The notes under the pieces are model-generated. The model made no database searches, was not told the origin of the DNA, and was given only the letters and a program-made list of their open reading frames with translations. A program made the position numbers and the translations under genes. From NCBI GenBank assembly GCA_028289135.1, contig JAQGGW010000004.1, positions 758-64,757 of the forward strand: a stretch of DNA of 64,000 nucleotides, in the 5' to 3' direction. The DNA comes from Candidatus Saccharimonadota bacterium. GTDB lineage: Bacteria > Patescibacteriota > Saccharimonadia > Saccharimonadales > JACDBH01. This document shows, piece by piece, positions 1-64,000 of this stretch. Every line of letters starts with the position of its first letter. Within the stretch, counting starts at the first letter, position 1.

Positions 1-37
1 TATTGTACTCTTTGTTCTCAGTTTTGCTATATATCTC

Positions 38-460
38 TTAGGATCTGCCTCCGACAAGTATTGCTATAACTAATAATAAGAAAAGTACCACGGCAATTGT
101 ACTCGCGGTCTCTCCTGCAAGAAAACGATTGCCAATCTTTAAGTACTTGCCGGAGTAGTTAAGTTTTCCGCCTCTTACATTCTGGTAGCCATACTTTTTC
201 ATGTACTGAAGTGTTCTCTGTAGTTCAAGCCTATCAGCATCATCCTTAGTGATAGTCCCAATATCAATAATCTCAACTGCCTTAATAGGCTTGTACTTCT
301 TAGCCCACTGGGAACTATAGAAGCCGTTCATATGTTCTTTGATTCTATCCTGCGGGTCTTTTTTGGAAGTTATGCCGATGTAGTATTTATTTTGCTCTAG
401 TAACAATACGTATAACCAATAGTGTTTGTTTATTTCGCTGGATCCATTCATTGGATCCAT
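38..460 (-). CDS. GIY-YIG nuclease family protein with C-terminal hydrophobic helix (140 aa)
   Basis: This is the C-terminal part of track ORF 38..793. HYWLYVLLLEQNKYYIGITSKKDPQDRIKEH...YGYQNVRGG resembles GIY-YIG motifs, and the tail STIAVVLFLLLVIAILVG is hydrophobic. I moved the start to the Met at 460 because the in-frame upstream extension runs through a tRNA gene and hairpins. Confidence 0.6.
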   Translation of the reverse strand: MDPMNGSSEINKHYWLYVLLLEQNKYYIGITSKKDPQDRIKEHMNGFYSSQWAKKYKPIKAVEIIDIGTITKDDADRLELQRTLQYMKKYGYQNVRGGKLNYSGKYLKIGNRFLAGETASTIAVVLFLLLVIAILVGGRS

Positions 461-471
461 AATAACAGAAT

Positions 472-490
472 CTGGGGGTGAGGGATTCGA
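472..490 (-). repeat. 19-bp direct-repeat copy of the tRNA-Gln 3' end (CTGGGGGTGAGGGATTCGA); the other copy is at 633..651 inside the tRNA gene
   Basis: Exact 19/19 identity read directly. The copy at 472 has no matching T-stem or 5' acceptor partner, so it is not a foldable tRNA. Confidence 0.8.
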
Positions 491-629
491 CCTTGCCGGA
501 AAATCAAAATTAGATTTTCCAAGGCAACCCGTGCGGGCTTTGGGCGGCCAGAGTCCACAGGACTCTGTCGTTCGAATCCTACAGCTGCAGAGCCATGAAA
601 ATAGCCCACCTTTAGGTGAGCTATTTTCA
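491..629. other. Hairpin-rich spacer between the two repeat copies (unassigned, possibly a small RNA or an integration scar)
   Basis: Three strong hairpins. First, CCTT(gcc)GGAAAATC / GATTTTCCAAGG at 491..524. Second, CAGAGTCC aca GGACTCTG at 549..567. Third, a 21-bp stem with one mismatch, AGCCATGAAAATAGCCCACCT / AGGTGAGCTATTTTCATGGCT, at 591..634. Confidence 0.5.
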
Positions 630-704
630 TGGCTGGGGGTGAGGGATTCGAACCCCCGAATGCTAGTACCAAAAACTAGTGTCTTACCACTTGACGAACC
701 CCCA
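630..704 (-). tRNA. tRNA-Gln (anticodon UUG), CCA encoded
   Basis: The reverse complement reads TGGGGGTTCGTCAAGTGGTAAGACACTAGTTTTTGGTACTAGCATTCGGGGGTTCGAATCCCTCACCCCCAGCCA. It has a 7-bp acceptor stem, anticodon stem CTAGT/ACTAG with loop TT-TTG-GT, T-loop TTCGAAT, and discriminator G followed by CCA. Confidence 0.85.
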
Positions 705-837
705 GTATTGTTCAAACAAAAATCATTAGACCATTGGATTATACCTGTTAAACATGAATTTTTAAAGGGGTAAGAGGGTAGTCGGTTAAACATGTCGGCT
801 TAATAGTTTAAGCATTATCAAGTATTATAAGACTTGA

Positions 838-1692
838 ATGTTTAAAAAATACTACCAGTTAACCAAGCCTGGGATAATTTACGGCAATATTTTAACGGCT
901 ACAGCTGGATTTTTACTGGCTTCTCGCCACCATATTGACGTGCTTTTGCTTCTGGAAACACTGGCGGGGACATCGCTCATCATCGGTTCGGGCTGCGTAT
1001 TTAATAACTACATGGACCGCGGCATTGACGCAAAGATGGCTCGCACCAAAAAGCGGGCTTTGGTCCAAGAAACCATTCCGGTCGCAAACGCTCTTTTGTT
1101 CGGCAGCATTATTGGGCTAATTGGTTTCTGTATACTGAGCGTTTTCACCAGCACATTGGTATTTTACATCGGCCTGATTGGGTTCATAGACTACGTAGTC
1201 CTTTATGGCTACTTTAAGCGCCGTTCGGTCCACGGCACGCTTGTAGGCAGCATATCGGGCGCCACACCGATCTTAGCCGGCTACTGCGCCGCAAGAGGGC
1301 ATTTTGACAGCGGGGCAGCGATTGTATTTTTAATCATGGCCGTCTGGCAAATGCCGCATTTTTACGGGATTGCGATGTACCGTTTCAAGGATTACAAAGC
1401 CGCTGGAATCCCGGTTTTGCCAGTTGCCAAAAACATGCGAGCCGCCAAGCTGCAAACCCTTGTCTACATCATAGGTTTTATAGTCGCCTGTGCCTTGCTG
1501 ACGCTTTATAGCTACACCGGCTATATATTCTTGGGCGTCATGGTCATCGTGAGCCTTATGTGGTTTATAAAAGGGATACGGCTATACAACATAAAAGAAG
1601 ACAGTCTCTGGGGCCGCAAAATGTTTTTGTTTTCGCTCATCGTAGTGATGACGCTATCGGCAATGCTTTCTGTTGGCGCCCGCCTGCCTTAA
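838..1692 (+). CDS. cyoE: protoheme IX farnesyltransferase (heme O synthase)
   Basis: The 284-aa polytopic membrane ORF carries YQLTKPGIIYGN and NNYMDRGIDAKMARTKKRAL, the UbiA-type prenyltransferase motif of CyoE/CtaB. Confidence 0.88.
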   Translation: MFKKYYQLTKPGIIYGNILTATAGFLLASRHHIDVLLLLETLAGTSLIIGSGCVFNNYMDRGIDAKMARTKKRALVQETIPVANALLFGSIIGLIGFCILSVFTSTLVFYIGLIGFIDYVVLYGYFKRRSVHGTLVGSISGATPILAGYCAARGHFDSGAAIVFLIMAVWQMPHFYGIAMYRFKDYKAAGIPVLPVAKNMRAAKLQTLVYIIGFIVACALLTLYSYTGYIFLGVMVIVSLMWFIKGIRLYNIKEDSLWGRKMFLFSLIVVMTLSAMLSVGARLP

Positions 1693-1696
1693 GCGC

Positions 1697-1702
1697 TATA
1701 CT
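1697..1702 (+). promoter_or_regulatory. -10 box TATACT, 7 nt upstream of the ATG at 1710 (leaderless-type)
   Basis: GCTATACTtatatatATG read directly. It follows the same pattern as more than 10 other starts in this window. Confidence 0.35.
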
Positions 1703-1709
1703 TATATAT

Positions 1710-1967
1710 ATGACATTAATCATCCACCTCATCTGCGCGCTCGCGAGCATTATCATCACCAGCCTGACCGTTCTTAGGCCATCAAAGCGCAGGCTAAACA
1801 TGTCCTCGGCCTCTGTATCTGCCACACTTGCCACTGGCACTTATTTGGTCGTCTCGACACATTCCAACTTGCTTAGCTCATGTATGTCCGGCCTATTTTA
1901 CCTAGCGTTTACCGGAGCAGGCATTTTTGCTGCCAGCCACCGCCTCGCCCGCGTCACCAACGATTAG
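1710..1967 (+). CDS. small hypothetical membrane protein (85 aa)
   Basis: Internal Met of track ORF 1560..1967. MTLIIHLICALASIIITSLTV... contains 2-3 hydrophobic helices. The start sits 7 nt after a TATACT box, and the part of the ORF upstream of it overlaps cyoE. Confidence 0.45.
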   Translation: MTLIIHLICALASIIITSLTVLRPSKRRLNMSSASVSATLATGTYLVVSTHSNLLSSCMSGLFYLAFTGAGIFAASHRLARVTND

Positions 1968-1974
1968 TTAAGTC

Positions 1975-1998
1975 GTATGCGATATGCGGATACTTTTT
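1975..1998 (+). terminator. putative intrinsic terminator
   Basis: Stem GTATGCG / CGGATAC with one mismatch, followed by TTTTT. Confidence 0.4.
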
Positions 1999-2001
1999 AA
2001 G

Positions 2002-2532
2002 CTATCTGAGTTTATGACGACCCCCGCGCGTTACAATAACTCCACGTTCACCTACAGCTTTTAGGCTTACTTCTGCCAGAGAAAAGTTACGCTTTGTTTT
2101 CCAGAGAGTCAACATTGCGACGCCGGTAGTATCCGCTCCCCAAACGTCAATGTCTGGGTTAGATTTACGAATCACATCTTCCCCAGTTGCAACTGATGCA
2201 AGTGTCCAAATAAGATTAGCCTTTGCCGAAGTCAAAGGAATACCAGGAGGTGCAAGCTTCGGATCTACGTCTTTTCTATATGCATCAAAAACCTTGCATA
2301 AGTAGCCGAGAGGGCGTGATAAGTCTTTGTAATACTCTGTAAAATGCTCTAAATGAGACGGGTTTACTCCAACAGAACTAACACGCTGGTCAAAGTAGCC
2401 CGAAAAGTTATCATGGCTTAAACCAATTTGCGCAATAACTGTACTATGAAGATCAACTAGCATTTGCGATGCCGCATCTCTGTCATATACCGGAAGCTCA
2501 CTCATGACCTTAAATTTATCACATAACTGCAT
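2002..2532 (-). CDS. hypothetical protein (176 aa; alternative start at Met10, 2505)
   Basis: An ORF on the same strand, directly downstream of the FAD oxidase gene. I recognised no motif. AAGG lies 4 nt upstream of Met10. Confidence 0.5.
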   Translation of the reverse strand: MQLCDKFKVMSELPVYDRDAASQMLVDLHSTVIAQIGLSHDNFSGYFDQRVSSVGVNPSHLEHFTEYYKDLSRPLGYLCKVFDAYRKDVDPKLAPPGIPLTSAKANLIWTLASVATGEDVIRKSNPDIDVWGADTTGVAMLTLWKTKRNFSLAEVSLKAVGERGVIVTRGGRHKLR

Positions 2533-2565
2533 TATATGGTGAGCTACTGAAAATATCTTGAACTT

Positions 2566-4221
2566 CTAAAAATGATCTCTAACGTGGGAGAAGCTGTAGT
2601 CCCAAGTAGCGTTGGCCTTTTTGTGCGGGTTAAAGATGTGGTTTGGGTCAAAAATAACTTTGGTTTTTTTAAACAGCTCAACAATTTCTTTGCCGTACAT
2701 TTCTTCTAGCCATGGGCCGCGGACCAAGCCGTCGTTGTGCTCGCCGCTTAAGGAGCCCTTATACTTCAAAACCAGTTCATTAACTTCGCGCATGCTTGGC
2801 TGCAGCTTTTCGCGCTCGTCTTTTTCTTCTAGTTTCATGAGGGGGATAATGTGGAAATTGCCATCGCCCATGTGGCCGGCAATCGTCGCGAGCAATTTAT
2901 ATTTCTTGATAATAACGCGGAGCTCTGGCAAAAACTGAGGCAAATATTCGGGGTTGATCACAAAGTCGTCAATGTATGGCGCGGTATGTTTGTCCTTGAC
3001 CTTGCTCCGGAGCAACTGGAAGCTTGAGCGGCGCATAATCTGGAATTTGCGCTGTTTTTGCTCGGTGTCGTCGTTTTCAAACAAACATTCATGTTTAAAC
3101 TCTTTCATGTCGGCGCGCAAGGCACTGACTTTTTGGCTAACTTCTTCAGGGGTGGCACCGGTAAACTCAGCCAGCAGAACCATCTTGGGAATACCGCGGA
3201 AAAGCAGCAGCGCGTCGGGAATAAGCTGGAAGGCAAGCTTAATGGTCTCTTTCCAGCCGATTAATTTGTGAAAAGAGAAAAACAGCTTAATGCTTAAAAT
3301 CAGCGTGTAGTTATCAAAGCCCTCAAATGTTGCCGGCTTGTGCGTCATGACTTTATTAATTAGGCTTCCAAGGTCATCTGTACTTTTAAGAAAAATAACC
3401 AAGCTGCCTGAGTGCGGGGTCGACGGCACCAAACGGAAGTTAATATCGGTCGTAAACCCAAGCGTGCCCTGGGCGCCGATGATAATCTGAGTCATGTCAA
3501 AAATGCCGGTTTCGCGGTCCCAAACATCCCACAATTTATAGCCGGTGGAGTTTTTACTCACGTGCGGTTTGGCGGCCTTGATTTTGTCATAATTTGCTTC
3601 AATCAGTTTGTAAAGTTCCTTATACAAATTTCCCTCGTAGTCATTTTGGGCGATTTTTGCGTCCAGGCCGGCTTTATTAAGCGGCTTGACGCTATATTCG
3701 TTGCCATCAGCAAACACCACTTTTAGCTCATTTACAAACTTCTCGGTCTTGCCAAATTCCAAAGACTTTTCGCCGCCAGAGTTGTTGTTAACCATACCGC
3801 CAACCGTACAGAGGTCACGTGAAGCCGGGAAGGGAGGCAGCAGAGCGTGCTGCTTCAGTGTTTCGACTTCAAAATCTCGGTAAAACACACCAGGTTGAAC
3901 CTGGGCGGATTGTGATGAAACAGAGGTGATTTTAGTAAAGTGCTTATTAAAGTCGGCAATGATTGAGTCGTTGATGGCACCACCAGACATATCGGTCCCT
4001 GCGCTGCGGGCAGTTACGCTCAAATTTGGGCTGTTGGCGCGCTCTGCATTAATAGTTTTTATAAGTACTTTAACATCGTCAGTGTCAGTAGGGGAGACAA
4101 TCAACTCTGGGCGAAGTTCAAACAACGAAGCGTCGTGGCTATAAAAATCCTTGGCCGTTGCCGAGTCATCTGTTTCACCTTTAAAACCAGCCGCTTTAAG
4201 CGCAGCAGTAAAATTATCCAT
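2566..4221 (-). CDS. FAD-binding oxidoreductase (GlcD / D-lactate dehydrogenase-like)
   Basis: 551 aa. The N-terminal FAD-binding PCMH-type region contains VTARSAGTDMSGGAI. The C-terminal region GSLSGEHNDGLVRGPW is typical of FAD-linked oxidases. Confidence 0.8.
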   Translation of the reverse strand: MDNFTAALKAAGFKGETDDSATAKDFYSHDASLFELRPELIVSPTDTDDVKVLIKTINAERANSPNLSVTARSAGTDMSGGAINDSIIADFNKHFTKITSVSSQSAQVQPGVFYRDFEVETLKQHALLPPFPASRDLCTVGGMVNNNSGGEKSLEFGKTEKFVNELKVVFADGNEYSVKPLNKAGLDAKIAQNDYEGNLYKELYKLIEANYDKIKAAKPHVSKNSTGYKLWDVWDRETGIFDMTQIIIGAQGTLGFTTDINFRLVPSTPHSGSLVIFLKSTDDLGSLINKVMTHKPATFEGFDNYTLILSIKLFFSFHKLIGWKETIKLAFQLIPDALLLFRGIPKMVLLAEFTGATPEEVSQKVSALRADMKEFKHECLFENDDTEQKQRKFQIMRRSSFQLLRSKVKDKHTAPYIDDFVINPEYLPQFLPELRVIIKKYKLLATIAGHMGDGNFHIIPLMKLEEKDEREKLQPSMREVNELVLKYKGSLSGEHNDGLVRGPWLEEMYGKEIVELFKKTKVIFDPNHIFNPHKKANATWDYSFSHVRDHF

Positions 4222-4460
4222 TACCCTTAAGCTTACCTGTAATTAACCCTTTAAGCAAGATTTAAGATTGAGTAAAGCAATACTCAAAACCTCGAGGAAA
4301 TGAATCTTAGGAGAAAGATCTGGCTATGCCAGTCTTTTTCACGAATGGAATGAACTGTAACCCTGCTAGCAAAGACTTCTAATAAAGTTGCGTTTTATCT
4401 TGGGGTCCCCGCCAAACCTGTTTGGTGGGGTAATTCTTATGCTTTTTGGTTAATATTTTG

Positions 4461-4466
4461 TATACT
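4461..4466 (+). promoter_or_regulatory. -10 box TATACT, 8 nt upstream of the ndh ATG
   Basis: TTTTGTATACTtaagattaATG. Confidence 0.4.
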
Positions 4467-4474
4467 TAAGATTA

Positions 4475-5668
4475 ATGAAGCAAAAACATGTACTCATAGT
4501 GGGCGGCGGCTTTGGCGGCGTCAAGGCAGCGCTTGACCTGGCGGCGCACGAAGAACACTTTAAAATTACCCTTTTATCCGACACAGACGCGTTTAGCTAC
4601 CACCCAACGCTCTACCACACGGCCACTGGCGGCAGCCGCGAAGTCTCAGACATTCCGCTGAAAGAAATCCTGGGCAATAAAAACGTCGAGATAATTTTGG
4701 GGCACGCGGACAAGCTAAACCGCGAAAACAAGACCATCCACACCGAAGATGGCCAAAAACTCAGCTATGACATTTTAATTTTGGCGCTTGGTGCCGTTAC
4801 CAACTACTTTGGTATTAAGGGCATGCAGGAATATTCCTACGGTATTAAATCAATCCAGGAAGCCGAAGAACTAAAAGCGCACCTCCACAAACAACTGATC
4901 GAAGACAAAAAGCCTGACCTAAACTACATCATCATCGGCGGCGGACCAACCGGCGTTGAACTTGCTGGCGCGCTGCCAGGTTACGTAAAGAGGATTATGG
5001 CCCAACATGGATTGCCGGACACCAAGCTCCACATTGACCTTGTAGAAGCCGCTCCGCATCTAATGCCTCGAATGCCAAAGTCTGTGTCTAAAGCCTTTGA
5101 GCGCCAACTGCGTTCACTTGGCATCAAGCTCTACCTCGGCACCCCCGTCCAGGCCGAAACCGCCAACACCATCCTCATGAACGGCAAATACGTCCGCAGC
5201 CACACCGTTGTCTGGACGGCCGGCATTGCCAACAACCCATTTTTTGAAGCCAACGGTTTTATTGTCGCCAAAAACCACAAAGTCCAGGTCGACAAACTGA
5301 TGCAGGCTTGGCCGGGCATTTTTGTCATTGGTGACAATGCCGACACGCAGTACAGCGGCATGGCGCAGACAGCACTCTATGACGCCCATTTTGTAGCCGA
5401 AAACCTAATCCGCCACGCCGCAGGCGAGCGCCCATATGCCTACAAGCCTAAAAAACCGATTTATGTAACACCTGCCGGGCCGCACTGGGCATCGGTTGTC
5501 TGGGGACCGGTACACCTTTATGGCTGGTTGGGCTGGGCAATGCGCCAAGCCGCCGACTGGATTGGCTATAAAGACCTTGAGCCATGGTGGCGCGCTACTG
5601 AGCTGCTGCTGGCCGGAGCCGACCACGAAGACAACTGCCCAATCTGTGCCGCAAACGCCGCCAAATAA
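4475..5668 (+). CDS. ndh: type II NADH dehydrogenase (NDH-2), FAD-dependent pyridine nucleotide-disulfide oxidoreductase
   Basis: Two dinucleotide-binding folds, HVLIVGGGFGGV and IIIGGGPTGVELAG, in a 397-aa protein. Confidence 0.82.
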   Translation: MKQKHVLIVGGGFGGVKAALDLAAHEEHFKITLLSDTDAFSYHPTLYHTATGGSREVSDIPLKEILGNKNVEIILGHADKLNRENKTIHTEDGQKLSYDILILALGAVTNYFGIKGMQEYSYGIKSIQEAEELKAHLHKQLIEDKKPDLNYIIIGGGPTGVELAGALPGYVKRIMAQHGLPDTKLHIDLVEAAPHLMPRMPKSVSKAFERQLRSLGIKLYLGTPVQAETANTILMNGKYVRSHTVVWTAGIANNPFFEANGFIVAKNHKVQVDKLMQAWPGIFVIGDNADTQYSGMAQTALYDAHFVAENLIRHAAGERPYAYKPKKPIYVTPAGPHWASVVWGPVHLYGWLGWAMRQAADWIGYKDLEPWWRATELLLAGADHEDNCPICAANAAK

Positions 5669-5681
5669 ACTGGCTTCCATT

Positions 5682-5715
5682 AAAAACCGGCGCTTTTTGT
5701 TAAGCACCGGTTTTT
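5682..5715. terminator. bidirectional intrinsic terminator between convergent genes
   Basis: AAAAACCGGCGC tttttgttaa GCACCGGTTTTT, a stem with one mismatch flanked by an A-run and a T-run. Confidence 0.6.
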
Positions 5716-5731
5716 AATTTACTAAACTAAA

Positions 5732-6244
5732 CTATTCGGTCTTTGCGGCCTTGGGGCCAACAAACTTTTCGCGTACCTGGAAAATCAGATAAAAGCCAAT
5801 TGCCGAGCCAATTAGTGACGACAAGAAACTGCTGACTCCGCGTCCATTAATAAGCAAAGTAATCACGCTATAAACCACGTTGAGAAGTGATCCTAAAAAG
5901 ATCAAATCCCAGCCAGTTTTTTGGCGTTTGGCGAGTTTGGGGTAGGCCATCAGCAATATTACCGCGTCAACAATCAGCAATATGATGCCAAGGGCAATAA
6001 ATAGTTTGTCTGTCCCGCTGATTCCAATGTTGGTATTTACTACTGTTCCATAGATTGTAACAATACTGTTGGCAACATGCACAAGGCGCCATAAGGCCAG
6101 TGCTGCAACCAGCTGAAGAATGCCAAAAACCAATGCCAACCAAGGCCAGATTTTTACTAAAGTTTCTTTTGTTTTATCTGATAATTTTGGCGCGTTTTTA
6201 TACCAGCCGCCAATTACGGTTTCTGCTTTTTTGACTAACTCCAT
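5732..6244 (-). CDS. hypothetical integral membrane protein (170 aa, about 4 TM helices)
   Basis: Hydrophobic segments include WPWLALVFGILQLVAALALW, LFIALGIILLIVDAVILLMAY and others. No motif recognised. Confidence 0.6.
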   Translation of the reverse strand: MELVKKAETVIGGWYKNAPKLSDKTKETLVKIWPWLALVFGILQLVAALALWRLVHVANSIVTIYGTVVNTNIGISGTDKLFIALGIILLIVDAVILLMAYPKLAKRQKTGWDLIFLGSLLNVVYSVITLLINGRGVSSFLSSLIGSAIGFYLIFQVREKFVGPKAAKTE

Positions 6245-6312
6245 CTAGGAACTCCTCGTTAATAATTACTCTCAATATAGCGCTTAATTCTGAGAATAAG
6301 CAAGTTGGTTTT

Positions 6313-7299
6313 TTACAAGATGAACATCGCATCGCCAAAAGAATAGAAGCGGTAGTTTTCTTTAACAGCATGCTCGTAGATCTTATGCAATTCTTCCACC
6401 GAACCTAAAAAGGCGCTCACCAGCATCAGCAGTGTACTTTTTGGCAAATGAAAATTAGTAATCAGCGAGGCGACAGCTTTAAATTCATAGCCGGGCGTAA
6501 TGAATATGGCTGTGGAGCCTTCTTCTTCGGCAAATGGCCGCTGTGCGCTCTCTAGAACCCGTACAGTCGTCGTACCGACCGCAACCGTGTGTATGGCGGC
6601 ATTCAGCTTGGCCGCGACCTCTGATGTAACAGAGTAGTGTTCTTCGTGCATAATGTGGTCTTTGATCTCATCTGTTTTTACAGGGGCGAAGGTGCCCATC
6701 CCAACGTGCAGGGTAACCTCGGCAAAGTCGTGGGTTTTTTTAATATTTGTTAAAAGCTCAGGGGTAAAGTGGAGCCCGGCAGTGGGCGCTGCCTTGCTGC
6801 CAAGCGGATCGGCATAGACGGTTTGGTATTCTTCGGCCAAAGACTCGTCCTGGGCAATGTAGGGTGGTAGAGGTGTTAGGCGGTGCGGGTCAAAACTTTG
6901 GTCGTCTAGCGTGCGGTCAAGACGGATGGTGCGGATGCCGTCTTCGGCAATGGCGTCAACCGTAAACTTAAAACCTTCAATAATCACTTCGCCAAGGCCG
7001 AATTTTCTGCCAGGGCGAACAAGCGCCGTAATGGTGGTTGGGTTAATGGTTTCCAGCACAAATATCTCTACTTTACCAAACTGCATGCGGCATTTTTCGA
7101 CACGGCTGTTATTTACAACCAGTGTTGATTTGGCAGGCAAATATTTTTCTAGATTGTAAAAATAGTCATCGGTAATTGTCTTGGTTTTGCGGTCATATAC
7201 TAGCAGCCGGGCATGGTCGCGCGGGCTAGCCGGCGTCTGGGCAATCAGGCGCTCAGGCAGCTCAAAATCAAAGTCTCTCAAAGTATAATTCTTAGGCAT
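6313..7299 (-). CDS. queA: S-adenosylmethionine:tRNA ribosyltransferase-isomerase
   Basis: MPKNYTLRDFDFELPERLIAQTP...HFTPELL...HVGMGTF is canonical QueA. The start is set at Met58 of track ORF 6313..7470, because the longer form overlaps the divergent helicase gene. Confidence 0.9.
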   Translation of the reverse strand: MPKNYTLRDFDFELPERLIAQTPASPRDHARLLVYDRKTKTITDDYFYNLEKYLPAKSTLVVNNSRVEKCRMQFGKVEIFVLETINPTTITALVRPGRKFGLGEVIIEGFKFTVDAIAEDGIRTIRLDRTLDDQSFDPHRLTPLPPYIAQDESLAEEYQTVYADPLGSKAAPTAGLHFTPELLTNIKKTHDFAEVTLHVGMGTFAPVKTDEIKDHIMHEEHYSVTSEVAAKLNAAIHTVAVGTTTVRVLESAQRPFAEEEGSTAIFITPGYEFKAVASLITNFHLPKSTLLMLVSAFLGSVEELHKIYEHAVKENYRFYSFGDAMFIL

Positions 7300-7306
7300 A
7301 ACAGAG

Positions 7307-7312
7307 TAGAAT
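7307..7312 (+). promoter_or_regulatory. -10 box TAGAAT, 9 nt upstream of the helicase ATG at 7322
   Basis: GTAGAATatacagtacATG. It overlaps the opposite-strand -10 box of queA. Confidence 0.35.
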
Positions 7313-7315
7313 ATA
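7310..7315 (-). promoter_or_regulatory. -10 box TATATT (minus strand), 10 nt upstream of the queA ATG at 7299
   Basis: The reverse complement reads TGTATATTctactctgttATG. Confidence 0.35.
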
Positions 7316-7321
7316 CAGTAC

Positions 7322-10300
7322 ATGGGTGAATTTTCAAAAGAATACGACAAACTAAATGCCGAACAGAAAAAAGCCGTCGATGCCACCGAGGGTGCGGTGC
7401 TGGTTATTGCCGGCCCAGGGACAGGCAAAACCCAGCTGCTTTCGCTGCGCGTAGCAAACATTTTGGACAAGTCGGACTCCCAAGCTCAAAACATTTTGTG
7501 CCTGACTTTTACCAACAAAGCGTCCAACAACATGCAGCTGCGTCTAAGCCGTTTGGTTGGCCCATTGGCGCACAAAGTCATGATCAATACCTTCCACAGC
7601 TTTGCCGCCGAAGTTATGAATATGTATCCTGAATACTTTTGGCAGGGCGCCCGGCTAATTAATGTACCGACAGCCGTGCAGTACGAAATTATTACCGACA
7701 TATTGTCGGCCTTGCCGTTAGACAACCCGCTAGCCTTAAAATTTGCGGGACAATTTACCAGCACCAAAGACGTTTTGGATGGGCTAAAACTGGCCAAGGA
7801 AGCAGGCTTAACACCCGATAAATTGCGGGCGTTAATTACCCATAATATTAGCTATATCGACGAGGTCGAAGACTTGCTGGTAGAAATCTGCAGTGAAAGA
7901 CTGAGCTATAAAAAGCTCGACGAACTTGCCATGCAGATCGAGGAGCTGCCCGAGCAGCATACCGACGAAGTTACCCGCCCGCTTGTGGCACTTTCAACAG
8001 TTATTTTAGAATCTTTTGAAGCCGCGCACACAGCCGACGACGGCACCGACAGAACCAAAAACACCAGCGCCTGGAAAGCACGCTGGATCAAATCGGTAGA
8101 AGGCCAAAAAGGCATGTTTGAAGAGCGCAAACGCAATGCCTGGTGGTTGGCGCTGGCAGACGTATACGAAAGCTACCGGAGCGCATTGCACGAACGCGGA
8201 TACTATGACTTTTCGGACATGATTATTGAAGTGATTTCGCAGCTGGAACAAAACCCAGACATGTTGGCAGACATCCAGGAGCGCTTTCATTACGTTTTGA
8301 TTGACGAATTCCAAGACACCAATGCCGCGCAGCTGCGCCTAGCGCACCTTGTGGCCGACAGCTACGCCAGCGCCGGCAACCCAAACATTATGGCGGTGGG
8401 TGACGACGACCAGTCGATCTACAAATTTAACGGCGCCGAACTTAGCAACATGATGGGCTTTACGCGCAGCTATCCGCAGGCAAAAACTTTTGTTTTAACC
8501 GACAATTACCGCTCCAGCCAAGACGTTTTGGATATTTCGATGCAGGTGATTGCACAGGCCAGCGAACGCGTGACCACAAAGCACGCCGCCATAACCAAGG
8601 AGCTTGTTGCCAAGAACCCTCCGTCCAAAAAAAGCAGCATCCAGCATCTTTCATTCCCAACTAAAGAGCACCAATATTACGAAATTGCCAAGCAAATCAG
8701 CAAGGCGCAAAAAGAGGGAAGTGTGGCAGTGTTGGCCCGCAGCCATGACAGCCTGCGCGCCGTGGCGCACACGCTAAATCTGCAAAACGTACCAGTTCGT
8801 TATGAACAGCAGCAAAGCGTTTTAGAGCAGCCAATTGTGAAGCAAATTAGATTAATCGCCGAAATTATTATCGCCATAGCGGACGGCAACGAAAACCTTG
8901 TTAACACATTTATCCCAGAACTTTTAACTTATGAGGCGTGGAACATTAAGCCCTATACATTGTGGGAGCTGGCCATTGGCAACCGCGGCAAGGCGCACTG
9001 GCTTAAAACCCTGACCGACCACCCTGACGAGCATTTGCAGACAATCGGTAACTGGCTATTGTGGCTAGCTGGCAAGGCCAAAACAGAACCGCTGTGCAGG
9101 GTGCTGGAATTTATAATTGGGCTTAGCGCATCCGAACATTTAACAAGCCCGCTTAGACGATTTTATCTGGAAGCGGACGCTGTTGATACGCCGTATCTTG
9201 CCAGCATTTCAGCCGTGCGAAAGCTTACCGAAATGGCGCAGGAATTTAGCAGCCACGGATCGGCCACAGTGCAGGACTTTATACGCCTGCTGCACGTTAG
9301 CATTAACAATAACCAAACCATTACCGACCAGTCTTTGTTTGTAACCGCTGCCAATGCCGTTGAGCTCCTAACGATCCACAAGGCCAAGGGGCTTGAGTTT
9401 GACGCGGTGTTTATCGTGGATGCCATGGAGTCAAATTGGAAGCCTTCTGCGCGCGGGCGTAAGGCACCTTCCAACTTGCCGCTCAGGCCAAACGGTGATG
9501 ATTATGACGATTACGTGCGGCTGATGTTTGTGGCCATGACACGTGCCAAGCGCGATATTACAATTGCCAGCTACTATACGACCGGCAGCGGGGACGAAGC
9601 GGTGGCGTCATCTATTATCCGTGACATTATTCCAGCAACAATACTGGATTATAACGAAGCCAATGATGCTGCAAAAGTTTTGGAAACAACGTTAACATGG
9701 CCGCGGCTAGAAGGATCAGAAGAAAAAGCATTACTGGGCGAAATATTAGAAAATTATACCCTGAGCCCGTCAGCATTTTTGGACTTTTTGGATGTTGCCA
9801 AAGGCGGCCCGCAGTATTTTTTGGAAAAGTATTTACTTCGTTTGCCAGAAGCGCAGTCTGTGCCGGCGGCGTTTGGTAGCTCTATCCACACTGCACTAGA
9901 ACGTGCTCAGCAAATGGTGCTGGATGACAACTTTGAGCTTGGCGCCGTGTTGTCCGCTTACAAAGCAGCACTGCTTGAACAAGGCATGAGCAACAACGAC
10001 TTTGAACGCTACTTGGACCACGGCAAGAAAATTATTAGCCAGCTATTTGAAAAGTACGACCTTGATCTGCAAAAAACTGGACAGCCAGAAGTTAGCCTGC
10101 GCGCGCGTTTTGACAACGTTACTATCGCCGGCAAATTAGACCGCGCAGACACAAGCGGCACCGAGCTGTTAATTACCGATTACAAGACAGGCAAGCCGTT
10201 AACTTCACTACAGACCAAAAGCCAAGCACTTCAGCAAAAAGCTTGGCGGCACCGAACGCAGCTTGAGCTATATACATTTATGGCAAAAGAATCGGGTCAC

Positions 10301-10534
10301 TATCCGGACTCCAAAACTATTGAAGCGCAAATGACGTATGTTGAAGCCGAGACAAAAAAAGAATTATCATTACGCTATGCAGCAGAGCCGGAAGCATTGC
10401 AACGTTTGCGGCATTTGGTAGTTGCAGTTAATGAAAAAATACAATCGCTCAACTTGCCAGACGTTCGCCATTATGAAGCAAGCTATAGTGGCACGCTGCA
10501 GTTTGAAGAAGACTTACTTAGCGGCGCAATATAA
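7322..10534 (+). CDS. UvrD/PcrA-family SF1 helicase fused to a C-terminal RecB-like PD-(D/E)XK nuclease domain
   Basis: Helicase motifs are Walker A AGPGTGKTQ, DEFQDTN and VGDDDQSIY. The C-terminus carries GKLDR...LITDYKTGK...QLELY, the RecB/AddB-type nuclease motifs. Confidence 0.85.
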   Translation: MGEFSKEYDKLNAEQKKAVDATEGAVLVIAGPGTGKTQLLSLRVANILDKSDSQAQNILCLTFTNKASNNMQLRLSRLVGPLAHKVMINTFHSFAAEVMNMYPEYFWQGARLINVPTAVQYEIITDILSALPLDNPLALKFAGQFTSTKDVLDGLKLAKEAGLTPDKLRALITHNISYIDEVEDLLVEICSERLSYKKLDELAMQIEELPEQHTDEVTRPLVALSTVILESFEAAHTADDGTDRTKNTSAWKARWIKSVEGQKGMFEERKRNAWWLALADVYESYRSALHERGYYDFSDMIIEVISQLEQNPDMLADIQERFHYVLIDEFQDTNAAQLRLAHLVADSYASAGNPNIMAVGDDDQSIYKFNGAELSNMMGFTRSYPQAKTFVLTDNYRSSQDVLDISMQVIAQASERVTTKHAAITKELVAKNPPSKKSSIQHLSFPTKEHQYYEIAKQISKAQKEGSVAVLARSHDSLRAVAHTLNLQNVPVRYEQQQSVLEQPIVKQIRLIAEIIIAIADGNENLVNTFIPELLTYEAWNIKPYTLWELAIGNRGKAHWLKTLTDHPDEHLQTIGNWLLWLAGKAKTEPLCRVLEFIIGLSASEHLTSPLRRFYLEADAVDTPYLASISAVRKLTEMAQEFSSHGSATVQDFIRLLHVSINNNQTITDQSLFVTAANAVELLTIHKAKGLEFDAVFIVDAMESNWKPSARGRKAPSNLPLRPNGDDYDDYVRLMFVAMTRAKRDITIASYYTTGSGDEAVASSIIRDIIPATILDYNEANDAAKVLETTLTWPRLEGSEEKALLGEILENYTLSPSAFLDFLDVAKGGPQYFLEKYLLRLPEAQSVPAAFGSSIHTALERAQQMVLDDNFELGAVLSAYKAALLEQGMSNNDFERYLDHGKKIISQLFEKYDLDLQKTGQPEVSLRARFDNVTIAGKLDRADTSGTELLITDYKTGKPLTSLQTKSQALQQKAWRHRTQLELYTFMAKESGHYPDSKTIEAQMTYVEAETKKELSLRYAAEPEALQRLRHLVVAVNEKIQSLNLPDVRHYEASYSGTLQFEEDLLSGAI

Positions 10535-10565
10535 AAAGAACTTCGCTGTTAGACGAAGTTCTTTT
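10534..10565. terminator. bidirectional intrinsic terminator between the convergent helicase and aquaporin genes
   Basis: AAAAGAACTTCG ctgttaga CGAAGTTCTTTT, a perfect 12-bp stem with flanking A and T runs. Confidence 0.65.
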
Positions 10566-10582
10566 AATGTAACTACTTAGAC

Positions 10583-11353
10583 TTAACGAGTGCGTCGTGC
10601 AGTTGTTGTTTTGCGACGAGCAGTTGTGCGGGGCTTTGCTGCAGGCTTGCGCTTTGCAGCAGTTGCAGCAGTCTTACGACGAGCAGGTGCTACAGATGTA
10701 GTTGTTGCAGCTGATGAACTAGCAGCAACTCTTGTAGATGGTGCAAACAAGAGCGCGTAGAGGTTCATACCAACTACCGCACCAACGATTGGACCAAAGA
10801 TGTCGGCGCGTCCCCATGTCTGGTTAGCGAGCGCGACAGCTGGGTTCAACGCAGCGTTTGATGCAAGTGAAGCGACTACAACACCAACAAATAATGAGGC
10901 GCCGGCAGTTGCTGCCATTTTAGCGCCTTCAAATTTTTGGTAAATCGCTGCTGTGATACCAAATGTAAACACAAGCGTACCAAGCATTTCAGCAACGAAA
11001 ACTTTCCATTCAAAACTCTTGCTAGCAATGCTTGCAAGTTTTTGGCCGGTAAAATATTCGGCCAAGCGCCATGCAGCCAAACCGCCGAGCATTTGAGCTG
11101 CAAGATATGCAAGCGCCTGCAAAGTCTGGATCTTACGCAAAGTCCACATACCGATTGTGACTGCAGGGTTAAAATGCGCGCCTGAAGTTGCGCTAAAAAC
11201 AAGCGTCAACAATAGGTAAGTAATTGCCGCGCTAAAGGCTACGAAATAGCCAATGCCAATTTGTGAACGTGCAACGTTAATGATTGCTGTTGCGAGGATA
11301 CCGGTGCCGAGAAATTCCGCTACTAACATAGCGATTTTAGAACGTACTGTCAT
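10583..11353 (-). CDS. MIP-family channel (aquaporin / glycerol facilitator) with a basic Ala/Thr/Arg/Lys-rich C-terminal tail
   Basis: Two NPA boxes (HFNPAVT, LNPAVA) and six hydrophobic segments. The last 50 aa or so read AATTTSVAPARRKTAATAAKRKPAAKPRTTARRKTTTARRTR. Confidence 0.85.
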   Translation of the reverse strand: MTVRSKIAMLVAEFLGTGILATAIINVARSQIGIGYFVAFSAAITYLLLTLVFSATSGAHFNPAVTIGMWTLRKIQTLQALAYLAAQMLGGLAAWRLAEYFTGQKLASIASKSFEWKVFVAEMLGTLVFTFGITAAIYQKFEGAKMAATAGASLFVGVVVASLASNAALNPAVALANQTWGRADIFGPIVGAVVGMNLYALLFAPSTRVAASSSAATTTSVAPARRKTAATAAKRKPAAKPRTTARRKTTTARRTR

Positions 11354-11460
11354 GTATACAAACCCTCCGTTAGTTTATTACCTACAATCATAATACGTTT
11401 TTATACTTTTGCAAATATTATCTGTAGAACACCTTGTTTTTACTGAACAAGAAACGGTAA

Positions 11461-11567
11461 CGTACACGAGTGCAGTTTGGCCGAAGAACGAGCACCGGAT
11501 TCGGAGTGTATAGGGAAATACATGCAGAAACGGAGCGGAGTTATTCGGTCAAAATGTGCCGTGTACG
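11461..11567 (-). repeat. intergenic structured repeat, type 1, copy A (candidate cis-acting RNA element)
   Basis: The closing helix is CGTACACG / CGTGTACG. It carries the conserved blocks GCACATTTTG, GCTCCG, CGGTGCT and AAACTGCACT shared with the copies at 17437 and 50148, and a central mini-hairpin GTATttccctATAC. It starts 1 nt after the atpC stop codon. Confidence 0.7.
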
Positions 11568-11993
11568 TTAGCGCCGTTTGTTTCTCTTCAAGCCAGCGAC
11601 TTGCAGGCGTACCGCATGTCTATCCATCAAACTTTGTGCGTGTTGTAATGACACTTGGTCTTTAGCCTCAGCCTTCATTTTCTTAGCCAACTCAAATGCC
11701 TTCTGCACTTCTTGTTCATTCAATTCATCTGCATGATCGGCTTCGTCAACCAAGATTTTTAGTTCGTCATTTTCGACCTGTACAGTACCGCCAGATATTG
11801 CAAAAACTTCGCGCTGGTCGTCACGCTCTCCAGCAGTTTTGCGCACCATAATCGCGCCGTGCGTTGCAACGCTAATTAGCGGCATGTGGCCGGGAAGCAC
11901 ACCGATTTCGCCGTCCAAAGTCGGGATCAAAACTTCGTATGCTTCGCCGTCAAATTTAACGCCGTCTAGTGTATATAAAACAAAGTGAATCAT
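11568..11993 (-). CDS. atpC: F1 ATP synthase subunit epsilon
   Basis: 141 aa with VLIPTLDGEIGVLPGHMPLISV, and it sits immediately after atpD. Confidence 0.88.
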   Translation of the reverse strand: MIHFVLYTLDGVKFDGEAYEVLIPTLDGEIGVLPGHMPLISVATHGAIMVRKTAGERDDQREVFAISGGTVQVENDELKILVDEADHADELNEQEVQKAFELAKKMKAEAKDQVSLQHAQSLMDRHAVRLQVAGLKRNKRR

Positions 11994-12002
11994 GAATGAA
12001 TA

Positions 12003-13653
<1,651 letters not shown>

Positions 13654-13657
<4 letters not shown>

Positions 13658-14541
13658 TTCATTGCCTCCGCGCCGCCGGTTACTTCGGCGATTTCTTGGG
13701 TAATGTTGGACTGGCGGGCGCTGTTGAATGCCAGTGTCAGATCGCTAATAATATCATTCGCGTTATCGGTCGCGTTCTTCATGCTGAGCATGCGCATTGA
13801 ATGCTCAGATGCGATACTCTCCAGCATAGCTTGCCAAATTTGTACTTCCAACAAACGCTCCGTAACATTATCTAGAACATCGGTAATTGACGGCTCAAAA
13901 GTTACGCTGCTGAGCGACTCGGTCGCGCCGGGGTCAGATTCGTCCAAACGGGCAGGCAACAATGACATTGCGTTGGCAACCTGCAAGATGTTTGATTGGT
14001 GAACAGTGTAGAGCAGCTGCACATCATCGACTGCGGCCGTGGCGTACTGGTCGATAATGCTGGTCAAGATTGGGCGGAGGTCATTGGCACTTGGGTGGTC
14101 ACCAAAACCAGGAAAGGCCGCAACAAGTTCAATGCTTTCCAAACGGCGGATAAACTGCACGCCGCGCTTACCGATCACAATCGCTTGGGTTTTAATTCCT
14201 TGTTTTTTGTCCTCGATCGCGGCACGCGTCAAAAGCTTGATGATGTTTGAGTTGTAGGCGCCGGCAAGGCCACCATCGCTGGTGATGGCAACATACAAAC
14301 GGGTCTTTACTTCTCGCTGCACAAACAATGGGTGTTCGTTTACATCAGTTACGGTTGTAAGACGGCTAAGCAGCTCATGGGCGGCAATGCGGTAGCTGCG
14401 CCCGCGCTGTGCCACTTCTGTTGCACGGCGCATTTTTGAGGCCGAAACCAACTCCATCGCCTTGGTAATCTGGCGGGTAGAACGCACACTCTTGATGCGC
14501 CGTTGGAGGAGCTGGGTACTAGGCATTAAAAGGCTCCCCAC
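13654..14541 (-). CDS. atpG: F1 ATP synthase subunit gamma (alternative start at Met6, 14526)
   Basis: LLQRRIKSVRSTRQITKAMELVSASKMRRA at the N-terminus and ITQEIAEVTGGAEAM at the C-terminus are canonical gamma-subunit sequences. Confidence 0.92.
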
Positions 14542-14917
14542 TTCCAGCGTCTTCAGGTGGATAAAGACTACCTATTGGTAGGCCACGAAGTACCGCACTT
14601 TCTTCCATAGTCGTAAAAAACTTCAATTCTGCAGCTCTAGCATTTTCGGTTAACTGTTCAATCGGTAATTGTTCAGTAGTGAGCCCTGCATCCATGAGTG
14701 CATGAATCGCATAACTTATTCCAGCATTAAATGCTGATGAAAGTGTTTCAGCAATGCTTAAGCCAGTTATCTCAGTTAAATCCCCGGCACTTATACCAGA
14801 CAGCATTAGCATACGCGCCTGTTCTGCAACATCTTCAACTTCCATTATTTTACCCACTGAACGCTCAACACTTCGCCTTGCCATATCAGAGACTGGAAAG
14901 TTGTTGGAGTCAGTCAC
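14519..14917 (-). CDS. hypothetical 132-aa protein inserted between atpA and atpG
   Basis: Its GTG start overlaps the atpA stop (TAGTG), and its 3' end overlaps the atpG start by 8-23 nt. It is on the same strand and fills the gap. No motif recognised. It is acidic, and GC is about 37-47% in sampled lines. Confidence 0.5.
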   Translation of the reverse strand: MTDSNNFPVSDMARRSVERSVGKIMEVEDVAEQARMLMLSGISAGDLTEITGLSIAETLSSAFNAGISYAIHALMDAGLTTEQLPIEQLTENARAAELKFFTTMEESAVLRGLPIGSLYPPEDAGSGEPFNA

Positions 14918-16479
14918 TATTTAGCTTCCTTCTTAACTTCAGCAATATGCTCGTAAGCCTTGGCAACACTCTTAGCAAGGTTCAAAATCTTTGTCTTGTC
15001 TTCGTCTGCTGGCTCAGCACCAGTGTTGAGGCCTTCGACAATCTTTGGATGGTCGTGCTTTAGGTCGCGGAGCAGTGCGGCTTCGGCGGTCTTGATTTTG
15101 TCCAATGGGACTTTGTCAAAAATACCTTCGGTAGCAGCCAAAAGCATCGTAAACATCTGCCATACACCGTATGGAGAATATTGCGGCTGCTTCAAAAGCT
15201 CTGTCAGGCGCTGGCCGCGCTCAATACTTTGCTTGGTTTCTGGGTCAAGGTCGGTAGAAAACTGGCTGAAGGCTGCAAGTTCGCGGAACTGGGCCAGGTC
15301 AATACGAAGTGATTTAGCAACTGATTTAACAGCCTTAGTCTGGGCAGAACCACCCACGCGTGAAACAGACAAGCCAACAGATACAGCTGGGCGGATACCC
15401 TGGTAGAACAAGTTGGTTTCCATAAAGATCTGACCATCAGTGATGGAAATGACGTTGGTAGGGATGTAGGCACTAATATCACCAGCTTGGGTCTCGATGA
15501 TTGGAAGGGCGGTTAAAGAACCAGCGCCGAGGTCATCAGACAGCTTAGCTGAACGCTCGAGCAAACGGCTGTGCAGGTAAAAAACATCACCAGGGTAGGC
15601 TTCGCGGCCCGGTGGACGGCGGAGCAACAGTGACATCTGGCGATAAGCCGCAGCGTGCTTGCTAAGGTCATCGTAGATGATCAAAGCGTGCTGTTTGTTA
15701 TCACGGAAGTATTCACCCATGGCAGTAGCCGCATAAGGAGCCAAGTACTGCAGTGACGCTGGGTCGGCAGCCGAAGTTGCGACCACAATTGTCTGGTCCA
15801 TAACGCCTTCGCGCTTTAGTCGCTCAACAAGACGGGCAACTTTGCTCATCTTCTGGCCAATGGCAACATAGATGTTCACGACACCGGTGTTTTGCTGGTG
15901 CTGGTTAATCATTGTATCGATCGCGATGGCGGTTTTACCGGTCTGGCGGTCACCAATAATAAGCTCGCGCTGGCCGCGGCCGATTGGCACCATGGCGTCA
16001 ATGGCGGTAATACCGGTCATAAGCGGTTCGTGCACACTCTTGCGTGAAAGAACACCTGGGGCAATCTTTTCAACAGCGCTAGTCATTGTTGTCTTGATGG
16101 CACCTTTGCCGTCGATTGGGTTACCCATTGGGTCAACAACGCGGCCTACAAGTTCTGGGCCAACAGGGACTTCGAGCACTTTACCGGTTAATTTGGCCTT
16201 GGCACCAGCTTTAATAAGCGTATCTTCGCCCAAAAGCACGCCGCCAATTTCGTCTTCGGAGAGGTTGAAGGCAAACGCTGTAACCGAGCTTCCGTCAGTA
16301 GCGTCAATTTCGATCATTTCGTTATAACCACAGGTTGTTAGCCCATAGATCCAAACCACACCGTCACCAACACGGGTGACAATACCAGTTTGTTCAATTT
16401 CTGGGCGCTTCTTAAGCTCGGCAATCGCAGTGCGGATATCTGCCGACAAGTCTGTGATTGATATATCTTTCATTACCAT
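14917..16479 (-). CDS. atpA: F1 ATP synthase subunit alpha
   Basis: Walker [14 protein letters not shown], 520 aa. Confidence 0.95.
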
Positions 16480-16481
16480 AA

Positions 16482-16883
16482 TTATTTATTCCTCGCGGCA
16501 GTTAATCTTTTTAGCGTATTTAGTTTGGCTCGGACTGTAAGGTCCAGCTCTTCGCCGGCCATTTCGAGCCGCACGCCACCGATGACAGTTTCGTCAATCC
16601 GTTGGTTTAAAACATAACCCTTGGCCCCTGGGAACTCACTTTTTAAAGCGTCCGTTACACCGGCTTTTGAAGCTTGTGAAAGCGGAAAAGCGCTGACAAC
16701 TGTTGCTTCAACGTAGCCGTGGTCGGCGCGGTACTTCAAAACGTCGCGCATAAGTGATTCGATGTCGTCTGTGCGGTCTTCTTCGAGCAAATAGCTGGCA
16801 ATTGCTTGCTTGAGTCTTGTCTCGTCGTCAACTTCCAGAGTACGAGCACCGATGATTTCAGCGAGTTCGGGGCGGGAGATCAT
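16482..16883 (-). CDS. atpH: F1 ATP synthase subunit delta (OSCP), short form, 133 aa
   Basis: The C-terminal [31 protein letters not shown] matches the OSCP/delta C-terminal signature, and the gene lies between atpF and atpA. It is about 45 aa shorter than typical delta subunits. Confidence 0.75.
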
Positions 16884-17407
16884 TATTTTTTACGGCCTTT
16901 CAGGGCTTCGGATACAATTTCTGCATCTTTGCCAGGCGTAACTTTTTCGTGCACAACGGCTTCGGTCGCTTCAGAAACAAGGCCTACAAGGTCTTTTTCT
17001 AGGTTGCGGCGGGCACGGTCGGCATCTTCTTCAATGTGCGCGTCAGCTTCTTTGATGATTGCGTCAGACTTGGCTTTGGCTGATTTTTCTGCTTCGCGCA
17101 ATACTTCGCGTGATTCTTTGTGAGCGTTGGCAATAATGCGGTCGGCATCATGGCGGGCTTCGCGGATAACCTTGTCAGATTCTCCTTCGAGCTCGGCCTG
17201 GCGCTTTTCCATTTTTTCGCCCAATAATATACCGTCCTCAATAGTCTGGCGCCGCTTTTCTAACAAGGCAACGATTGGCTTAAAGGCAAACCGCTTTAGC
17301 ACCAAAAAGACAAAGATAAAGGTAATCAGCTGGATCAAAAAAGCGCTGGTTGAAAAACCAAGGATTCCGCCACTGCTTGCTTCCGCTGCAAAATATGTTG
17401 GTAGCAT
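16883..17407 (-). CDS. atpF: Fo ATP synthase subunit b
   Basis: An N-terminal TM helix is followed by a long charged coiled-coil region (KRRQTIEDGILLGEKMEKRQAELE...). The operon position fits. Confidence 0.85.
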   Translation of the reverse strand: MLPTYFAAEASSGGILGFSTSAFLIQLITFIFVFLVLKRFAFKPIVALLEKRRQTIEDGILLGEKMEKRQAELEGESDKVIREARHDADRIIANAHKESREVLREAEKSAKAKSDAIIKEADAHIEEDADRARRNLEKDLVGLVSEATEAVVHEKVTPGKDAEIVSEALKGRKK

Positions 17408-17436
17408 TTATTTATTCTCCAGGTCTAAGGATTTTT

Positions 17437-17540
17437 GTATATGAGTGCAGTTTGGGCGAAAAGCGAGCACCGTAAACGAGGCGTACGGGATGGTACGGTG
17501 AGTGCGGAGCGCAGATTTTCGTTCAAAATGTGCCATATAC
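17437..17540 (-). repeat. intergenic structured repeat, type 1, copy B, inside the atp operon (candidate cis-acting RNA element)
   Basis: The closing helix is GTATATG / CATATAC. The conserved blocks match copies A and C. The core is TCACC-GTACcatcccGTAC-GCCTC. The element occupies 104 nt of the 147-nt atpE-atpF spacer. Confidence 0.75.
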
Positions 17541-17554
17541 ATAAATCCTACTTA

Positions 17555-17794
17555 TTAAATAATGAACAATGAGGCGAACACGAGTAGCGCCATCAACTCG
17601 ATGATAGCGATAATAACCAAAACCTGGCCAAGATACTTAGCTGCTTCTGGGTTGCGGCCAACTGCGTTCATGAACGCGTTACCGATAAGTCCAATACCAA
17701 TAGCTGGTCCGAACATACCAAAGCCCATCATAATACCTTTAGCAAGGACGGTGTAATCCGGTACTCCTGCTGCTGCGACTGCAAATAACGTCAT
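17555..17794 (-). CDS. atpE: Fo ATP synthase subunit c
   Basis: A 79-aa helical hairpin with GIGLIGNAFMNAVGRNPEA and the ion-binding Glu in IIAIIELMALL. Confidence 0.9.
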   Translation of the reverse strand: MTLFAVAAAGVPDYTVLAKGIMMGFGMFGPAIGIGLIGNAFMNAVGRNPEAAKYLGQVLVIIAIIELMALLVFASLFII

Positions 17795-17852
17795 CTGTTT
17801 TGCTCCTTATTTATTGTGATAATTAGTTAATATTGCCTTTATAAACATATTC

Positions 17853-18680
17853 TCAGGCCCCCGCGTTAACTGCCGTTGGCTCTGCGTGGTCTTCTGACTC
17901 ATGCTGCTCGTGGTGTTTGACGGCGACCGCCAGGTACATCACGGACAACATAACAAAGATATAGGCCTGCAGCGCTCCAACGAGCATCTCAAGAATAACG
18001 AATGGAAGTGAAGTAAGCGGCGCGGCAAATTTGCCCAAGTACGCGAACACCGAAATAATAATTTCACCAATGGCAACGTTTAAGAACAACCGAAGCGCAA
18101 GGCTGCCGATACGGGTAAATTCACCGAGGATTTCGAACAAACCTAAGAAAATGGTCATTGGGTTTTTAAGGCTGCCGTTAAAATAATGGCGAAGGTGCGG
18201 CAAAAGCCCGGCTTCGCGGATTGAAAACAGTTGGATAAAGAACATCGAAACGCAGGCCACGGCCAAAGTGCCGTTAAGATCGGCGGTAAACGGACGGAAA
18301 ACCGGCACGCCGTTGTGGGTAATTGCTTCACCAACGCCTGGGATAAGCCCGAGCCAGTTGCTTAAAACGATAAAGAAAAAGATCGAGACAAAATATGGGG
18401 CGTACTTAAGGGCCTTTTCACGGCTGCCCATTGCCGATGCGATCAGGTTGGTAATAAAGTCGGTGCCAAGCTCAAAAAATTGGATTAAGCCCTTGCGTGG
18501 CTTAACGCGCATCATACGAGCAGCTGTGATGCTGATGATAAGAATAAGTATAGAGCAAACCCAGGCGTAGAGAATGGAGTTGGTAATCGTAAAACCGCCA
18601 ACCTTAAAAAGCTCAAGCGGAGTAATGTGGACGGTTGGGCCGCTTTCTGCAAAACGGGATAAAAGACCGCTTAGAATCAT
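17853..18680 (-). CDS. atpB: Fo ATP synthase subunit a
   Basis: A 275-aa polytopic protein with the conserved LALRLFLNV arginine region. Confidence 0.88.
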   Translation of the reverse strand: MILSGLLSRFAESGPTVHITPLELFKVGGFTITNSILYAWVCSILILIISITAARMMRVKPRKGLIQFFELGTDFITNLIASAMGSREKALKYAPYFVSIFFFIVLSNWLGLIPGVGEAITHNGVPVFRPFTADLNGTLAVACVSMFFIQLFSIREAGLLPHLRHYFNGSLKNPMTIFLGLFEILGEFTRIGSLALRLFLNVAIGEIIISVFAYLGKFAAPLTSLPFVILEMLVGALQAYIFVMLSVMYLAVAVKHHEQHESEDHAEPTAVNAGA

Positions 18681-19009
18681 ACTTTAGAACCTTTCTTCTT
18701 TTTAGCTAACGCTTCTTCAGCATCCATTTCAATCTGTTCTTCTGTAACTTCCTGGATAGATTTCCAGACAACTGCCGCGCCGCCAGCAATGGCTAATATA
18801 AAGCCAGCCAAGGTGTAGGACGGTGAAGTTTTAAAGTGCTGGTCAATTTTGATACCAGCTACAAGGGGTATAAGTACAGTAAGAGCCAGGCGCCAACCCA
18901 TGTTGAGCGTGGCCGCAAAGAACTTACTTTTGGCCGCAAACACATCGATATATTCCTGAGCATCTTTCTCAGTGGTCGTCGTCTTGAGTTTGGCGGCGGC
19001 TTTTCCCAT
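18677..19009 (-). CDS. AtpZ/AtpI-like small membrane protein, first gene of the atp operon
   Basis: 110 aa with two TM helices (GWRLALTVLIPLVAGIKID, LAGFILAIAGGAAVV). Its stop overlaps the atpB start. Confidence 0.6.
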   Translation of the reverse strand: MGKAAAKLKTTTTEKDAQEYIDVFAAKSKFFAATLNMGWRLALTVLIPLVAGIKIDQHFKTSPSYTLAGFILAIAGGAAVVWKSIQEVTEEQIEMDAEEALAKKKKGSKV

Positions 19010-19019
19010 TGGTGCTCTC

Positions 19020-19025
19020 AGTATA
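19020..19025 (-). promoter_or_regulatory. atp operon -10 box (TGTTATACT on the minus strand), 10 nt upstream of the ATG at 19009
   Basis: The reverse complement reads TGTTATACTgagagcaccaATG. Confidence 0.45.
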
Positions 19026-19065
19026 ACAGAGACGCGACACCTGGCGCAAGACTAAGTTTTAGTTT

Positions 19066-19746
19066 TTACTGGCCGATGCCAATAGCGCCCTTGAGCTTAA
19101 CGGAAAAGCTGTCTTCTCCAGGGCCGTTTAGGCCGCCGCAGGTTGCTGGATCTTGTTTGGCGTCAACTGCGGCCGCAGTGGAGGCAACGGTCTTAAACTG
19201 TGCGCTTACATCTTCGTCGGTTGGGCCATAGCTAATCAAAAGCCGGTCTTTGTCACTAATAATCTTATTGTCTACGCGCTCAACTGTTTCGCCGTTTAGC
19301 ATATATTTAACGGTTGATGTGTCGGTGTTGGCGTACATCGTCTCGTCGGTATGGATGTAGTCTGGGCCTATGCTCCAGCCGATGTTTTCAAAGAAGTCTT
19401 GGTAGGTTACGCGCTTGTCGTGGACGTGAATAACATCATTTACATTGTCATGCATGTGCGTCCGACCCTTAACATTGTTGTCATAAGCCGAGGTGCAGGC
19501 GGCGACTTCTTCATAAAATCCGGGGCCGTCAAACTCTTCGCGCGCGCCATTAATATAAACAGCGAAGTTGGCATGATAATGCGTCTCGGCAGGGTGCACC
19601 AGCAAAAATCGTAAAGCACCAAACCACAGCACGCCAGCCACAAAACCAATCAGCAAAAGAGACATGCCAGGGACATTACGGCGGAATTTAGTAAGCAGCT
19701 TGCGCGGAAGAGGTACTGATTTTTCTGGAAGTGGTTTTTTAGCCAT
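19066..19746 (-). CDS. membrane-anchored secreted protein with His-rich motifs (226 aa)
   Basis: An N-terminal TM anchor (MSLLLIGFVAGVLWFGAL) is followed by HPAETHYHANF and RTHMHDNVNDVIHVHD. The start is set at Met35 of track ORF 19066..19848. Confidence 0.6.
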   Translation of the reverse strand: MAKKPLPEKSVPLPRKLLTKFRRNVPGMSLLLIGFVAGVLWFGALRFLLVHPAETHYHANFAVYINGAREEFDGPGFYEEVAACTSAYDNNVKGRTHMHDNVNDVIHVHDKRVTYQDFFENIGWSIGPDYIHTDETMYANTDTSTVKYMLNGETVERVDNKIISDKDRLLISYGPTDEDVSAQFKTVASTAAAVDAKQDPATCGGLNGPGEDSFSVKLKGAIGIGQ

Positions 19747-19790
19747 ATGTTTAGTGTAACAAATTATACGTATGTCTGAGTGAAATCGGG

Positions 19791-19796
19791 TATAAT
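19791..19796 (+). promoter_or_regulatory. -10 box TATAAT, 6 nt upstream of the ATG at 19803
   Basis: GGGTATAATatgtgcATG. Confidence 0.45.
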
Positions 19797-19802
19797 ATGT
19801 GC

Positions 19803-20015
19803 ATGTATTTCGCCGACGACTCAATGCAGGGAATGGACATGCACCCAATAGCTACCACAACACATGCCCATACGGTGACTCCAAGCGGCCTTGAGAGCCC
19901 GGCAGTAGCATTTCCGATTGTTACTCTTGCAGCTGTTGCTGTCATGCTTGCAGCCTATTGGCTTTTGAAGCGTTTTACATCTTGGCAGTTCCCGAATAAT
20001 AAGAAAGGTTTATAG
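19803..20015 (+). CDS. small membrane protein with a Met/His-rich N-terminus (70 aa)
   Basis: MYFADDSMQGMDMHPIATTTHAHT is followed by one TM helix. The ORF ends 2 nt before the glutaredoxin-like gene. Confidence 0.45.
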   Translation: MYFADDSMQGMDMHPIATTTHAHTVTPSGLESPAVAFPIVTLAAVAVMLAAYWLLKRFTSWQFPNNKKGL

Positions 20016-20017
20016 CA

Positions 20018-20254
20018 ATGGTTACCGTTTACAGTGCAACATGGTGCGCATTTTGCCACGCCGCAAAGCAGTATTTCGATAAAATTGGGGTCAAATACGA
20101 AGATAAAGACGTCGAAAAAGACCCCAAAAACGCCCAGGAATCAGTCGAAAAGTCTAACCAGATGGGCATCCCGGTTATAGACATCGACGGAACGATTATT
20201 ATTGGTTTTGATAAGCCCAAAATTGACGCCGCGTTGGCTGCTCACGCTCAATAA
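20018..20254 (+). CDS. glutaredoxin-like protein (NrdH/YruB-like)
   Basis: 78 aa with the CxxC active site WCAFC and a GIPVIDIDG thioredoxin-fold signature. Confidence 0.8.
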   Translation: MVTVYSATWCAFCHAAKQYFDKIGVKYEDKDVEKDPKNAQESVEKSNQMGIPVIDIDGTIIIGFDKPKIDAALAAHAQ

Positions 20255-20314
20255 TAACTGCATATAGTGATAAATATCACAGCCTGACCACCACCCATAG
20301 CGTATTTTTAGATT

Positions 20315-20788
20315 ATGGCAACACCAGAAGTCATAGGTACACCACCGCCAGGGTTTTTATTATCAATGAATAATCAAGCACGATATGCTGACGCATTTAC
20401 GACTGTGCGAGCGGTGGGCGAAAGAGCGACAAGATTTTTTAATGAAGCATGGATACTGGGCAACGATGGCCTGCTTAGATACATGAATCATGCCCTAGAA
20501 ACTGTTCCTTTAGTTGGGCCACAAGAAGAGGAAGCATATGCGAAATGGTTTGCCAAAGACATTCCGACAATGGTGCAAGCGGGTTTAGAACGCCCGCTAC
20601 TAAAGCGAACCGACTGGGCTGAGCTAAGCCGCATTGGAGACCCTGCGGCATATATTGTTGGCGTATTTGAAAGAAAACGCCCGGAGGTATTAAATCCTCG
20701 TAATACATCGGCTATGAAAGCCGCGTTTACCGCTTATAGCGTCTTTGCCGGTGGCATTCATAAATACCGGAATTTCGAGGACGTATAG
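20315..20788 (+). CDS. hypothetical protein (157 aa)
   Basis: No motif recognised. TATTTT lies 6 nt upstream of the ATG. Confidence 0.5.
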   Translation: MATPEVIGTPPPGFLLSMNNQARYADAFTTVRAVGERATRFFNEAWILGNDGLLRYMNHALETVPLVGPQEEEAYAKWFAKDIPTMVQAGLERPLLKRTDWAELSRIGDPAAYIVGVFERKRPEVLNPRNTSAMKAAFTAYSVFAGGIHKYRNFEDV

Positions 20789-20816
20789 TTCTTTACTCAG
20801 CAGCCCAAAACACGGT

Positions 20817-21407
20817 ATGCTAAGAGTACTTATGGCGTTTGAGGATTTTAAAACAAAAGAGTCGGTCGTGTTGGTTTATACCGGCGAGGGCAAAGGCAAA
20901 ACATCTGCCAGCGTGGGGCTGATGGCGCGCGCATTAGGACGGGGGTGGAAAGTGGCCTATGTGCAATTTGTAAAAACCTGGGAAACAGGCGAGTCGCAGT
21001 TTATTGCCAAACTGCTAGAATCTAAAGTTTTTGAAGATAAATTGGTTTATTTTAGAGGCGGCAAAGGATTTTATAACGCCGGTGATTTAAGCGCCAAAGA
21101 TGTTAGCGAAAACGAGCATAAAGAAGCCGCCCGTACCACTTATGAATTTGCACTTAAATGCATTAAAGACCCATCGTTTGACCTAATTATCTGCGATGAA
21201 ATCAACAACTCCGTGCATGATGGCCTTTTGCCAAAGGCTAGCCTCAAAAAGCTCCTAACCAGCCGCGGCGCAGGTACTAGCATTTGTGTAACTGGGCGTA
21301 ACTTCCCAGAGGACCTTTTGCCGCTAATGGACATAGCCACCAACATGACCAAAATTAAGCACCACTTTGATGATAAATTTTTGGCTAACAAAGGTATTGA
21401 TTACTAA
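20817..21407 (+). CDS. cob(I)yrinic acid a,c-diamide adenosyltransferase (CobO/BtuR family)
   Basis: VLVYTGEGKGKTSASVGLMARALGRGWKVAYVQFVK plus ICDEIN match the CobA/CobO/BtuR P-loop family. The start is set at an internal Met downstream of the previous gene's stop. Confidence 0.7.
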   Translation: MLRVLMAFEDFKTKESVVLVYTGEGKGKTSASVGLMARALGRGWKVAYVQFVKTWETGESQFIAKLLESKVFEDKLVYFRGGKGFYNAGDLSAKDVSENEHKEAARTTYEFALKCIKDPSFDLIICDEINNSVHDGLLPKASLKKLLTSRGAGTSICVTGRNFPEDLLPLMDIATNMTKIKHHFDDKFLANKGIDY

Positions 21408-22402
21408 TGTTTGCAGCAACTGCAGTTCAAAGCCTCAACATCCACGCAGCATGGTGGCACTGGGCGCTACTCGGCGGCTGGTTTTTATTTTTGATCCTTT
21501 TTGACATTTTGGTTGTGCACCGCAAAGACCATGTGCCGACGCTTAAAACGGCCGTCCAACAGAGTGCAGTGTGGATCGCGCTTGGCGTTGCACTTGGTTT
21601 AGTGGTATTTGCGGCCTATGGACATGAAGCGGGCAGCCAGTATTTTAGCGGCTATTTGATAGAGAAATCATTGTCTGTCGATAACGTGTTTGCGTGGTCA
21701 GTGATATTGGGCTACTTTAAGGTGCCAAAAGAGTATCAGCACCGGGTGTTGTTCTGGGGGATATTTGGCGCGCTAATTATGCGCACTGTGTTTGTTTTTG
21801 CCGGCATTTCATTGATTAACCACTTCGAACCAATCTTGCTCGTTTTTGGAATCCTGCTCTGTTTTAGCGGCTACAAACTTCTTAAAACCCGCGAAGAAGA
21901 TGAATTTGACCCAAGCAAAAGCAAGCTTTTTAAAACAATTAAAAAAGTTATTCCTGTTAGCCATGGCTTGGACGGCCACAAATTGTTCACAGCCGAAAAT
22001 GGAAAACGGGTTGCCACCATGCTGTTTATGGCGTTGCTTGTCATAGAAATCACTGATGTAATCTTTGCCGTGGACAGCGTTCCGGCAATCTTGGCCATTT
22101 CGCGTGATCCTTTCATTGTGTTGGCCAGCAATGCCGCCGCCATCTTGGGTCTCCGCGCACTATATTTTGTGTTTGAGTTTATTAAGGATAAGTTCTGGAT
22201 GCTAAATAAAGCGCTCGGCGTTTTGCTGTTCTTTATTGGTGTAAAAATGTTTATAACGCCTGAGAAAATTTTTGGCCACGCTTGGCTGTATGTTCACATT
22301 TCAACGGGAATCAGCCTGATAATTATTGGCCTTATGCTTGCAGTTGGCATAGTCGGTTCATTACTCTATCCTCAGGCCACAAATCCCACACCAGCTAAGT
22401 AA
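21407..22402 (+). CDS. TerC-family integral membrane protein
   Basis: A 331-aa polytopic protein with EKSLSVDNVFAW and FAVDSVPAILAIS, the TerC signatures. Confidence 0.8.
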   Translation: MFAATAVQSLNIHAAWWHWALLGGWFLFLILFDILVVHRKDHVPTLKTAVQQSAVWIALGVALGLVVFAAYGHEAGSQYFSGYLIEKSLSVDNVFAWSVILGYFKVPKEYQHRVLFWGIFGALIMRTVFVFAGISLINHFEPILLVFGILLCFSGYKLLKTREEDEFDPSKSKLFKTIKKVIPVSHGLDGHKLFTAENGKRVATMLFMALLVIEITDVIFAVDSVPAILAISRDPFIVLASNAAAILGLRALYFVFEFIKDKFWMLNKALGVLLFFIGVKMFITPEKIFGHAWLYVHISTGISLIIIGLMLAVGIVGSLLYPQATNPTPAK

Positions 22403-22432
22403 ATGTGGGCAAAGCCCAGCATTATACTTAGC

Positions 22433-22542
22433 CTCTCGGCTCATTTCGGCTTGAGACTTTGCGGTGCGCAGAAGCAGTACCCACATGTACAACTTCTTTG
22501 CGCTTCGCAGCCTCGCACCGAAATGAGCTCGAGTGTGGAATC
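22433..22542 (+). repeat. intergenic structured repeat, type 2, copy D (candidate cis-acting RNA element)
   Basis: A long helix GGCTCATTTCGG / CCGAAATGAGCT encloses TTGCGgtgCGCAG, the mini-hairpin GTACccacatGTAC and TTTGCGcttCGCAG. The 3' block is AGCTCGAGTGTGGAATC. It is collinear with the copy at 61468. Confidence 0.7.
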
Positions 22543-22560
22543 TGTGGTAAGCTCACCACT

Positions 22561-23151
22561 ATGAAAAGATTACTGACAAGCCGGGACAGGCGTAAATTAC
22601 TGTCATTTGGGATTAGCCTGATTATATTAGGCGGCACGGCTATTGCCCAAAAACAGGGGTGGCTGCACAAAGCGGCAGCCACTGTACAGCAAGTCCAGCC
22701 AGGTACATATAAAGTCGTGGAGTTTGTTGACGGCGACACGATTGCGGTCGACATGAACGGGAAAACCGAAAAACTTCGGTTCATTGGAGTTGATACGCCA
22801 GAAACCCATGACCCCCGTAAAGCCGTGCAGTGTTTTGGCGTTAAAGCCGCGGCATTTACAAAAGGCTTGATCGGCAGCAACAATGTCCGGTTAGAAAGCG
22901 ACCCGCTTGGCACCAACCGCGACCGCTACGACCGCCTGCTGCGCTACATCTACCTCCCAGACGGCACACTGGTAAACGCCGAGATAATCAAACAGGGCTA
23001 CGGCTTTGCTTACACTGGCTTTCCGTTTACCAAATCTGATGAGTTTTTGGCCGACCAAAAAGCCGCCCGCGAAGGCAACAAGGGCCTTTGGAATAGCTGC
23101 ACACCAACAGCCAATCAGTACGGTGGATTTACGAGCAACAATGCCAACTAA
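22561..23151 (+). CDS. secreted thermonuclease (SNase / micrococcal nuclease-like)
   Basis: A TM/signal anchor is followed by VVEFVDGDTIAV...RFIGVDTPET...DRYDRLLRYIY. The start is set at Met35 of the track ORF because the upstream part overlaps repeat D. Confidence 0.85.
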   Translation: MKRLLTSRDRRKLLSFGISLIILGGTAIAQKQGWLHKAAATVQQVQPGTYKVVEFVDGDTIAVDMNGKTEKLRFIGVDTPETHDPRKAVQCFGVKAAAFTKGLIGSNNVRLESDPLGTNRDRYDRLLRYIYLPDGTLVNAEIIKQGYGFAYTGFPFTKSDEFLADQKAAREGNKGLWNSCTPTANQYGGFTSNNAN

Positions 23152-23888
23152 AGCAGGGAGGCGTGGCCGGCAACGTCATGAACGCGGATATATGCCGCAC
23201 CGTGTTCCTTGGCAATTCTACCAGCCGCCAAATTAACCTCGTTATCCAAACGTTTTTCACCTAAGAATCTTTTGCGCGAATAGCCAATCATAACCTTATA
23301 CTCCGGCACTTCTTCGGCAAACTTTAGCAGTTTTTCGTTAAGCGCCATTGTTTTGCCAAAACCAACGCCCGGGTCAAGAATTATCTGCTCACGGCTTAAA
23401 CCCTTGCTCATCAGTAGCTCAGCTTTAGCCAAAAGGTCACGCTTAACCTGTTCAACCGTCGAAACAGGGTCGCTGGCGTGTGCCGCCTGAATATCCGCCC
23501 CAGGCAAATGGCTAATAATCACCGTAGGCTTAAGCTCAGAAACAGCCTCAACCATGCCAGGGTTATTCATCCCAGTAACGTCATTAATAATTACCGGCCC
23601 CAAACTAAGAGCCCGGTGCACGGTTTCTGGGTGATAAGTGTCAACTGAGATTTTGCCCGAATATAGTACTAATAACTCCCTAAGAACTGGCTCCAGCCGC
23701 AGCCATTCTTCGTCCGGTGTTAAAGCCACAGCGTGCGGCCGCGTGGACTCCGCACCCACGTCAACCATTGCGGCGCCGTCTGTAAACAGCTTTTTAGCCT
23801 GGGCAAGTGCTGCGGCCGGGTCAAAAAAGTTACCACCGTCCGTAAAGCTGTCGGGCGTGACGTTTAAAATTCCTACAAGTTTTACCAT
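23148..23888 (-). CDS. folP: dihydropteroate synthase
   Basis: MVKLVGILNVTPDSFTDGG...VDVGAESTRP...DPGVGFGK. The start is set at Met60 of track ORF 23148..24065. Confidence 0.9.
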   Translation of the reverse strand: MVKLVGILNVTPDSFTDGGNFFDPAAALAQAKKLFTDGAAMVDVGAESTRPHAVALTPDEEWLRLEPVLRELLVLYSGKISVDTYHPETVHRALSLGPVIINDVTGMNNPGMVEAVSELKPTVIISHLPGADIQAAHASDPVSTVEQVKRDLLAKAELLMSKGLSREQIILDPGVGFGKTMALNEKLLKFAEEVPEYKVMIGYSRKRFLGEKRLDNEVNLAAGRIAKEHGAAYIRVHDVAGHASLL

Positions 23889-23923
23889 CCAGTCATAGTA
23901 GCAAAAACAGGCTAAAACACCGC

Positions 23924-24733
23924 CTAATTCGAACTTTTGCCGCCAAAAAGCCCGCTGACAAAGTTTAAGAAAAAGACAAAATAGTAGCCACCATAAACCA
24001 CATAAACCCCAACCCAGCCCAGCCAGGCTCGTTTTAGCTTGTGCAGATAAAGCGTCCGCGGCCACATTTTTAGATAAATCATGTGTTTGGCGCGGGTGTC
24101 ACGCTTGGCGCTCAGCAGCCGCGAATCAACGCCGACTTTGAGCCCGGCTTGATAGGTAATCTTGTAGCCGTGTTCGTGCAGGTGGATCGCCAAGTCCATA
24201 TCCTCATGGATAGTTGGCAAGTTATGCACTTCATTCTTAACGTCATCCCACAGCTTTTTATTGAATGCCATGTTTGAGCCCCAGGCGATGTAGTAGCCCA
24301 TAATAAAGCGGTTGGTGCGGAATGCGATCTGTCCCTGGATCCAGCCAAAAAATTTGGGCAGTTTTAGGTCATAAAAATACGAACCGCCGGTTAGCAAATG
24401 GTTAGGATACTTTTCGATATAAGAGCGTACATGCCGTACCCAGTGGCGGGGGATACGGCTGTCGGCATCAATCCGGCCGATGATGTCGCCGCGCGCCGCA
24501 TTAAAGCCAACATTGCGGGCATAGGCGATTCCTTGTTCATGCGCATGGAGCACCGTTACAAATGGAAATGTTTTGGCGATAGCTACGGAGTTGTCGGTTG
24601 AGTTGTTGTCCACGACCAACACTTCAAGCGGAGCCTCATACTGGGCCGCAATTGCATCAAGGCACGCTTTAATGTGGTCTTGCTCGTTATAAACTGGTAT
24701 AACTAATGTAAGCGTAAGCATTTTATCTATCAT
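23924..24733 (-). CDS. family 2 glycosyltransferase
   Basis: LTLVIPVYNEQDHIKACLDAIAAQ...VVDNNSTD...RIDADS are GT-A/GT2 motifs. Confidence 0.82.
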   Translation of the reverse strand: MIDKMLTLTLVIPVYNEQDHIKACLDAIAAQYEAPLEVLVVDNNSTDNSVAIAKTFPFVTVLHAHEQGIAYARNVGFNAARGDIIGRIDADSRIPRHWVRHVRSYIEKYPNHLLTGGSYFYDLKLPKFFGWIQGQIAFRTNRFIMGYYIAWGSNMAFNKKLWDDVKNEVHNLPTIHEDMDLAIHLHEHGYKITYQAGLKVGVDSRLLSAKRDTRAKHMIYLKMWPRTLYLHKLKRAWLGWVGVYVVYGGYYFVFFLNFVSGLFGGKSSN

Positions 24734-24749
24734 AGTTCTTACCTACATT

Positions 24750-25913
24750 ATGGCACAGAAAAAACCCACAACTCATCGCAAAACACCCCCGGTTGGCTTT
24801 TGGCAGCAAGCCTGGGGCCGCTTTACGGACTGGACCGTAAAACACCACTTCTTTAAACGGCTTTTTATCGGCTTTTTTGCTTTGCTTATCCTGGCCGTCA
24901 GCTCGATGTACGGCATTGCCCAGTGGTATATTCATAGCAACTCAAACAAACCGCTTGTTGTGGGCGCAACCTTTGTACCAGATTACGCGCGTTATTTTGG
25001 CCTTGACCCTAAAACTACTTTTAGCGCCATTGTTAACGACTTGGGCGTTAAAAACGTCCGCTTGGTGAGTTATTGGGATAATATAGAGCCTGCACAGGGG
25101 AGTTATAACTTCGACGAACTTGACTGGCAGTTTAAAATGGCCGAGGATGCCGGCATTAAGGTATCTTTGGCGCTGGGGCTAAGGCAGCCGCGCTGGCCAG
25201 AATGCCACGAACCAACTTGGGCCACCAAACTGCTCGACAAATCTTGGGAGCAGCCGCTTTATGACTACATGAGCGCCGTTGTAAACCGCTATAAAAACAG
25301 CCCGGCATTGGACAGCTACCAGTTGGAAAACGAATTTTTCTTAAAAGCTTTTGGCGAATGCCACGACTTTAGCCGCGATCGCTTAGTGCATGAGTTTAAT
25401 ATGGTCAAGGCGCTTGATCCTGTCCACACACTGGTGGTCAGCATGAGCAATAATGCCATCGGCACGCCAATTGGCGACCCAACGCCAGACGAGTGGTCCA
25501 TATCGGTATACAAGCGCGTCTGGGACAAAACAATCACCAAGCGCTACTTCGAATATCCAATCCCGGCCTGGTACTACGCTTTTCGCGCAGGGTTCACCAA
25601 AATCACCCGCGGGCATGATTCATTTATCCACGAACTCCAAACAGAGCCCTGGACGCCGGATAGCTTTACGGGCGGCATTACCGGCACACCGCTGGCCGAA
25701 CAAGACAAATCAATGAATGCCGAAATTTTAACCAACCGCATACAGTACGCCCAAGCAACTGGCATGAAAACCGTCTATCTCTGGGGGGTCGAGTGGTGGT
25801 ACTGGCGCATGACGGTAAAAAACGACCCGAGCATTTGGATAGCCGGCCGCAGTAAAATCCAAGAGATCAATGACCACAACCAAACAATCCTTAGCAAATT
25901 GTCGAAGAAGTAA
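24750..25913 (+). CDS. membrane-anchored TIM-barrel glycoside hydrolase-like protein (GH5/GH42-like)
   Basis: An N-terminal TM anchor is followed by VRLVSYWDNIEPAQGSYNFDELDWQF...QLENEFF, a pattern with a catalytic Glu context. The family assignment is tentative. Confidence 0.55.
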   Translation: MAQKKPTTHRKTPPVGFWQQAWGRFTDWTVKHHFFKRLFIGFFALLILAVSSMYGIAQWYIHSNSNKPLVVGATFVPDYARYFGLDPKTTFSAIVNDLGVKNVRLVSYWDNIEPAQGSYNFDELDWQFKMAEDAGIKVSLALGLRQPRWPECHEPTWATKLLDKSWEQPLYDYMSAVVNRYKNSPALDSYQLENEFFLKAFGECHDFSRDRLVHEFNMVKALDPVHTLVVSMSNNAIGTPIGDPTPDEWSISVYKRVWDKTITKRYFEYPIPAWYYAFRAGFTKITRGHDSFIHELQTEPWTPDSFTGGITGTPLAEQDKSMNAEILTNRIQYAQATGMKTVYLWGVEWWYWRMTVKNDPSIWIAGRSKIQEINDHNQTILSKLSKK

Positions 25914-25975
25914 CTGTTTTAAGCCATAATTTATAGCATAATTATACCATTGTTGTCAATGCTTGTGCTTTAAGA

Positions 25976-25981
25976 TATACT
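25976..25981 (+). promoter_or_regulatory. -10 box TATACT, 6 nt upstream of the smpB ATG
   Basis: AAGATATACTacagagATG. Confidence 0.4.
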
Positions 25982-25987
25982 ACAGAG

Positions 25988-26446
25988 ATGGCAAAGAAGA
26001 AAAAACATACAAGCGGTGTCGTCGCCAACAAACGGGCGTTTTTTGACTATACCATCTCGCAGCCGCTGGTTGCCGGGATTGCTTTGACGGGCCCGGAAGT
26101 TCGCAGTATCCGTTCTTCCCATGCCAGCTTGGTTGGCGCTTTTGTGACCATCAAAGACGGGGAAGCCTATCTGTTAAATGCCCAAGTAATGCCGCTTAAG
26201 ACCAATGCCGCGCACTTGCCAAGCGAAATGCAGATCCGCACACGTAAACTACTGCTTAAAAAACGCCAGCTTGAAGATTTGGCCCAGGCGAAGCAGCAGG
26301 GCTACACTATTATTCCGCTCAAAATCCTTACCAAAGGCAAATTTATAAAAGTCGAGATTGCACTTGCAAAGGGTAAGCGGCAGTACGACAAACGTGAAAG
26401 CATAAAAAAACGCGACACAGCGCGTGATATTGCTCGTAATATTTAG
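25988..26446 (+). CDS. smpB: SsrA-binding protein
   Basis: VANKRAFFDYTI...GIALTGPEVRSIR...LLLKKRQL is canonical SmpB. Confidence 0.9.
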   Translation: MAKKKKHTSGVVANKRAFFDYTISQPLVAGIALTGPEVRSIRSSHASLVGAFVTIKDGEAYLLNAQVMPLKTNAAHLPSEMQIRTRKLLLKKRQLEDLAQAKQQGYTIIPLKILTKGKFIKVEIALAKGKRQYDKRESIKKRDTARDIARNI

Positions 26447-26451
26447 TTAGC

Positions 26452-26682
26452 TTATGAGTATAGGGTAGAGAAGTCTGGTGAATCGACAACTGTGTGAGTT
26501 GGCGCGTTTTGATATGGTATATCTTTTGAGGTCTCTGAAATACCAAAAGCAAGCGAAGCAGCTCCAATCATCACAATAGCCCGGTATATAATTCCGTGGC
26601 TACGTAGGTTGTTATAAGCATCGACAACAGGTGTTTGAGCCGACGAGCTATCTTCTTGCATCCAGTTTTGATTATGGTTCAT
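26452..26682 (-). CDS. small hypothetical membrane protein (76 aa)
   Basis: A single hydrophobic segment, IVMIGAASLAFGI. There is no other support. Confidence 0.35.
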   Translation of the reverse strand: MNHNQNWMQEDSSSAQTPVVDAYNNLRSHGIIYRAIVMIGAASLAFGISETSKDIPYQNAPTHTVVDSPDFSTLYS

Positions 26683-26692
26683 AAAATAGCAG

Positions 26693-27397
26693 TTAACTGA
26701 TCAGCGTTCCGACTCTTTCGCCTTCAACAATCTTCTGCAAATTGCCGGGCATCATCATGTCAAACACAATAACTTTGACGTTATGCTCGGCGGCCAGGCC
26801 TAGTGCCGCCCGGTCCATCACCTTGATATCAACATTTTCAATCGCGGACTGGAGTGACATTTCTTCAAGTTTAACGGCGTCAGGGAACTGGGCGGGATCT
26901 TTGTCATAAACGCCGTCAACTTTGGATGCTTTAATTGTTAGTTCGCAGTCCAGCTCAAGCGCCATCATCACAGCAGCGGTGTCGTGCGTTACATATGGGC
27001 GGCCGCTGCCGCCGGCGATGATTAGCACACGGCCTTTGCGAAGGTGCTTTTCGGCCAAGCGGTAAGAGTAAGACTCAGCAACTTGGGCGGCATAAAGGTT
27101 GCTAACACAGCGCGTCTCAATACCTTCTGATTCAAAAATGTCGGTTAGCGCCATGGCGTTCATGAGCCCAGACAACATTCCCATTTGGTCGGCAGTAACG
27201 CGGCGGATACCGTTTCCAGCCGCTTCGGCGCCGCGTACCATGTTGCCGCCGCCAGCAATAATAATAATTTCACAGCCCTCGGCAGTCGCTTTTTTGATTT
27301 CTTGGGCCAAATAACGAGCAACCTCGGGGTCAATACCAAAACCGTGCTTGCCAGCAAGTTGTTCGCCCGATAGTTTGAGAAGTACTCGTTTATACAT
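26693..27397 (-). CDS. pyrH: UMP kinase
   Basis: MYKRVLLKLSGEQLAG...IIIAGGGNMVRG. The start is set at Met15 of the track ORF. Confidence 0.9.
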   Translation of the reverse strand: MYKRVLLKLSGEQLAGKHGFGIDPEVARYLAQEIKKATAEGCEIIIIAGGGNMVRGAEAAGNGIRRVTADQMGMLSGLMNAMALTDIFESEGIETRCVSNLYAAQVAESYSYRLAEKHLRKGRVLIIAGGSGRPYVTHDTAAVMMALELDCELTIKASKVDGVYDKDPAQFPDAVKLEEMSLQSAIENVDIKVMDRAALGLAAEHNVKVIVFDMMMPGNLQKIVEGERVGTLIS

Positions 27398-27464
27398 AAA
27401 TCTGGGATTAAGCTTAACAGATATATAAACGCTTGTCAAAGTGCTAAATATATTACTTTATGTA

Positions 27465-27650
27465 TTATTTTGTTGCTGGATTTGCTGGCGGTACTTCGAT
27501 ATAAGTCGCAATAACTGCACGGTCTGTGTTACTTTCGGCTACCTCTGCTAAAACTGATCCAATTGCGATTATACCAATTATGGGCACCCAAAACCCGTGA
27601 AAAGGACCATAAGTTCTTTCATTTTCATTATTATTATTATTTATACTCAT
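27465..27650 (-). CDS. small hypothetical membrane protein (61 aa)
   Basis: An Asn-rich N-terminus followed by one TM helix, FWVPIIGIIAIGSVLAEV. Confidence 0.35.
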   Translation of the reverse strand: MSINNNNNENERTYGPFHGFWVPIIGIIAIGSVLAEVAESNTDRAVIATYIEVPPANPATK

Positions 27651-27693
27651 TAATATTATTATAACATTTCTAGTAAGAGAGCACGAATAAAGT

Positions 27694-27699
27694 TATACT
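27694..27699 (+). promoter_or_regulatory. -10 box TATACT, 6 nt upstream of the xth ATG
   Basis: AGTTATACTaacagcATG. Confidence 0.4.
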
Positions 27700-27705
27700 A
27701 ACAGC

Positions 27706-28515
27706 ATGAAAATATACTCGTGGAACGTTAACGGCATCAGGGCAGTGTGGACCAAAGGTTTGTTTCAAAAGTTTATCGAAGAAGAGCAGCCGGATATTGT
27801 TTGTTTGCAAGAAACAAAGTCGTTGCAAGAGCAAGCCGAAGTTGAGCTGCCGGGCTACACCGAATTTTGGAATTCGGCCGAAAAAAAGGGCTACAGCGGG
27901 ACGGCTATTTTTACCAAAACAAAACCTCTTTCGGTTGTAAATGGGCTCCCAATTAAAATCGACAAACAGTTTGGGCTTGAAGAAGACACCTATGGAGACA
28001 AAACCGGCAACCCAAACAAAGAAGGCCGCATTACCACTGCTGAATTTGACGAATTCTATCTCGTCACGGTCTATACGCCCAACAGCAAGGGCGACCTATC
28101 GCGCCTCCAACTCCGACACAAAAGCTGGGATCCAGCCTTTTTGACCTATTGCAAAATCCTGGAGCAGCATAAACCAGTTATTTTCTGCGGCGACCTAAAT
28201 GTTGCCCACACCGAGGATGACCTGGCCAACCCGAAAGCAAACATTGGCAAGCACGGCTTTACGGACGAAGAACGCGAAGGCTTCCAGAAGTTTTTAGATG
28301 CCGGATTTGTGGACACGTTCCGCATGTTTACGGCTGGTAACGGGCATTATAGCTGGTGGACGCATTGGGCAAATGCCCGAGCACGCAATGTAGGGTGGCG
28401 GATTGATTATTTCTTGGTTTCCGAAAGCCTCAAGGACAAGATTGTGAGCGCCGAAATCCATACCAAAGTAATGGGAAGCGACCACTGCCCAGTTAGCATC
28501 GAGCTCAACATCTAG
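27706..28515 (+). CDS. xth: exodeoxyribonuclease III
   Basis: MKIYSWNVNGIRA...CLQETK...GSDHCPV is the canonical EEP-fold AP endonuclease. Confidence 0.9.
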   Translation: MKIYSWNVNGIRAVWTKGLFQKFIEEEQPDIVCLQETKSLQEQAEVELPGYTEFWNSAEKKGYSGTAIFTKTKPLSVVNGLPIKIDKQFGLEEDTYGDKTGNPNKEGRITTAEFDEFYLVTVYTPNSKGDLSRLQLRHKSWDPAFLTYCKILEQHKPVIFCGDLNVAHTEDDLANPKANIGKHGFTDEEREGFQKFLDAGFVDTFRMFTAGNGHYSWWTHWANARARNVGWRIDYFLVSESLKDKIVSAEIHTKVMGSDHCPVSIELNI

Positions 28516-29088
28516 ATGAGCAGCGTTGCCATAATCCCCGGTTTTGCAGAGGGTAAATGGCATTATAAACCCATGCAGGCCGCACTTTTAAAATCCGGCT
28601 ATACGCTTGAAAAAAATATTGAAAAAGCGAATATTGTCATTGCACACTCGGGCGGGGTATTCTTTTTGCCGTTGACTGAAAAGTCTCAAACCATCGTCCT
28701 CATTGGGCCGCCATATTGGCCAGGCAAGCCGATTTTGCTTTGTATGGCCCAGAAAATCCACCTGGATTTTCATGCGCGCCAGCAGGAAAAGAAGCTCGGA
28801 TATTGGTTTATTAAGACTTTTTGGAATGGCATTTATACAGTTATTGACCTACTGCGCGCTTATATGCTCCTAAGTTACGTTCGTAAGCACGATCTAAAAG
28901 ACAGGCTGCCAAACAAAAAGATAATTATTATCCGTAATAAAAATGACGCGTGGTGCTCTCCCGACCTTATGGATATTCCGCACAAAAACCCTATAACTTT
29001 TTTTGAATTGCCCGGTGAACACGACGACTGCTGGATCCACCCAGAGCCTTATATTAAAATTCTCCAAAAATTTTCTAGAATAAACTAA
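28516..29088 (+). CDS. putative alpha/beta-hydrolase-fold protein (190 aa)
   Basis: The nucleophile-elbow-like sequence IAHSGG is present, and the ATG directly abuts the xth stop codon. The function is tentative. Confidence 0.5.
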   Translation: MSSVAIIPGFAEGKWHYKPMQAALLKSGYTLEKNIEKANIVIAHSGGVFFLPLTEKSQTIVLIGPPYWPGKPILLCMAQKIHLDFHARQQEKKLGYWFIKTFWNGIYTVIDLLRAYMLLSYVRKHDLKDRLPNKKIIIIRNKNDAWCSPDLMDIPHKNPITFFELPGEHDDCWIHPEPYIKILQKFSRIN

Positions 29089-29972
29089 AGAACACGGTCG
29101 GCAACACGCAGTGCCAAACCACGAGCAGGGCGGTAAGACAGCAAAGTGGCTCCAATGGCTCCCGCGCCTCTAGCCGCAGCTTTGGCGCGTGCTTTCCACC
29201 TGTCAGGAAACGGCATGTGGAGGATAAATGGCGCAATACCTGCATTTTCTGACACTGGCGCTAATGCCAACTGACTTAAGCCCAGTTTAATTCCCATTGA
29301 TTTCTCGCCATATAAACCTTCCGCCAACGCAACACGGCCGGTCATATTAATCCGGTACTGATCGATTGTCCCGCGGTGATATCTTTCGTATTCGTTAATA
29401 TCGGTAATAGCTCCGCGCAAGTATTTAAGTGCCTTGTTTGAATGCTCTTCATGAGGCTCCTTTGCTTGCTCCATGTTAATGGCCTGGCGAAGAGCGAGAC
29501 TCCCAACATACATCCCGCTGGCAGCACGTTCGCGTATTGCTTCTTGAACTTTGTTTTTTAGAGCAATAGTACTATCTTCATTTTTTGATCTCTCATCTCT
29601 GGGATCTTTAACAATGGTATCGGTAGTCGTATCCGATACAGATGATTTTTCTTGCTCAGTTTTGGCTTTTTTCTTTCGTGCTTCTTGTGCAGATACCAAG
29701 TCAGTTGTGGTGCTTTGAACCAACTCATCGTGAACACCATAAGCTTCATCGGCCCACTGAACTGCCGGTTCCGTTAGCCCAATTCTGTCCAAACTGGCTG
29801 CAACGTCACGGCCTGCACGGCCTTTATTAAAAGGGCTTTCTACCGCACTGTCGTAGGCCGCCAGACGAAAACATAATGCTTCATCGTGCTGGCCTTCCAA
29901 ATGAGCAGTTTGCGCAGACTGCATAAGCTGGTCAAAGCTCATGATTTCAATATTTTCTAAATTTAAATTCAT
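29085..29972 (-). CDS. hypothetical protein (295 aa)
   Basis: A long ORF with no recognised motif. Its stop overlaps the convergent gene by 4 nt. Confidence 0.55.
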   Translation of the reverse strand: MNLNLENIEIMSFDQLMQSAQTAHLEGQHDEALCFRLAAYDSAVESPFNKGRAGRDVAASLDRIGLTEPAVQWADEAYGVHDELVQSTTTDLVSAQEARKKKAKTEQEKSSVSDTTTDTIVKDPRDERSKNEDSTIALKNKVQEAIRERAASGMYVGSLALRQAINMEQAKEPHEEHSNKALKYLRGAITDINEYERYHRGTIDQYRINMTGRVALAEGLYGEKSMGIKLGLSQLALAPVSENAGIAPFILHMPFPDRWKARAKAAARGAGAIGATLLSYRPARGLALRVADRVL

Positions 29973-30017
29973 AGAAAATACTATAACATTATTATAAATA
30001 TTTCCAAATCTTCTCAG

Positions 30018-30512
30018 CTAATTTGACTGTACCGCTGCGCCGCTGTTGTCAATTGGCGCACCTGCACCTGGTCCGCCCTGGAAGCCGCCTTGTGCAGGGT
30101 TCAGCAAAATCCGCGCGGCTTTAGTTGTGTCCGCCGCGCTGGCGGTTACAATCACGGTGTCGCCAACCTTTATGTCGCTTACAGCGGCAGCTGCGCCGCT
30201 ATTCGTAACAACTGTTGAGCTGTCGATGGTCAAAGTCTTGGTCGTATTTGTGCGTGTGTCATTTACGGTAATGCTGGTTGTACTTACTGTAGTTACTGAT
30301 CCGAAAGTACCGTTACGCACGCCGCCGCGACGCCCGTTAAGCGTTACATTGCCGTTTACTGTCGTAATACTTTTAGCTGTTTTACCTTTTTGGTACTGCA
30401 TACCACCCAAAAAGCTCAGACCAATTACTACTGCAGACCCAGCCACGCCTAAGATTATTTTGTAACCAGTGTTGGAATTTTTATTGCGAAGGTCAGGAAG
30501 TTCGTGAGTCAT
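30018..30512 (-). CDS. membrane-anchored Thr/Asn-rich accessory protein of the ABC module (DUF5666-like)
   Basis: A TM anchor is followed by ITVNDTRTNTTKTLTIDSSTVV...IKVGDTVIVTA. Its start abuts the ABC ATPase stop codon. Confidence 0.6.
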   Translation of the reverse strand: MTHELPDLRNKNSNTGYKIILGVAGSAVVIGLSFLGGMQYQKGKTAKSITTVNGNVTLNGRRGGVRNGTFGSVTTVSTTSITVNDTRTNTTKTLTIDSSTVVTNSGAAAAVSDIKVGDTVIVTASAADTTKAARILLNPAQGGFQGGPGAGAPIDNSGAAVQSN

Positions 30513-31193
30513 TTATTTAGCTCCGTTTTTTACTAATTTACCATCACTGAGCCGGAAAGTTACATCTGTTTTGCCGGCAATATCAAGGTCATGCGTTACC
30601 ACCACGATTGTAGTTTTTTCGGTGCGGCTAAGGTTATGCAGCAGGTCAAAAATCAGCTTACCGGTTTGGTTGTCCAGGTTGCCTGTAGGCTCGTCGGCCA
30701 AGATGAGGGAAGGGTGGTTGGCCAGCGCCCGGGCAATGGCTACGCGCTGCTGTTCGCCGCCGCTCAAACGTCCTGGCTTGCGGTTTTGTTTGCCGCCTTC
30801 AAGCCCAACTTGGTTAAGCAGCTCTTTGGCGCGGACAAGACGCTTGGTTTTGCTTACGCCCGCAAACTCCATTGGCAGTACCACGTTTTCTATAGCGCTG
30901 AGGTTTGGTACGAGGTTATAGTTCTGAAAAACAAATCCGATTTTTTCGCATCGGTATTTAATGAGGGTGTGGTCATGTAGTTTTACAATGTCTTTTTCGC
31001 CGACCACAATGCTGCCGCTGGTTGGTTTGTCTAGCGCGCCGAGCAAACTCAGCAAAGTGCTCTTACCGCTGCCGCTTTTGCCAATTATACTGGCAAACTG
31101 ACCGTCGGGGACGCTGAACGAAACCCCGTCGATTGCGTTAACATTGCCGTCACCTGTTTTGAATGATTTGTGCAGGTCTTTAACTTGTAACAT
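30513..31193 (-). CDS. ABC transporter ATP-binding protein (MacB/LolD-type)
   Basis: Walker A GKSGSGKST, signature LSGGEQQR and Walker B LILADEPT. Confidence 0.9.
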   Translation of the reverse strand: MLQVKDLHKSFKTGDGNVNAIDGVSFSVPDGQFASIIGKSGSGKSTLLSLLGALDKPTSGSIVVGEKDIVKLHDHTLIKYRCEKIGFVFQNYNLVPNLSAIENVVLPMEFAGVSKTKRLVRAKELLNQVGLEGGKQNRKPGRLSGGEQQRVAIARALANHPSLILADEPTGNLDNQTGKLIFDLLHNLSRTEKTTIVVVTHDLDIAGKTDVTFRLSDGKLVKNGAK

Positions 31194-31214
31194 ATAGTCT
31201 CCTTTCTTGTAGAT

Positions 31215-32588
31215 TTATTCGGCTCTCATGACGTCGGCTGGTCTTACTTTGCTAATGAGCAGGGCAGGGATGGCGCTGCCAAGAATGGCAATCAGGAAGG
31301 CGATACCAACTCCGTCAAGCAAGGTGCCAGCGCCAACGCTGGTTTTAATATTTTTAATGTTTGTTACGCTATTGCTGCCAAAGCCTCTGATGCCGCGCGT
31401 ACGTACACCCGGGCCAGCTGTTTGGGTAGTTGAGCTTGAGCTGTTGTTTACTAAAACTTTTGTAACCGGATTTGCGGCGGCTATACCAATAACCAGCCCA
31501 ACTAACATGCCAAGAAAAGTAAGCGTAACTGCTTCGGAAATAAACTGCAGCATAGTTTTTAGGTTGCTTGATCCGATGGCTTTCATAACGCCAATTTCGC
31601 GGCGTCGCTCGCGGACAATCATCATCATAGTAAGTAAAATTATTACCGAACCGGCGACCAATGCGCCAATGAGGCTATAGAGAGAAATTGTTTTAACGCT
31701 TTCCAGCGGTTCAACGGCCGTCTTGGCGGTTGTTTGGTCGTTTGTAACATCAGCGGCCGTACCAAGCGCTGTTTTAATGGCTGTGGTCGCCGCGTCAATG
31801 TTGTCGATTGAATTAACGGTTGCAGTGGCGCTCGAAATTTGGCCAGCCTGTGCTGATAGTGTTTGCAGTGTTGCCAGCGGCATTAGCATGCCAGCGTTCG
31901 CGAACGTGTTGCCGGTGTCATATATGCCAACAACTTTTACTGTTGCGCCGTATGCGGTAAATGTCGAACCAACACTAAGTGAGTTTTTGGCCGCAAGAGC
32001 CTTGCCGACGACCGCGACATTTTCGGAGCTACTAGCATTAAATGCCGCGCCGCTTGTAAAGGTGACGCTGTCACCGCCATAAGCTGAAGCTGCTGAAACA
32101 TCGTTTACACCTGACACGATCAACGGCGGAGTAAAGGTGCGCTTTACTGTTGCCGTGCCATCTTGGCTTGCTGCAGCGCCTCCTGGAACGCCATCGGGCG
32201 GAGCCTGGAAACCGACACCAGAGTTACCGGCCTGGCGGTTGCCGAGCGTCCCAGCGTCAATTGCCGATACTAAATTTGTATCACTCGTCGTTAGGCGGTC
32301 CTGCAAAGCTTCGGTAACTTTCGTAACATTTGCAATGCTCGAAACTTTGGCAATTTCTGCCGTGGTCAGCGGCTCACCGCCGCCCTGAAAGCCACGGGCA
32401 CCTGCAGGCGAAATCGAAATGGTATTTCCAATAGTGCTTTTTATAGTTGTTATTTTTTGCTGCACAGCTTGGCGGGCACCCAGCATACTAAGCGCTAGGC
32501 CAACGCTCAGCCCCAGTATGACTACAATCGAAAACGTACGGATGGTATTGCGGAACGCATTCCGGATGCCACGGCTAACTACATTCAT
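31215..32588 (-). CDS. ABC transporter permease, FtsX/MacB-type with a large extracytoplasmic domain
   Basis: The topology is an N-terminal TM helix, a periplasmic domain of about 250 aa, and a C-terminal 3-TM FtsX-like region (RRREIGVMKAIG). Confidence 0.85.
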   Translation of the reverse strand: MNVVSRGIRNAFRNTIRTFSIVVILGLSVGLALSMLGARQAVQQKITTIKSTIGNTISISPAGARGFQGGGEPLTTAEIAKVSSIANVTKVTEALQDRLTTSDTNLVSAIDAGTLGNRQAGNSGVGFQAPPDGVPGGAAASQDGTATVKRTFTPPLIVSGVNDVSAASAYGGDSVTFTSGAAFNASSSENVAVVGKALAAKNSLSVGSTFTAYGATVKVVGIYDTGNTFANAGMLMPLATLQTLSAQAGQISSATATVNSIDNIDAATTAIKTALGTAADVTNDQTTAKTAVEPLESVKTISLYSLIGALVAGSVIILLTMMMIVRERRREIGVMKAIGSSNLKTMLQFISEAVTLTFLGMLVGLVIGIAAANPVTKVLVNNSSSSTTQTAGPGVRTRGIRGFGSNSVTNIKNIKTSVGAGTLLDGVGIAFLIAILGSAIPALLISKVRPADVMRAE

Positions 32589-32711
32589 ATTTTTCCTTTA
32601 AATTATGTATTTGATAATAGTCTCAGTTAACTATTACTTACTTAAAATAAGCTGATAAAACTGCAATAATTAACATCTGTTATTTTGTTGTTTAACAGAG
32701 ACACGGCAGCG

Positions 32712-32744
32712 CTTGACACGGCCTTTAGTACACCCGCTGTCAAG
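32712..32744. promoter_or_regulatory. inverted repeat CTTGACA-N19-TGTCAAG in the HK-ABC intergenic region
   Basis: Perfect 7-bp arms read directly. It lies 124-156 nt upstream of the permease start and may be a regulator site or a -35 element (TTGACA). Confidence 0.35.
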
Positions 32745-32768
32745 AGCCTTGGCTGTATCTGTTAGCAA

Positions 32769-33785
32769 TTATTGCGGCAATGAAACTGTAAAAGTTGTGC
32801 CTTTGCCAATTTTGCTAGTGGCCGAAATAGCACCTTTATGCGCGTCAACAATCGCCCGGGCAACGCTCAAACCAAGGCCGTAGCCGGTAGCAACTTTTGT
32901 TTTGGTGCGCGATTGGTCGGCGCGGTAAAATCGTTCAAAAATGTGCGGCAGGTCGGTTTCTTTAATGCCTATGCCTTTGTCGCTAACAGTGACATCAACG
33001 CGTCCGTCGTCCTGCCCAGCCGTAACACTAATCTGTGTTTTTTCACTGCCGTATTTAATGGCGTTGTCTAGCAAAATTACAAACAGCTCAACCAGCTGGT
33101 CACGGTCACCATGCACGGTCGTCACAGCCGTTTCAGGAAGCTTAATAGTCATGTTATGAAGCTTAAGCGGCACAGCCACACGGGCTGCCGCGTCGCCTAA
33201 AATGTCCGTCACCGCTTCGTCTTTCCAATTTTTGTCATCAGTCTCATGGCTGTTTTTTGCTAGGCGGAGCAGGGCGGCAGTCAGGCTTTCAAGCTTTATA
33301 ATTTCTTCTAAGTTGCTGCTTAAGATTTCGCGCGATTCTGTGCCGGTAAGCTTATTAGAGCGCAAAGCAACTTCAATTTCTGTTTTCATAACTGTCAATG
33401 GTGTGCGCAGCTCATGCGCGGCATCACTCGTAAAACGGCTTTGGGCAGCCATGGCTTCTTCAAGCGGTTCCAAGCTTTTTTCGGCAAGATATAGGCTAAG
33501 CGCGGTGCCTGCGGCAAGCATGGCAATATTTAGCACCACTAAGCGCCAGAAGAGCATTGACCTAAAATGATCCAACCCATCATTGCGGATCCGATCGATG
33601 GTTGAAGGCGGCGCAAAATAGAGGTTACCGCGCAGCTGGTTGGCCTGGCGCCTAAAACCAACACCGACTTCGTGAGTCGACTCATAATAAAAAATGGCGC
33701 TAAAGGCAATTGAAAGCACCATAATAATTCCAAGGTACGTCAGGGCAAGGCGGGTTCGGTGGGACAGTTTTTTGTAGGCATTCAT
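32769..33785 (-). CDS. sensor histidine kinase
   Basis: Two TM helices, H-box FTSDAAHELRTPLT, and an HATPase domain (DNAIKYG, DKGIGI, GYGLGLS). Confidence 0.9.
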   Translation of the reverse strand: MNAYKKLSHRTRLALTYLGIIMVLSIAFSAIFYYESTHEVGVGFRRQANQLRGNLYFAPPSTIDRIRNDGLDHFRSMLFWRLVVLNIAMLAAGTALSLYLAEKSLEPLEEAMAAQSRFTSDAAHELRTPLTVMKTEIEVALRSNKLTGTESREILSSNLEEIIKLESLTAALLRLAKNSHETDDKNWKDEAVTDILGDAAARVAVPLKLHNMTIKLPETAVTTVHGDRDQLVELFVILLDNAIKYGSEKTQISVTAGQDDGRVDVTVSDKGIGIKETDLPHIFERFYRADQSRTKTKVATGYGLGLSVARAIVDAHKGAISATSKIGKGTTFTVSLPQ

Positions 33786-33787
33786 AT

Positions 33788-34459
33788 CTAGGCTACTATT
33801 TTATACCCAAAGCCGCGAACTGTTTGCACCAAAGTACTTTTAAAAGGGCGGTCGATCTTGTTGCGCAAATATCCGACATAAACTTCAACAGTGTTTGGCA
33901 AAATGTCATCGTCATCGCTCCAAACGTGTGTAATCAACTCATCCTTGCTAACAACCCGGCCTTTGTGGCGAAGCAAATATTCCAGCAGGCTAAATTCTTT
34001 TGCGGTTAATCGAACGCTCTTCGCACCGTAAGTAACTACTTTTGTAGCTGGTTCCAGTCTTAGTTTTCCAGCGCTCAGTTTTGTCTGGTCAAGCCCTGCT
34101 GGACGGCGGAGAAGAGCGTGGATGCGGGCAACAAGTTCGTCAAAAGCAAACGGTTTGGCCAGGTAATCATCAGCGCCGCCATTAAGCCCAGCGACTTTTG
34201 CCCCCACAGAATCGCGGGCGGTTAGCATCAAAATCGGCGTTTTAGTACCTTTTTTACGAAGCTCTTCGCAGACCGCTTTGCCATCAATGCTGCCGGGCAG
34301 CATCCAATCCAGAACAATAGCGTCATAGTCGCCGCTCAGACCATAGCTCAGGCCGCTGTCGCCGTCTTCCACGACGTCAACGCTAAAGGCTTCCTGCTCA
34401 AGCCCCCGCTTTATGGCTGCTGCAATTTTCGGTTCGTCTTCGACAACTAATATTCTCAT
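33788..34459 (-). CDS. OmpR/PhoB-family response regulator
   Basis: A receiver domain (MRILVVEDE...DWMLPG) plus a winged-helix output domain (LTAKEFSLLEYLL...TVRGFGY). Confidence 0.92.
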   Translation of the reverse strand: MRILVVEDEPKIAAAIKRGLEQEAFSVDVVEDGDSGLSYGLSGDYDAIVLDWMLPGSIDGKAVCEELRKKGTKTPILMLTARDSVGAKVAGLNGGADDYLAKPFAFDELVARIHALLRRPAGLDQTKLSAGKLRLEPATKVVTYGAKSVRLTAKEFSLLEYLLRHKGRVVSKDELITHVWSDDDDILPNTVEVYVGYLRNKIDRPFKSTLVQTVRGFGYKIVA

Positions 34460-34525
34460 GCGAGCAGTATATCCTCAGAATGCTGAAAACAAACTGAAAA
34501 ATCTTACACGAAAATATAGAAATGT

Positions 34526-34531
34526 TAGTAT
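34526..34531 (+). promoter_or_regulatory. -10 box TAGTAT (TGtTAGTAT), 6 nt upstream of the ATG at 34538
   Basis: AATGTTAGTATatgtctATG. The first ATG (34532) abuts the box, so the second ATG is the more likely start. Confidence 0.4.
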
Positions 34532-34537
34532 ATGTCT

Positions 34538-35329
34538 ATGCAGGATTATTGGATAAAGCAAACTGTGGATAAACCGGCGTTCCCAGACATTTTGTGGTCG
34601 CGGCCGGAGAGCAAGCATGCCGCAGGCAAGCTTTTGATTATTGGAGGCAATGCACATGGGTTTATTGACGTTGGACTAAGTTACCAGCATGCTGTAAATG
34701 CAGGCGCGGGAACAGTACGTGTTTTATTGCCGGACGCTTTGCAAAAAACCGTCGGGCGGACTTTGGAAAACTGTGAATACGCGCCCAGCACTCCAAGCGG
34801 CAGCTTTGCCAAAACCGCATTAACGGAGCTAATGATCCACGCCAGTTGGGCAGACTGCGTACTGCTGGCGGGTGAATTTGGCCGCAACAGCGAAACCGCA
34901 ATTATGCTGGAATCTTTTGTAGAAAAGTACAGCGGGCCATTGGTTGTAACGCGGGACGCGGTAGATTATTTCTTTAGCCATTCGCAGCTTTTAATGGACA
35001 GGCCGCTGACATGCATTGTTGGGTCTTTGGGGCAAATCCAAAAGCTAGCCGCCAATAGTCATTTTCCCCAAGCAATCACAACGAGCCTGGATATTATCCG
35101 CTTGGTCGGAGTACTGCATGACTTAAATAAGCTTCACACTGCGCACATCATTACCCACCAGCTTGGCACCACGATCGTTGCCGCCGAAGATAAAATAAGC
35201 AGCACAAAAACCGGCTCCAACGAAGACATCTGGCGAGTCCCAACCGCTGCCGCGGCTGCCGTCTACTGGATGCAAAGTCTTAGTAAACCGTTCGAATCAT
35301 TGACTACTTCTCTTGCATTAGTTAATTAA
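34538..35329 (+). CDS. YjeF C-terminal-like carbohydrate-kinase-fold protein (NAD(P)HX dehydratase-like, divergent)
   Basis: AAGKLLIIGGNAHGF...AVNAGAGTVRVLLP resembles the YjeF_C N-terminal region. The C-terminal GGxGD motif is not seen. Confidence 0.45.
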   Translation: MQDYWIKQTVDKPAFPDILWSRPESKHAAGKLLIIGGNAHGFIDVGLSYQHAVNAGAGTVRVLLPDALQKTVGRTLENCEYAPSTPSGSFAKTALTELMIHASWADCVLLAGEFGRNSETAIMLESFVEKYSGPLVVTRDAVDYFFSHSQLLMDRPLTCIVGSLGQIQKLAANSHFPQAITTSLDIIRLVGVLHDLNKLHTAHIITHQLGTTIVAAEDKISSTKTGSNEDIWRVPTAAAAAVYWMQSLSKPFESLTTSLALVN

Positions 35330-35347
35330 AAGTGTTATTATATTTAC

Positions 35348-35524
35348 ATGTCATCGCAAGAAAAAATTCGTAACGATAGAGCCGTGAAAATGATAGCTGA
35401 AAGAAACGGTAGTTTTGCTACGCATCACAAAGACTATAGATACGCGCGTGCACGAGGCGCACAAATTGAAGCCTATAAAAAATGGCAAGCTTTAAAACAC
35501 TTGGAGCCAGACTCATATGCTTAG
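35348..35524 (+). CDS. possible 58-aa basic protein (below the track cutoff)
   Basis: ATG...TAG read by hand: MSSQEKIRNDRAVKMIAERNGSFATHHKDYRYARARGAQIEAYKKWQALKHLEPDSYA. It overlaps the next ORF by 43 nt and lies in the low-GC islet. Confidence 0.3.
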   Translation: MSSQEKIRNDRAVKMIAERNGSFATHHKDYRYARARGAQIEAYKKWQALKHLEPDSYA

Positions 35525-36255
35525 AAGCAGCTCTAGAATTAGCAAGCGATGCTTATAGTGATCAGGAGCGTGATCACTTCTCGGAAGATATTTATGAAAC
35601 AGCCGCAAAAATAAAGGAAACCATACCATATGCAGCACCAACCGATCTAAGTCGTTTTCTAGCAATACGTGTTTTGCCTAATATACCTGCGCTTATGAAA
35701 ATAAAAGTATTTCAGGAAAAACCTAACGAAGTGCAATTACAAAAAGCCTTTGACACACATAGGGTTGACCTAAACACAGAAAATAAAGCACTTAGAGAAC
35801 TAATTGGTGATACTCCTACTCCCGAACTAAATGGAGTCCTTGCAGAATCTTTCGTATTATTATCTTTGCAACGATATGCACTTAAAACCCATCCTGATAT
35901 GACTTGGGTTCCATTGCCTTCGGTGGGAAGAGAAGATTCTACTGGATCTGAAGGATCAGTTTTTCAGCCAACATGGGACATATCCGTCTATACTGCACTC
36001 GATGAACAGCCTGAACTTACATATAAAGTTCAGGTAAAAAAGGGCAGGGAAGGTTTATATCCCCGACAATATGCTGATGACATAACCATGGTTTACGCAT
36101 GCGAGGATCTTGCATTTCCATCTGAAAGAAATGTAAACAATAGTAGTTATGTATCAGTACCACGTTTATTAAGAGAAATCGCACCAGATGCGGATAGTCG
36201 TGCGGTAGATCGTTGGGACTCTCGCACCGAAAAGTTATTAGACATATTAAACTAA
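35482..36255 (+). CDS. hypothetical protein with a C-terminal DUF4365-like PD-(D/E)XK nuclease motif set
   Basis: AESFVLLSL...TWDISVYT...TYKVQVKKG fits the E...D...(E/Q)xK restriction-endonuclease-fold pattern. GC is about 38-43% in sampled lines. Confidence 0.5.
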   Translation: MASFKTLGARLICLEAALELASDAYSDQERDHFSEDIYETAAKIKETIPYAAPTDLSRFLAIRVLPNIPALMKIKVFQEKPNEVQLQKAFDTHRVDLNTENKALRELIGDTPTPELNGVLAESFVLLSLQRYALKTHPDMTWVPLPSVGREDSTGSEGSVFQPTWDISVYTALDEQPELTYKVQVKKGREGLYPRQYADDITMVYACEDLAFPSERNVNNSSYVSVPRLLREIAPDADSRAVDRWDSRTEKLLDILN

Positions 36256-36272
36256 TTTTGAAAGTAAAAAAT

Positions 36273-36302
36273 AAACCCACAAACATTTAAGTTTGTGGGT
36301 TT
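36273..36302. terminator. hairpin terminator (bidirectional) between the islet ORF and tRNA-Leu
   Basis: AAACCCACAAAC atttaa GTTTGTGGGTTT, a perfect 12-bp stem preceded by an A-run. Confidence 0.55.
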
Positions 36303-36323
36303 ACATTCAAGATACACTTTGTT

Positions 36324-36409
36324 TGGTGGGCAAGGAGAGACTTGAACTCTCACGAACTTGCGTTCACAGGATTTTGAGTCCAGCGCGTCTACCATTCCGC
36401 CACTCGCCC
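36324..36409 (-). tRNA. tRNA-Leu (anticodon CAA), type II with long variable arm, CCA encoded
   Basis: The reverse complement reads GGGCGAGTGGCGGAATGGTAGACGCGCTGGACTCAAAATCCTGTGAACGCAAGTTCGTGAGAGTTCAAGTCTCTCCTTGCCCACCA. The anticodon loop is CT-CAA-AA and the T-loop is TTCAAGT. Confidence 0.85.
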
Positions 36410-36488
36410 ATTATCACCAGGATGATGATATATGTATCAGAACAGATGAGATTATACTATACTAATGTAAGCATTAACCAGCATAAGC

Positions 36489-37763
36489 ATGAATGACGAC
36501 AATATAAATAACCTACAGCCGAGCATGCCGCCCATCATAAAGGGCAAAGGCTCATTCATGGCGGGCAAGAATAATCCAGCGGCGGATTTAATCCGCCAAA
36601 AACTCCATGCCCTCTATGCCAACGAGCCTGATGTTGTTGAAGAAGCCGTGGAAACAGCTGTTTTGCCATCAAAACATTCCAAACACCAGCAATTTATGCA
36701 CGAATTGTCAGCATCCGGCAAACCGTTGGCAGTCATCCAGACCGAATGGCATAACTACTACACGCATCTGGACGACGAAGGCAAACGCCAGGTTTGGCAG
36801 GAGTTTTATGCCGCCAACGAGCAGCAATCTTCTTATTTTAAAGCCCAAACGCACGCAGCACAGCTGCAGCCAGTTTCGCAGCCAGTACCTGAACAGCCCC
36901 AGGTAATAGCCGCGAACCCGGAGCCGGCCTTTGCAACAATAGAAGCCGCCACCCGCTCAGCTGCCCAAACACGTGCTAGCGCCCTGCGGTCCGTAGCCGA
37001 GCTTAAAAAACAGATTACAAGCAAAGTCCGCGTCCGCGGCAAACTATCTAAAAAACAGCACATGCAGTCGCTCGGCTTTGGCCTCAGTATGGGCGCGGTC
37101 GTAATCATCATCTTGCTGTTTGGCTTTTTTAATGAACGCTTTATCGCGCCATTTATTACCCCCAGCCGCAATGTTAGCGCCACGCCGCTTATTTTGGACC
37201 CCAATAACGCCACCGTGGACGCCAGCCCGCAGGTTATTATCCCCAAAATAAACGTCCAGGCACCAGTTGTTTACGACGTTCCGACAATTAACGAAAACGA
37301 CGTTGAATCCGGTTTGGAACGCGGGATTGTACATTACGTCACCACCAGCAACCCCGGAGAACAGGGAAACTCAGTCTTTTTTGGACACAGCAGTAGCAAC
37401 ATCCTAAACCGCGGCAAATATAAGTTTGCTTTTGTGCTGCTTAGCTGGCTCAACGAAGGCGACACGTTTTATCTGCAAAAGGGCGGTGTACGTTATGTCT
37501 ACAAGGTATTTGAGAAAAAGATTGTACCACCTAGCGATGTCAGCGTTTTAAACCCCGTTGACGGCCACATATCGACCGCCACACTAATTACCTGCGACCC
37601 CCCGGGCACTAATGTTAACCGCCTTATTATTGTCGGCGACCAGATTAGCCCAGACCCAGGCGGCAACGCGGCCAGCACAGCGCTTAAAACCGATGCTAAA
37701 CCCGCCAAACTGGCCGGCAATTCCGAGTCTTTGTGGCACCGGATAGTACACGCAATCTTCTAA
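36489..37763 (+). CDS. sortase-family transpeptidase with a long N-terminal extension
   Basis: A TM segment is followed by the catalytic domain with FFGHSS and TLITCDPPG (the TLxTC motif). Confidence 0.8.
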   Translation: MNDDNINNLQPSMPPIIKGKGSFMAGKNNPAADLIRQKLHALYANEPDVVEEAVETAVLPSKHSKHQQFMHELSASGKPLAVIQTEWHNYYTHLDDEGKRQVWQEFYAANEQQSSYFKAQTHAAQLQPVSQPVPEQPQVIAANPEPAFATIEAATRSAAQTRASALRSVAELKKQITSKVRVRGKLSKKQHMQSLGFGLSMGAVVIIILLFGFFNERFIAPFITPSRNVSATPLILDPNNATVDASPQVIIPKINVQAPVVYDVPTINENDVESGLERGIVHYVTTSNPGEQGNSVFFGHSSSNILNRGKYKFAFVLLSWLNEGDTFYLQKGGVRYVYKVFEKKIVPPSDVSVLNPVDGHISTATLITCDPPGTNVNRLIIVGDQISPDPGGNAASTALKTDAKPAKLAGNSESLWHRIVHAIF

Positions 37764-37764
37764 C

Positions 37765-39240
37765 TTATTTCTTAACTAAGCTTGTCTGGGTCAAAGAAGT
37801 ACGACCAGTAACAGTTTTGGAAGGCGCCAGCGTAAAGACGGTTTTAGAATCAGGGCTAAAGAAAGCGCCGTTTAAAAGGCTAGGCACCAATGTTTGTTCG
37901 TTGGATCCTTCAAAATCAGTAATATAACTCTGGTTATTATTAACAGCCTTAAAGCGGAAGCTATCCATCCAGGCCACCTTTTGGGTTGGATCAGTAAGAG
38001 GCAGCGAAACCTTAAATTGACGGTCACCTTCGATATCATAAACCACAAAATTTGTGCCGGATTGGGCGGCTATGAGATGCGAGTCGGGCGAGAATGATAC
38101 AAACTGAGGGTTAGGTAGCCGTAGCACCGCCGGGATCAACAATGCCTTGTTTTGCTGGCCTTTAAGCGTTGGCAATGGATCGGTATAGACAAACACCGCG
38201 TCATCCAAATTGGTGCCCACGGCGTAATACGGCGTGCCGTCAAACTGGTCGACATCAAACAGATATGTCTGAGCTTCGGTTACTGTCTTTAACAGATAAG
38301 ATGCTCTGTCATTTTCGCGGATCCGGACATCTACTTTGCCCGTGTCGGCGCCGGTTTTTGTGGCATAGAGCAAAATATCGGGCCCATAAGACCGGTAGGC
38401 AATGACGTTGTTAACAATTGCCCCAGAAACCGTCCGGTTTTTAAGATCACCCTGGCGCACTACGCCGCCTGTTGCGTCATAGATATAAATTTGATCTGGT
38501 TTTTTGTCGCGCAGCGTTACCGAACTTGGTGCCACTGTTAGGGTGGTGTTGATACTAAGGCTGCTGGCAATATTGGTTATGTCAACCATTAAGAATTCGC
38601 TTGTGTCGTCGTAGCTCCGCTGCATAAGAAGATGTTTGTTATCGCCGGCCCACTGCAGCGCGGTAAGCGTGGCCGGTTTGGTAGGGTCTGTCAAGATTGA
38701 TGCTGGAATGGTTAATGTTGCTGGAGCTGCCGAAGGTGTATTTAGATCATAGACATCAAAAACATAGGTCTGGCCTGGCTGCTGCACCATAAGCCAGCGT
38801 TTATCAATGCTCTGGGTCGTTAAAAGCGGGGCAGAGGCATAAAGCTGGTTTTCAGAGGTAGCCAGGGTTTTTGGCACCAGTAAAGGATAGACAAGCCGCT
38901 CAATACTGCCGCCCGTAAGTGTAAATGTCCGCTTCCAGTCGCGGTAGCCGTCGGCCGTTAGCTTAATTGAATACTGTTTGCTGCCCGGGAGAACCAACCG
39001 CGTAGACGTCCGGTTGCCTTGGATAGTCCCGTCCAGATAAACATTGGCGCTAACAGGTTGCGAGTCAACAAAAACAGTACCATTTTGGATAATATCACCG
39101 GTTTTACGGTCATATGAAAAGCCCTGGGCGCTCACCAACACCAGCCAAGCAGCCAACGACAGCGCGACCGCCATTAGCAAATAGCCAAGCAGCAGGCGCC
39201 TGCGGTGTGATTTTTTACGTTTTGGGTCGAGGAAATCCAT
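37765..39240 (-). CDS. PEGA-domain protein with a C-terminal beta-propeller-like region
   Basis: A TM anchor is followed by VFVDSQPVSANVYLDGTIQGNRTSTRLVLPGSKQYSIKLTADGYRDW (a PEGA domain) and then repetitive beta-rich sequence. Confidence 0.7.
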   Translation of the reverse strand: MDFLDPKRKKSHRRRLLLGYLLMAVALSLAAWLVLVSAQGFSYDRKTGDIIQNGTVFVDSQPVSANVYLDGTIQGNRTSTRLVLPGSKQYSIKLTADGYRDWKRTFTLTGGSIERLVYPLLVPKTLATSENQLYASAPLLTTQSIDKRWLMVQQPGQTYVFDVYDLNTPSAAPATLTIPASILTDPTKPATLTALQWAGDNKHLLMQRSYDDTSEFLMVDITNIASSLSINTTLTVAPSSVTLRDKKPDQIYIYDATGGVVRQGDLKNRTVSGAIVNNVIAYRSYGPDILLYATKTGADTGKVDVRIRENDRASYLLKTVTEAQTYLFDVDQFDGTPYYAVGTNLDDAVFVYTDPLPTLKGQQNKALLIPAVLRLPNPQFVSFSPDSHLIAAQSGTNFVVYDIEGDRQFKVSLPLTDPTQKVAWMDSFRFKAVNNNQSYITDFEGSNEQTLVPSLLNGAFFSPDSKTVFTLAPSKTVTGRTSLTQTSLVKK

Positions 39241-39444
39241 ATAGTACTTCTATATCCGCTTAATTATTTTTGTCTTTATATTATACGCTTGTACTAAGTT
39301 ATATCAGATTCGGACTTCAGTTGCTACCAGGGCTTTGGACGATAGCCTGCGACTGAGTACAAACGTGACCTGATCTACTTGCATCGCAGGCATAAGCACA
39401 GTAAGATTAATCTAAGTAAGTTAGTATCTGCATAAAGCGTATAA

Positions 39445-40530
39445 ATGGGACAAAAAAGACACACCGTGGGAAAGCAGGAACACCAATCTATCATCGAGTT
39501 CAACGGCCAGCGGTTTAATGCGCGGACCGGCCGGTTAATCGACGGAATAAGCGCGCCCATCAGCCCAACAAAACCAACCATAAGCGATATGGCTCCAGCA
39601 AATCATGCTTCAAGAGCCTTAACCCCCAGTAAACAGGTCCACAAGACCCTACAGCCAAGCAAAACCTTGATGCGCCGGGCCGTACAAAAGCCCTCAACAA
39701 TTACCGACCGTAAAACCGTAGCCATGGATGTTGTTTCGCACACCCCGGGTCAAACCGCGGTCGAAAAGTTCCACAGCGTCAGCGCTGAACGTGACCTGCG
39801 TGCCGGTAAAATACGCCAAAACTCCCTAGTTAACCGCTTTGGCGGCGAACTGCATGCTAGCAAGTCTGTCATTGCACCAGAAAAGCTCAATATGCTGCCC
39901 GAAGAACAAACCGTCCGTGAAGTACTTGCGTCCCCATTGCTTAGCGCCAAATATGACAACCGGTCAGCAACCAGCAAAATGCTCGACAAAAGCCTCCGCA
40001 GCGCGACAAGCCACGAAGAAAAACCCATCAAAAAAGCAAAGCTTCACCACCGCCTAGGCAGCAAAGTCGGCCTTAGCGCCAAAGCCGCCAGCATTGCGGC
40101 CGGCAGCTTGGCCGTACTACTTGTTGGTGGCTTTGTGGCCTATCAAAACATCCCCAATCTTTCCATCCGCTACGCTAGCGCCAAAGCCGGAGTCCATGCC
40201 AGCTTGCCAACATACCAGCCAGCAGGTTTTGCCATTAATAGCCACGTTGGCTACAGCCCCGGCGTAATTAGCGTGGCCTACAAAGCCAACGCTGACAACC
40301 GGGCGTATACAATCACCCAAAAAACCACCAACTGGAACAGCGATGCTCTTAAAGAACACCTTATGGGTACGACCGGGATTATCCCGCAGAGCTACCCGGA
40401 CAACGGCCAGACAATTTATTTGCACGATAACAATCAGGCCGACTGGGTCAACAATGGCGTTTGGTACAGCATTACAGGCAACTCAAACCTCAATACCGAC
40501 CAGCTGATCAAAATTGCTACTTCTCTATAA
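39445..40530 (+). CDS. membrane-anchored hypothetical protein (DUF4367-like C-terminal domain)
   Basis: A basic N-terminal region, one TM helix (AAGSLAVLLVGGFVAY) and an extracytoplasmic beta-rich domain. Confidence 0.55.
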   Translation: MGQKRHTVGKQEHQSIIEFNGQRFNARTGRLIDGISAPISPTKPTISDMAPANHASRALTPSKQVHKTLQPSKTLMRRAVQKPSTITDRKTVAMDVVSHTPGQTAVEKFHSVSAERDLRAGKIRQNSLVNRFGGELHASKSVIAPEKLNMLPEEQTVREVLASPLLSAKYDNRSATSKMLDKSLRSATSHEEKPIKKAKLHHRLGSKVGLSAKAASIAAGSLAVLLVGGFVAYQNIPNLSIRYASAKAGVHASLPTYQPAGFAINSHVGYSPGVISVAYKANADNRAYTITQKTTNWNSDALKEHLMGTTGIIPQSYPDNGQTIYLHDNNQADWVNNGVWYSITGNSNLNTDQLIKIATSL

Positions 40531-40554
40531 ATTTGTGAAATGTGCGTAAAAACC

Positions 40555-42375
40555 TTATTGTAATCTGTTTTTGACGCGTTCGAGGCCCATGACTTTCATT
40601 ATGGTCCAAAGGTCAGGTGTACGGTTTTTGCCGGTGAGTTTTACGCGGATAATGCGGGCAAAGTCAGCCACGTTGCCATTAAACTTTTCGGGTGATTCTT
40701 TAAAAACTCCATTGTCGGTAGAAAAACCTGTTTTTTCAGCCGCGGATTTTAGTTTATCGAACCACGTTTGCTGGTCATCATTTTCATCATAAGTACTCAT
40801 AAACTCCGCACATACTGTCGTAACGACGTCAGAAGGAAAGTCTTTAAGCTCTTCCGACACTCGTGAAATAAATTCTTCAGGGAATAAGCCGTCAAAAAAG
40901 TAGCTATAATTTTCTGGGGCATCCGACCATTTGGCCAAGTCTTTGCGTGGTTTGTCGCCGTCCCGTTCAATACTTAAGATCAGGTTTGTATAACTATCGT
41001 CTGCTTCCATTGCCGCTGCAAAACGTGGTGAATTATTGTTTGCCCAAGCCAAAATCTCTGCATTAAACTTATCTTGCGGCAAGCTGGCAATGTAGTCCTT
41101 GGCATAATCTTCAAGCTTTTTCATGTCCAGTAGCGGCGCGCGGCTGGCGGCCAGTTTTTCAAGCGAAATAGGGAAGTCAGTTACTGGTTTGCCGGGGTTT
41201 GCGCGGTACCAGTCTTCAAAGTTGGAGTTCGCTAATCCAAACAAATACGCCTTAACAGCCTCTATAGGGTAGCCAGCTTCCAGCCAATACTGCACGTTTG
41301 CTTCGTCGTCCTTGCGCTTGCTGAGCTTGCGTTTACCGCCGCCGTTTTTGTCGATGACCGATATTGGGGCAAAGTGGCCATAGGTAAAAGGTTCGATGTT
41401 TAACGCCTGGGCAAGTTCAATGTGCAGGGCAGTGCTTGGCAGCCATTCGTCGCTTCTAAACACTTTGGTAATGCGCATAAGATGGTCGTCCACGACATGC
41501 GCCAGGTGATAAGTTGGCAAGCGGTATTCATCGCTTTTAATTAGCGGCACATCCAGGTCGTTTTCAGGCACTTCCATTTTGCCTTTAAAAACATCGGTGT
41601 ACTGGATACGTTTTAGGTGGTCGCCGTTAGATCTAAAACGAAGCACAAATGGTTTTTCGGCGTCTAATGCTGCAATAATATCGGCTTCGGTTTTATTGCG
41701 CCACAAAGCCCAGTCGCCATAATAGCCCGGACGCTGCTTTTTAGCCTGCTGGTCTGCGGTTGCAGCTTTAAGTTCTTCTGGTGTTGCAAAGCAGGGGTAG
41801 GCGCGGCTATTTTTGAGTAGTTCCAGTGCGTAGCCCATGTACGTTTTACCGCGTTCACTCTGAAAATACGGGCCATAAGCGCCGCCCCCTGCAGCCCAGC
41901 CAGTGCGACTATCTGAGTTTTCTCCAGATGAGATAAAACTAATTTTCTCTGATGGAAGAGTAGTTTGATCTACTTTGACATCAGAAAAATCAGTTTTGGC
42001 CATTCGGGAAGGCTCAGTAGATGTGCTGGTCTGGGGTGTAGGGGGCGTGTCTGGGCCTTCATCATAGCCAAGATCAAATTCGCGGAAAGCATTAATAATG
42101 CCCTCAACCGAGCCTTCGACCTCTCGCTTTTTGTCGGTGTCTTCAATTCGCAGAATAAACACGCCGCCAGTCTGGTGAGCAATTCGTTCGTTTATAAGCC
42201 CGGCATAAATCGTGCCAATATGGACAAATCCGGTTGGGCTCGGCGGCACGCGCATTACCTCGGCACCGCCAGGCAACGAGCGGGCAGGGTAAGCTGCTTC
42301 ACTTTCCTGGCGTTCCGTATAGCCATGAGGCGCCAACAAAGCAGTTAAACGTTCAATAAGTTCAGGGGAATACAT
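40555..42375 (-). CDS. gltX: glutamate--tRNA ligase with an insertion of about 55 aa in the catalytic domain
   Basis: PSPTGFVHIG (HIGH motif), RIEDTD, GPYFQSER and KLSKRK (KMSKS motif). The extra segment is DTPPTPQTSTSTEPS...SDSRTGWAA, between YDEGP and GGGAYGPY. Confidence 0.88.
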   Translation of the reverse strand: MYSPELIERLTALLAPHGYTERQESEAAYPARSLPGGAEVMRVPPSPTGFVHIGTIYAGLINERIAHQTGGVFILRIEDTDKKREVEGSVEGIINAFREFDLGYDEGPDTPPTPQTSTSTEPSRMAKTDFSDVKVDQTTLPSEKISFISSGENSDSRTGWAAGGGAYGPYFQSERGKTYMGYALELLKNSRAYPCFATPEELKAATADQQAKKQRPGYYGDWALWRNKTEADIIAALDAEKPFVLRFRSNGDHLKRIQYTDVFKGKMEVPENDLDVPLIKSDEYRLPTYHLAHVVDDHLMRITKVFRSDEWLPSTALHIELAQALNIEPFTYGHFAPISVIDKNGGGKRKLSKRKDDEANVQYWLEAGYPIEAVKAYLFGLANSNFEDWYRANPGKPVTDFPISLEKLAASRAPLLDMKKLEDYAKDYIASLPQDKFNAEILAWANNNSPRFAAAMEADDSYTNLILSIERDGDKPRKDLAKWSDAPENYSYFFDGLFPEEFISRVSEELKDFPSDVVTTVCAEFMSTYDENDDQQTWFDKLKSAAEKTGFSTDNGVFKESPEKFNGNVADFARIIRVKLTGKNRTPDLWTIMKVMGLERVKNRLQ

Positions 42376-42382
42376 ACCCTTG

Positions 42383-42388
42383 ATTGTA
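42383..42388 (-). promoter_or_regulatory. -10 box (TGGTACAAT on the minus strand), 7 nt upstream of the gltX ATG at 42375
   Basis: The reverse complement reads CTCTGGTACAATcaagggtATG. Confidence 0.45.
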
Positions 42389-42440
42389 CCAGAGGTTATA
42401 CGCAGTTAAGAACTTTCATTTATATCGATAACGCTTATGG

Positions 42441-42446
42441 TACAAT
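42441..42446 (+). promoter_or_regulatory. -10 box (TGGTACAAT), 8 nt upstream of the ATG at 42455
   Basis: ATAACGCTTATGGTACAATttagacaaATG. The first 15 nt are identical to 46089..46103. Confidence 0.45.
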
Positions 42447-42454
42447 TTAGACAA

Positions 42455-43810
42455 ATGGATGATATTATCCGGCCGCGTCGGCCAAAAACACCGGTAAAAA
42501 CGGAGCCTGAGGCTTTTAAGAATATACCTAGTGGTCCAAGCACCCAAAAAGCGGCTAATTTTAACACTGGCGCCTTATCAAAAATTGCCTTAAAATCAGC
42601 TAAATCCGAATCAAAATTTAAAACGCCGGACGAAGTTGCCGACGAAGATATTGCCGCAGCTGCCATCGCTAAGGCTCCAGAAACAATAAACAGCGAAGAA
42701 GCGCCCGCCGAAGAAGTAAAAAAACGTAAATTTAGCTTTAAACCGCACATGCCGCATGGCAAAAAACAGTGGATTATCGCCAGCATCATAGCTGTTTTAG
42801 TACTTGGAGGCGGCAGTGCCAGCGCTTACTTTTTTGTCATTAAAAAGCCTGCCAAAGCTGCACCAGTTGTCGCAAAAGTAGTCAAAAAAGCTGTGCCGCC
42901 AAAAACCACCACCGAAGTTTCTAAGCTTAGCGGCCTGAGCGTGCCAATTGGTACCAACCTCGGCCCAGTAACGGCCGTCCAGATTGAAAACAGCCCCGAC
43001 GCCCGCCCGCAATCCGGCCTTAAAGAAGCCAGTATTGTTTATGAAGCCATCGCCGAAGGCGGAATTACCCGTTTTAACGCTATTTTCCAGGACACCGCGC
43101 CAGATTATATTGGCCCGATCCGCTCACTCCGCCCATACTACATCGACTGGTTCTTGCCGTTTGACGCCTCTATCGCCCACGTCGGCGGCGCGCCGCAAGC
43201 ACTGCAGGACATCAAAACCCTGGGCATTAAAGACCTCGACCAGTTTTATAACGGCGGCAGCTATGACCGCATCACCAGCCGCTATGCTCCGCACAACGTC
43301 TATACCTCCGTCGCGCGCCTAAACGACCTCGAAAAGTCTAAAGGCTTCACGAGTGCTACCTACACTGGTTTTTTACGTAAAAAAGATGCCGTTCCAACAA
43401 AGCCAGTAACACCTCCAACGGCTAAAATTGTCGACTTGAGTATTTCGAGCTACTTCTACAATGTGCATTACGACTACGACGCCGCCAAAAACGCCTACCT
43501 CCGCTCTGAGGGTGGCGCGCCGCACCTTGACCTAAAGTCTAGTACTCAGCTAGAACCAAAAGTGGTGGTAGCGATTGTAATGGGGCGTGGGATAGACGGC
43601 GACGGCGAACACACCGACTACACCACCGTTGGCAGCGGGCATATGTACGTCTTCCAGGACGGCGCAGTTCAAGAAGGCACATGGGCAAAAGACAGCCGCC
43701 AGGCCCAATGGAAATTTACTACTGCGGACGGCAAACCGATTGCGTTTAACGCCGGCCAAACGTGGATCAGCATGGTTGATAGCACCGGTTCTGTAACCTA
43801 TGCGCCTTAA
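42455..43810 (+). CDS. DUF3048-domain secreted protein (YerB-like)
   Basis: A TM anchor is followed by VTAVQIENSPDARPQSGLKEASIVYEAIAEGGITRFNAIF. The track start at 42437 lies inside the -10 box, so the in-frame ATG at 42455 is preferred. Confidence 0.75.
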   Translation: MDDIIRPRRPKTPVKTEPEAFKNIPSGPSTQKAANFNTGALSKIALKSAKSESKFKTPDEVADEDIAAAAIAKAPETINSEEAPAEEVKKRKFSFKPHMPHGKKQWIIASIIAVLVLGGGSASAYFFVIKKPAKAAPVVAKVVKKAVPPKTTTEVSKLSGLSVPIGTNLGPVTAVQIENSPDARPQSGLKEASIVYEAIAEGGITRFNAIFQDTAPDYIGPIRSLRPYYIDWFLPFDASIAHVGGAPQALQDIKTLGIKDLDQFYNGGSYDRITSRYAPHNVYTSVARLNDLEKSKGFTSATYTGFLRKKDAVPTKPVTPPTAKIVDLSISSYFYNVHYDYDAAKNAYLRSEGGAPHLDLKSSTQLEPKVVVAIVMGRGIDGDGEHTDYTTVGSGHMYVFQDGAVQEGTWAKDSRQAQWKFTTADGKPIAFNAGQTWISMVDSTGSVTYAP

Positions 43811-43837
43811 TTATGAGATCTAAAGGGTAGGCAAATA

Positions 43838-45388
43838 ATGGATAATTTTAAGAAATTCAGCAGCGACCTCACGGCATACGGCTTTTTTTGGATATTTATT
43901 AGCAGCCTTTTAGCTGTTGGTGCGTACCTTTTATGCAGCCGTGTCTTTAAGCTTAATGACCTATTTTCACTGCTTGCGACCACCGTTATAGCCTTATTGC
44001 TATCTGTTGGAGTTGCCAAACTTCTTGTCATGGCCGTTAGTGAACCGTTTAAGGCGATCTGGCAGGCGCTTTGGCAGCTGACAGAGAGCGCAGGCAATGT
44101 ACCAACTCCCCAGCCAGACAAGCTAACCCACGGAAGGGAGCTGGCCATGTCGATGATAAAACAGATGTACCAGCTTGGCGGTACGCAGGCTGCTTCAGCC
44201 GTAGTTACGACGGCGGCTTCCCAAGCAGTCCCAGCTCCCGCGGCACAGAATACCCAACTGCTAGAAGTCATGCCGCTGCCGGTTTTTGCACTGGACGAAA
44301 ACGATATGGTCCAAAGCATTAACCAGCTGGCCGCGGACTACGCTGGACGCCCGCGCGAAGAAATTATCGGCAAGTCAATCAACGATGTTTTGCAGCTATC
44401 TTTTCAGACAAATGACACACTTGAAACATGGTTGGCATCCGCAAAGGCTAGTAGCGTTATGGCCAATTCGTCTTGGGATAGAGTCCGGATGCAAGTTGCC
44501 GACAAAGGCTTAAAGCAGTTTGACCTAATCGCGCGCTACGCCAAGGGCAACACGACCGGATATGACACGCTGCTTGGGATTTTTGACCACACCGAACGTT
44601 ATAGCAACGAAGACGGCAAGACAAGCTACGTGGCTTTGGCCGTGCATGAGCTCCGCACGCCGCTAACTGTACTGCGCGGCTACATTGAAGTATTCGAAGA
44701 CGAGCTAGACAGCAAGCTGACACCAGAGCTGCGTGACTTTATGCATAAAATGAGCGCGTCCGCCCAAGCTTTGACGGCTTTTGTCAGTAACATCCTAAAT
44801 GTTGCCCGTGTTGACGAAAACCAGCTTACTCTTAGCCTGCACGAAGCAAACTGGAATGAACTTTTGCCAGAATTTGCCAAAGACCTGGAGCTTCGCGCAA
44901 AAGTCCGCGGCAAAACCCTGGAGCTAGATATCCAGCCAAACCTGCCCGCGGTCGCAGTTGATAAAGTTAGCATCTACGAAGTAATAAGCAACTTGGTAGA
45001 TAACGCTATAAAATACAGCGGCACAAGCGCGAAGATAATACTGCATTCGGCGGTAGGCAAAGACGGCAATGTTGAAACAGTCGTCCAAGACTATGGAGTC
45101 GGCATTCCAGAGGGAGCCATGAGATATTTGTTTACCAAATACTACCGCAGCCATCGCAACAAGGGTAGTATAAGCGGCAGCGGCCTGGGGCTATATCTTG
45201 TCAAAGCCATTGTCACAGCCCATGGCGGCAATGTCTGGGTCAATAGTAAAGAAGACGAGGGCAGCAGCTTTGGCTTTTCGGTAGTACCGTACACAAGCGT
45301 TGCCGCCGAGCTAAAAGACCCTGCAAACGCTAACATCGAACGCCAAGCGCACGGCTGGATAAAAAACCATTCAATGTATCGGAGATAA
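43838..45388 (+). CDS. sensor histidine kinase (TM, PAS-like, HisKA, HATPase)
   Basis: H-box LAVHELRTPLT, N-box DNAIKYSG, and G-boxes DYGVGIP and GSGLGLYL. Confidence 0.9.
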   Translation: MDNFKKFSSDLTAYGFFWIFISSLLAVGAYLLCSRVFKLNDLFSLLATTVIALLLSVGVAKLLVMAVSEPFKAIWQALWQLTESAGNVPTPQPDKLTHGRELAMSMIKQMYQLGGTQAASAVVTTAASQAVPAPAAQNTQLLEVMPLPVFALDENDMVQSINQLAADYAGRPREEIIGKSINDVLQLSFQTNDTLETWLASAKASSVMANSSWDRVRMQVADKGLKQFDLIARYAKGNTTGYDTLLGIFDHTERYSNEDGKTSYVALAVHELRTPLTVLRGYIEVFEDELDSKLTPELRDFMHKMSASAQALTAFVSNILNVARVDENQLTLSLHEANWNELLPEFAKDLELRAKVRGKTLELDIQPNLPAVAVDKVSIYEVISNLVDNAIKYSGTSAKIILHSAVGKDGNVETVVQDYGVGIPEGAMRYLFTKYYRSHRNKGSISGSGLGLYLVKAIVTAHGGNVWVNSKEDEGSSFGFSVVPYTSVAAELKDPANANIERQAHGWIKNHSMYRR

Positions 45389-45391
45389 ACC

Positions 45392-45799
45392 ATGGATAAT
45401 GACCAACACAGTACACCAATCAATCAAAACGGCCTCAAAGTCCTCTGCGTTGAAGACGAATTTTTTATTAGCGAGCTGTACGACCGGGCGCTGCGTAAAG
45501 CTGGTTATGACGTAACTAATGCTCTTAATGGCAACGACGGGCTAGAGCTGGCCAAAACTGACCAGTACGACATTATTTTGCTAGACCTGATGGTGCCTGG
45601 CATGACGGGCATTGAAATCCTCAAAGTTTTAAGCGATGAAACGAAGACACCCAAAATCCATAGCAAGATAATTATTACCACCAACCTTGTCCAGGACGAT
45701 GCCGCCCGCCAAGAGATCGAAAGCCACGCCGACGGCTATATTATTAAAGCCGACATTACACCAAAAGAACTTGTCGCTTTCCTTGAGAAGCTCCGCTAA
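45392..45799 (+). CDS. stand-alone receiver-domain response regulator (CheY-like)
   Basis: 135 aa with VLCVEDE...DIILLDLMVPGMTG...K, and no output domain. Confidence 0.88.
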   Translation: MDNDQHSTPINQNGLKVLCVEDEFFISELYDRALRKAGYDVTNALNGNDGLELAKTDQYDIILLDLMVPGMTGIEILKVLSDETKTPKIHSKIIITTNLVQDDAARQEIESHADGYIIKADITPKELVAFLEKLR

Positions 45800-45874
45800 A
45801 GACGGGCCACTGGCTTAAAACAGGGAAATATGATAAGATTGCCTCTGTTATTTACATAATTTAGTAAAAATTAA

Positions 45875-45949
45875 GGTCCCGTCGTCTATCGGTTAGGACA
45901 CCAGGTTCTCATCCTGGTAAGAGGAGTTCGACTCTCCTCGGGATCACCA
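45875..45949 (+). tRNA. tRNA-Glu (anticodon CUC), CCA encoded
   Basis: GGTCCCGTCGTCTATCGGTTAGGACACCAGGTTCTCATCCTGGTAAGAGGAGTTCGACTCTCCTCGGGATCACCA. The anticodon stem is CCAGG/CCTGG with loop TT-CTC-AT. Confidence 0.85.
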
Positions 45950-46101
45950 CGTCGCAGCTAACTCCAACCCGCCTAATTTCGCGCAAACAAGTGGCGCAAA
46001 ATTGGCGTTGGCCATCGCATTACTACTCCTTTAACCCACAAAGCAGCCTTTGCGGGGGACCCGAAGACTGCACAACGCTGTAATATTCATAACGCTTATG
46101 G

Positions 46102-46107
46102 TAAGAT
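46102..46107 (+). promoter_or_regulatory. -10 box TAAGAT (TGGTAAGAT), 17 nt upstream of the ATG at 46125
   Basis: ATAACGCTTATGGTAAGAT shares a 15-nt block with the promoter at 42428..42446. Confidence 0.4.
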
Positions 46108-46124
46108 TGCTGTAAGTAACTTTA

Positions 46125-48317
46125 ATGAATATCCGTCTCAAAACACTTGGCATCAACACCCTGGCTGTGGCCAGTGTTCTTTTTATTTTGTACCAGGTTT
46201 CGGCACCGCTCATTTTGCATGGTTTTGAAAAAGTAGAGACAAATGACGCCATCCAGAACGTCGGCAGAGCCACCGACGCCATCAACAGCCAGCTTTTTTC
46301 ACTTAGCAGCAAGCTGATCGACTGGGCCAGCTGGGACGATTCGTATAACTTTGCGGCCGACAAAAACAACGAGTTTGTACAAAGTAACTTTGGCGGCAAC
46401 GACACCTACAAAAGCCCCATTTTTGACATGATTTTGTACTTTAATACCAAAGGCAAATTGGTCTATGCAAACGGCAGCAGCAAACCCTCTGCCGAGCTTT
46501 TAGACAAGCTGAGCCCAACAAGCCCGTTGTTAAAGTACGACAATGCAGCAAATATTGATGCCGATGCCGAGGCAGTAAGCGGGATTATCACCACCAAAGA
46601 GGGCATTTTACTCGCCTCCAGCCGGCCAATTTTGCATAACGACGGCTCGGGTCCAACCCACGGGTCAATTATTTTTACTAAATTTTTAACAACCGCATAT
46701 ATTGGCGAGCTGGCCGAAACGGCTCATTTGGATCTTGGTTTTTATCCTGTAAACAGCACAAAACTGCCTCCTGACGCTATAGCTATTGAGTCAAGCCTGA
46801 GCGTCGGCAAAACAATAACAAAAGCCCAAAATAGCACCATCATCAATGGCTACACTTTGCTAGCAGGCCTGGATGGCAAGCCAGCAGTGCTGGTGCGTGT
46901 TAACCTCGACCGCGAAATTTATGATCAGGGACGCGAAAGCCTGCACCTTTTTCTTATCATCCTGCTTGTAGCGGGCGTCTTGTTCCCACTGGTTACCTCT
47001 ATACTGCTCGATGCATTGGTAATTCGTAGAATTGAGCTTCTTACCAAAAACGTTACCAAAATTAATGACCAAAACGGCCTTAAAAACAAGCTAACGTTTA
47101 AGGGGAGTGACGAAGTTGCGCTGCTTGCAACCAGCATTAACCACATGCTCCAGCGTATCGAAGACTCTAACCAGCATGTTCATAGCTTAGTAGGCCAGCT
47201 AAAAATCGAAAAAGAGGGCGTCGAAGACCAGGTCAGGCAACGGACACATCAGTTGGAAGAAGAAAAAACCCGCTTTTTTGCCTCCATCAACAGCCTGCCG
47301 CTGGGCTTTATCCTAACCGACTCGAGCGACCATGTCCTCATGATGAATCCAAGCATTAAAAAGATTTTAAGCTTTAGCTCGGATGATGCAAAAAGTATTG
47401 CAAAAAAGATAGCCGAAAAAGACTCTCTGCTGCTTAAGCTCATGGAACACACCAGCAAAGTTACGGACAGCAAAAAAATATCAACCATCGAGCTATCTAC
47501 CCCAGAAGGCCGGTTCTTGCATGCACTGGCAGCCCCCGTCTTAACGCACGCAGGAACTGTAGACGGAACGGTTATTATTGTTGAGGACGTCACCGAAGCT
47601 AAGATTATGGAACGCTCAAAAGAAGAGTTTTTCTCGATTGCTTCCCACGAACTTAGGACACCGCTTACGGCAATCCGCGGCAATACGTCGCTTATCAAAC
47701 AACTCTACGAAGACCAGCTTAAAGACCCTTCGTTTAACGAAATGGTGGACGATATTCACTCCTCTAGCATGCGCTTGATTTCGATTGTAAATGACTTTTT
47801 GGATGTTAGTAGTTTGGAGCAGGGGAAAATTAAATTTACCGAAAAAGATTTTGATATCAGTACAACCATTGAAGAAGTTATAAAAGAAATGAACGGCATG
47901 GTGACCGAGAAAAAGCTGTACCTTACCTTCGAAAAACCAGCCCAGGCACTTCCGCTGCTTCACGCCGATCCGAACCGTATTAAGCAGGTCATCTACAACC
48001 TCATTGGAAACTCTATTAAGTTTACCGAAACAGGCGGCGTAACGATCAAAACAGAAGTCATGCCAAACAAAATGCTCAAGATTATGCTTATCGACACCGG
48101 CCGCGGTATATCACCAGAAGGGCAGCAGCTGCTGTTTCACAAGTTCCAGCAAACGGGTGAAAGCCTGCAGACGCGTGACACTACCCGCGGGACAGGACTG
48201 GGGCTTTATATATCTAAGCTCATTGTGGAACATTTTGGCGGCCAAATAAAGCTGGACGCAAGCCAAGAGGGCGATGGCCATGGCAGCACGTTTAGCATTA
48301 CGCTACCGCTAGCTTAA
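46125..48317 (+). CDS. sensor histidine kinase with a CHASE4-like extracytoplasmic domain, HAMP, PAS, HisKA and HATPase
   Basis: LIDWASWDDSYNF is CHASE4-like. The H-box is IASHELRTPLT, and the N- and G-boxes are NLIGNSIKFT, DTGRGIS and GTGLGLYI. Confidence 0.88.
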   Translation: MNIRLKTLGINTLAVASVLFILYQVSAPLILHGFEKVETNDAIQNVGRATDAINSQLFSLSSKLIDWASWDDSYNFAADKNNEFVQSNFGGNDTYKSPIFDMILYFNTKGKLVYANGSSKPSAELLDKLSPTSPLLKYDNAANIDADAEAVSGIITTKEGILLASSRPILHNDGSGPTHGSIIFTKFLTTAYIGELAETAHLDLGFYPVNSTKLPPDAIAIESSLSVGKTITKAQNSTIINGYTLLAGLDGKPAVLVRVNLDREIYDQGRESLHLFLIILLVAGVLFPLVTSILLDALVIRRIELLTKNVTKINDQNGLKNKLTFKGSDEVALLATSINHMLQRIEDSNQHVHSLVGQLKIEKEGVEDQVRQRTHQLEEEKTRFFASINSLPLGFILTDSSDHVLMMNPSIKKILSFSSDDAKSIAKKIAEKDSLLLKLMEHTSKVTDSKKISTIELSTPEGRFLHALAAPVLTHAGTVDGTVIIVEDVTEAKIMERSKEEFFSIASHELRTPLTAIRGNTSLIKQLYEDQLKDPSFNEMVDDIHSSSMRLISIVNDFLDVSSLEQGKIKFTEKDFDISTTIEEVIKEMNGMVTEKKLYLTFEKPAQALPLLHADPNRIKQVIYNLIGNSIKFTETGGVTIKTEVMPNKMLKIMLIDTGRGISPEGQQLLFHKFQQTGESLQTRDTTRGTGLGLYISKLIVEHFGGQIKLDASQEGDGHGSTFSITLPLA

Positions 48318-50053
48318 AGTTGCCGGGTTTGCTTTTGCCACAAGGAATAATAACGGCCTTTATTTTTAAGCAGCTGGGCGTGAGTGCCTTCTTCTTCGAT
48401 AGCGCCGTTATGCATGACAATTATTCTATCCAGCCCCGCCACGGTGCTGAGCCTGTGGGCGATAATAACTGCCGTGTGTTTTCCAATAATTTCCGGCAGG
48501 GCCGCTTGGATAATAGATTCGCTTTCACTGTCCAGCGCGCTAGTGGCTTCGTCAAATAGGATCATTGGCGCGTTTTTGAGCACCGCCCGGGCAATAACAA
48601 CGCGTTGTTTTTGGCCACCGCTGAGCTTGACACCGCGTTCACCAACAATTGTGTCGTAACCCTTTGGCAGATCCATAATAAAGCTGTGGGCATAGGCGGC
48701 TTTGGCGGCCTTTTCAATTTCCGCGTGGCTGGCAGCCGAGTTGTGGTAGGCAATGTTTTCTTTTATTGTACGGTGAAATAGCACCGGCTCCTGAGGCACG
48801 TAGGCAATATGGCGGCGCAGGTCGCTTTGCTTAACGTCGCGTATGTCTACGCCATCGATAGCAATCGAACCGGACTCAATATCATCAAAACGCATAAGCA
48901 GGCTAGCGAGCGTGCTTTTGCCGGCGCCGCTAAGGCCAACAACGCCCACATGTTCGCCGGCTGCAATCTCCAGATTCATGTTTTTAAAAATATAGCCTGC
49001 CGAATTATCACCGTACCTAAAACTCATATCTTTTATGCTAACTGCGGCTTGGTTTGGGTTAAAGTCCTGAGCTTCTTCCGAATCAGCGATTGACTCATGG
49101 GTTGGTTCCAGAACCTCCAGCGTCGGCACAAGCTTGCTGACAAGATCGTCGTGCCGCTCGATAAGATCAGGCACATCGCCGAGGTTGCGGTTAATCTGAA
49201 ACAGGTAGGTAATAGTAAGGACAATCAAGCTTACTTTACTGTTGCCTCCATGTCGTGAAGCTTGTAACACAAACCAGAAGCCAAGTCCCATTATGAGCGT
49301 AGTCATAATTATGCGCGGCGAATCAAGCAGGATTGTCACCTTACGGCGTTGCCAAAAAGCATCAGCTTCCTGCTTCTCTAACTTCTCAATACGTGTCAAA
49401 GCGGCTGCTTCTTGCCCAGCAGCTTTGTACGCCACAATGTTAGTAATGTCGTCAGCTACTTCTCCCGCAATTTTTCTGTATAGTTCGTGGGACTTCTCCC
49501 TGTAGTGTTTTGTCTTACTCGAAGCCCATGACATATAAAAAATTTGAAATATAACTAATCCAAACGCCGTTAGTCCGACTTTCCATGACGCAATAGTGAG
49601 TACGAGCGCAGGGATAGTAAGAGATACCGATGCACGCACTATATCAGTACGAAGTAGCCTTAACAGGTCGAGTGAACTATCGACATACTGCTTTAACATA
49701 CTTGTTAAATAGCCAGTATGGCTGTCGCGGTAAAATGACATATCTTTATTTGTAAGTTTTTTGTAATACCTAACCGCATTTGTTTCATAAATGGCATTTT
49801 CACCGCGATGTGAGAGCAGGCCGGTAAGAGTTAGTAACACGTCGGCAAACAGTACCACGCTAACAAATAGTATAATGTCATGTTTAGCTTCCCCGTAGTG
49901 ACCAGCCGCAATATTAGCGGCAAGGTTTGCAAGAATTAAGAGCGAAAATATGCGAGCAATAAGTGTACGGATAATTTCCGCCACAAAAGAAAACCACACC
50001 GTAGGCTTGCGCCCATAAGTGTGCAGCAGGTGTTTATAAGCCTTCCGATTCAT
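48314..50053 (-). CDS. ABC exporter, fused permease/ATPase (MsbA-like)
   Basis: A six-TM N-terminal half, then Walker A GLSGAGKST, signature LSGGQKQR and Walker B ILFDEATS. Confidence 0.9.
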   Translation of the reverse strand: MNRKAYKHLLHTYGRKPTVWFSFVAEIIRTLIARIFSLLILANLAANIAAGHYGEAKHDIILFVSVVLFADVLLTLTGLLSHRGENAIYETNAVRYYKKLTNKDMSFYRDSHTGYLTSMLKQYVDSSLDLLRLLRTDIVRASVSLTIPALVLTIASWKVGLTAFGLVIFQIFYMSWASSKTKHYREKSHELYRKIAGEVADDITNIVAYKAAGQEAAALTRIEKLEKQEADAFWQRRKVTILLDSPRIIMTTLIMGLGFWFVLQASRHGGNSKVSLIVLTITYLFQINRNLGDVPDLIERHDDLVSKLVPTLEVLEPTHESIADSEEAQDFNPNQAAVSIKDMSFRYGDNSAGYIFKNMNLEIAAGEHVGVVGLSGAGKSTLASLLMRFDDIESGSIAIDGVDIRDVKQSDLRRHIAYVPQEPVLFHRTIKENIAYHNSAASHAEIEKAAKAAYAHSFIMDLPKGYDTIVGERGVKLSGGQKQRVVIARAVLKNAPMILFDEATSALDSESESIIQAALPEIIGKHTAVIIAHRLSTVAGLDRIIVMHNGAIEEEGTHAQLLKNKGRYYSLWQKQTRQL

Positions 50054-50147
50054 TACCTATACGATACCATTTCTTTTACTTACTAGAATATACTTTACTA
50101 AAAACCCGCCGATTCTTTATAGCCCGCAGATATCGATGGGTTTCGAA

Positions 50148-50247
50148 CGATAGTGCAGCTTGGGATGAAAGCCAAGCACCGAAGCGGAGGCGTATGGCAT
50201 GATACGGTGAGCATCGGAGCACAGGCTTTCGCCCAAGATGTGCATCG
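50148..50247 (-). repeat. intergenic structured repeat, type 1, copy C (candidate cis-acting RNA element)
   Basis: The closing helix is CGAT / ATCG, extendable imperfectly to 50142..50253. The second helix is CTTGGG..AAAGCC / GGCTTT..CCCAAG. The core is TCACC-GTATcatgccATAC-GCCTC, and the conserved blocks match copies A and B. Confidence 0.72.
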
Positions 50248-50265
50248 TGCGGAAGCCTCTCACAT

Positions 50266-50296
50266 AAAAAAGCCCGCTCTCTCAAGCGGGCTTTTT
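50266..50296 (-). terminator. intrinsic terminator downstream of the Asn-rich protein gene (bidirectional-capable)
   Basis: AAAAAAGCCCGC tctctcaa GCGGGCTTTTT, a perfect 7-bp GC-rich stem flanked by A and T runs. Confidence 0.7.
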
Positions 50297-50309
50297 CAGT
50301 AACCGTCAA

Positions 50310-51302
50310 TTAGTTGTTGATGACAGTAGTGTTGCTGTCGCCATTGTTGTTGCCAGCACCGCCTGATGCGCCTGCACCAGCAGTTGTGTTGCCAGAAACA
50401 TTGCTGTTTCCGCTAGTAGAAGTCTGACGAGTGAATGAGATGTTTCCAACGTTGTTGTTGTTCTGAACGTTAGTGTTGTTGTTTGAAACAATCGTTGCGT
50501 TTACAGGTGAGCTTGGGCCCTGTGTAGAGATGTTGGTAGTCTGACCAGCACCTGCGCCGCTGCCGCCGTGGACGCCTGGATCGCCAGCACCGCCGTTGTT
50601 AATACCAACGCTTGAACCAGTACCGTTGTTGTTACCAGCACCGCCTGAACCTGTGCCGCCAGCTGCTGTAGTGTTGCCAGAAGTGTTTACATTGCCGGTC
50701 TTTGAACCTTGGCCGGTAGTGTTAAGGCCAAGAACGTTGTTGTTGTTTGACTTGTTCTTGTTAGTGTTGTCGGACAATACAAGACCTACGCCTGAGTTTG
50801 GACCTTGTGTGCCGACATTTGTGCTGCCAACCATGTCCATTGGACCACAACCGTTGCCGTTATTAATAGCTACAGAAGTGTTGGTGCTATTGTTGTTGGT
50901 TGCGTTGCCGCTTGATGCGCCGCCCATTTTGCCCCAGCTAGACTGGATGTCGCCCATGTGAGCGCTAAAAGCTGCTGCCCATTCGCTATAAGTATGGCCT
51001 TGTGCTGCCCAAACACTTGGGTCCCAAGCGCCCCACGCGCCACCGCCGATGCCAGCAGTTGTATTACCAGAAACGTTGACGTTTCCAGTAGATGCGCTTT
51101 GATTGGTATTATTTACAGATGTAACATTGTTGTTGTTCTGAACGCTGCAGTTGTTGTTGGTCGACTCACTGATAGAGATTGGTGAGCTTGGACCCTGTGT
51201 TGACGCATTAACTCCTGCAAAGGCCATGCCTGTTGAACCAGTGAATAATGCAGTAATTGCTGCGACTGCGACTGTTGCTCCGCGTGGGAATAACTTCTTC
51301 AT
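50310..51302 (-). CDS. secreted Asn/Gly/Ser/Thr-rich protein with three internal repeats
   Basis: The signal peptide is MKKLFPRGATVAVAAITALFTGSTGMAFA. The repeat TQGP(S/N)S...NNNNV...TGN(V/S)N(V/T)SGNTTA(G/A)G occurs three times. Confidence 0.75.
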   Translation of the reverse strand: MKKLFPRGATVAVAAITALFTGSTGMAFAGVNASTQGPSSPISISESTNNNCSVQNNNNVTSVNNTNQSASTGNVNVSGNTTAGIGGGAWGAWDPSVWAAQGHTYSEWAAAFSAHMGDIQSSWGKMGGASSGNATNNNSTNTSVAINNGNGCGPMDMVGSTNVGTQGPNSGVGLVLSDNTNKNKSNNNNVLGLNTTGQGSKTGNVNTSGNTTAAGGTGSGGAGNNNGTGSSVGINNGGAGDPGVHGGSGAGAGQTTNISTQGPSSPVNATIVSNNNTNVQNNNNVGNISFTRQTSTSGNSNVSGNTTAGAGASGGAGNNNGDSNTTVINN

Positions 51303-51461
51303 ATGAACCCTCCTGTTAATAGATACTTGTTCCCATAGACTAGTTTGTTTACTTAGTGAATTCTGTAAGAAATATTACACAATCAACTAGAGAATTCTCC
51401 AAATCGCTCATGCTTAATTGTAAATCGCATTAAAAACCGCCATAATACAACTTAAGTTCTT

Positions 51462-52766
51462 ATGCTATACATGTTTATAATTGCTGGGGTATTTACTGGG
51501 GTGGCTGTCGCTACTGTATTAATCTTGTCTAAAAAGAAGCATCAAAAAGGCGGTTCAAAGGGAACCGATCACGCGCTGGCGGCCAACTTACAGGACGAAA
51601 AAGTAAAATCCGAGATTATCTTAAATTCGATTGAAGACGGCGTTTTCTTGATCGACGAGCAGCGCGCTATCCAGCTTTTTAATCCGGCAGCAGGCGTAAT
51701 AACCGGTTGGGACCCTAAGCAAACGCTCGGCATCGACTACAAATCAGTCTTAAAATTTATAAATGAAAAGGGCGAACCCTACGCGCCTGAAAAAGACCCG
51801 GTTAACATTGCTCTGACAGAAAAGCGCACCGTAAAAGACAACCAGGCCAGCCTTGCCACCCAGGCCAAAAAAGTATTGTCGCTTGCCATTACGGTTTCGC
51901 CTCTGTTAGATGCCGAGAAAAACGTCCGCGGCGCAGTGGGAATTTTCCGTGATGTTTCCCAGGAGCGCCAAGAGGGTCAAAAACGTGCCGAATTTGTCAG
52001 CACCGCCAGCCACGAAATGCGCACCCCCGTTGCCGCAATTGAAGGCTACTTAGCACTGGCCTTAAACGATAAAGTAAGCACCATCGACAGCAAAGCCCGC
52101 GACTTCTTGGAAAAAGCCCACGAAAGCACCCAGCACCTTGGACAACTGTTCCAGGACCTGCTTACCAGCGCCAAAGCCGAAGATGGCCGTCTTACTAACC
52201 ATCCTGTCGTCGTAGAGCTCAGTAGTATGCTAGAAAGCCTAACAGACGGGCTAAAGTTCGCCGCTCAGAAAAAAGCACTTTCGGTTGAGTTTGTTTTAGG
52301 CGCTCCCAACAGTGTGATCGATGCTAGCGGCGGCAATGTTGTGAAGCCTCTATATTATGTCCAGGTTGACCCCGACCGCATCCGCGAAGTCATTACCAAC
52401 CTTTTTGATAACGCTGTTAAATATACCGACGCTGGCAAAGTAACCATTGGCCTGACTGGTGACACCAACGTTGTCCAGCTTCGCATCAGCGACACTGGAC
52501 ATGGCATTGCGGCCGAAGACACCCAGCACTTATTTGAAAAATTTTACCGCGTTGACAACAGCAACACCCGCACGGTGGGCGGAACGGGATTAGGGCTGTT
52601 TATTTGCCGCAAGATTGTTGAGCTTTATAATGGCCGGATCTGGGTCGACAGCGTTGTCGACAAGGGAAGTACGTTTTATATCAACCTGCCGCGCCTAAGT
52701 TCTGACAGGGCACAGACACTGATGCATGAAGAAAGCTCACAAACTTCAGCATTGGGAAGCAAATGA
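51462..52766 (+). CDS. sensor histidine kinase (TM, PAS, HisKA, HATPase)
   Basis: H-box TASHEMRTPVAAI, N-box DNAVKYT, and G-boxes DTGHGIA and GTGLGLFI. Confidence 0.9.
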   Translation: MLYMFIIAGVFTGVAVATVLILSKKKHQKGGSKGTDHALAANLQDEKVKSEIILNSIEDGVFLIDEQRAIQLFNPAAGVITGWDPKQTLGIDYKSVLKFINEKGEPYAPEKDPVNIALTEKRTVKDNQASLATQAKKVLSLAITVSPLLDAEKNVRGAVGIFRDVSQERQEGQKRAEFVSTASHEMRTPVAAIEGYLALALNDKVSTIDSKARDFLEKAHESTQHLGQLFQDLLTSAKAEDGRLTNHPVVVELSSMLESLTDGLKFAAQKKALSVEFVLGAPNSVIDASGGNVVKPLYYVQVDPDRIREVITNLFDNAVKYTDAGKVTIGLTGDTNVVQLRISDTGHGIAAEDTQHLFEKFYRVDNSNTRTVGGTGLGLFICRKIVELYNGRIWVDSVVDKGSTFYINLPRLSSDRAQTLMHEESSQTSALGSK

Positions 52767-52836
52767 TATGAGACGGAGTTCGTGATACAATGACCATATT
52801 GAAGCATAAACGTATAAGCAGGAGAGGGTAGCCGCA

Positions 52837-53745
52837 ATGTCAAAAATTATGCTCGTCGAGGACGACAACAATTTACGAGAAATTTACGAAGCCCGTTTGC
52901 TGGCTGAAGGCTATGAGATCGTATCCGCGCATGACGGTGAAGAGGCCTTGGCGCTTGCTGTTAAAGAAAAGCCAGACTTGATTATTTCTGATGTTATGAT
53001 GCCAAAAATCAGTGGTTTTGATATGCTCGACATTCTCCGTTCTACCCCCGAGACACGCGACACCAAAGTTATTATGATGACAGCCTTAAGCCAAGCCGAA
53101 GACAAGGCACGGGCAGAAAAGCTTGGCGCAGACCGATACCTCGTTAAATCACAGGTGACACTTGAAGACGTTGTTAAGATTGCCCGCGAAGTAATGGATG
53201 GCTCAGGCGCAGCCGGAGCGGCACCAGCAGCCCCAGCCGTTGACGATACTGCCGCAGCCAGCCCAGCACAAGACCCAGTTGCTGCAGATCCCGTAGCTGC
53301 CCCTGTCGTTGCAGCCCCAGTTGTGGCTCCGCCAAGCGATCCCGTTGCCGCGCCAGCTCCAGACGAACCAATTACCGTCACCTCTACGCTTGGCAGTGTC
53401 ACGAGCGCACAAAGCTCATCAGACGAGCAGTCCCAAGTCACCGACCAAGTAAACAGTTTTGTTAGCCAAAATCCTGGCACCGACATTACGCCTTCTACAA
53501 CTGCGCCAATTGCCACTGCAACCGAACCGAACGCTCCACCGGCTGCAGAAGCAACCCCAGCAGCAGAACCACTCGCTGGCGGAGTGAATGGCAAAAAAGT
53601 TCTCCAGCCACTGAGCGATCCAGCAGCCAAGCCAGATCTAAACGAACTCCTTGCCAAAGAAGAAGCCAAAGCCGCTGGAACCGCAAGCCCCGCAGCTGCA
53701 CCAGCACAGGCACCGGCTGAAGATCCAAACCTAATCTCCCTCTAG
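52837..53745 (+). CDS. response regulator: receiver domain fused to a Pro/Ala-rich low-complexity tail of about 180 aa
   Basis: The first 120 aa or so form a canonical receiver (MLVEDD...DLIISDVMMPKISG...K). The remainder is AAPAAPAVDDTAAASPAQDPVAADPVAAPVVAAPVVAPP... with no recognisable output domain. Confidence 0.85.
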   Translation: MSKIMLVEDDNNLREIYEARLLAEGYEIVSAHDGEEALALAVKEKPDLIISDVMMPKISGFDMLDILRSTPETRDTKVIMMTALSQAEDKARAEKLGADRYLVKSQVTLEDVVKIAREVMDGSGAAGAAPAAPAVDDTAAASPAQDPVAADPVAAPVVAAPVVAPPSDPVAAPAPDEPITVTSTLGSVTSAQSSSDEQSQVTDQVNSFVSQNPGTDITPSTTAPIATATEPNAPPAAEATPAAEPLAGGVNGKKVLQPLSDPAAKPDLNELLAKEEAKAAGTASPAAAPAQAPAEDPNLISL

Positions 53746-53758
53746 GTAAACATTAAAT

Positions 53759-54472
53759 ATGCGTATAAACCGCTACATTGCCCAGGCGACAGGTATTTCA
53801 CGCCGTGCCGCCGACAAGCTCGTCCAGGGCAATAAGGTGTTTATTAATGACATTATGGCCCAGCTAAGTGACCATGCCACCTCCATTGATAAGGTTGTTG
53901 TCGACAAAAAGCGTATTTTTTTGCCCGCCGAAGCTACCACAATTATTCTTAATAAACCAGTGGGCTATGTGTGCTCACGGGACGGGCAGGGCAGCAAAAC
54001 CGTCTATGAACTACTACCAGATGAGTTTAAGGCTCTCAAGCCCGTGGGCAGGCTCGACAAAGACTCCAGCGGCCTATTGGTCATGACCGATGACGGCCAG
54101 CTGGCGCACGAGCTGACGCATCCAAAGTTTGTTAAAGATAAGATATACATTGTGCACCTGGCGCATCCTTTGAAAGGCCTGGACTTTGACGCAATCACCA
54201 AAAAGGGTGTCGACATTGGTGATAAGATTCTCAGCAAATTCCGGCTTGAAGTAAAAGATGAAAGCCACATGGCAGGCAAAAGCCATTCCATCCACGACTC
54301 ATGCTTCGCCGAAAACAACAAAGACTGGATCGTAACCCTTCACGAAGGCCGCAACCGCCAGATCCGCCGCACCTTCAGCGCCCTTGGCTACACCGTAAAA
54401 ACCCTCCACCGCATCACATTTGGCGACTATAAGCTACTAAACATAAGAACTGGACAATACGAAAAGGCTTAG
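53759..54472 (+). CDS. 16S/23S rRNA pseudouridine synthase (RsuA/RluB family) with an S4 domain
   Basis: MRINRYIAQATGISRRAADKLV is an S4 domain, and GRLDKDSSGLLVMTDDG is the catalytic Asp motif. Confidence 0.85.
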   Translation: MRINRYIAQATGISRRAADKLVQGNKVFINDIMAQLSDHATSIDKVVVDKKRIFLPAEATTIILNKPVGYVCSRDGQGSKTVYELLPDEFKALKPVGRLDKDSSGLLVMTDDGQLAHELTHPKFVKDKIYIVHLAHPLKGLDFDAITKKGVDIGDKILSKFRLEVKDESHMAGKSHSIHDSCFAENNKDWIVTLHEGRNRQIRRTFSALGYTVKTLHRITFGDYKLLNIRTGQYEKA

Positions 54473-55071
54473 GCGTTTAAAATTGTATTTGGCGTAGGTA
54501 ACGGTTCGATTGTTGTATCCGGTGCTTGGCCATATGCATTAGGCTCCCATACAAGTGGTGAACCTGGACAATCAAATTTTTCACCGGCTGCAGGCATTTT
54601 ACAGTCTTCCCAGTTAGGTATTACAAGATACGCAGGGGCTGAACGATCTGGTGCTGGCGAATAAAGTCCAGTGTTTGGATCCTTGCTATCTGATACTTCT
54701 CCGCACCATGCTTCTGGGTTTCCGTCACCGTTAATGTCATATGCATATACTGGCTTTTTCGAAAGATCTCCAACTACAATATAGGTAATATGCGAACCGT
54801 TACGACCTAGTATATCCGCTTGAACAAGGCTTCCTTGAGGAAGTTTCTCACCACCTTCCGGACAGTCTTCAACAAGTACAGGCTGGTTTGCATACGAACG
54901 ACTTAAGGCTACATCTAATTCGGTACTCTCAACGCTTCTTCTACTTTCTACTGTTTTGACACCCGACTCTTTGCTAGCATAACTACCACTAATTGCCAGC
55001 GCTGCAATTGCTACAGGACCTGCAACATATTTGAAGACTTCTGACATTAAACTTGCGCGTGATTTATTCAT
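54469..55071 (-). CDS. hypothetical secreted Cys-containing protein (200 aa)
   Basis: An N-terminal anchor or signal (YVAGPVAIAALAISGS). No motif recognised. Confidence 0.5.
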   Translation of the reverse strand: MNKSRASLMSEVFKYVAGPVAIAALAISGSYASKESGVKTVESRRSVESTELDVALSRSYANQPVLVEDCPEGGEKLPQGSLVQADILGRNGSHITYIVVGDLSKKPVYAYDINGDGNPEAWCGEVSDSKDPNTGLYSPAPDRSAPAYLVIPNWEDCKMPAAGEKFDCPGSPLVWEPNAYGQAPDTTIEPLPTPNTILNA

Positions 55072-55120
55072 GATAAAAGTCTAACATAATATTGCTCTTT
55101 CGTCAATATGACTTATCTGT

Positions 55121-55126
55121 TATAAT
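55121..55126 (+). promoter_or_regulatory. -10 box TATAAT (TGTTATAAT), 9 nt upstream of the der ATG
   Basis: CTGTTATAATggacacaacATG. Confidence 0.45.
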
Positions 55127-55135
55127 GGACACAAC

Positions 55136-56551
55136 ATGGCAGTTAAAGTACCTATCGTTGCAATCATCGGTCGCGCGAACGTTGGCAAGTCCAGCTTATT
55201 CAATGCGGCCCTCGGACGGCGCGAGGCGATTGTCGCTGACGAAGCAGGTACAACCCGCGATAGCCTTTATGGCAAAGTTACCTTTTATGACAAGGATTTC
55301 TGGCTGGTCGACACAGCTGGGCTCAAGCAAAAAGCCGCCGATGAATTTGAGTTTACCATCCAGGAACAGATTGCCCAGGCCGCCGACAGCGCCGACCTTA
55401 TTTTGGTCGTTATTGAATCGCACGTTACGCTGACCGAAGAAGACCGCAAAGTCGCCAAAATGGCGCTTAAGACCCGCAAACCAGTCATTTTGGTCGTTAA
55501 CAAGGGTGACAAGCTTGGCCGCCACATCAACGACCAAGATGTTATGACGCCATACCAGCGCCTCGGCATCAAGGACATTTTTATCACATCTGCAACCCAG
55601 TCAGCAGGGATCGAAGAGTTGTTTGAATACGTCAGCGAACAGATACCGCGCGCCACAATCGTCGTGGCCGAAGACCGCATCTCCCTCGCCATCTTAGGCC
55701 GCCCAAACGTTGGCAAATCCCAGCTTTTTAACACCTTGGCCAAAAAACAGCAGGCAATCGTCGCCGACCGAGCCGGCACCACCCGTGACATTAACCGCAC
55801 CGCTGTTAAGTTTATGGGCAAAGAGATTGAGCTCATGGACACCGCTGGCATCCGCCGCAATGGCAAGATTGAAGTGGGCGTTGAGAAGTTTAGTGTTATC
55901 CGCTCCTTAAGCGCCATTGAACAATCCGACATCTGTCTGCTCCTAATCGACGCTAATGACCTAAGTGTCCAGCTTGACCAAAAAATTGCCGGTATGATCA
56001 AAGAAGCGGGCAAGGGGTTAATTATCATCATAAGCAAATGGGACAGCGTCGAAGACAAAGACGCCTGGACCCACGACAAAATGATCCCCAAAGTCCAGGC
56101 CGAGTTTGAATTTGTACCATGGGCGCCAATGATCGTCACCAGCTCGGTAACAGGGCAGAATGTCGCTAAAATCTTCGAAATGGTTGTCGAGATCTCAAAC
56201 ACCCGCCACAAGCGCATCAAAACAACCGAGCTCAACGGCTGGCTGCACAAAACCACCGACCGCCACCCGCCAGCCGGCCTCAAAAACCGCCAGCCAAAAC
56301 TCCGTTATGTCGTCCAAGAAGAGGGCAATGACTCGCCAAACTTCAAGATTTTTGGCTCACAGCTTAAGTTTTTACACTGGTCATACCGCCGCCACATGGA
56401 CCGGACCTTCCGCGAAACCTTTGGTTTTGAAGGCACTCCCGTAAAGTTCTGGTACATAGACCAGCATGAACCGCGAGAGAAAAAAGACGGTATCGACTGG
56501 AAAAAATCCCTCCGCCCCGACCAGCTCCCCGACCGCACCAAAAAAGACTGA
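55136..56551 (+). CDS. der: ribosome-associated GTPase Der (EngA)
   Basis: Two tandem GTPase domains (GRANVGKSSLFN...DTAG; GRPNVGKSQLFN...DTAG) plus a KH-like C-terminus. Confidence 0.92.
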   Translation: MAVKVPIVAIIGRANVGKSSLFNAALGRREAIVADEAGTTRDSLYGKVTFYDKDFWLVDTAGLKQKAADEFEFTIQEQIAQAADSADLILVVIESHVTLTEEDRKVAKMALKTRKPVILVVNKGDKLGRHINDQDVMTPYQRLGIKDIFITSATQSAGIEELFEYVSEQIPRATIVVAEDRISLAILGRPNVGKSQLFNTLAKKQQAIVADRAGTTRDINRTAVKFMGKEIELMDTAGIRRNGKIEVGVEKFSVIRSLSAIEQSDICLLLIDANDLSVQLDQKIAGMIKEAGKGLIIIISKWDSVEDKDAWTHDKMIPKVQAEFEFVPWAPMIVTSSVTGQNVAKIFEMVVEISNTRHKRIKTTELNGWLHKTTDRHPPAGLKNRQPKLRYVVQEEGNDSPNFKIFGSQLKFLHWSYRRHMDRTFRETFGFEGTPVKFWYIDQHEPREKKDGIDWKKSLRPDQLPDRTKKD

Positions 56552-56607
56552 TTAACGCTTTTGTTTAACTCCCGATAATTTGTTATCTTTAAAAAAAGGA
56601 GTTAATA

Positions 56608-57093
56608 ATGAGACAACTTGATGTTCGCGAATCGGACCTACTATTAAAGTTACGGGTTGATATAGATGAGCATGGCTTACCTAACCTAAGGGTAAAAACT
56701 GGTCTTGCAGCATATGCAACTGATAGCGCCCTAGAAGAAGGTATGTTAGGTGTTAACCCACATATAGAAGTAGCTCAACGTGCAGCAGAAAGAACCCTAA
56801 CTAAAGATGTTTTTCATAACGTATTGTTACAAAATTATATAGCTGACCCCTCTGAAGTTCATGATGGACTCACAGCTCTTATAGATGGAACTGCGACCAG
56901 CATGACAGTCGTTGGTAACTATATGGTTCAGGCAGCATTAGCAGAGCTTCACGCAAGAAAACACCCCATACCACAGTTACTAGGGCAATTAAGCCAAGTA
57001 GCCCTTAGCGAAGTGTGGGATCCATCGCTCACTAGCACTGCGATGCGACCATCGCTAGCTCAGCCAGATATGCTTGCACTGTTTCCCAACTAA
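56608..57093 (+). CDS. hypothetical protein (161 aa)
   Basis: A strong Shine-Dalgarno sequence (AAAGGAG) lies 6 nt upstream of the ATG. No motif recognised. The region looks AT-richer than its neighbours. Confidence 0.6.
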   Translation: MRQLDVRESDLLLKLRVDIDEHGLPNLRVKTGLAAYATDSALEEGMLGVNPHIEVAQRAAERTLTKDVFHNVLLQNYIADPSEVHDGLTALIDGTATSMTVVGNYMVQAALAELHARKHPIPQLLGQLSQVALSEVWDPSLTSTAMRPSLAQPDMLALFPN

Positions 57094-57119
57094 ACAAGCT
57101 ACTGATTCCAAGAATAGGA

Positions 57120-57125
57120 TATACT
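57120..57125 (+). promoter_or_regulatory. -10 box TATACT, 7 nt upstream of the pth ATG
   Basis: TAGGATATACTaccccatATG. Confidence 0.4.
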
Positions 57126-57132
57126 ACCCCAT

Positions 57133-57762
57133 ATGGGACTTTTTGAACGCAAACAAACACCTATAACTATGAGCTATTTCAGCATTGGCAATGAAAAAAC
57201 CAAGCTGATTGTGGGCCTTGGCAATGTGGGCAAAAAATACGAGAAAAGCCGTCATAACGCGGGCTTTTTATGCCTTGACCACGCTGTAAAGCTAGCCGAT
57301 GGGGAATGGAAAGAGAAGAAGTCTCTCAAGAGCCTAGTGGCCGAAGTAAGAGTTGGAGAAAAACGCGTAATTTTTATTAAGCCCACAACGCTCATGAACC
57401 TCAGCGGCGACGCCGTCCAGGCTGTAAAACAGTTTTATAAAATAGCCAACAAAGACGTTTTGGTGGTGCATGACGAACTAGCCTTGCCGTATGGCACCTT
57501 ACGCATCCGTAATGGCGGCAGCAGTGCAGGCAACAATGGCATTAAATCCATCTCGACAGTATTGGGCGAAGACTACTCCCGCCTCCGCATCGGCATAGCT
57601 GGCGAAAACGCCAAAAAAGAAGACGCAGCCGCATATGTCCTTAAAAACTTTTCTAAGGCAGAGCAAGGGGAGTTTAAAGCCCTCTTTGCGGAAACAAACG
57701 CACTCATCACCGAGTTTATCTACTCCGACCAACTTGCACCCGACACCCGCCAGTTTATTTAA
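57133..57762 (+). CDS. pth: peptidyl-tRNA hydrolase
   Basis: KLIVGLGNVGKKYEKSRHNAGF...VVHDELALPYG...GGSSAGNNG is canonical Pth. The N-terminus is about 20 aa longer than usual, so an internal start is possible. Confidence 0.88.
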   Translation: MGLFERKQTPITMSYFSIGNEKTKLIVGLGNVGKKYEKSRHNAGFLCLDHAVKLADGEWKEKKSLKSLVAEVRVGEKRVIFIKPTTLMNLSGDAVQAVKQFYKIANKDVLVVHDELALPYGTLRIRNGGSSAGNNGIKSISTVLGEDYSRLRIGIAGENAKKEDAAAYVLKNFSKAEQGEFKALFAETNALITEFIYSDQLAPDTRQFI

Positions 57763-57765
57763 TGT

Positions 57766-57793
57766 TTGACATTTAGAAATTTAGTGCTAAAGT
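57766..57793 (+). promoter_or_regulatory. sigma70-like promoter TTGACA-N16-TAAAGT
   Basis: TTGACAtttagaaatttagtgcTAAAGT read directly. The ATG at 57801 follows the -10 by 7 nt. Confidence 0.45.
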
Positions 57794-57800
57794 ATAAATC

Positions 57801-57890
57801 ATGTTATTTGTAAACATAACCAGCACCGATAAGGCAAAGAAGACCACTCTCACGAGGGGATTCTTTGATTTACACCTAAAGCATAAGTAA
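57801..57890 (+). CDS. 29-codon mini-ORF (MLFVNITSTDKAKKTTLTRGFFDLHLKHK) in a promoter-to-terminator micro-unit; could instead be a small RNA or leader
   Basis: Translated by hand. It has a leaderless-type spacing to the promoter and is followed 25 nt later by an intrinsic terminator. Confidence 0.3.
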   Translation: MLFVNITSTDKAKKTTLTRGFFDLHLKHK

Positions 57891-57915
57891 ACTTTAAACC
57901 AATCAAGACACCAAG

Positions 57916-57941
57916 CCCTTCGTGAAAACGGAGGGTTTTTT
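57916..57941 (+). terminator. intrinsic terminator
   Basis: CCCTTCG tgaaaa CGGAGGG followed by TTTTTT. The stem is 7 bp including one G-U pair. Confidence 0.65.
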
Positions 57942-57990
57942 AATTTAAGTAAATTTTAGCGGCCTTGAGCCAACAAGAAAAGGAAATGAC

Positions 57991-58938
57991 ATGAACACAC
58001 CAGATAATACGGGTAGTATCGGAGGCCTCGGAATCCATGAGAGGTCACACAACCGACTCTACCATAACAACGAAATACCTACTGAAGATATTAGTCAGAT
58101 ACACGAAGGCGTCACTCAGCTACAGGCAATGGCATGGGATATCCCAAACATCAGCCGCATTGTCTTGCGGGGAATTATGGGGCAAAGAGCCTTTGACCAG
58201 CTGGTAAATTCAGGACTGGGGCATGATCTTGAAGTACTGGCATCACTTTCGGGTCATGGTCACCCTGGGCAATACCTCTATAGTGTTGCCAGAAACCAAC
58301 CGCACCGACGAACACATGTTCCGGTTGCGGAGATGATTGCCCAAACTAACCAACCCTTACCCGTGCGTGACCAGCAGCACGACATACCGCCAAGCGAAAC
58401 ACTACCCAACGCGGGAGATGTAGATGGAATACTTACGCTGTGGGGAAGCACTTTCAAATGGACAAAAGAGTCTACGGAAACTTTTATACGAGATCTGCAA
58501 CAAAACGCGATTATGAGCCCAGCTGAACGAACTCTATGGTTTTCAGGCCAACGTTGCACCGATGGCCAGCTTGTCAGCGCGGCGATGGCCGAAAGGCTTG
58601 ATATGCCTACCTTCACTGGCCATATTGCTTTGATTGAATCAACCGAATGGCGCACTCACCCAGATTACTTACGAAGAGGGCTAATGGCACAAACACTTCG
58701 AGATATGAATGGAAATATACAGCAAGATTTAGTAGGTCAATACCCGTTTATCTTTGCTGAATGCAACTTTCAAACTCGTGCTGATATTGCTGGGCGCCTA
58801 GCCGGATTTTTCGTTCCAGATCGTAACATCGGCACCCAAACTATCCGTCAAAACGTGGTCGTAGAAGACGGCACCAACCTACCTTCCAACATCTTACGTG
58901 ACTTTACATTTGTAAATGTGCCAGGAAGGGCAATCTAA
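57991..58938 (+). CDS. hypothetical protein with a C-terminal GNAT-like acetyltransferase region (315 aa)
   Basis: IALIESTEWRTHPDYLRRGLMAQTL resembles GNAT motif A (R-R-G-x-x). The N-terminal 150 aa or so are unassigned. AGGA lies 7 nt upstream of the ATG. Confidence 0.5.
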   Translation: MNTPDNTGSIGGLGIHERSHNRLYHNNEIPTEDISQIHEGVTQLQAMAWDIPNISRIVLRGIMGQRAFDQLVNSGLGHDLEVLASLSGHGHPGQYLYSVARNQPHRRTHVPVAEMIAQTNQPLPVRDQQHDIPPSETLPNAGDVDGILTLWGSTFKWTKESTETFIRDLQQNAIMSPAERTLWFSGQRCTDGQLVSAAMAERLDMPTFTGHIALIESTEWRTHPDYLRRGLMAQTLRDMNGNIQQDLVGQYPFIFAECNFQTRADIAGRLAGFFVPDRNIGTQTIRQNVVVEDGTNLPSNILRDFTFVNVPGRAI

Positions 58939-59898
58939 ATGCGTGCTGTTGAACTGTTCTATGACCCCCGTCACGCCATACATAACCCGGCCTATGAGCT
59001 CTACAATGGCATCCAAACACCATATGCTGAGTGTGCCGATAGACTAGAGGTTATTGCAGAGCATTTGCAGCAATCTGGACGCAAATTAAGGCGCCCACGT
59101 TCTTATGACATAAGTCATGTCCGAGCGCTTCATTCAGCGCCTTACATTAACTTTGTCAGGGAAACATCGGCGCGGCTAAAAAACGGTGAGACACTCATGC
59201 CTAGTAACTTCATCATGGACACATACACGCCAATAACCGGCCGTACATATCAGGCTGCCCGGCAGGCTGTTTCTACCGCGCTTACAGCAGCACACTATGT
59301 TTTGAGTAATCATGACGGCATGGCGTATGCACTATGCCGTCCGCCTGGCCATCATGCCGCGCAAAAACACAGTGGAGGCTACTGTTATTTTAATAACGCG
59401 GCCATCGCAGCAAACTACCTTTCTGGACATGGCAGGATTGCTATCCTGGACATTGACTACCATCACGGCAACGGCACTCAAGAACTATTCTACGACAGGG
59501 ATGATGTGCTATATGTTTCAATCCACGCCGACCCGAGTTTGCAGTTCCCATACATTAGCGGATTTAAAAGTGAAACAGGAGAAGGCCGGGGCAAAGGCTT
59601 TACCAAAAATTACCCACTACCGCTACATACAGGAAACGCCCAGTATTTTCGAACCCTGAGGCGTGCCGTACAAGACGTTCAAAACTTCAACCCTGATTTT
59701 TTGGTAATTTCAGCTGGTTTTGATGCCCATGAAGCCGATCCAATCTGTCGTTTTGACCTAACAACCTCGTGCTATGCAGATATTGGCAGTACCATCAGTG
59801 CTCTTAATCTACCAACAATAATAGTCCAAGAAGGAGGCTACAACCTAAAAACCCTCGGCATACTCGCCGAAACCTTCATTAATTGCCTTGAGAAATAA
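58939..59898 (+). CDS. histone deacetylase-family amidohydrolase (AcuC / acetylpolyamine deacetylase-like)
   Basis: CRPPGHHA, LDIDYHHGNGTQ and EGGY are the Zn-dependent deacetylase motifs. The ATG directly follows the upstream stop (TAAATG). Confidence 0.85.
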   Translation: MRAVELFYDPRHAIHNPAYELYNGIQTPYAECADRLEVIAEHLQQSGRKLRRPRSYDISHVRALHSAPYINFVRETSARLKNGETLMPSNFIMDTYTPITGRTYQAARQAVSTALTAAHYVLSNHDGMAYALCRPPGHHAAQKHSGGYCYFNNAAIAANYLSGHGRIAILDIDYHHGNGTQELFYDRDDVLYVSIHADPSLQFPYISGFKSETGEGRGKGFTKNYPLPLHTGNAQYFRTLRRAVQDVQNFNPDFLVISAGFDAHEADPICRFDLTTSCYADIGSTISALNLPTIIVQEGGYNLKTLGILAETFINCLEK

Positions 59899-59940
59899 AA
59901 AGGTTTAAGAAAGACTGTCTACGAATAAAATTTTCCAACT

Positions 59941-59985
59941 AAAAAGAGTCTGTAGAGGGGGTGGGCACCGCTACAGACTCTTTTT
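59941..59985 (+). terminator. intrinsic terminator (bidirectional-capable)
   Basis: AAAAAGAGTCTGTAG agggggtgggcaccg CTACAGACTCTTTTT, with perfect 15-nt arms that include A and T runs. Confidence 0.7.
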
Positions 59986-59989
59986 AGGC

Positions 59990-60300
59990 TCAAGACAAGC
60001 TTAAGCCAATAAAACACCCTTCAACCCACCTTGAAGGCCTCCCCACACCATCTCTGGGCTTGTGAACGCTCTCGTATTGCGCTCAAAGTCCAGAGAAGGT
60101 GTGGGGCCCACTCGTGGTTGTCCGACATATCCTGGCCATCAAAAAGTGCGAGGGAGGAATGCGGGGTTAAAGGGGTTAGTCCGCTTTAGAACGTTTGCAC
60201 CTCTAAAGGGATGCGTAGCTAGATAAGTGGAGGGTAACAACTTATAAAGCACGTTCTAAAACAGCCTAACGATTTCACTTGGATTGCTCCAAATGAACGT
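59990..60300. ncRNA. unassigned, strongly structured non-coding region (candidate housekeeping or regulatory RNA)
   Basis: There is no ORF of 60 aa or more on either strand across about 500 nt. Hairpin CCTTCAA/TTGAAGG at 60018..60037. A 17-bp helix CCCCACACCATCTCTGG / CCAGAGAAGGTGTGGGG at 60041..60057 with 60090..60106. A long-range bipartite helix GTTAG..TTTAGAACGT / ACGTTCTAAA..CTAAC at 60175..60194 with 60251..60270. Confidence 0.35.
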
Positions 60301-60412
60301 TAAAATAGGGGTATAAGGTACATAAATCCCATAAAGAGACTCACGGATTGCTATTTTAGCAAACTTATGACATTATGTCAATACTTAAATACAAAAGAGG
60401 GTAGTTGTCAAT

Positions 60413-61261
60413 ATGCTAACGCTTACTTTACCAGAGATACCGCATGATCTTCGCCAGTTGGCGCAGCCGGTAGAAAAACTCCATATTATAGGTAATACAC
60501 TGGACGATCTTATGCAGCGTCCGCGCCTTGCAATTGTTGGCAGCCGCAAGATTACACCATATGGCAGGGGAGTCACCGAAAGCCTCACAGCCGAGCTCGT
60601 AAGCAAGGGCGTAGTAATTGTCAGCGGGCTGGCACTTGGGACTGATTCCATCGCCCACCAGGCATGTTTGGACGCTGGCGGCCAGACAATAGCAGTAATA
60701 GCTAGCGGCCCAGACGCTATCTATCCAGCCGGCCACACCAACCTTGCTAGGGAAATTGTGAAAAAAGGCGGCATTGTCGCCACCGAATACGATAAAGGCC
60801 ACAAACCATTTGCATGGGACTTTTTGGCGCGCAACCGTATAATTGCCGCTTTAAGCCAAGGCGTACTTGTTACAGAAGCGGCGGCCAAAAGCGGCTCACT
60901 AAACACCGCCAACCACGCGCTGCAGCTCGGCAAGCCAGTCTTTGCGGTGCCCGGCAACATCACCAACCCCTTAAGCGCAGGCTGCAATAACCTCATTAAA
61001 GCCGGCGCCATTCCTGTTACATGCGTCGAAGATATTCTAAATGCCTTGGAATGGTACGACTTGGCAGCGGCACCAAAAAAAATCTTAGGAGCAACCGATG
61101 AAGAAAACACCATTATTCAGCTTTTGCAGCACGGTGTTAGCGACGGGGCAGAACTACTCCTGAGAAGCGAGCTTGAGACTAGCCCCTTCAACCAAGCCCT
61201 GACCATGCTTGAAATTACTGGCAAAATCCGCCCGCTCGGCGCCAACCACTGGTCATTGTAA
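60413..61261 (+). CDS. dprA: DNA-processing protein DprA (Smf)
   Basis: LAIVGSRKITPYG...VIVSGLALGTDSIAHQ...GSLNTA is the Rossmann-like DprA core. Confidence 0.88.
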   Translation: MLTLTLPEIPHDLRQLAQPVEKLHIIGNTLDDLMQRPRLAIVGSRKITPYGRGVTESLTAELVSKGVVIVSGLALGTDSIAHQACLDAGGQTIAVIASGPDAIYPAGHTNLAREIVKKGGIVATEYDKGHKPFAWDFLARNRIIAALSQGVLVTEAAAKSGSLNTANHALQLGKPVFAVPGNITNPLSAGCNNLIKAGAIPVTCVEDILNALEWYDLAAAPKKILGATDEENTIIQLLQHGVSDGAELLLRSELETSPFNQALTMLEITGKIRPLGANHWSL

Positions 61262-61286
61262 CTACAGTAAGTGATACACTAATCTT

Positions 61287-61463
61287 ATGAAAATGCTTAT
61301 CTTTCTTGGCACCACTGTGGGCGGTGTACTTGGCGGGCTTTTTGGTCAAATACTTGATAAAGGTAATGGTCTAGGTGGCTGGAGCCTGTTATTTGGCGGT
61401 TTAGTAGGACCATTATTAGGTTTGTGGGCCGGCTATAAAATCGGCAAATACATGGCCGAATGA
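61287..61463 (+). CDS. small Gly-rich membrane protein (58 aa, below the track cutoff)
   Basis: Translated by hand: MKMLIFLGTTVGGVLGGLFGQILDKGNGLGGWSLLFGGLVGPLLGLWAGYKIGKYMAE. It has two glycine-zipper-like helices. Confidence 0.45.
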   Translation: MKMLIFLGTTVGGVLGGLFGQILDKGNGLGGWSLLFGGLVGPLLGLWAGYKIGKYMAE

Positions 61464-61467
61464 TCCA

Positions 61468-61588
61468 GGAATCCCACACTTGGCTATTTCCGCCCCGAGT
61501 CCTTGCGGTACGCAGTCACCATAATTAGATATATGCCTCCTTTGCGTTCCGCAGACTCAGAACGAAACTAGCTCGAGCGTGGAATCCC
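61468..61588 (+). repeat. intergenic structured repeat, type 2, copy E (candidate cis-acting RNA element)
   Basis: Collinear with copy D. The elements are GGCTATTTCCG / CGAAACTAGCT, TTGCGgtaCGCAG, TCACC-ataattagatatat-GCCTCC, TTTGCGttcCGCAG and AGCTCGAGCGTGGAATC. GGAATCCC occurs at both ends (61468 and 61581). Confidence 0.7.
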
Positions 61589-61888
61589 TGAAGTTGTGAG
61601 GAAAAATTTCTCAGTTTTGTGTTTGAAACTTGACGGGTACACCTTTGATACAGTAGGGTAAGGAGCTATATGCCAATTCAGGCATGACTTTAACCATAAG
61701 TTTGATAGACTACAGTGTACATGAACGCGTACCAGAATAACTTACTAGGCATAAAATGAATTATTTGCGAGATAAAATTAACAAAGTGCGACAAGAGGTA
61801 GCATTAGCTACATTGCGAAGCAGTTTGTTAATTTTAGCCGAAAATAGTCATTTTAGGGCAGGAAGGATATTCCGGTACGCGTTCTAAT

Positions 61889-64000
61889 ATGACAAAAAAC
61901 CTTGTGATCGTAGAGAGCCCCGCAAAGGCCAAGACAATCGAGAAGTACTTGGGCAAAGACTACACCGTTAAAAGTAGCTTTGGCCACATTCGTGATTTGC
62001 CAAAAAAGGGTCTCAGCATCGACAAGGCCAACAATTTTGAACCAACCTACGAAGTTAGCCCAGAGAAAAAGAAGGTTGTTGCGGAGCTTAAAAAGCTCGC
62101 CAAAGGAGCAGAAGTCTGGCTCGCAACTGATGAAGACCGCGAAGGGGAGGCCATTGCCTGGCACCTTGCTATGGCTCTTGGACTTGATACCAAAAAGACA
62201 AAGCGCATTGTTTTTCACGAAATTACCAAGCCAGCCATCTTGGCCGCAATCGAAAACCCTCGTTTGGTTGATTTGCATCTTGTAGACGCCCAGCAAGCCC
62301 GCCGTGTGCTTGACCGTCTTGTTGGCTACGAACTCTCACCAGTACTCTGGAAAAAGGTCCGCGCTGGATTGTCCGCAGGACGAGTTCAATCTGTTGCCGT
62401 CCGCCTTATTGTGGAGCGCGAACGCGCGATTGCCGCCCACCAGGCCGAAAGCAGCTATAAAATTATCGGCGACTTTTTAAGTAATAAAGAAAGTTTCAGC
62501 GCCGAGCTAAACACCAAGCCAGCTACCATTGAAGAATCCAAAAAGTTCCTAGAAGCCAACATTGGTGCCACCTATACCGTAAAAAGCGTCACCAAAAAGC
62601 CCGGCAGCCGTAACCCAGGCGCGCCGTTTACCACCTCAACACTCCAGCAAGAAGCCGCCCGCCGCCTTGGCTTTACCGTCCGTCAGACCATGTCCGTGGC
62701 CCAGCGCCTGTACGAAAGCGGAAAGATCACTTACATGCGTACCGACAGCACCATCTTGTCTGGCTTGGCAATTAACGCGGCCGAACAATACATCAAGAAA
62801 GAATTTGGCGACAAGTATCACACCTTGCGCCAGTTCAAGACCAAAGATTCCAGCGCCCAAGAAGCCCACGAAGCTATCCGCCCAACCGACTTTACGACCG
62901 AAACCGCCGGCGAAGACTCCCAGCAAGAAAAGCTTTATAAACTCATTTGGCAGCGCGCCCTCTCAAGCCAGATGTCACCAGCCGTTACTGACAAAACAGA
63001 TGTCAATATCACCATTTCCACGCGTCCAGAGGTGTTTGTTGCCAAAGGCGAGATATTAGTCTTTGACGGTTTCCTTCGGGTCTACGGCGGCGGCAAGGAC
63101 GACAGCCTTCTTCCTGACCTTAAAGAGGGTCAAGCCCTCCAGAACGAGCGTATTACAGCCACAGAGACCTTTAGCCGCGCTCCAGCCCGCTACTCGGAAG
63201 CATCACTTGTTAAAGCATTAGAAGAGATGGGAATTGGCCGTCCAAGCACCTACGCGCCGACCATTTCGACCGTCCAGGATAGGGGTTATGTTGAAAAGCA
63301 GGACCTTGAAGGCAATGAACGCGATGTCCGCAGCGCCGTATTAGTAAATGGCACAGTCAAAGAAGACACCGTCAAAGAGCGCTATGGCGCCGACAGAGGC
63401 AAACTGATGCCAACCGCTGTTGCCGAAGTAACTACCGACTTCTTAACCAAATACTTTGGGCCAATTGTAGACTATGACTTTACCGTCAAAGCCGAAAAAG
63501 AGTTCGACGATATTGCAGATGGTAAAACCGCCTGGAACAAGATGATTGCCGAGTTTTATAACAGCGACTTTAAGCCGCTAATTAAGGCATCCGCCGATGT
63601 TACCCGCGAAGAAACCTCACAGTCCCGTACACTCGGCACAGATCCAAAGAGTAAAAAACCAATCATCGTCCGTTTTGGCCGCTACGGCCCTATGCTCCAA
63701 AAGGGTGAGACCTCTGATGAGGAAAAGCCTGCTTTCGCCCCGCTTCCTAAGGAAACAACCATGGATAATGTCACGCTAGAGCAAGCTTTGCCAATGTTTG
63801 ACTTGCCAAAAACCATTGGTGCGCTCGAAGACGGCCGTCCGATTTTGGGCAACATAGGCCGTTTTGGCCCTTATATCCAGGTAGACAAGGTCTATGTGTC
63901 GCTAAAAGAGCATGACCCATTGACCATCACCGAAGAAGAAGCCCGCGAATTATTTGCCGAAAAGCTAGTCCAGATTGCCGAGCGCAACGTTGCCGACTTC
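61889..64000 (+). CDS. topA: DNA topoisomerase I (partial, continues beyond the window)
   Basis: Translated by hand: MTKNLVIVESPAKAKTIEKYLGKDYTVKSSFGHIRDLP...WLATDEDREGEAIAWHL is a Toprim domain. The frame stays open for 704 codons to the window edge, which is why it is absent from the track. Confidence 0.92.
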   Translation, partial: MTKNLVIVESPAKAKTIEKYLGKDYTVKSSFGHIRDLPKKGLSIDKANNFEPTYEVSPEKKKVVAELKKLAKGAEVWLATDEDREGEAIAWHLAMALGLDTKKTKRIVFHEITKPAILAAIENPRLVDLHLVDAQQARRVLDRLVGYELSPVLWKKVRAGLSAGRVQSVAVRLIVERERAIAAHQAESSYKIIGDFLSNKESFSAELNTKPATIEESKKFLEANIGATYTVKSVTKKPGSRNPGAPFTTSTLQQEAARRLGFTVRQTMSVAQRLYESGKITYMRTDSTILSGLAINAAEQYIKKEFGDKYHTLRQFKTKDSSAQEAHEAIRPTDFTTETAGEDSQQEKLYKLIWQRALSSQMSPAVTDKTDVNITISTRPEVFVAKGEILVFDGFLRVYGGGKDDSLLPDLKEGQALQNERITATETFSRAPARYSEASLVKALEEMGIGRPSTYAPTISTVQDRGYVEKQDLEGNERDVRSAVLVNGTVKEDTVKERYGADRGKLMPTAVAEVTTDFLTKYFGPIVDYDFTVKAEKEFDDIADGKTAWNKMIAEFYNSDFKPLIKASADVTREETSQSRTLGTDPKSKKPIIVRFGRYGPMLQKGETSDEEKPAFAPLPKETTMDNVTLEQALPMFDLPKTIGALEDGRPILGNIGRFGPYIQVDKVYVSLKEHDPLTITEEEARELFAEKLVQIAERNVADF

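Follow-up and report, generated by a model that had tools for sequence, protein, structure and literature searches.

A dispersed family of hairpin repeats in Candidatus Saccharibacteria, examined at the copy upstream of topA

ERIC/IRU (~127 bp), Correia and RUP elements are imperfect palindromes along their whole length, which lie between genes, often just after stop codons. They are co-transcribed with their neighbours, polymorphic for presence or absence, and carry conserved terminal inverted repeats, to which defined target duplications are added in the case of Correia and RUP. The attC sites of integrons are imperfect hairpins of 60–140 nt, placed antisense directly after an ORF, for which structure prevails over sequence and one folded strand is recognised. 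Intervening sequences (IVSs) are long additional hairpins in place of the loop of a peripheral rRNA helix, with a sporadic phylogenetic distribution; they are restricted to rRNA helices, and no dispersed intergenic families of them are known. REPINs are doublets of REP sequences that form hairpins; RAYT transposases mobilise them (Bertels & Rainey 2011, PMC3116915), and the cognate RAYT, a Y1/IS200-like transposase, is encoded once in the genome and flanked by REPs. REPINs have two highly conserved ends (the REP 16-mers) around a variable middle, and their copies within a genome are near-identical; compensatory changes are common, the folded single strand is thought to be the substrate, and persistence at a given locus is long (PMC3116915).

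The sequence analysed here, referred to as the window, is the whole stretch of 64,000 nucleotides. It belongs to a Candidatus Saccharibacteria (TM7) MAG: its closest TopA relatives are all from Saccharibacteria, and its AtpF carries the same annotation. Upstream of topA the window contains a complete imperfect hairpin, element E (Table 1). Folded as RNA, E reaches −73.6 kcal/mol on the minus strand (z −9.96) and −47.6 kcal/mol on the plus strand (z −4.67), and it scores 120 bits with the covariance model (CM) R2. The coordinates given in the initial annotation are confirmed: the TGA stop codon of the small ORF58 occupies 61461–61463, 4 nt upstream of the first GGAATCCC, and the ATG of topA follows at 61889.

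Table 1. Positions in the window of element E, its parts, its neighbours and the other copies of the family.
Feature	Position	Strand	Basis or remark
Element E, complete imperfect hairpin, 129 nt	61464–61592	better-folding strand: minus	fold, CM, empty sites
5' GGAATCCC (plus-strand reading), one arm of the basal helix	61468–61475		pairs with 61581–61588 in the minus-strand fold
3' GGAATCCC (plus-strand reading), second arm of the basal helix	61581–61588		within the GTGGAATC block common to copy D
Apex of E: short stem-loop (61520–61535) and flanking internal loop	61516–61543	−	family-wide core
ORF58, 58-aa glycine-zipper ORF, host gene outside the element	61287–61463	+	weak Pfam match, Gly-zipper_Omp
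Conserved block between E and topA, 74 nt	61649–61722	+	93% identical in L183
Copy A, between atpC (stop 11568–70) and the aquaporin gene	11452–11570	+	CM R2, 125 bits; Pfam
Copy B, inside the atp operon, between the atpE stop and the atpF SD	17425–17548	+	CM, 134 bits; Pfam
Copy D, between terC and the nuclease gene	22432–22546	−	closest sister of E (~69% identity); CM, Pfam
Copy C, between an ABC-transporter gene and the gene of a 330-aa repetitive protein	50135–50258	+	CM, 120 bits

A BLAST of the E region against the window gave a sister at 22435–22542 (copy D, 69% identity), and an unfiltered covariance model made from D and E added 11452–11566, 17427–17540 and 50135–50250, all on the plus strand (copies A, B and C). 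These are the five diverged copies of the family in the 64 kb, and they correspond to copies A–E of the initial annotation. At least nine further copies are present in Candidatus Saccharibacteria relatives. Those of L014 (2–3 copies), L009, L020 and L049 came from the second model (R2), and those of L006, L012, L179, L180 and L183 were added by inspection or by unfiltered search. The unit is one long hairpin of 115–135 nt (~125). The five window copies align as a single hairpin of 45 pairs, 30 of which show compensatory changes, with 91.6% of the cells paired; none of 500 shuffles reaches this pairing and slid controls give 33–45%. When 12 copies, drawn from six genomes, were aligned with the model, pairing covered 90.3% of the cells and 38/45 pairs show compensatory changes, 0/500 shuffles being as good and slid controls giving 33–47%. 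Copies of the same genome are only 50–80% identical to each other, and so bear no trace of a burst in the very recent past.

We found no member of the family in 1.05 Mb of more distant Saccharibacteria loci collected by a metagenome scan via TopA, where the closest TopA match was 72% identical. On the sequences compared, only one clade of Candidatus Saccharibacteria has the family. A viral origin was considered and rejected: the motif GAGGCGTAY-N4-8-RTACGGTGA matched 17 IMG/VR sequences, of which none scored with the covariance model, so that these matches are due to chance. At the gathering threshold Rfam 15 recognised three tRNAs in the whole window and nothing else, and a search of 61400–61900 at E≤10 gave nothing relevant. 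The family is a dispersed bacterial hairpin repeat in a phylum for which literature searches gave no such description, be it in Saccharibacteria or in other Patescibacteria/CPR.

Conservation is distributed unequally along the hairpin. The 32 pairs of the lower stem all vary while pairing is kept. The upper part is conserved and reads, on the better-folding strand (hereafter “element-sense”, the minus strand for E), CGAG-G(N)ANC-..A..-GAG-GYRUAY-loop-RUACGGUGA-..-G(N)ANC-GCAG, within which GAG..GYRUAY-loop-RUACGGUGA is the family-wide core. Helix 2 of the apex (G(N)ANC/G(N)ANC) has 5 bp and an A.A mismatch inside, the apical internal loop is symmetric with tandem G.A/A.G, and the apical GYRUAY stem is short with invariant U-A and A-U pairs; the invariant columns are the UA/AU of this stem and the G-C/C-G of helix 2. 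A K-turn at the apex was considered, but the GA/GA loop is symmetric and lacks a 3-nt bulge beside a C-helix, which excludes a canonical K-turn. For E the apical loop reads GGAGG/GGUGA on the minus strand, i.e. TCACC/GCCTCC on the plus strand, and around the mini-hairpin TCACC lies at 61516–61520 and GCCTCCTTT at 61535–61543. Copies B (17415–17550) and C (50123–50260) do carry TCACC...GCCTC at the homologous place, as had been noticed earlier. The ends show across the family a weak GGnUU...AAgCC consensus and are otherwise not conserved.

The two strands of the element are not equivalent. The same element strand folds better in 14/14 copies tested, by 4–23 kcal/mol. Over 12 copies we counted 51 G:U pairs on element-sense against 14 on its complement, and in the five window copies 25 GU/UG against 3 AC/CA on element-sense. 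Element-sense is also ~62% purine, with purine-rich loops. A background mutational skew is not supported as the source of the G:U asymmetry, the GC skew of the intergenic sense strand being +0.06 (G>C), and a transcription-associated C-to-T bias would act opposite to the observed strand asymmetry. We conclude that the predicted structure is selected on one strand only.

The initial annotation described GGAATCCC as an 8-bp terminal direct repeat of E and a possible trace of a target-site duplication (TSD). The sequence is indeed present at both ends. It differs from its own reverse complement GGGATTCC by two transitions only (i.e. it is a near-palindrome), and in the minus-strand fold its two copies make up the basal helix, pairing together with two G:U wobbles. 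What had been taken for a “terminal direct repeat” is thus, in the predicted fold, the foot of the stem. Nor is GGAATCCC in excess: it occurs three times in the window against 1.05 expected, a count reached in 10/100 shuffles, which is not significant. Copy D (22422–22558) has the 3' block GTGGAATC and lacks the 5' GGAATCCC.

The check for empty sites proposed with that description was run and proved decisive: E is missing at the orthologous site in L183 and L002. In L183 (DprA 94% identical, flanking genes 83–87% identical in nucleotides) the site reads ...GCAGAATAG/TTGCAAAGACCTCAAATTTAAAG/TAGGGTAAGGAGC..., and ORF58 and topA, only 96 nt apart from stop to ATG, have neither the element nor GGAATCCC between them. 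In L002 (TopA 92% identical) ORF58 is followed by a 131-nt spacer before topA, likewise without element or GGAATCCC. Since the empty sites lack GGAATCCC, both copies of it arrived with the element, and its reading as a target-site duplication is refuted; the suggestion of mobility, for its part, holds. The other window copies are also missing in close relatives. The spacer at site C is 77 nt in L183 vs 256 nt in the window, i.e. the copy is absent. At site B the atpE–atpF spacer is 19–20 nt in L179, L181 and L182 vs 147 nt in the window, and at site D the spacer between terC and the nuclease (SNase) gene is 17 nt in L181, while in L182 the two genes overlap; copies B and D are therefore absent in L179–L182, these spacers being too short to hold them. 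The atpC–MIP spacer of L180 and L181 (site A) has no detectable copy. All five window copies are thus specific to the lineage of the window.

Conversely, relatives have copies of their own. L183 carries one at 5969–6107, directly after the ancestral ATG of der/engA, which the window does not have. In L183 the apparent start codon of der is now a GUG which, together with the AAGGAG before it (AAGGAG-N6-GUG), comes from the 3' arm of the hairpin; SD and start codon are thereby sequestered in the stem, hence a possible translational control. Further copies occupy two divergent spacers in L180 and L179. In L006, L009, L012 and L014 a copy, accompanied by a side hairpin, lies inside the loop of a peripheral CTAAC...GTTAG hairpin of a conserved ncRNA; in 12 other relatives, including the window, the same loop is 15–65 nt long with one or two short hairpins only.

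No direct repeat of 6 nt or more is common to both flanks of any copy. At the three comparable junctions the repeats are of 0–3 nt, namely TGA at E, possibly TAG at B, and G at der; the TGA at E (61461–63 and 61589–91) is indistinguishable from chance, and these three junctions share no target motif. Among the ~55 ORFs of the window no transposase, RT, integrase or HUH domain was found, so that the element is non-autonomous, at least locally. Judging from the occupied and empty sites, the family is mobile.

Position and orientation of the copies show a clear pattern. All are intergenic or within non-coding RNA. Eight of them (A, B, C, D, E, L014a, L020 and L049) lie 0–70 nt after a stop codon, 5/8 within 6 nt, and all eight are antisense to the gene that ends there (two-sided binomial p = 0.008). 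Copies A, C and D are antisense to both of their neighbours (atpC and the aquaporin gene for A, terC and the nuclease gene for D), and copy B to the atp operon. The sense copies are found elsewhere: in the der 5' UTR of L183, directly downstream of the der promoter; in the divergent spacers of L179 and L180, 56–70 nt upstream of genes of the same strand; and within the ncRNA of L006, L009, L012 and L014, where they are sense to that RNA. In the window the orientation tracks gene direction through three strand switches, thus it is not an effect of the replication strand. A replication-linked orientation of the IS200/IS605 type was accordingly discarded: it would need three switches in 64 kb, and the cumulative GC skew shows no origin or terminus.

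At the E locus itself ORF58 is conserved without the element in L002 and L183, which led us to reject a reading of ORF58 and E as a small-ORF or type I toxin-antitoxin pair. The topA promoter (aTGACt-N17-TGaTAGACT) is probably contained in the conserved block that separates E from topA. As E precedes this promoter-like block, it is outside the topA leader, and we see no indication of topA regulation by E. No terminator-like site was found by a scan of 61200–61950 and no U-run follows E on either strand. Copy C directly adjoins a canonical bidirectional intrinsic terminator (50266–50300, AAAAAAGCCCGCTCTCTCAAGCGGGCTTTTT); as the genome uses ordinary terminators of this kind, the hairpin repeat is dispensable as terminator.

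Taking these results together, we consider it rather probable that E arose by an insertion specific to its lineage, and that the repeat to which it belongs is a mobile, non-autonomous hairpin under structural constraint, REPIN- or MITE-like. A trans-acting factor would copy or move the element by recognising element-sense as a folded single strand, either ssDNA or RNA, and the apex would be the determinant of this recognition. E would have landed as a passenger right after the stop of the dprA–ORF58 unit, upstream of the topA promoter. Any co-transcript that reaches it would carry the weaker, antisense hairpin; downstream of genes, selection would retain only those insertions whose orientation gives the mRNA this weaker form. 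The pattern of position and orientation fits a pure mobility model only through such a selection on orientation. Other points also count against this explanation: the ends are not conserved, and the TSD or terminal motif typical of transposase-driven MITEs and REPINs is absent; the copies within a genome are too divergent for a recent burst, and the ORFs of the window include no identified mobilising gene; moreover the orthologous copies of four species keep structure and apex despite large divergence, which suggests an in-situ selection beyond selfish spread. The latter copies, borne by the ncRNA, would be at home in an explanation that we find unlikely overall, namely that element-sense is a functional structured RNA module (with, e.g., the tandem-G.A apex as a protein-binding site) expressed from any incoming promoter, its own, that of the host RNA or the divergent activity of a neighbouring one, dispersal being secondary. 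The G:U pairs and purine-rich loops on element-sense in all copies, stems that covary between genomes beneath an apex of conserved sequence, the sense position of the L006, L009, L012 and L014 copies behind a TTGACA-N17-TAAAAT promoter (11/12), the sense copy in the der leader of L183, and the fact that the 5' side of A, C and E faces the promoter region of the neighbouring gene all point in this direction. But upstream of A, B, C and E no element-sense promoter is better than 8/12, and the 10/12 site of D is inside the neighbouring ORF. An independent antisense transcript is unsupported for B, within the atp operon, and for D, 15 nt from the next start codon. As all five window copies are missing in close relatives, none is an essential conserved gene, and the module has no Rfam relative. 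A tentative reading, to which we attach a low probability, is a strand-specific element in which a dedicated protein would read the tandem-G.A apex of the folded strand (ssDNA, cDNA or RNA), and which would move without terminal repeats or TSD, its orientation being coupled to host transcription (antisense downstream of a gene, sense within a leader or an ncRNA). If true, it would constitute a mobility mechanism, or a dispersed RNA–protein module, specific to Patescibacteria and nested in places inside the conserved ~405-nt ncRNA.

The insertion of a mobile hairpin, which remains our preferred reading, has also to be weighed against functions exerted on the opposite strand. The hairpin could act in cis at the 3' end of the host mRNA, on the gene-sense strand, as a terminator, a block to 3' exonucleases or an RNase III site, roles that REP and ERIC-type repeats play in enterobacteria. 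This would account for the eight copies placed just after stop codons, for copy A, which follows the last gene of the atp operon with its base flanked by AAACGG...CCGUUUCUUGUU, and for copy B after atpE, where differential expression is plausible; the gene-sense strand, besides, still folds significantly (z about −4.7 to −5). We nevertheless hold it to be quite improbable, because the gene-sense strand carries A.C mismatches where selection would tolerate G:U (25 vs 3 and 51 vs 14 in the counts above), an asymmetry that the background strand skew (+0.06) fails to explain; because E has no U-tract or terminator-like site and C has a separate canonical terminator beside it; and because close relatives manage without the element at all five sites. 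As for a MITE with an 8-bp TSD whose core would mimic the 16S anti-Shine-Dalgarno tail and pair with ribosome-binding sites, as proposed at the outset, we judge it very improbable. GGAATCCC does stand at both ends, the plus-strand fold leaves TCACC...GCCUCCUUU unpaired, and a duplex with the consensus SD is possible (−13.9 kcal/mol). However, beyond the empty sites free of GGAATCCC and the pairing of the two 8-mers as basal stem, such a repeat is lacking in D and in every other copy. At the position of the supposed mimic CCUCC is present in 2/11 copies checked and CCUC in 4/11; what is conserved there is the GAG/GA tandem purine loop of the opposite strand, and it is the strand reading GGAGG/GGUGA that folds better in every copy tested. 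No SD-like motif occurs within 20 nt of the start of ORF58 or topA, and the core forms duplexes with the local leaders no better than with arbitrary sequence. Ribosome mimicry by E is thus without evidence.

By analogy, the family is most like REPINs or MITEs of the ERIC/Correia type, yet it lacks their conserved ends, TSD and near-identical copies, and the window contains no cognate transposase. With REPINs it shares a non-autonomous, multi-copy, extragenic long hairpin of ~100 nt with compensatory changes, which can stay at one locus for long; it differs from them by a conserved apex and variable ends, by the divergence of the copies within a genome, by the absence of Y1_Tnp or any other transposase domain from the ~55 ORFs of the window, compared with REP–RAYT, and by its host, a lineage of Patescibacteria. 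The resemblance to ERIC, Correia and RUP lies in size, in the palindrome that spans the whole element, in the sites after stop codons and in the presence/absence polymorphism at orthologous sites, whereas the lack of TSD and of conserved ends, and the one-strand signature with a conserved apex, are atypical for those elements. The one-strand, structure-over-sequence logic and the antisense position after an ORF recall attC. Unlike attC sites, however, the base sequences differ among copies and do not fit R''/R' (RYYYAAC/GTTRRRY), neither a cassette array nor intI occurs in the window, and the copies, which take either chromosomal orientation, are dispersed between housekeeping genes. Insertion into the conserved ncRNA of L006, L009, L012 and L014 is reminiscent of IVSs. 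An intrinsic terminator, a GC-rich hairpin followed by a U-tract, is again different, 61200–61950 having no terminator-like site.

Genomes of Saccharibacteria and other CPR are of ~1 Mb and thought to be streamlined and poor in repeats. Here we find a hairpin family with five copies in 64 kb and turnover between close relatives, whose insertion targets include an essential operon (atp), a gene leader, in which the copy supplies SD and start codon, and a conserved ncRNA. As a marker it may allow the genome dynamics of these uncultured organisms to be followed at strain level, and it may serve as a model for the way in which compact genomes tolerate insertions, i.e. compact hairpins only and in a preferred orientation. 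Its architecture, with a conserved apex, a one-strand structure and no terminal signals, points to a mechanism of recognition or mobility.

Several neighbouring features were recorded during this analysis. The conserved ncRNA-like gene of ~405 nt lies in the window at 59941–60381 on the minus strand, between a deacetylase gene and dprA. It has a promoter at 60381–60353 of the minus strand (TTGACA-N17-TAAAAT with TG, i.e. an extended −10; 11/12 matches) and ends with a terminator-like hairpin and U-run (59985–59941). In its loop this terminal hairpin contains GGUGGG (plus strand), complementary to CCCACC in the loop of the hairpin next to it (60018–60037). At least 17 relatives share the gene, for which Rfam gives no match even at E≤10 and ARAGORN no tmRNA call. 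Its minus-strand assignment comes from the promoter, from the G:U evidence and from alifold (−71.8 vs −57.3). A reading of the region as a plus-strand RNase P RNA, suggested by a resemblance of motifs, was rejected: it is contradicted by the same three lines of evidence, and neither Rfam nor ARAGORN gives a match.

Other hairpins occur around these loci. At 61723–61884, up to 4 nt from the topA ATG, lies an AT-rich, near-perfect hairpin of 162 nt, with a fold energy (−67 kcal/mol) that hardly differs between the strands; being downstream of the promoter-like block, it is in the topA leader. It belongs to another family than E and is precisely absent in L183 (…ACTACACTATACATATAT/ATG) and in L002. 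L009 has at 9652–9750, between dprA and topA, a near-perfect palindrome with 25-bp arms, which was considered as an orthologue of the E site and proved unrelated. Equally unrelated to the E family are the GC-rich hairpins of L183 between dprA and ORF58 (10850–10940) and an AT-rich hairpin of 180 nt in the conserved ncRNA of L002 (8447–8622). The genomes of these relatives seem generally prone to hairpin-shaped insertions.

Some observations concern the genes of the window. The minus-strand ORF at 38–793 (251 aa) has a GIY-YIG nuclease domain and overlaps a tRNA call (633–704, minus); possible readings are a homing-endonuclease-like gene that adjoins or occupies a tRNA locus, and a mis-set ORF start. 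The 330-aa ORF beside copy C (50310–51302, minus) has no Pfam match and contains internal DNA repeats of AACGTTGTTGTTGTT type spaced by 285/390 nt; it is probably a repetitive Asn/Thr-rich surface protein. At four-fold degenerate sites the coding strand has C>G (skew −0.29) and T>A, and whole coding strands have A>T. An SD-like 4-mer is found upstream of only 20/45 genes and several promoters lie a few nt from the start codon (der, and topA in L183), which suggests that leaderless or short-leader mRNAs are frequent.
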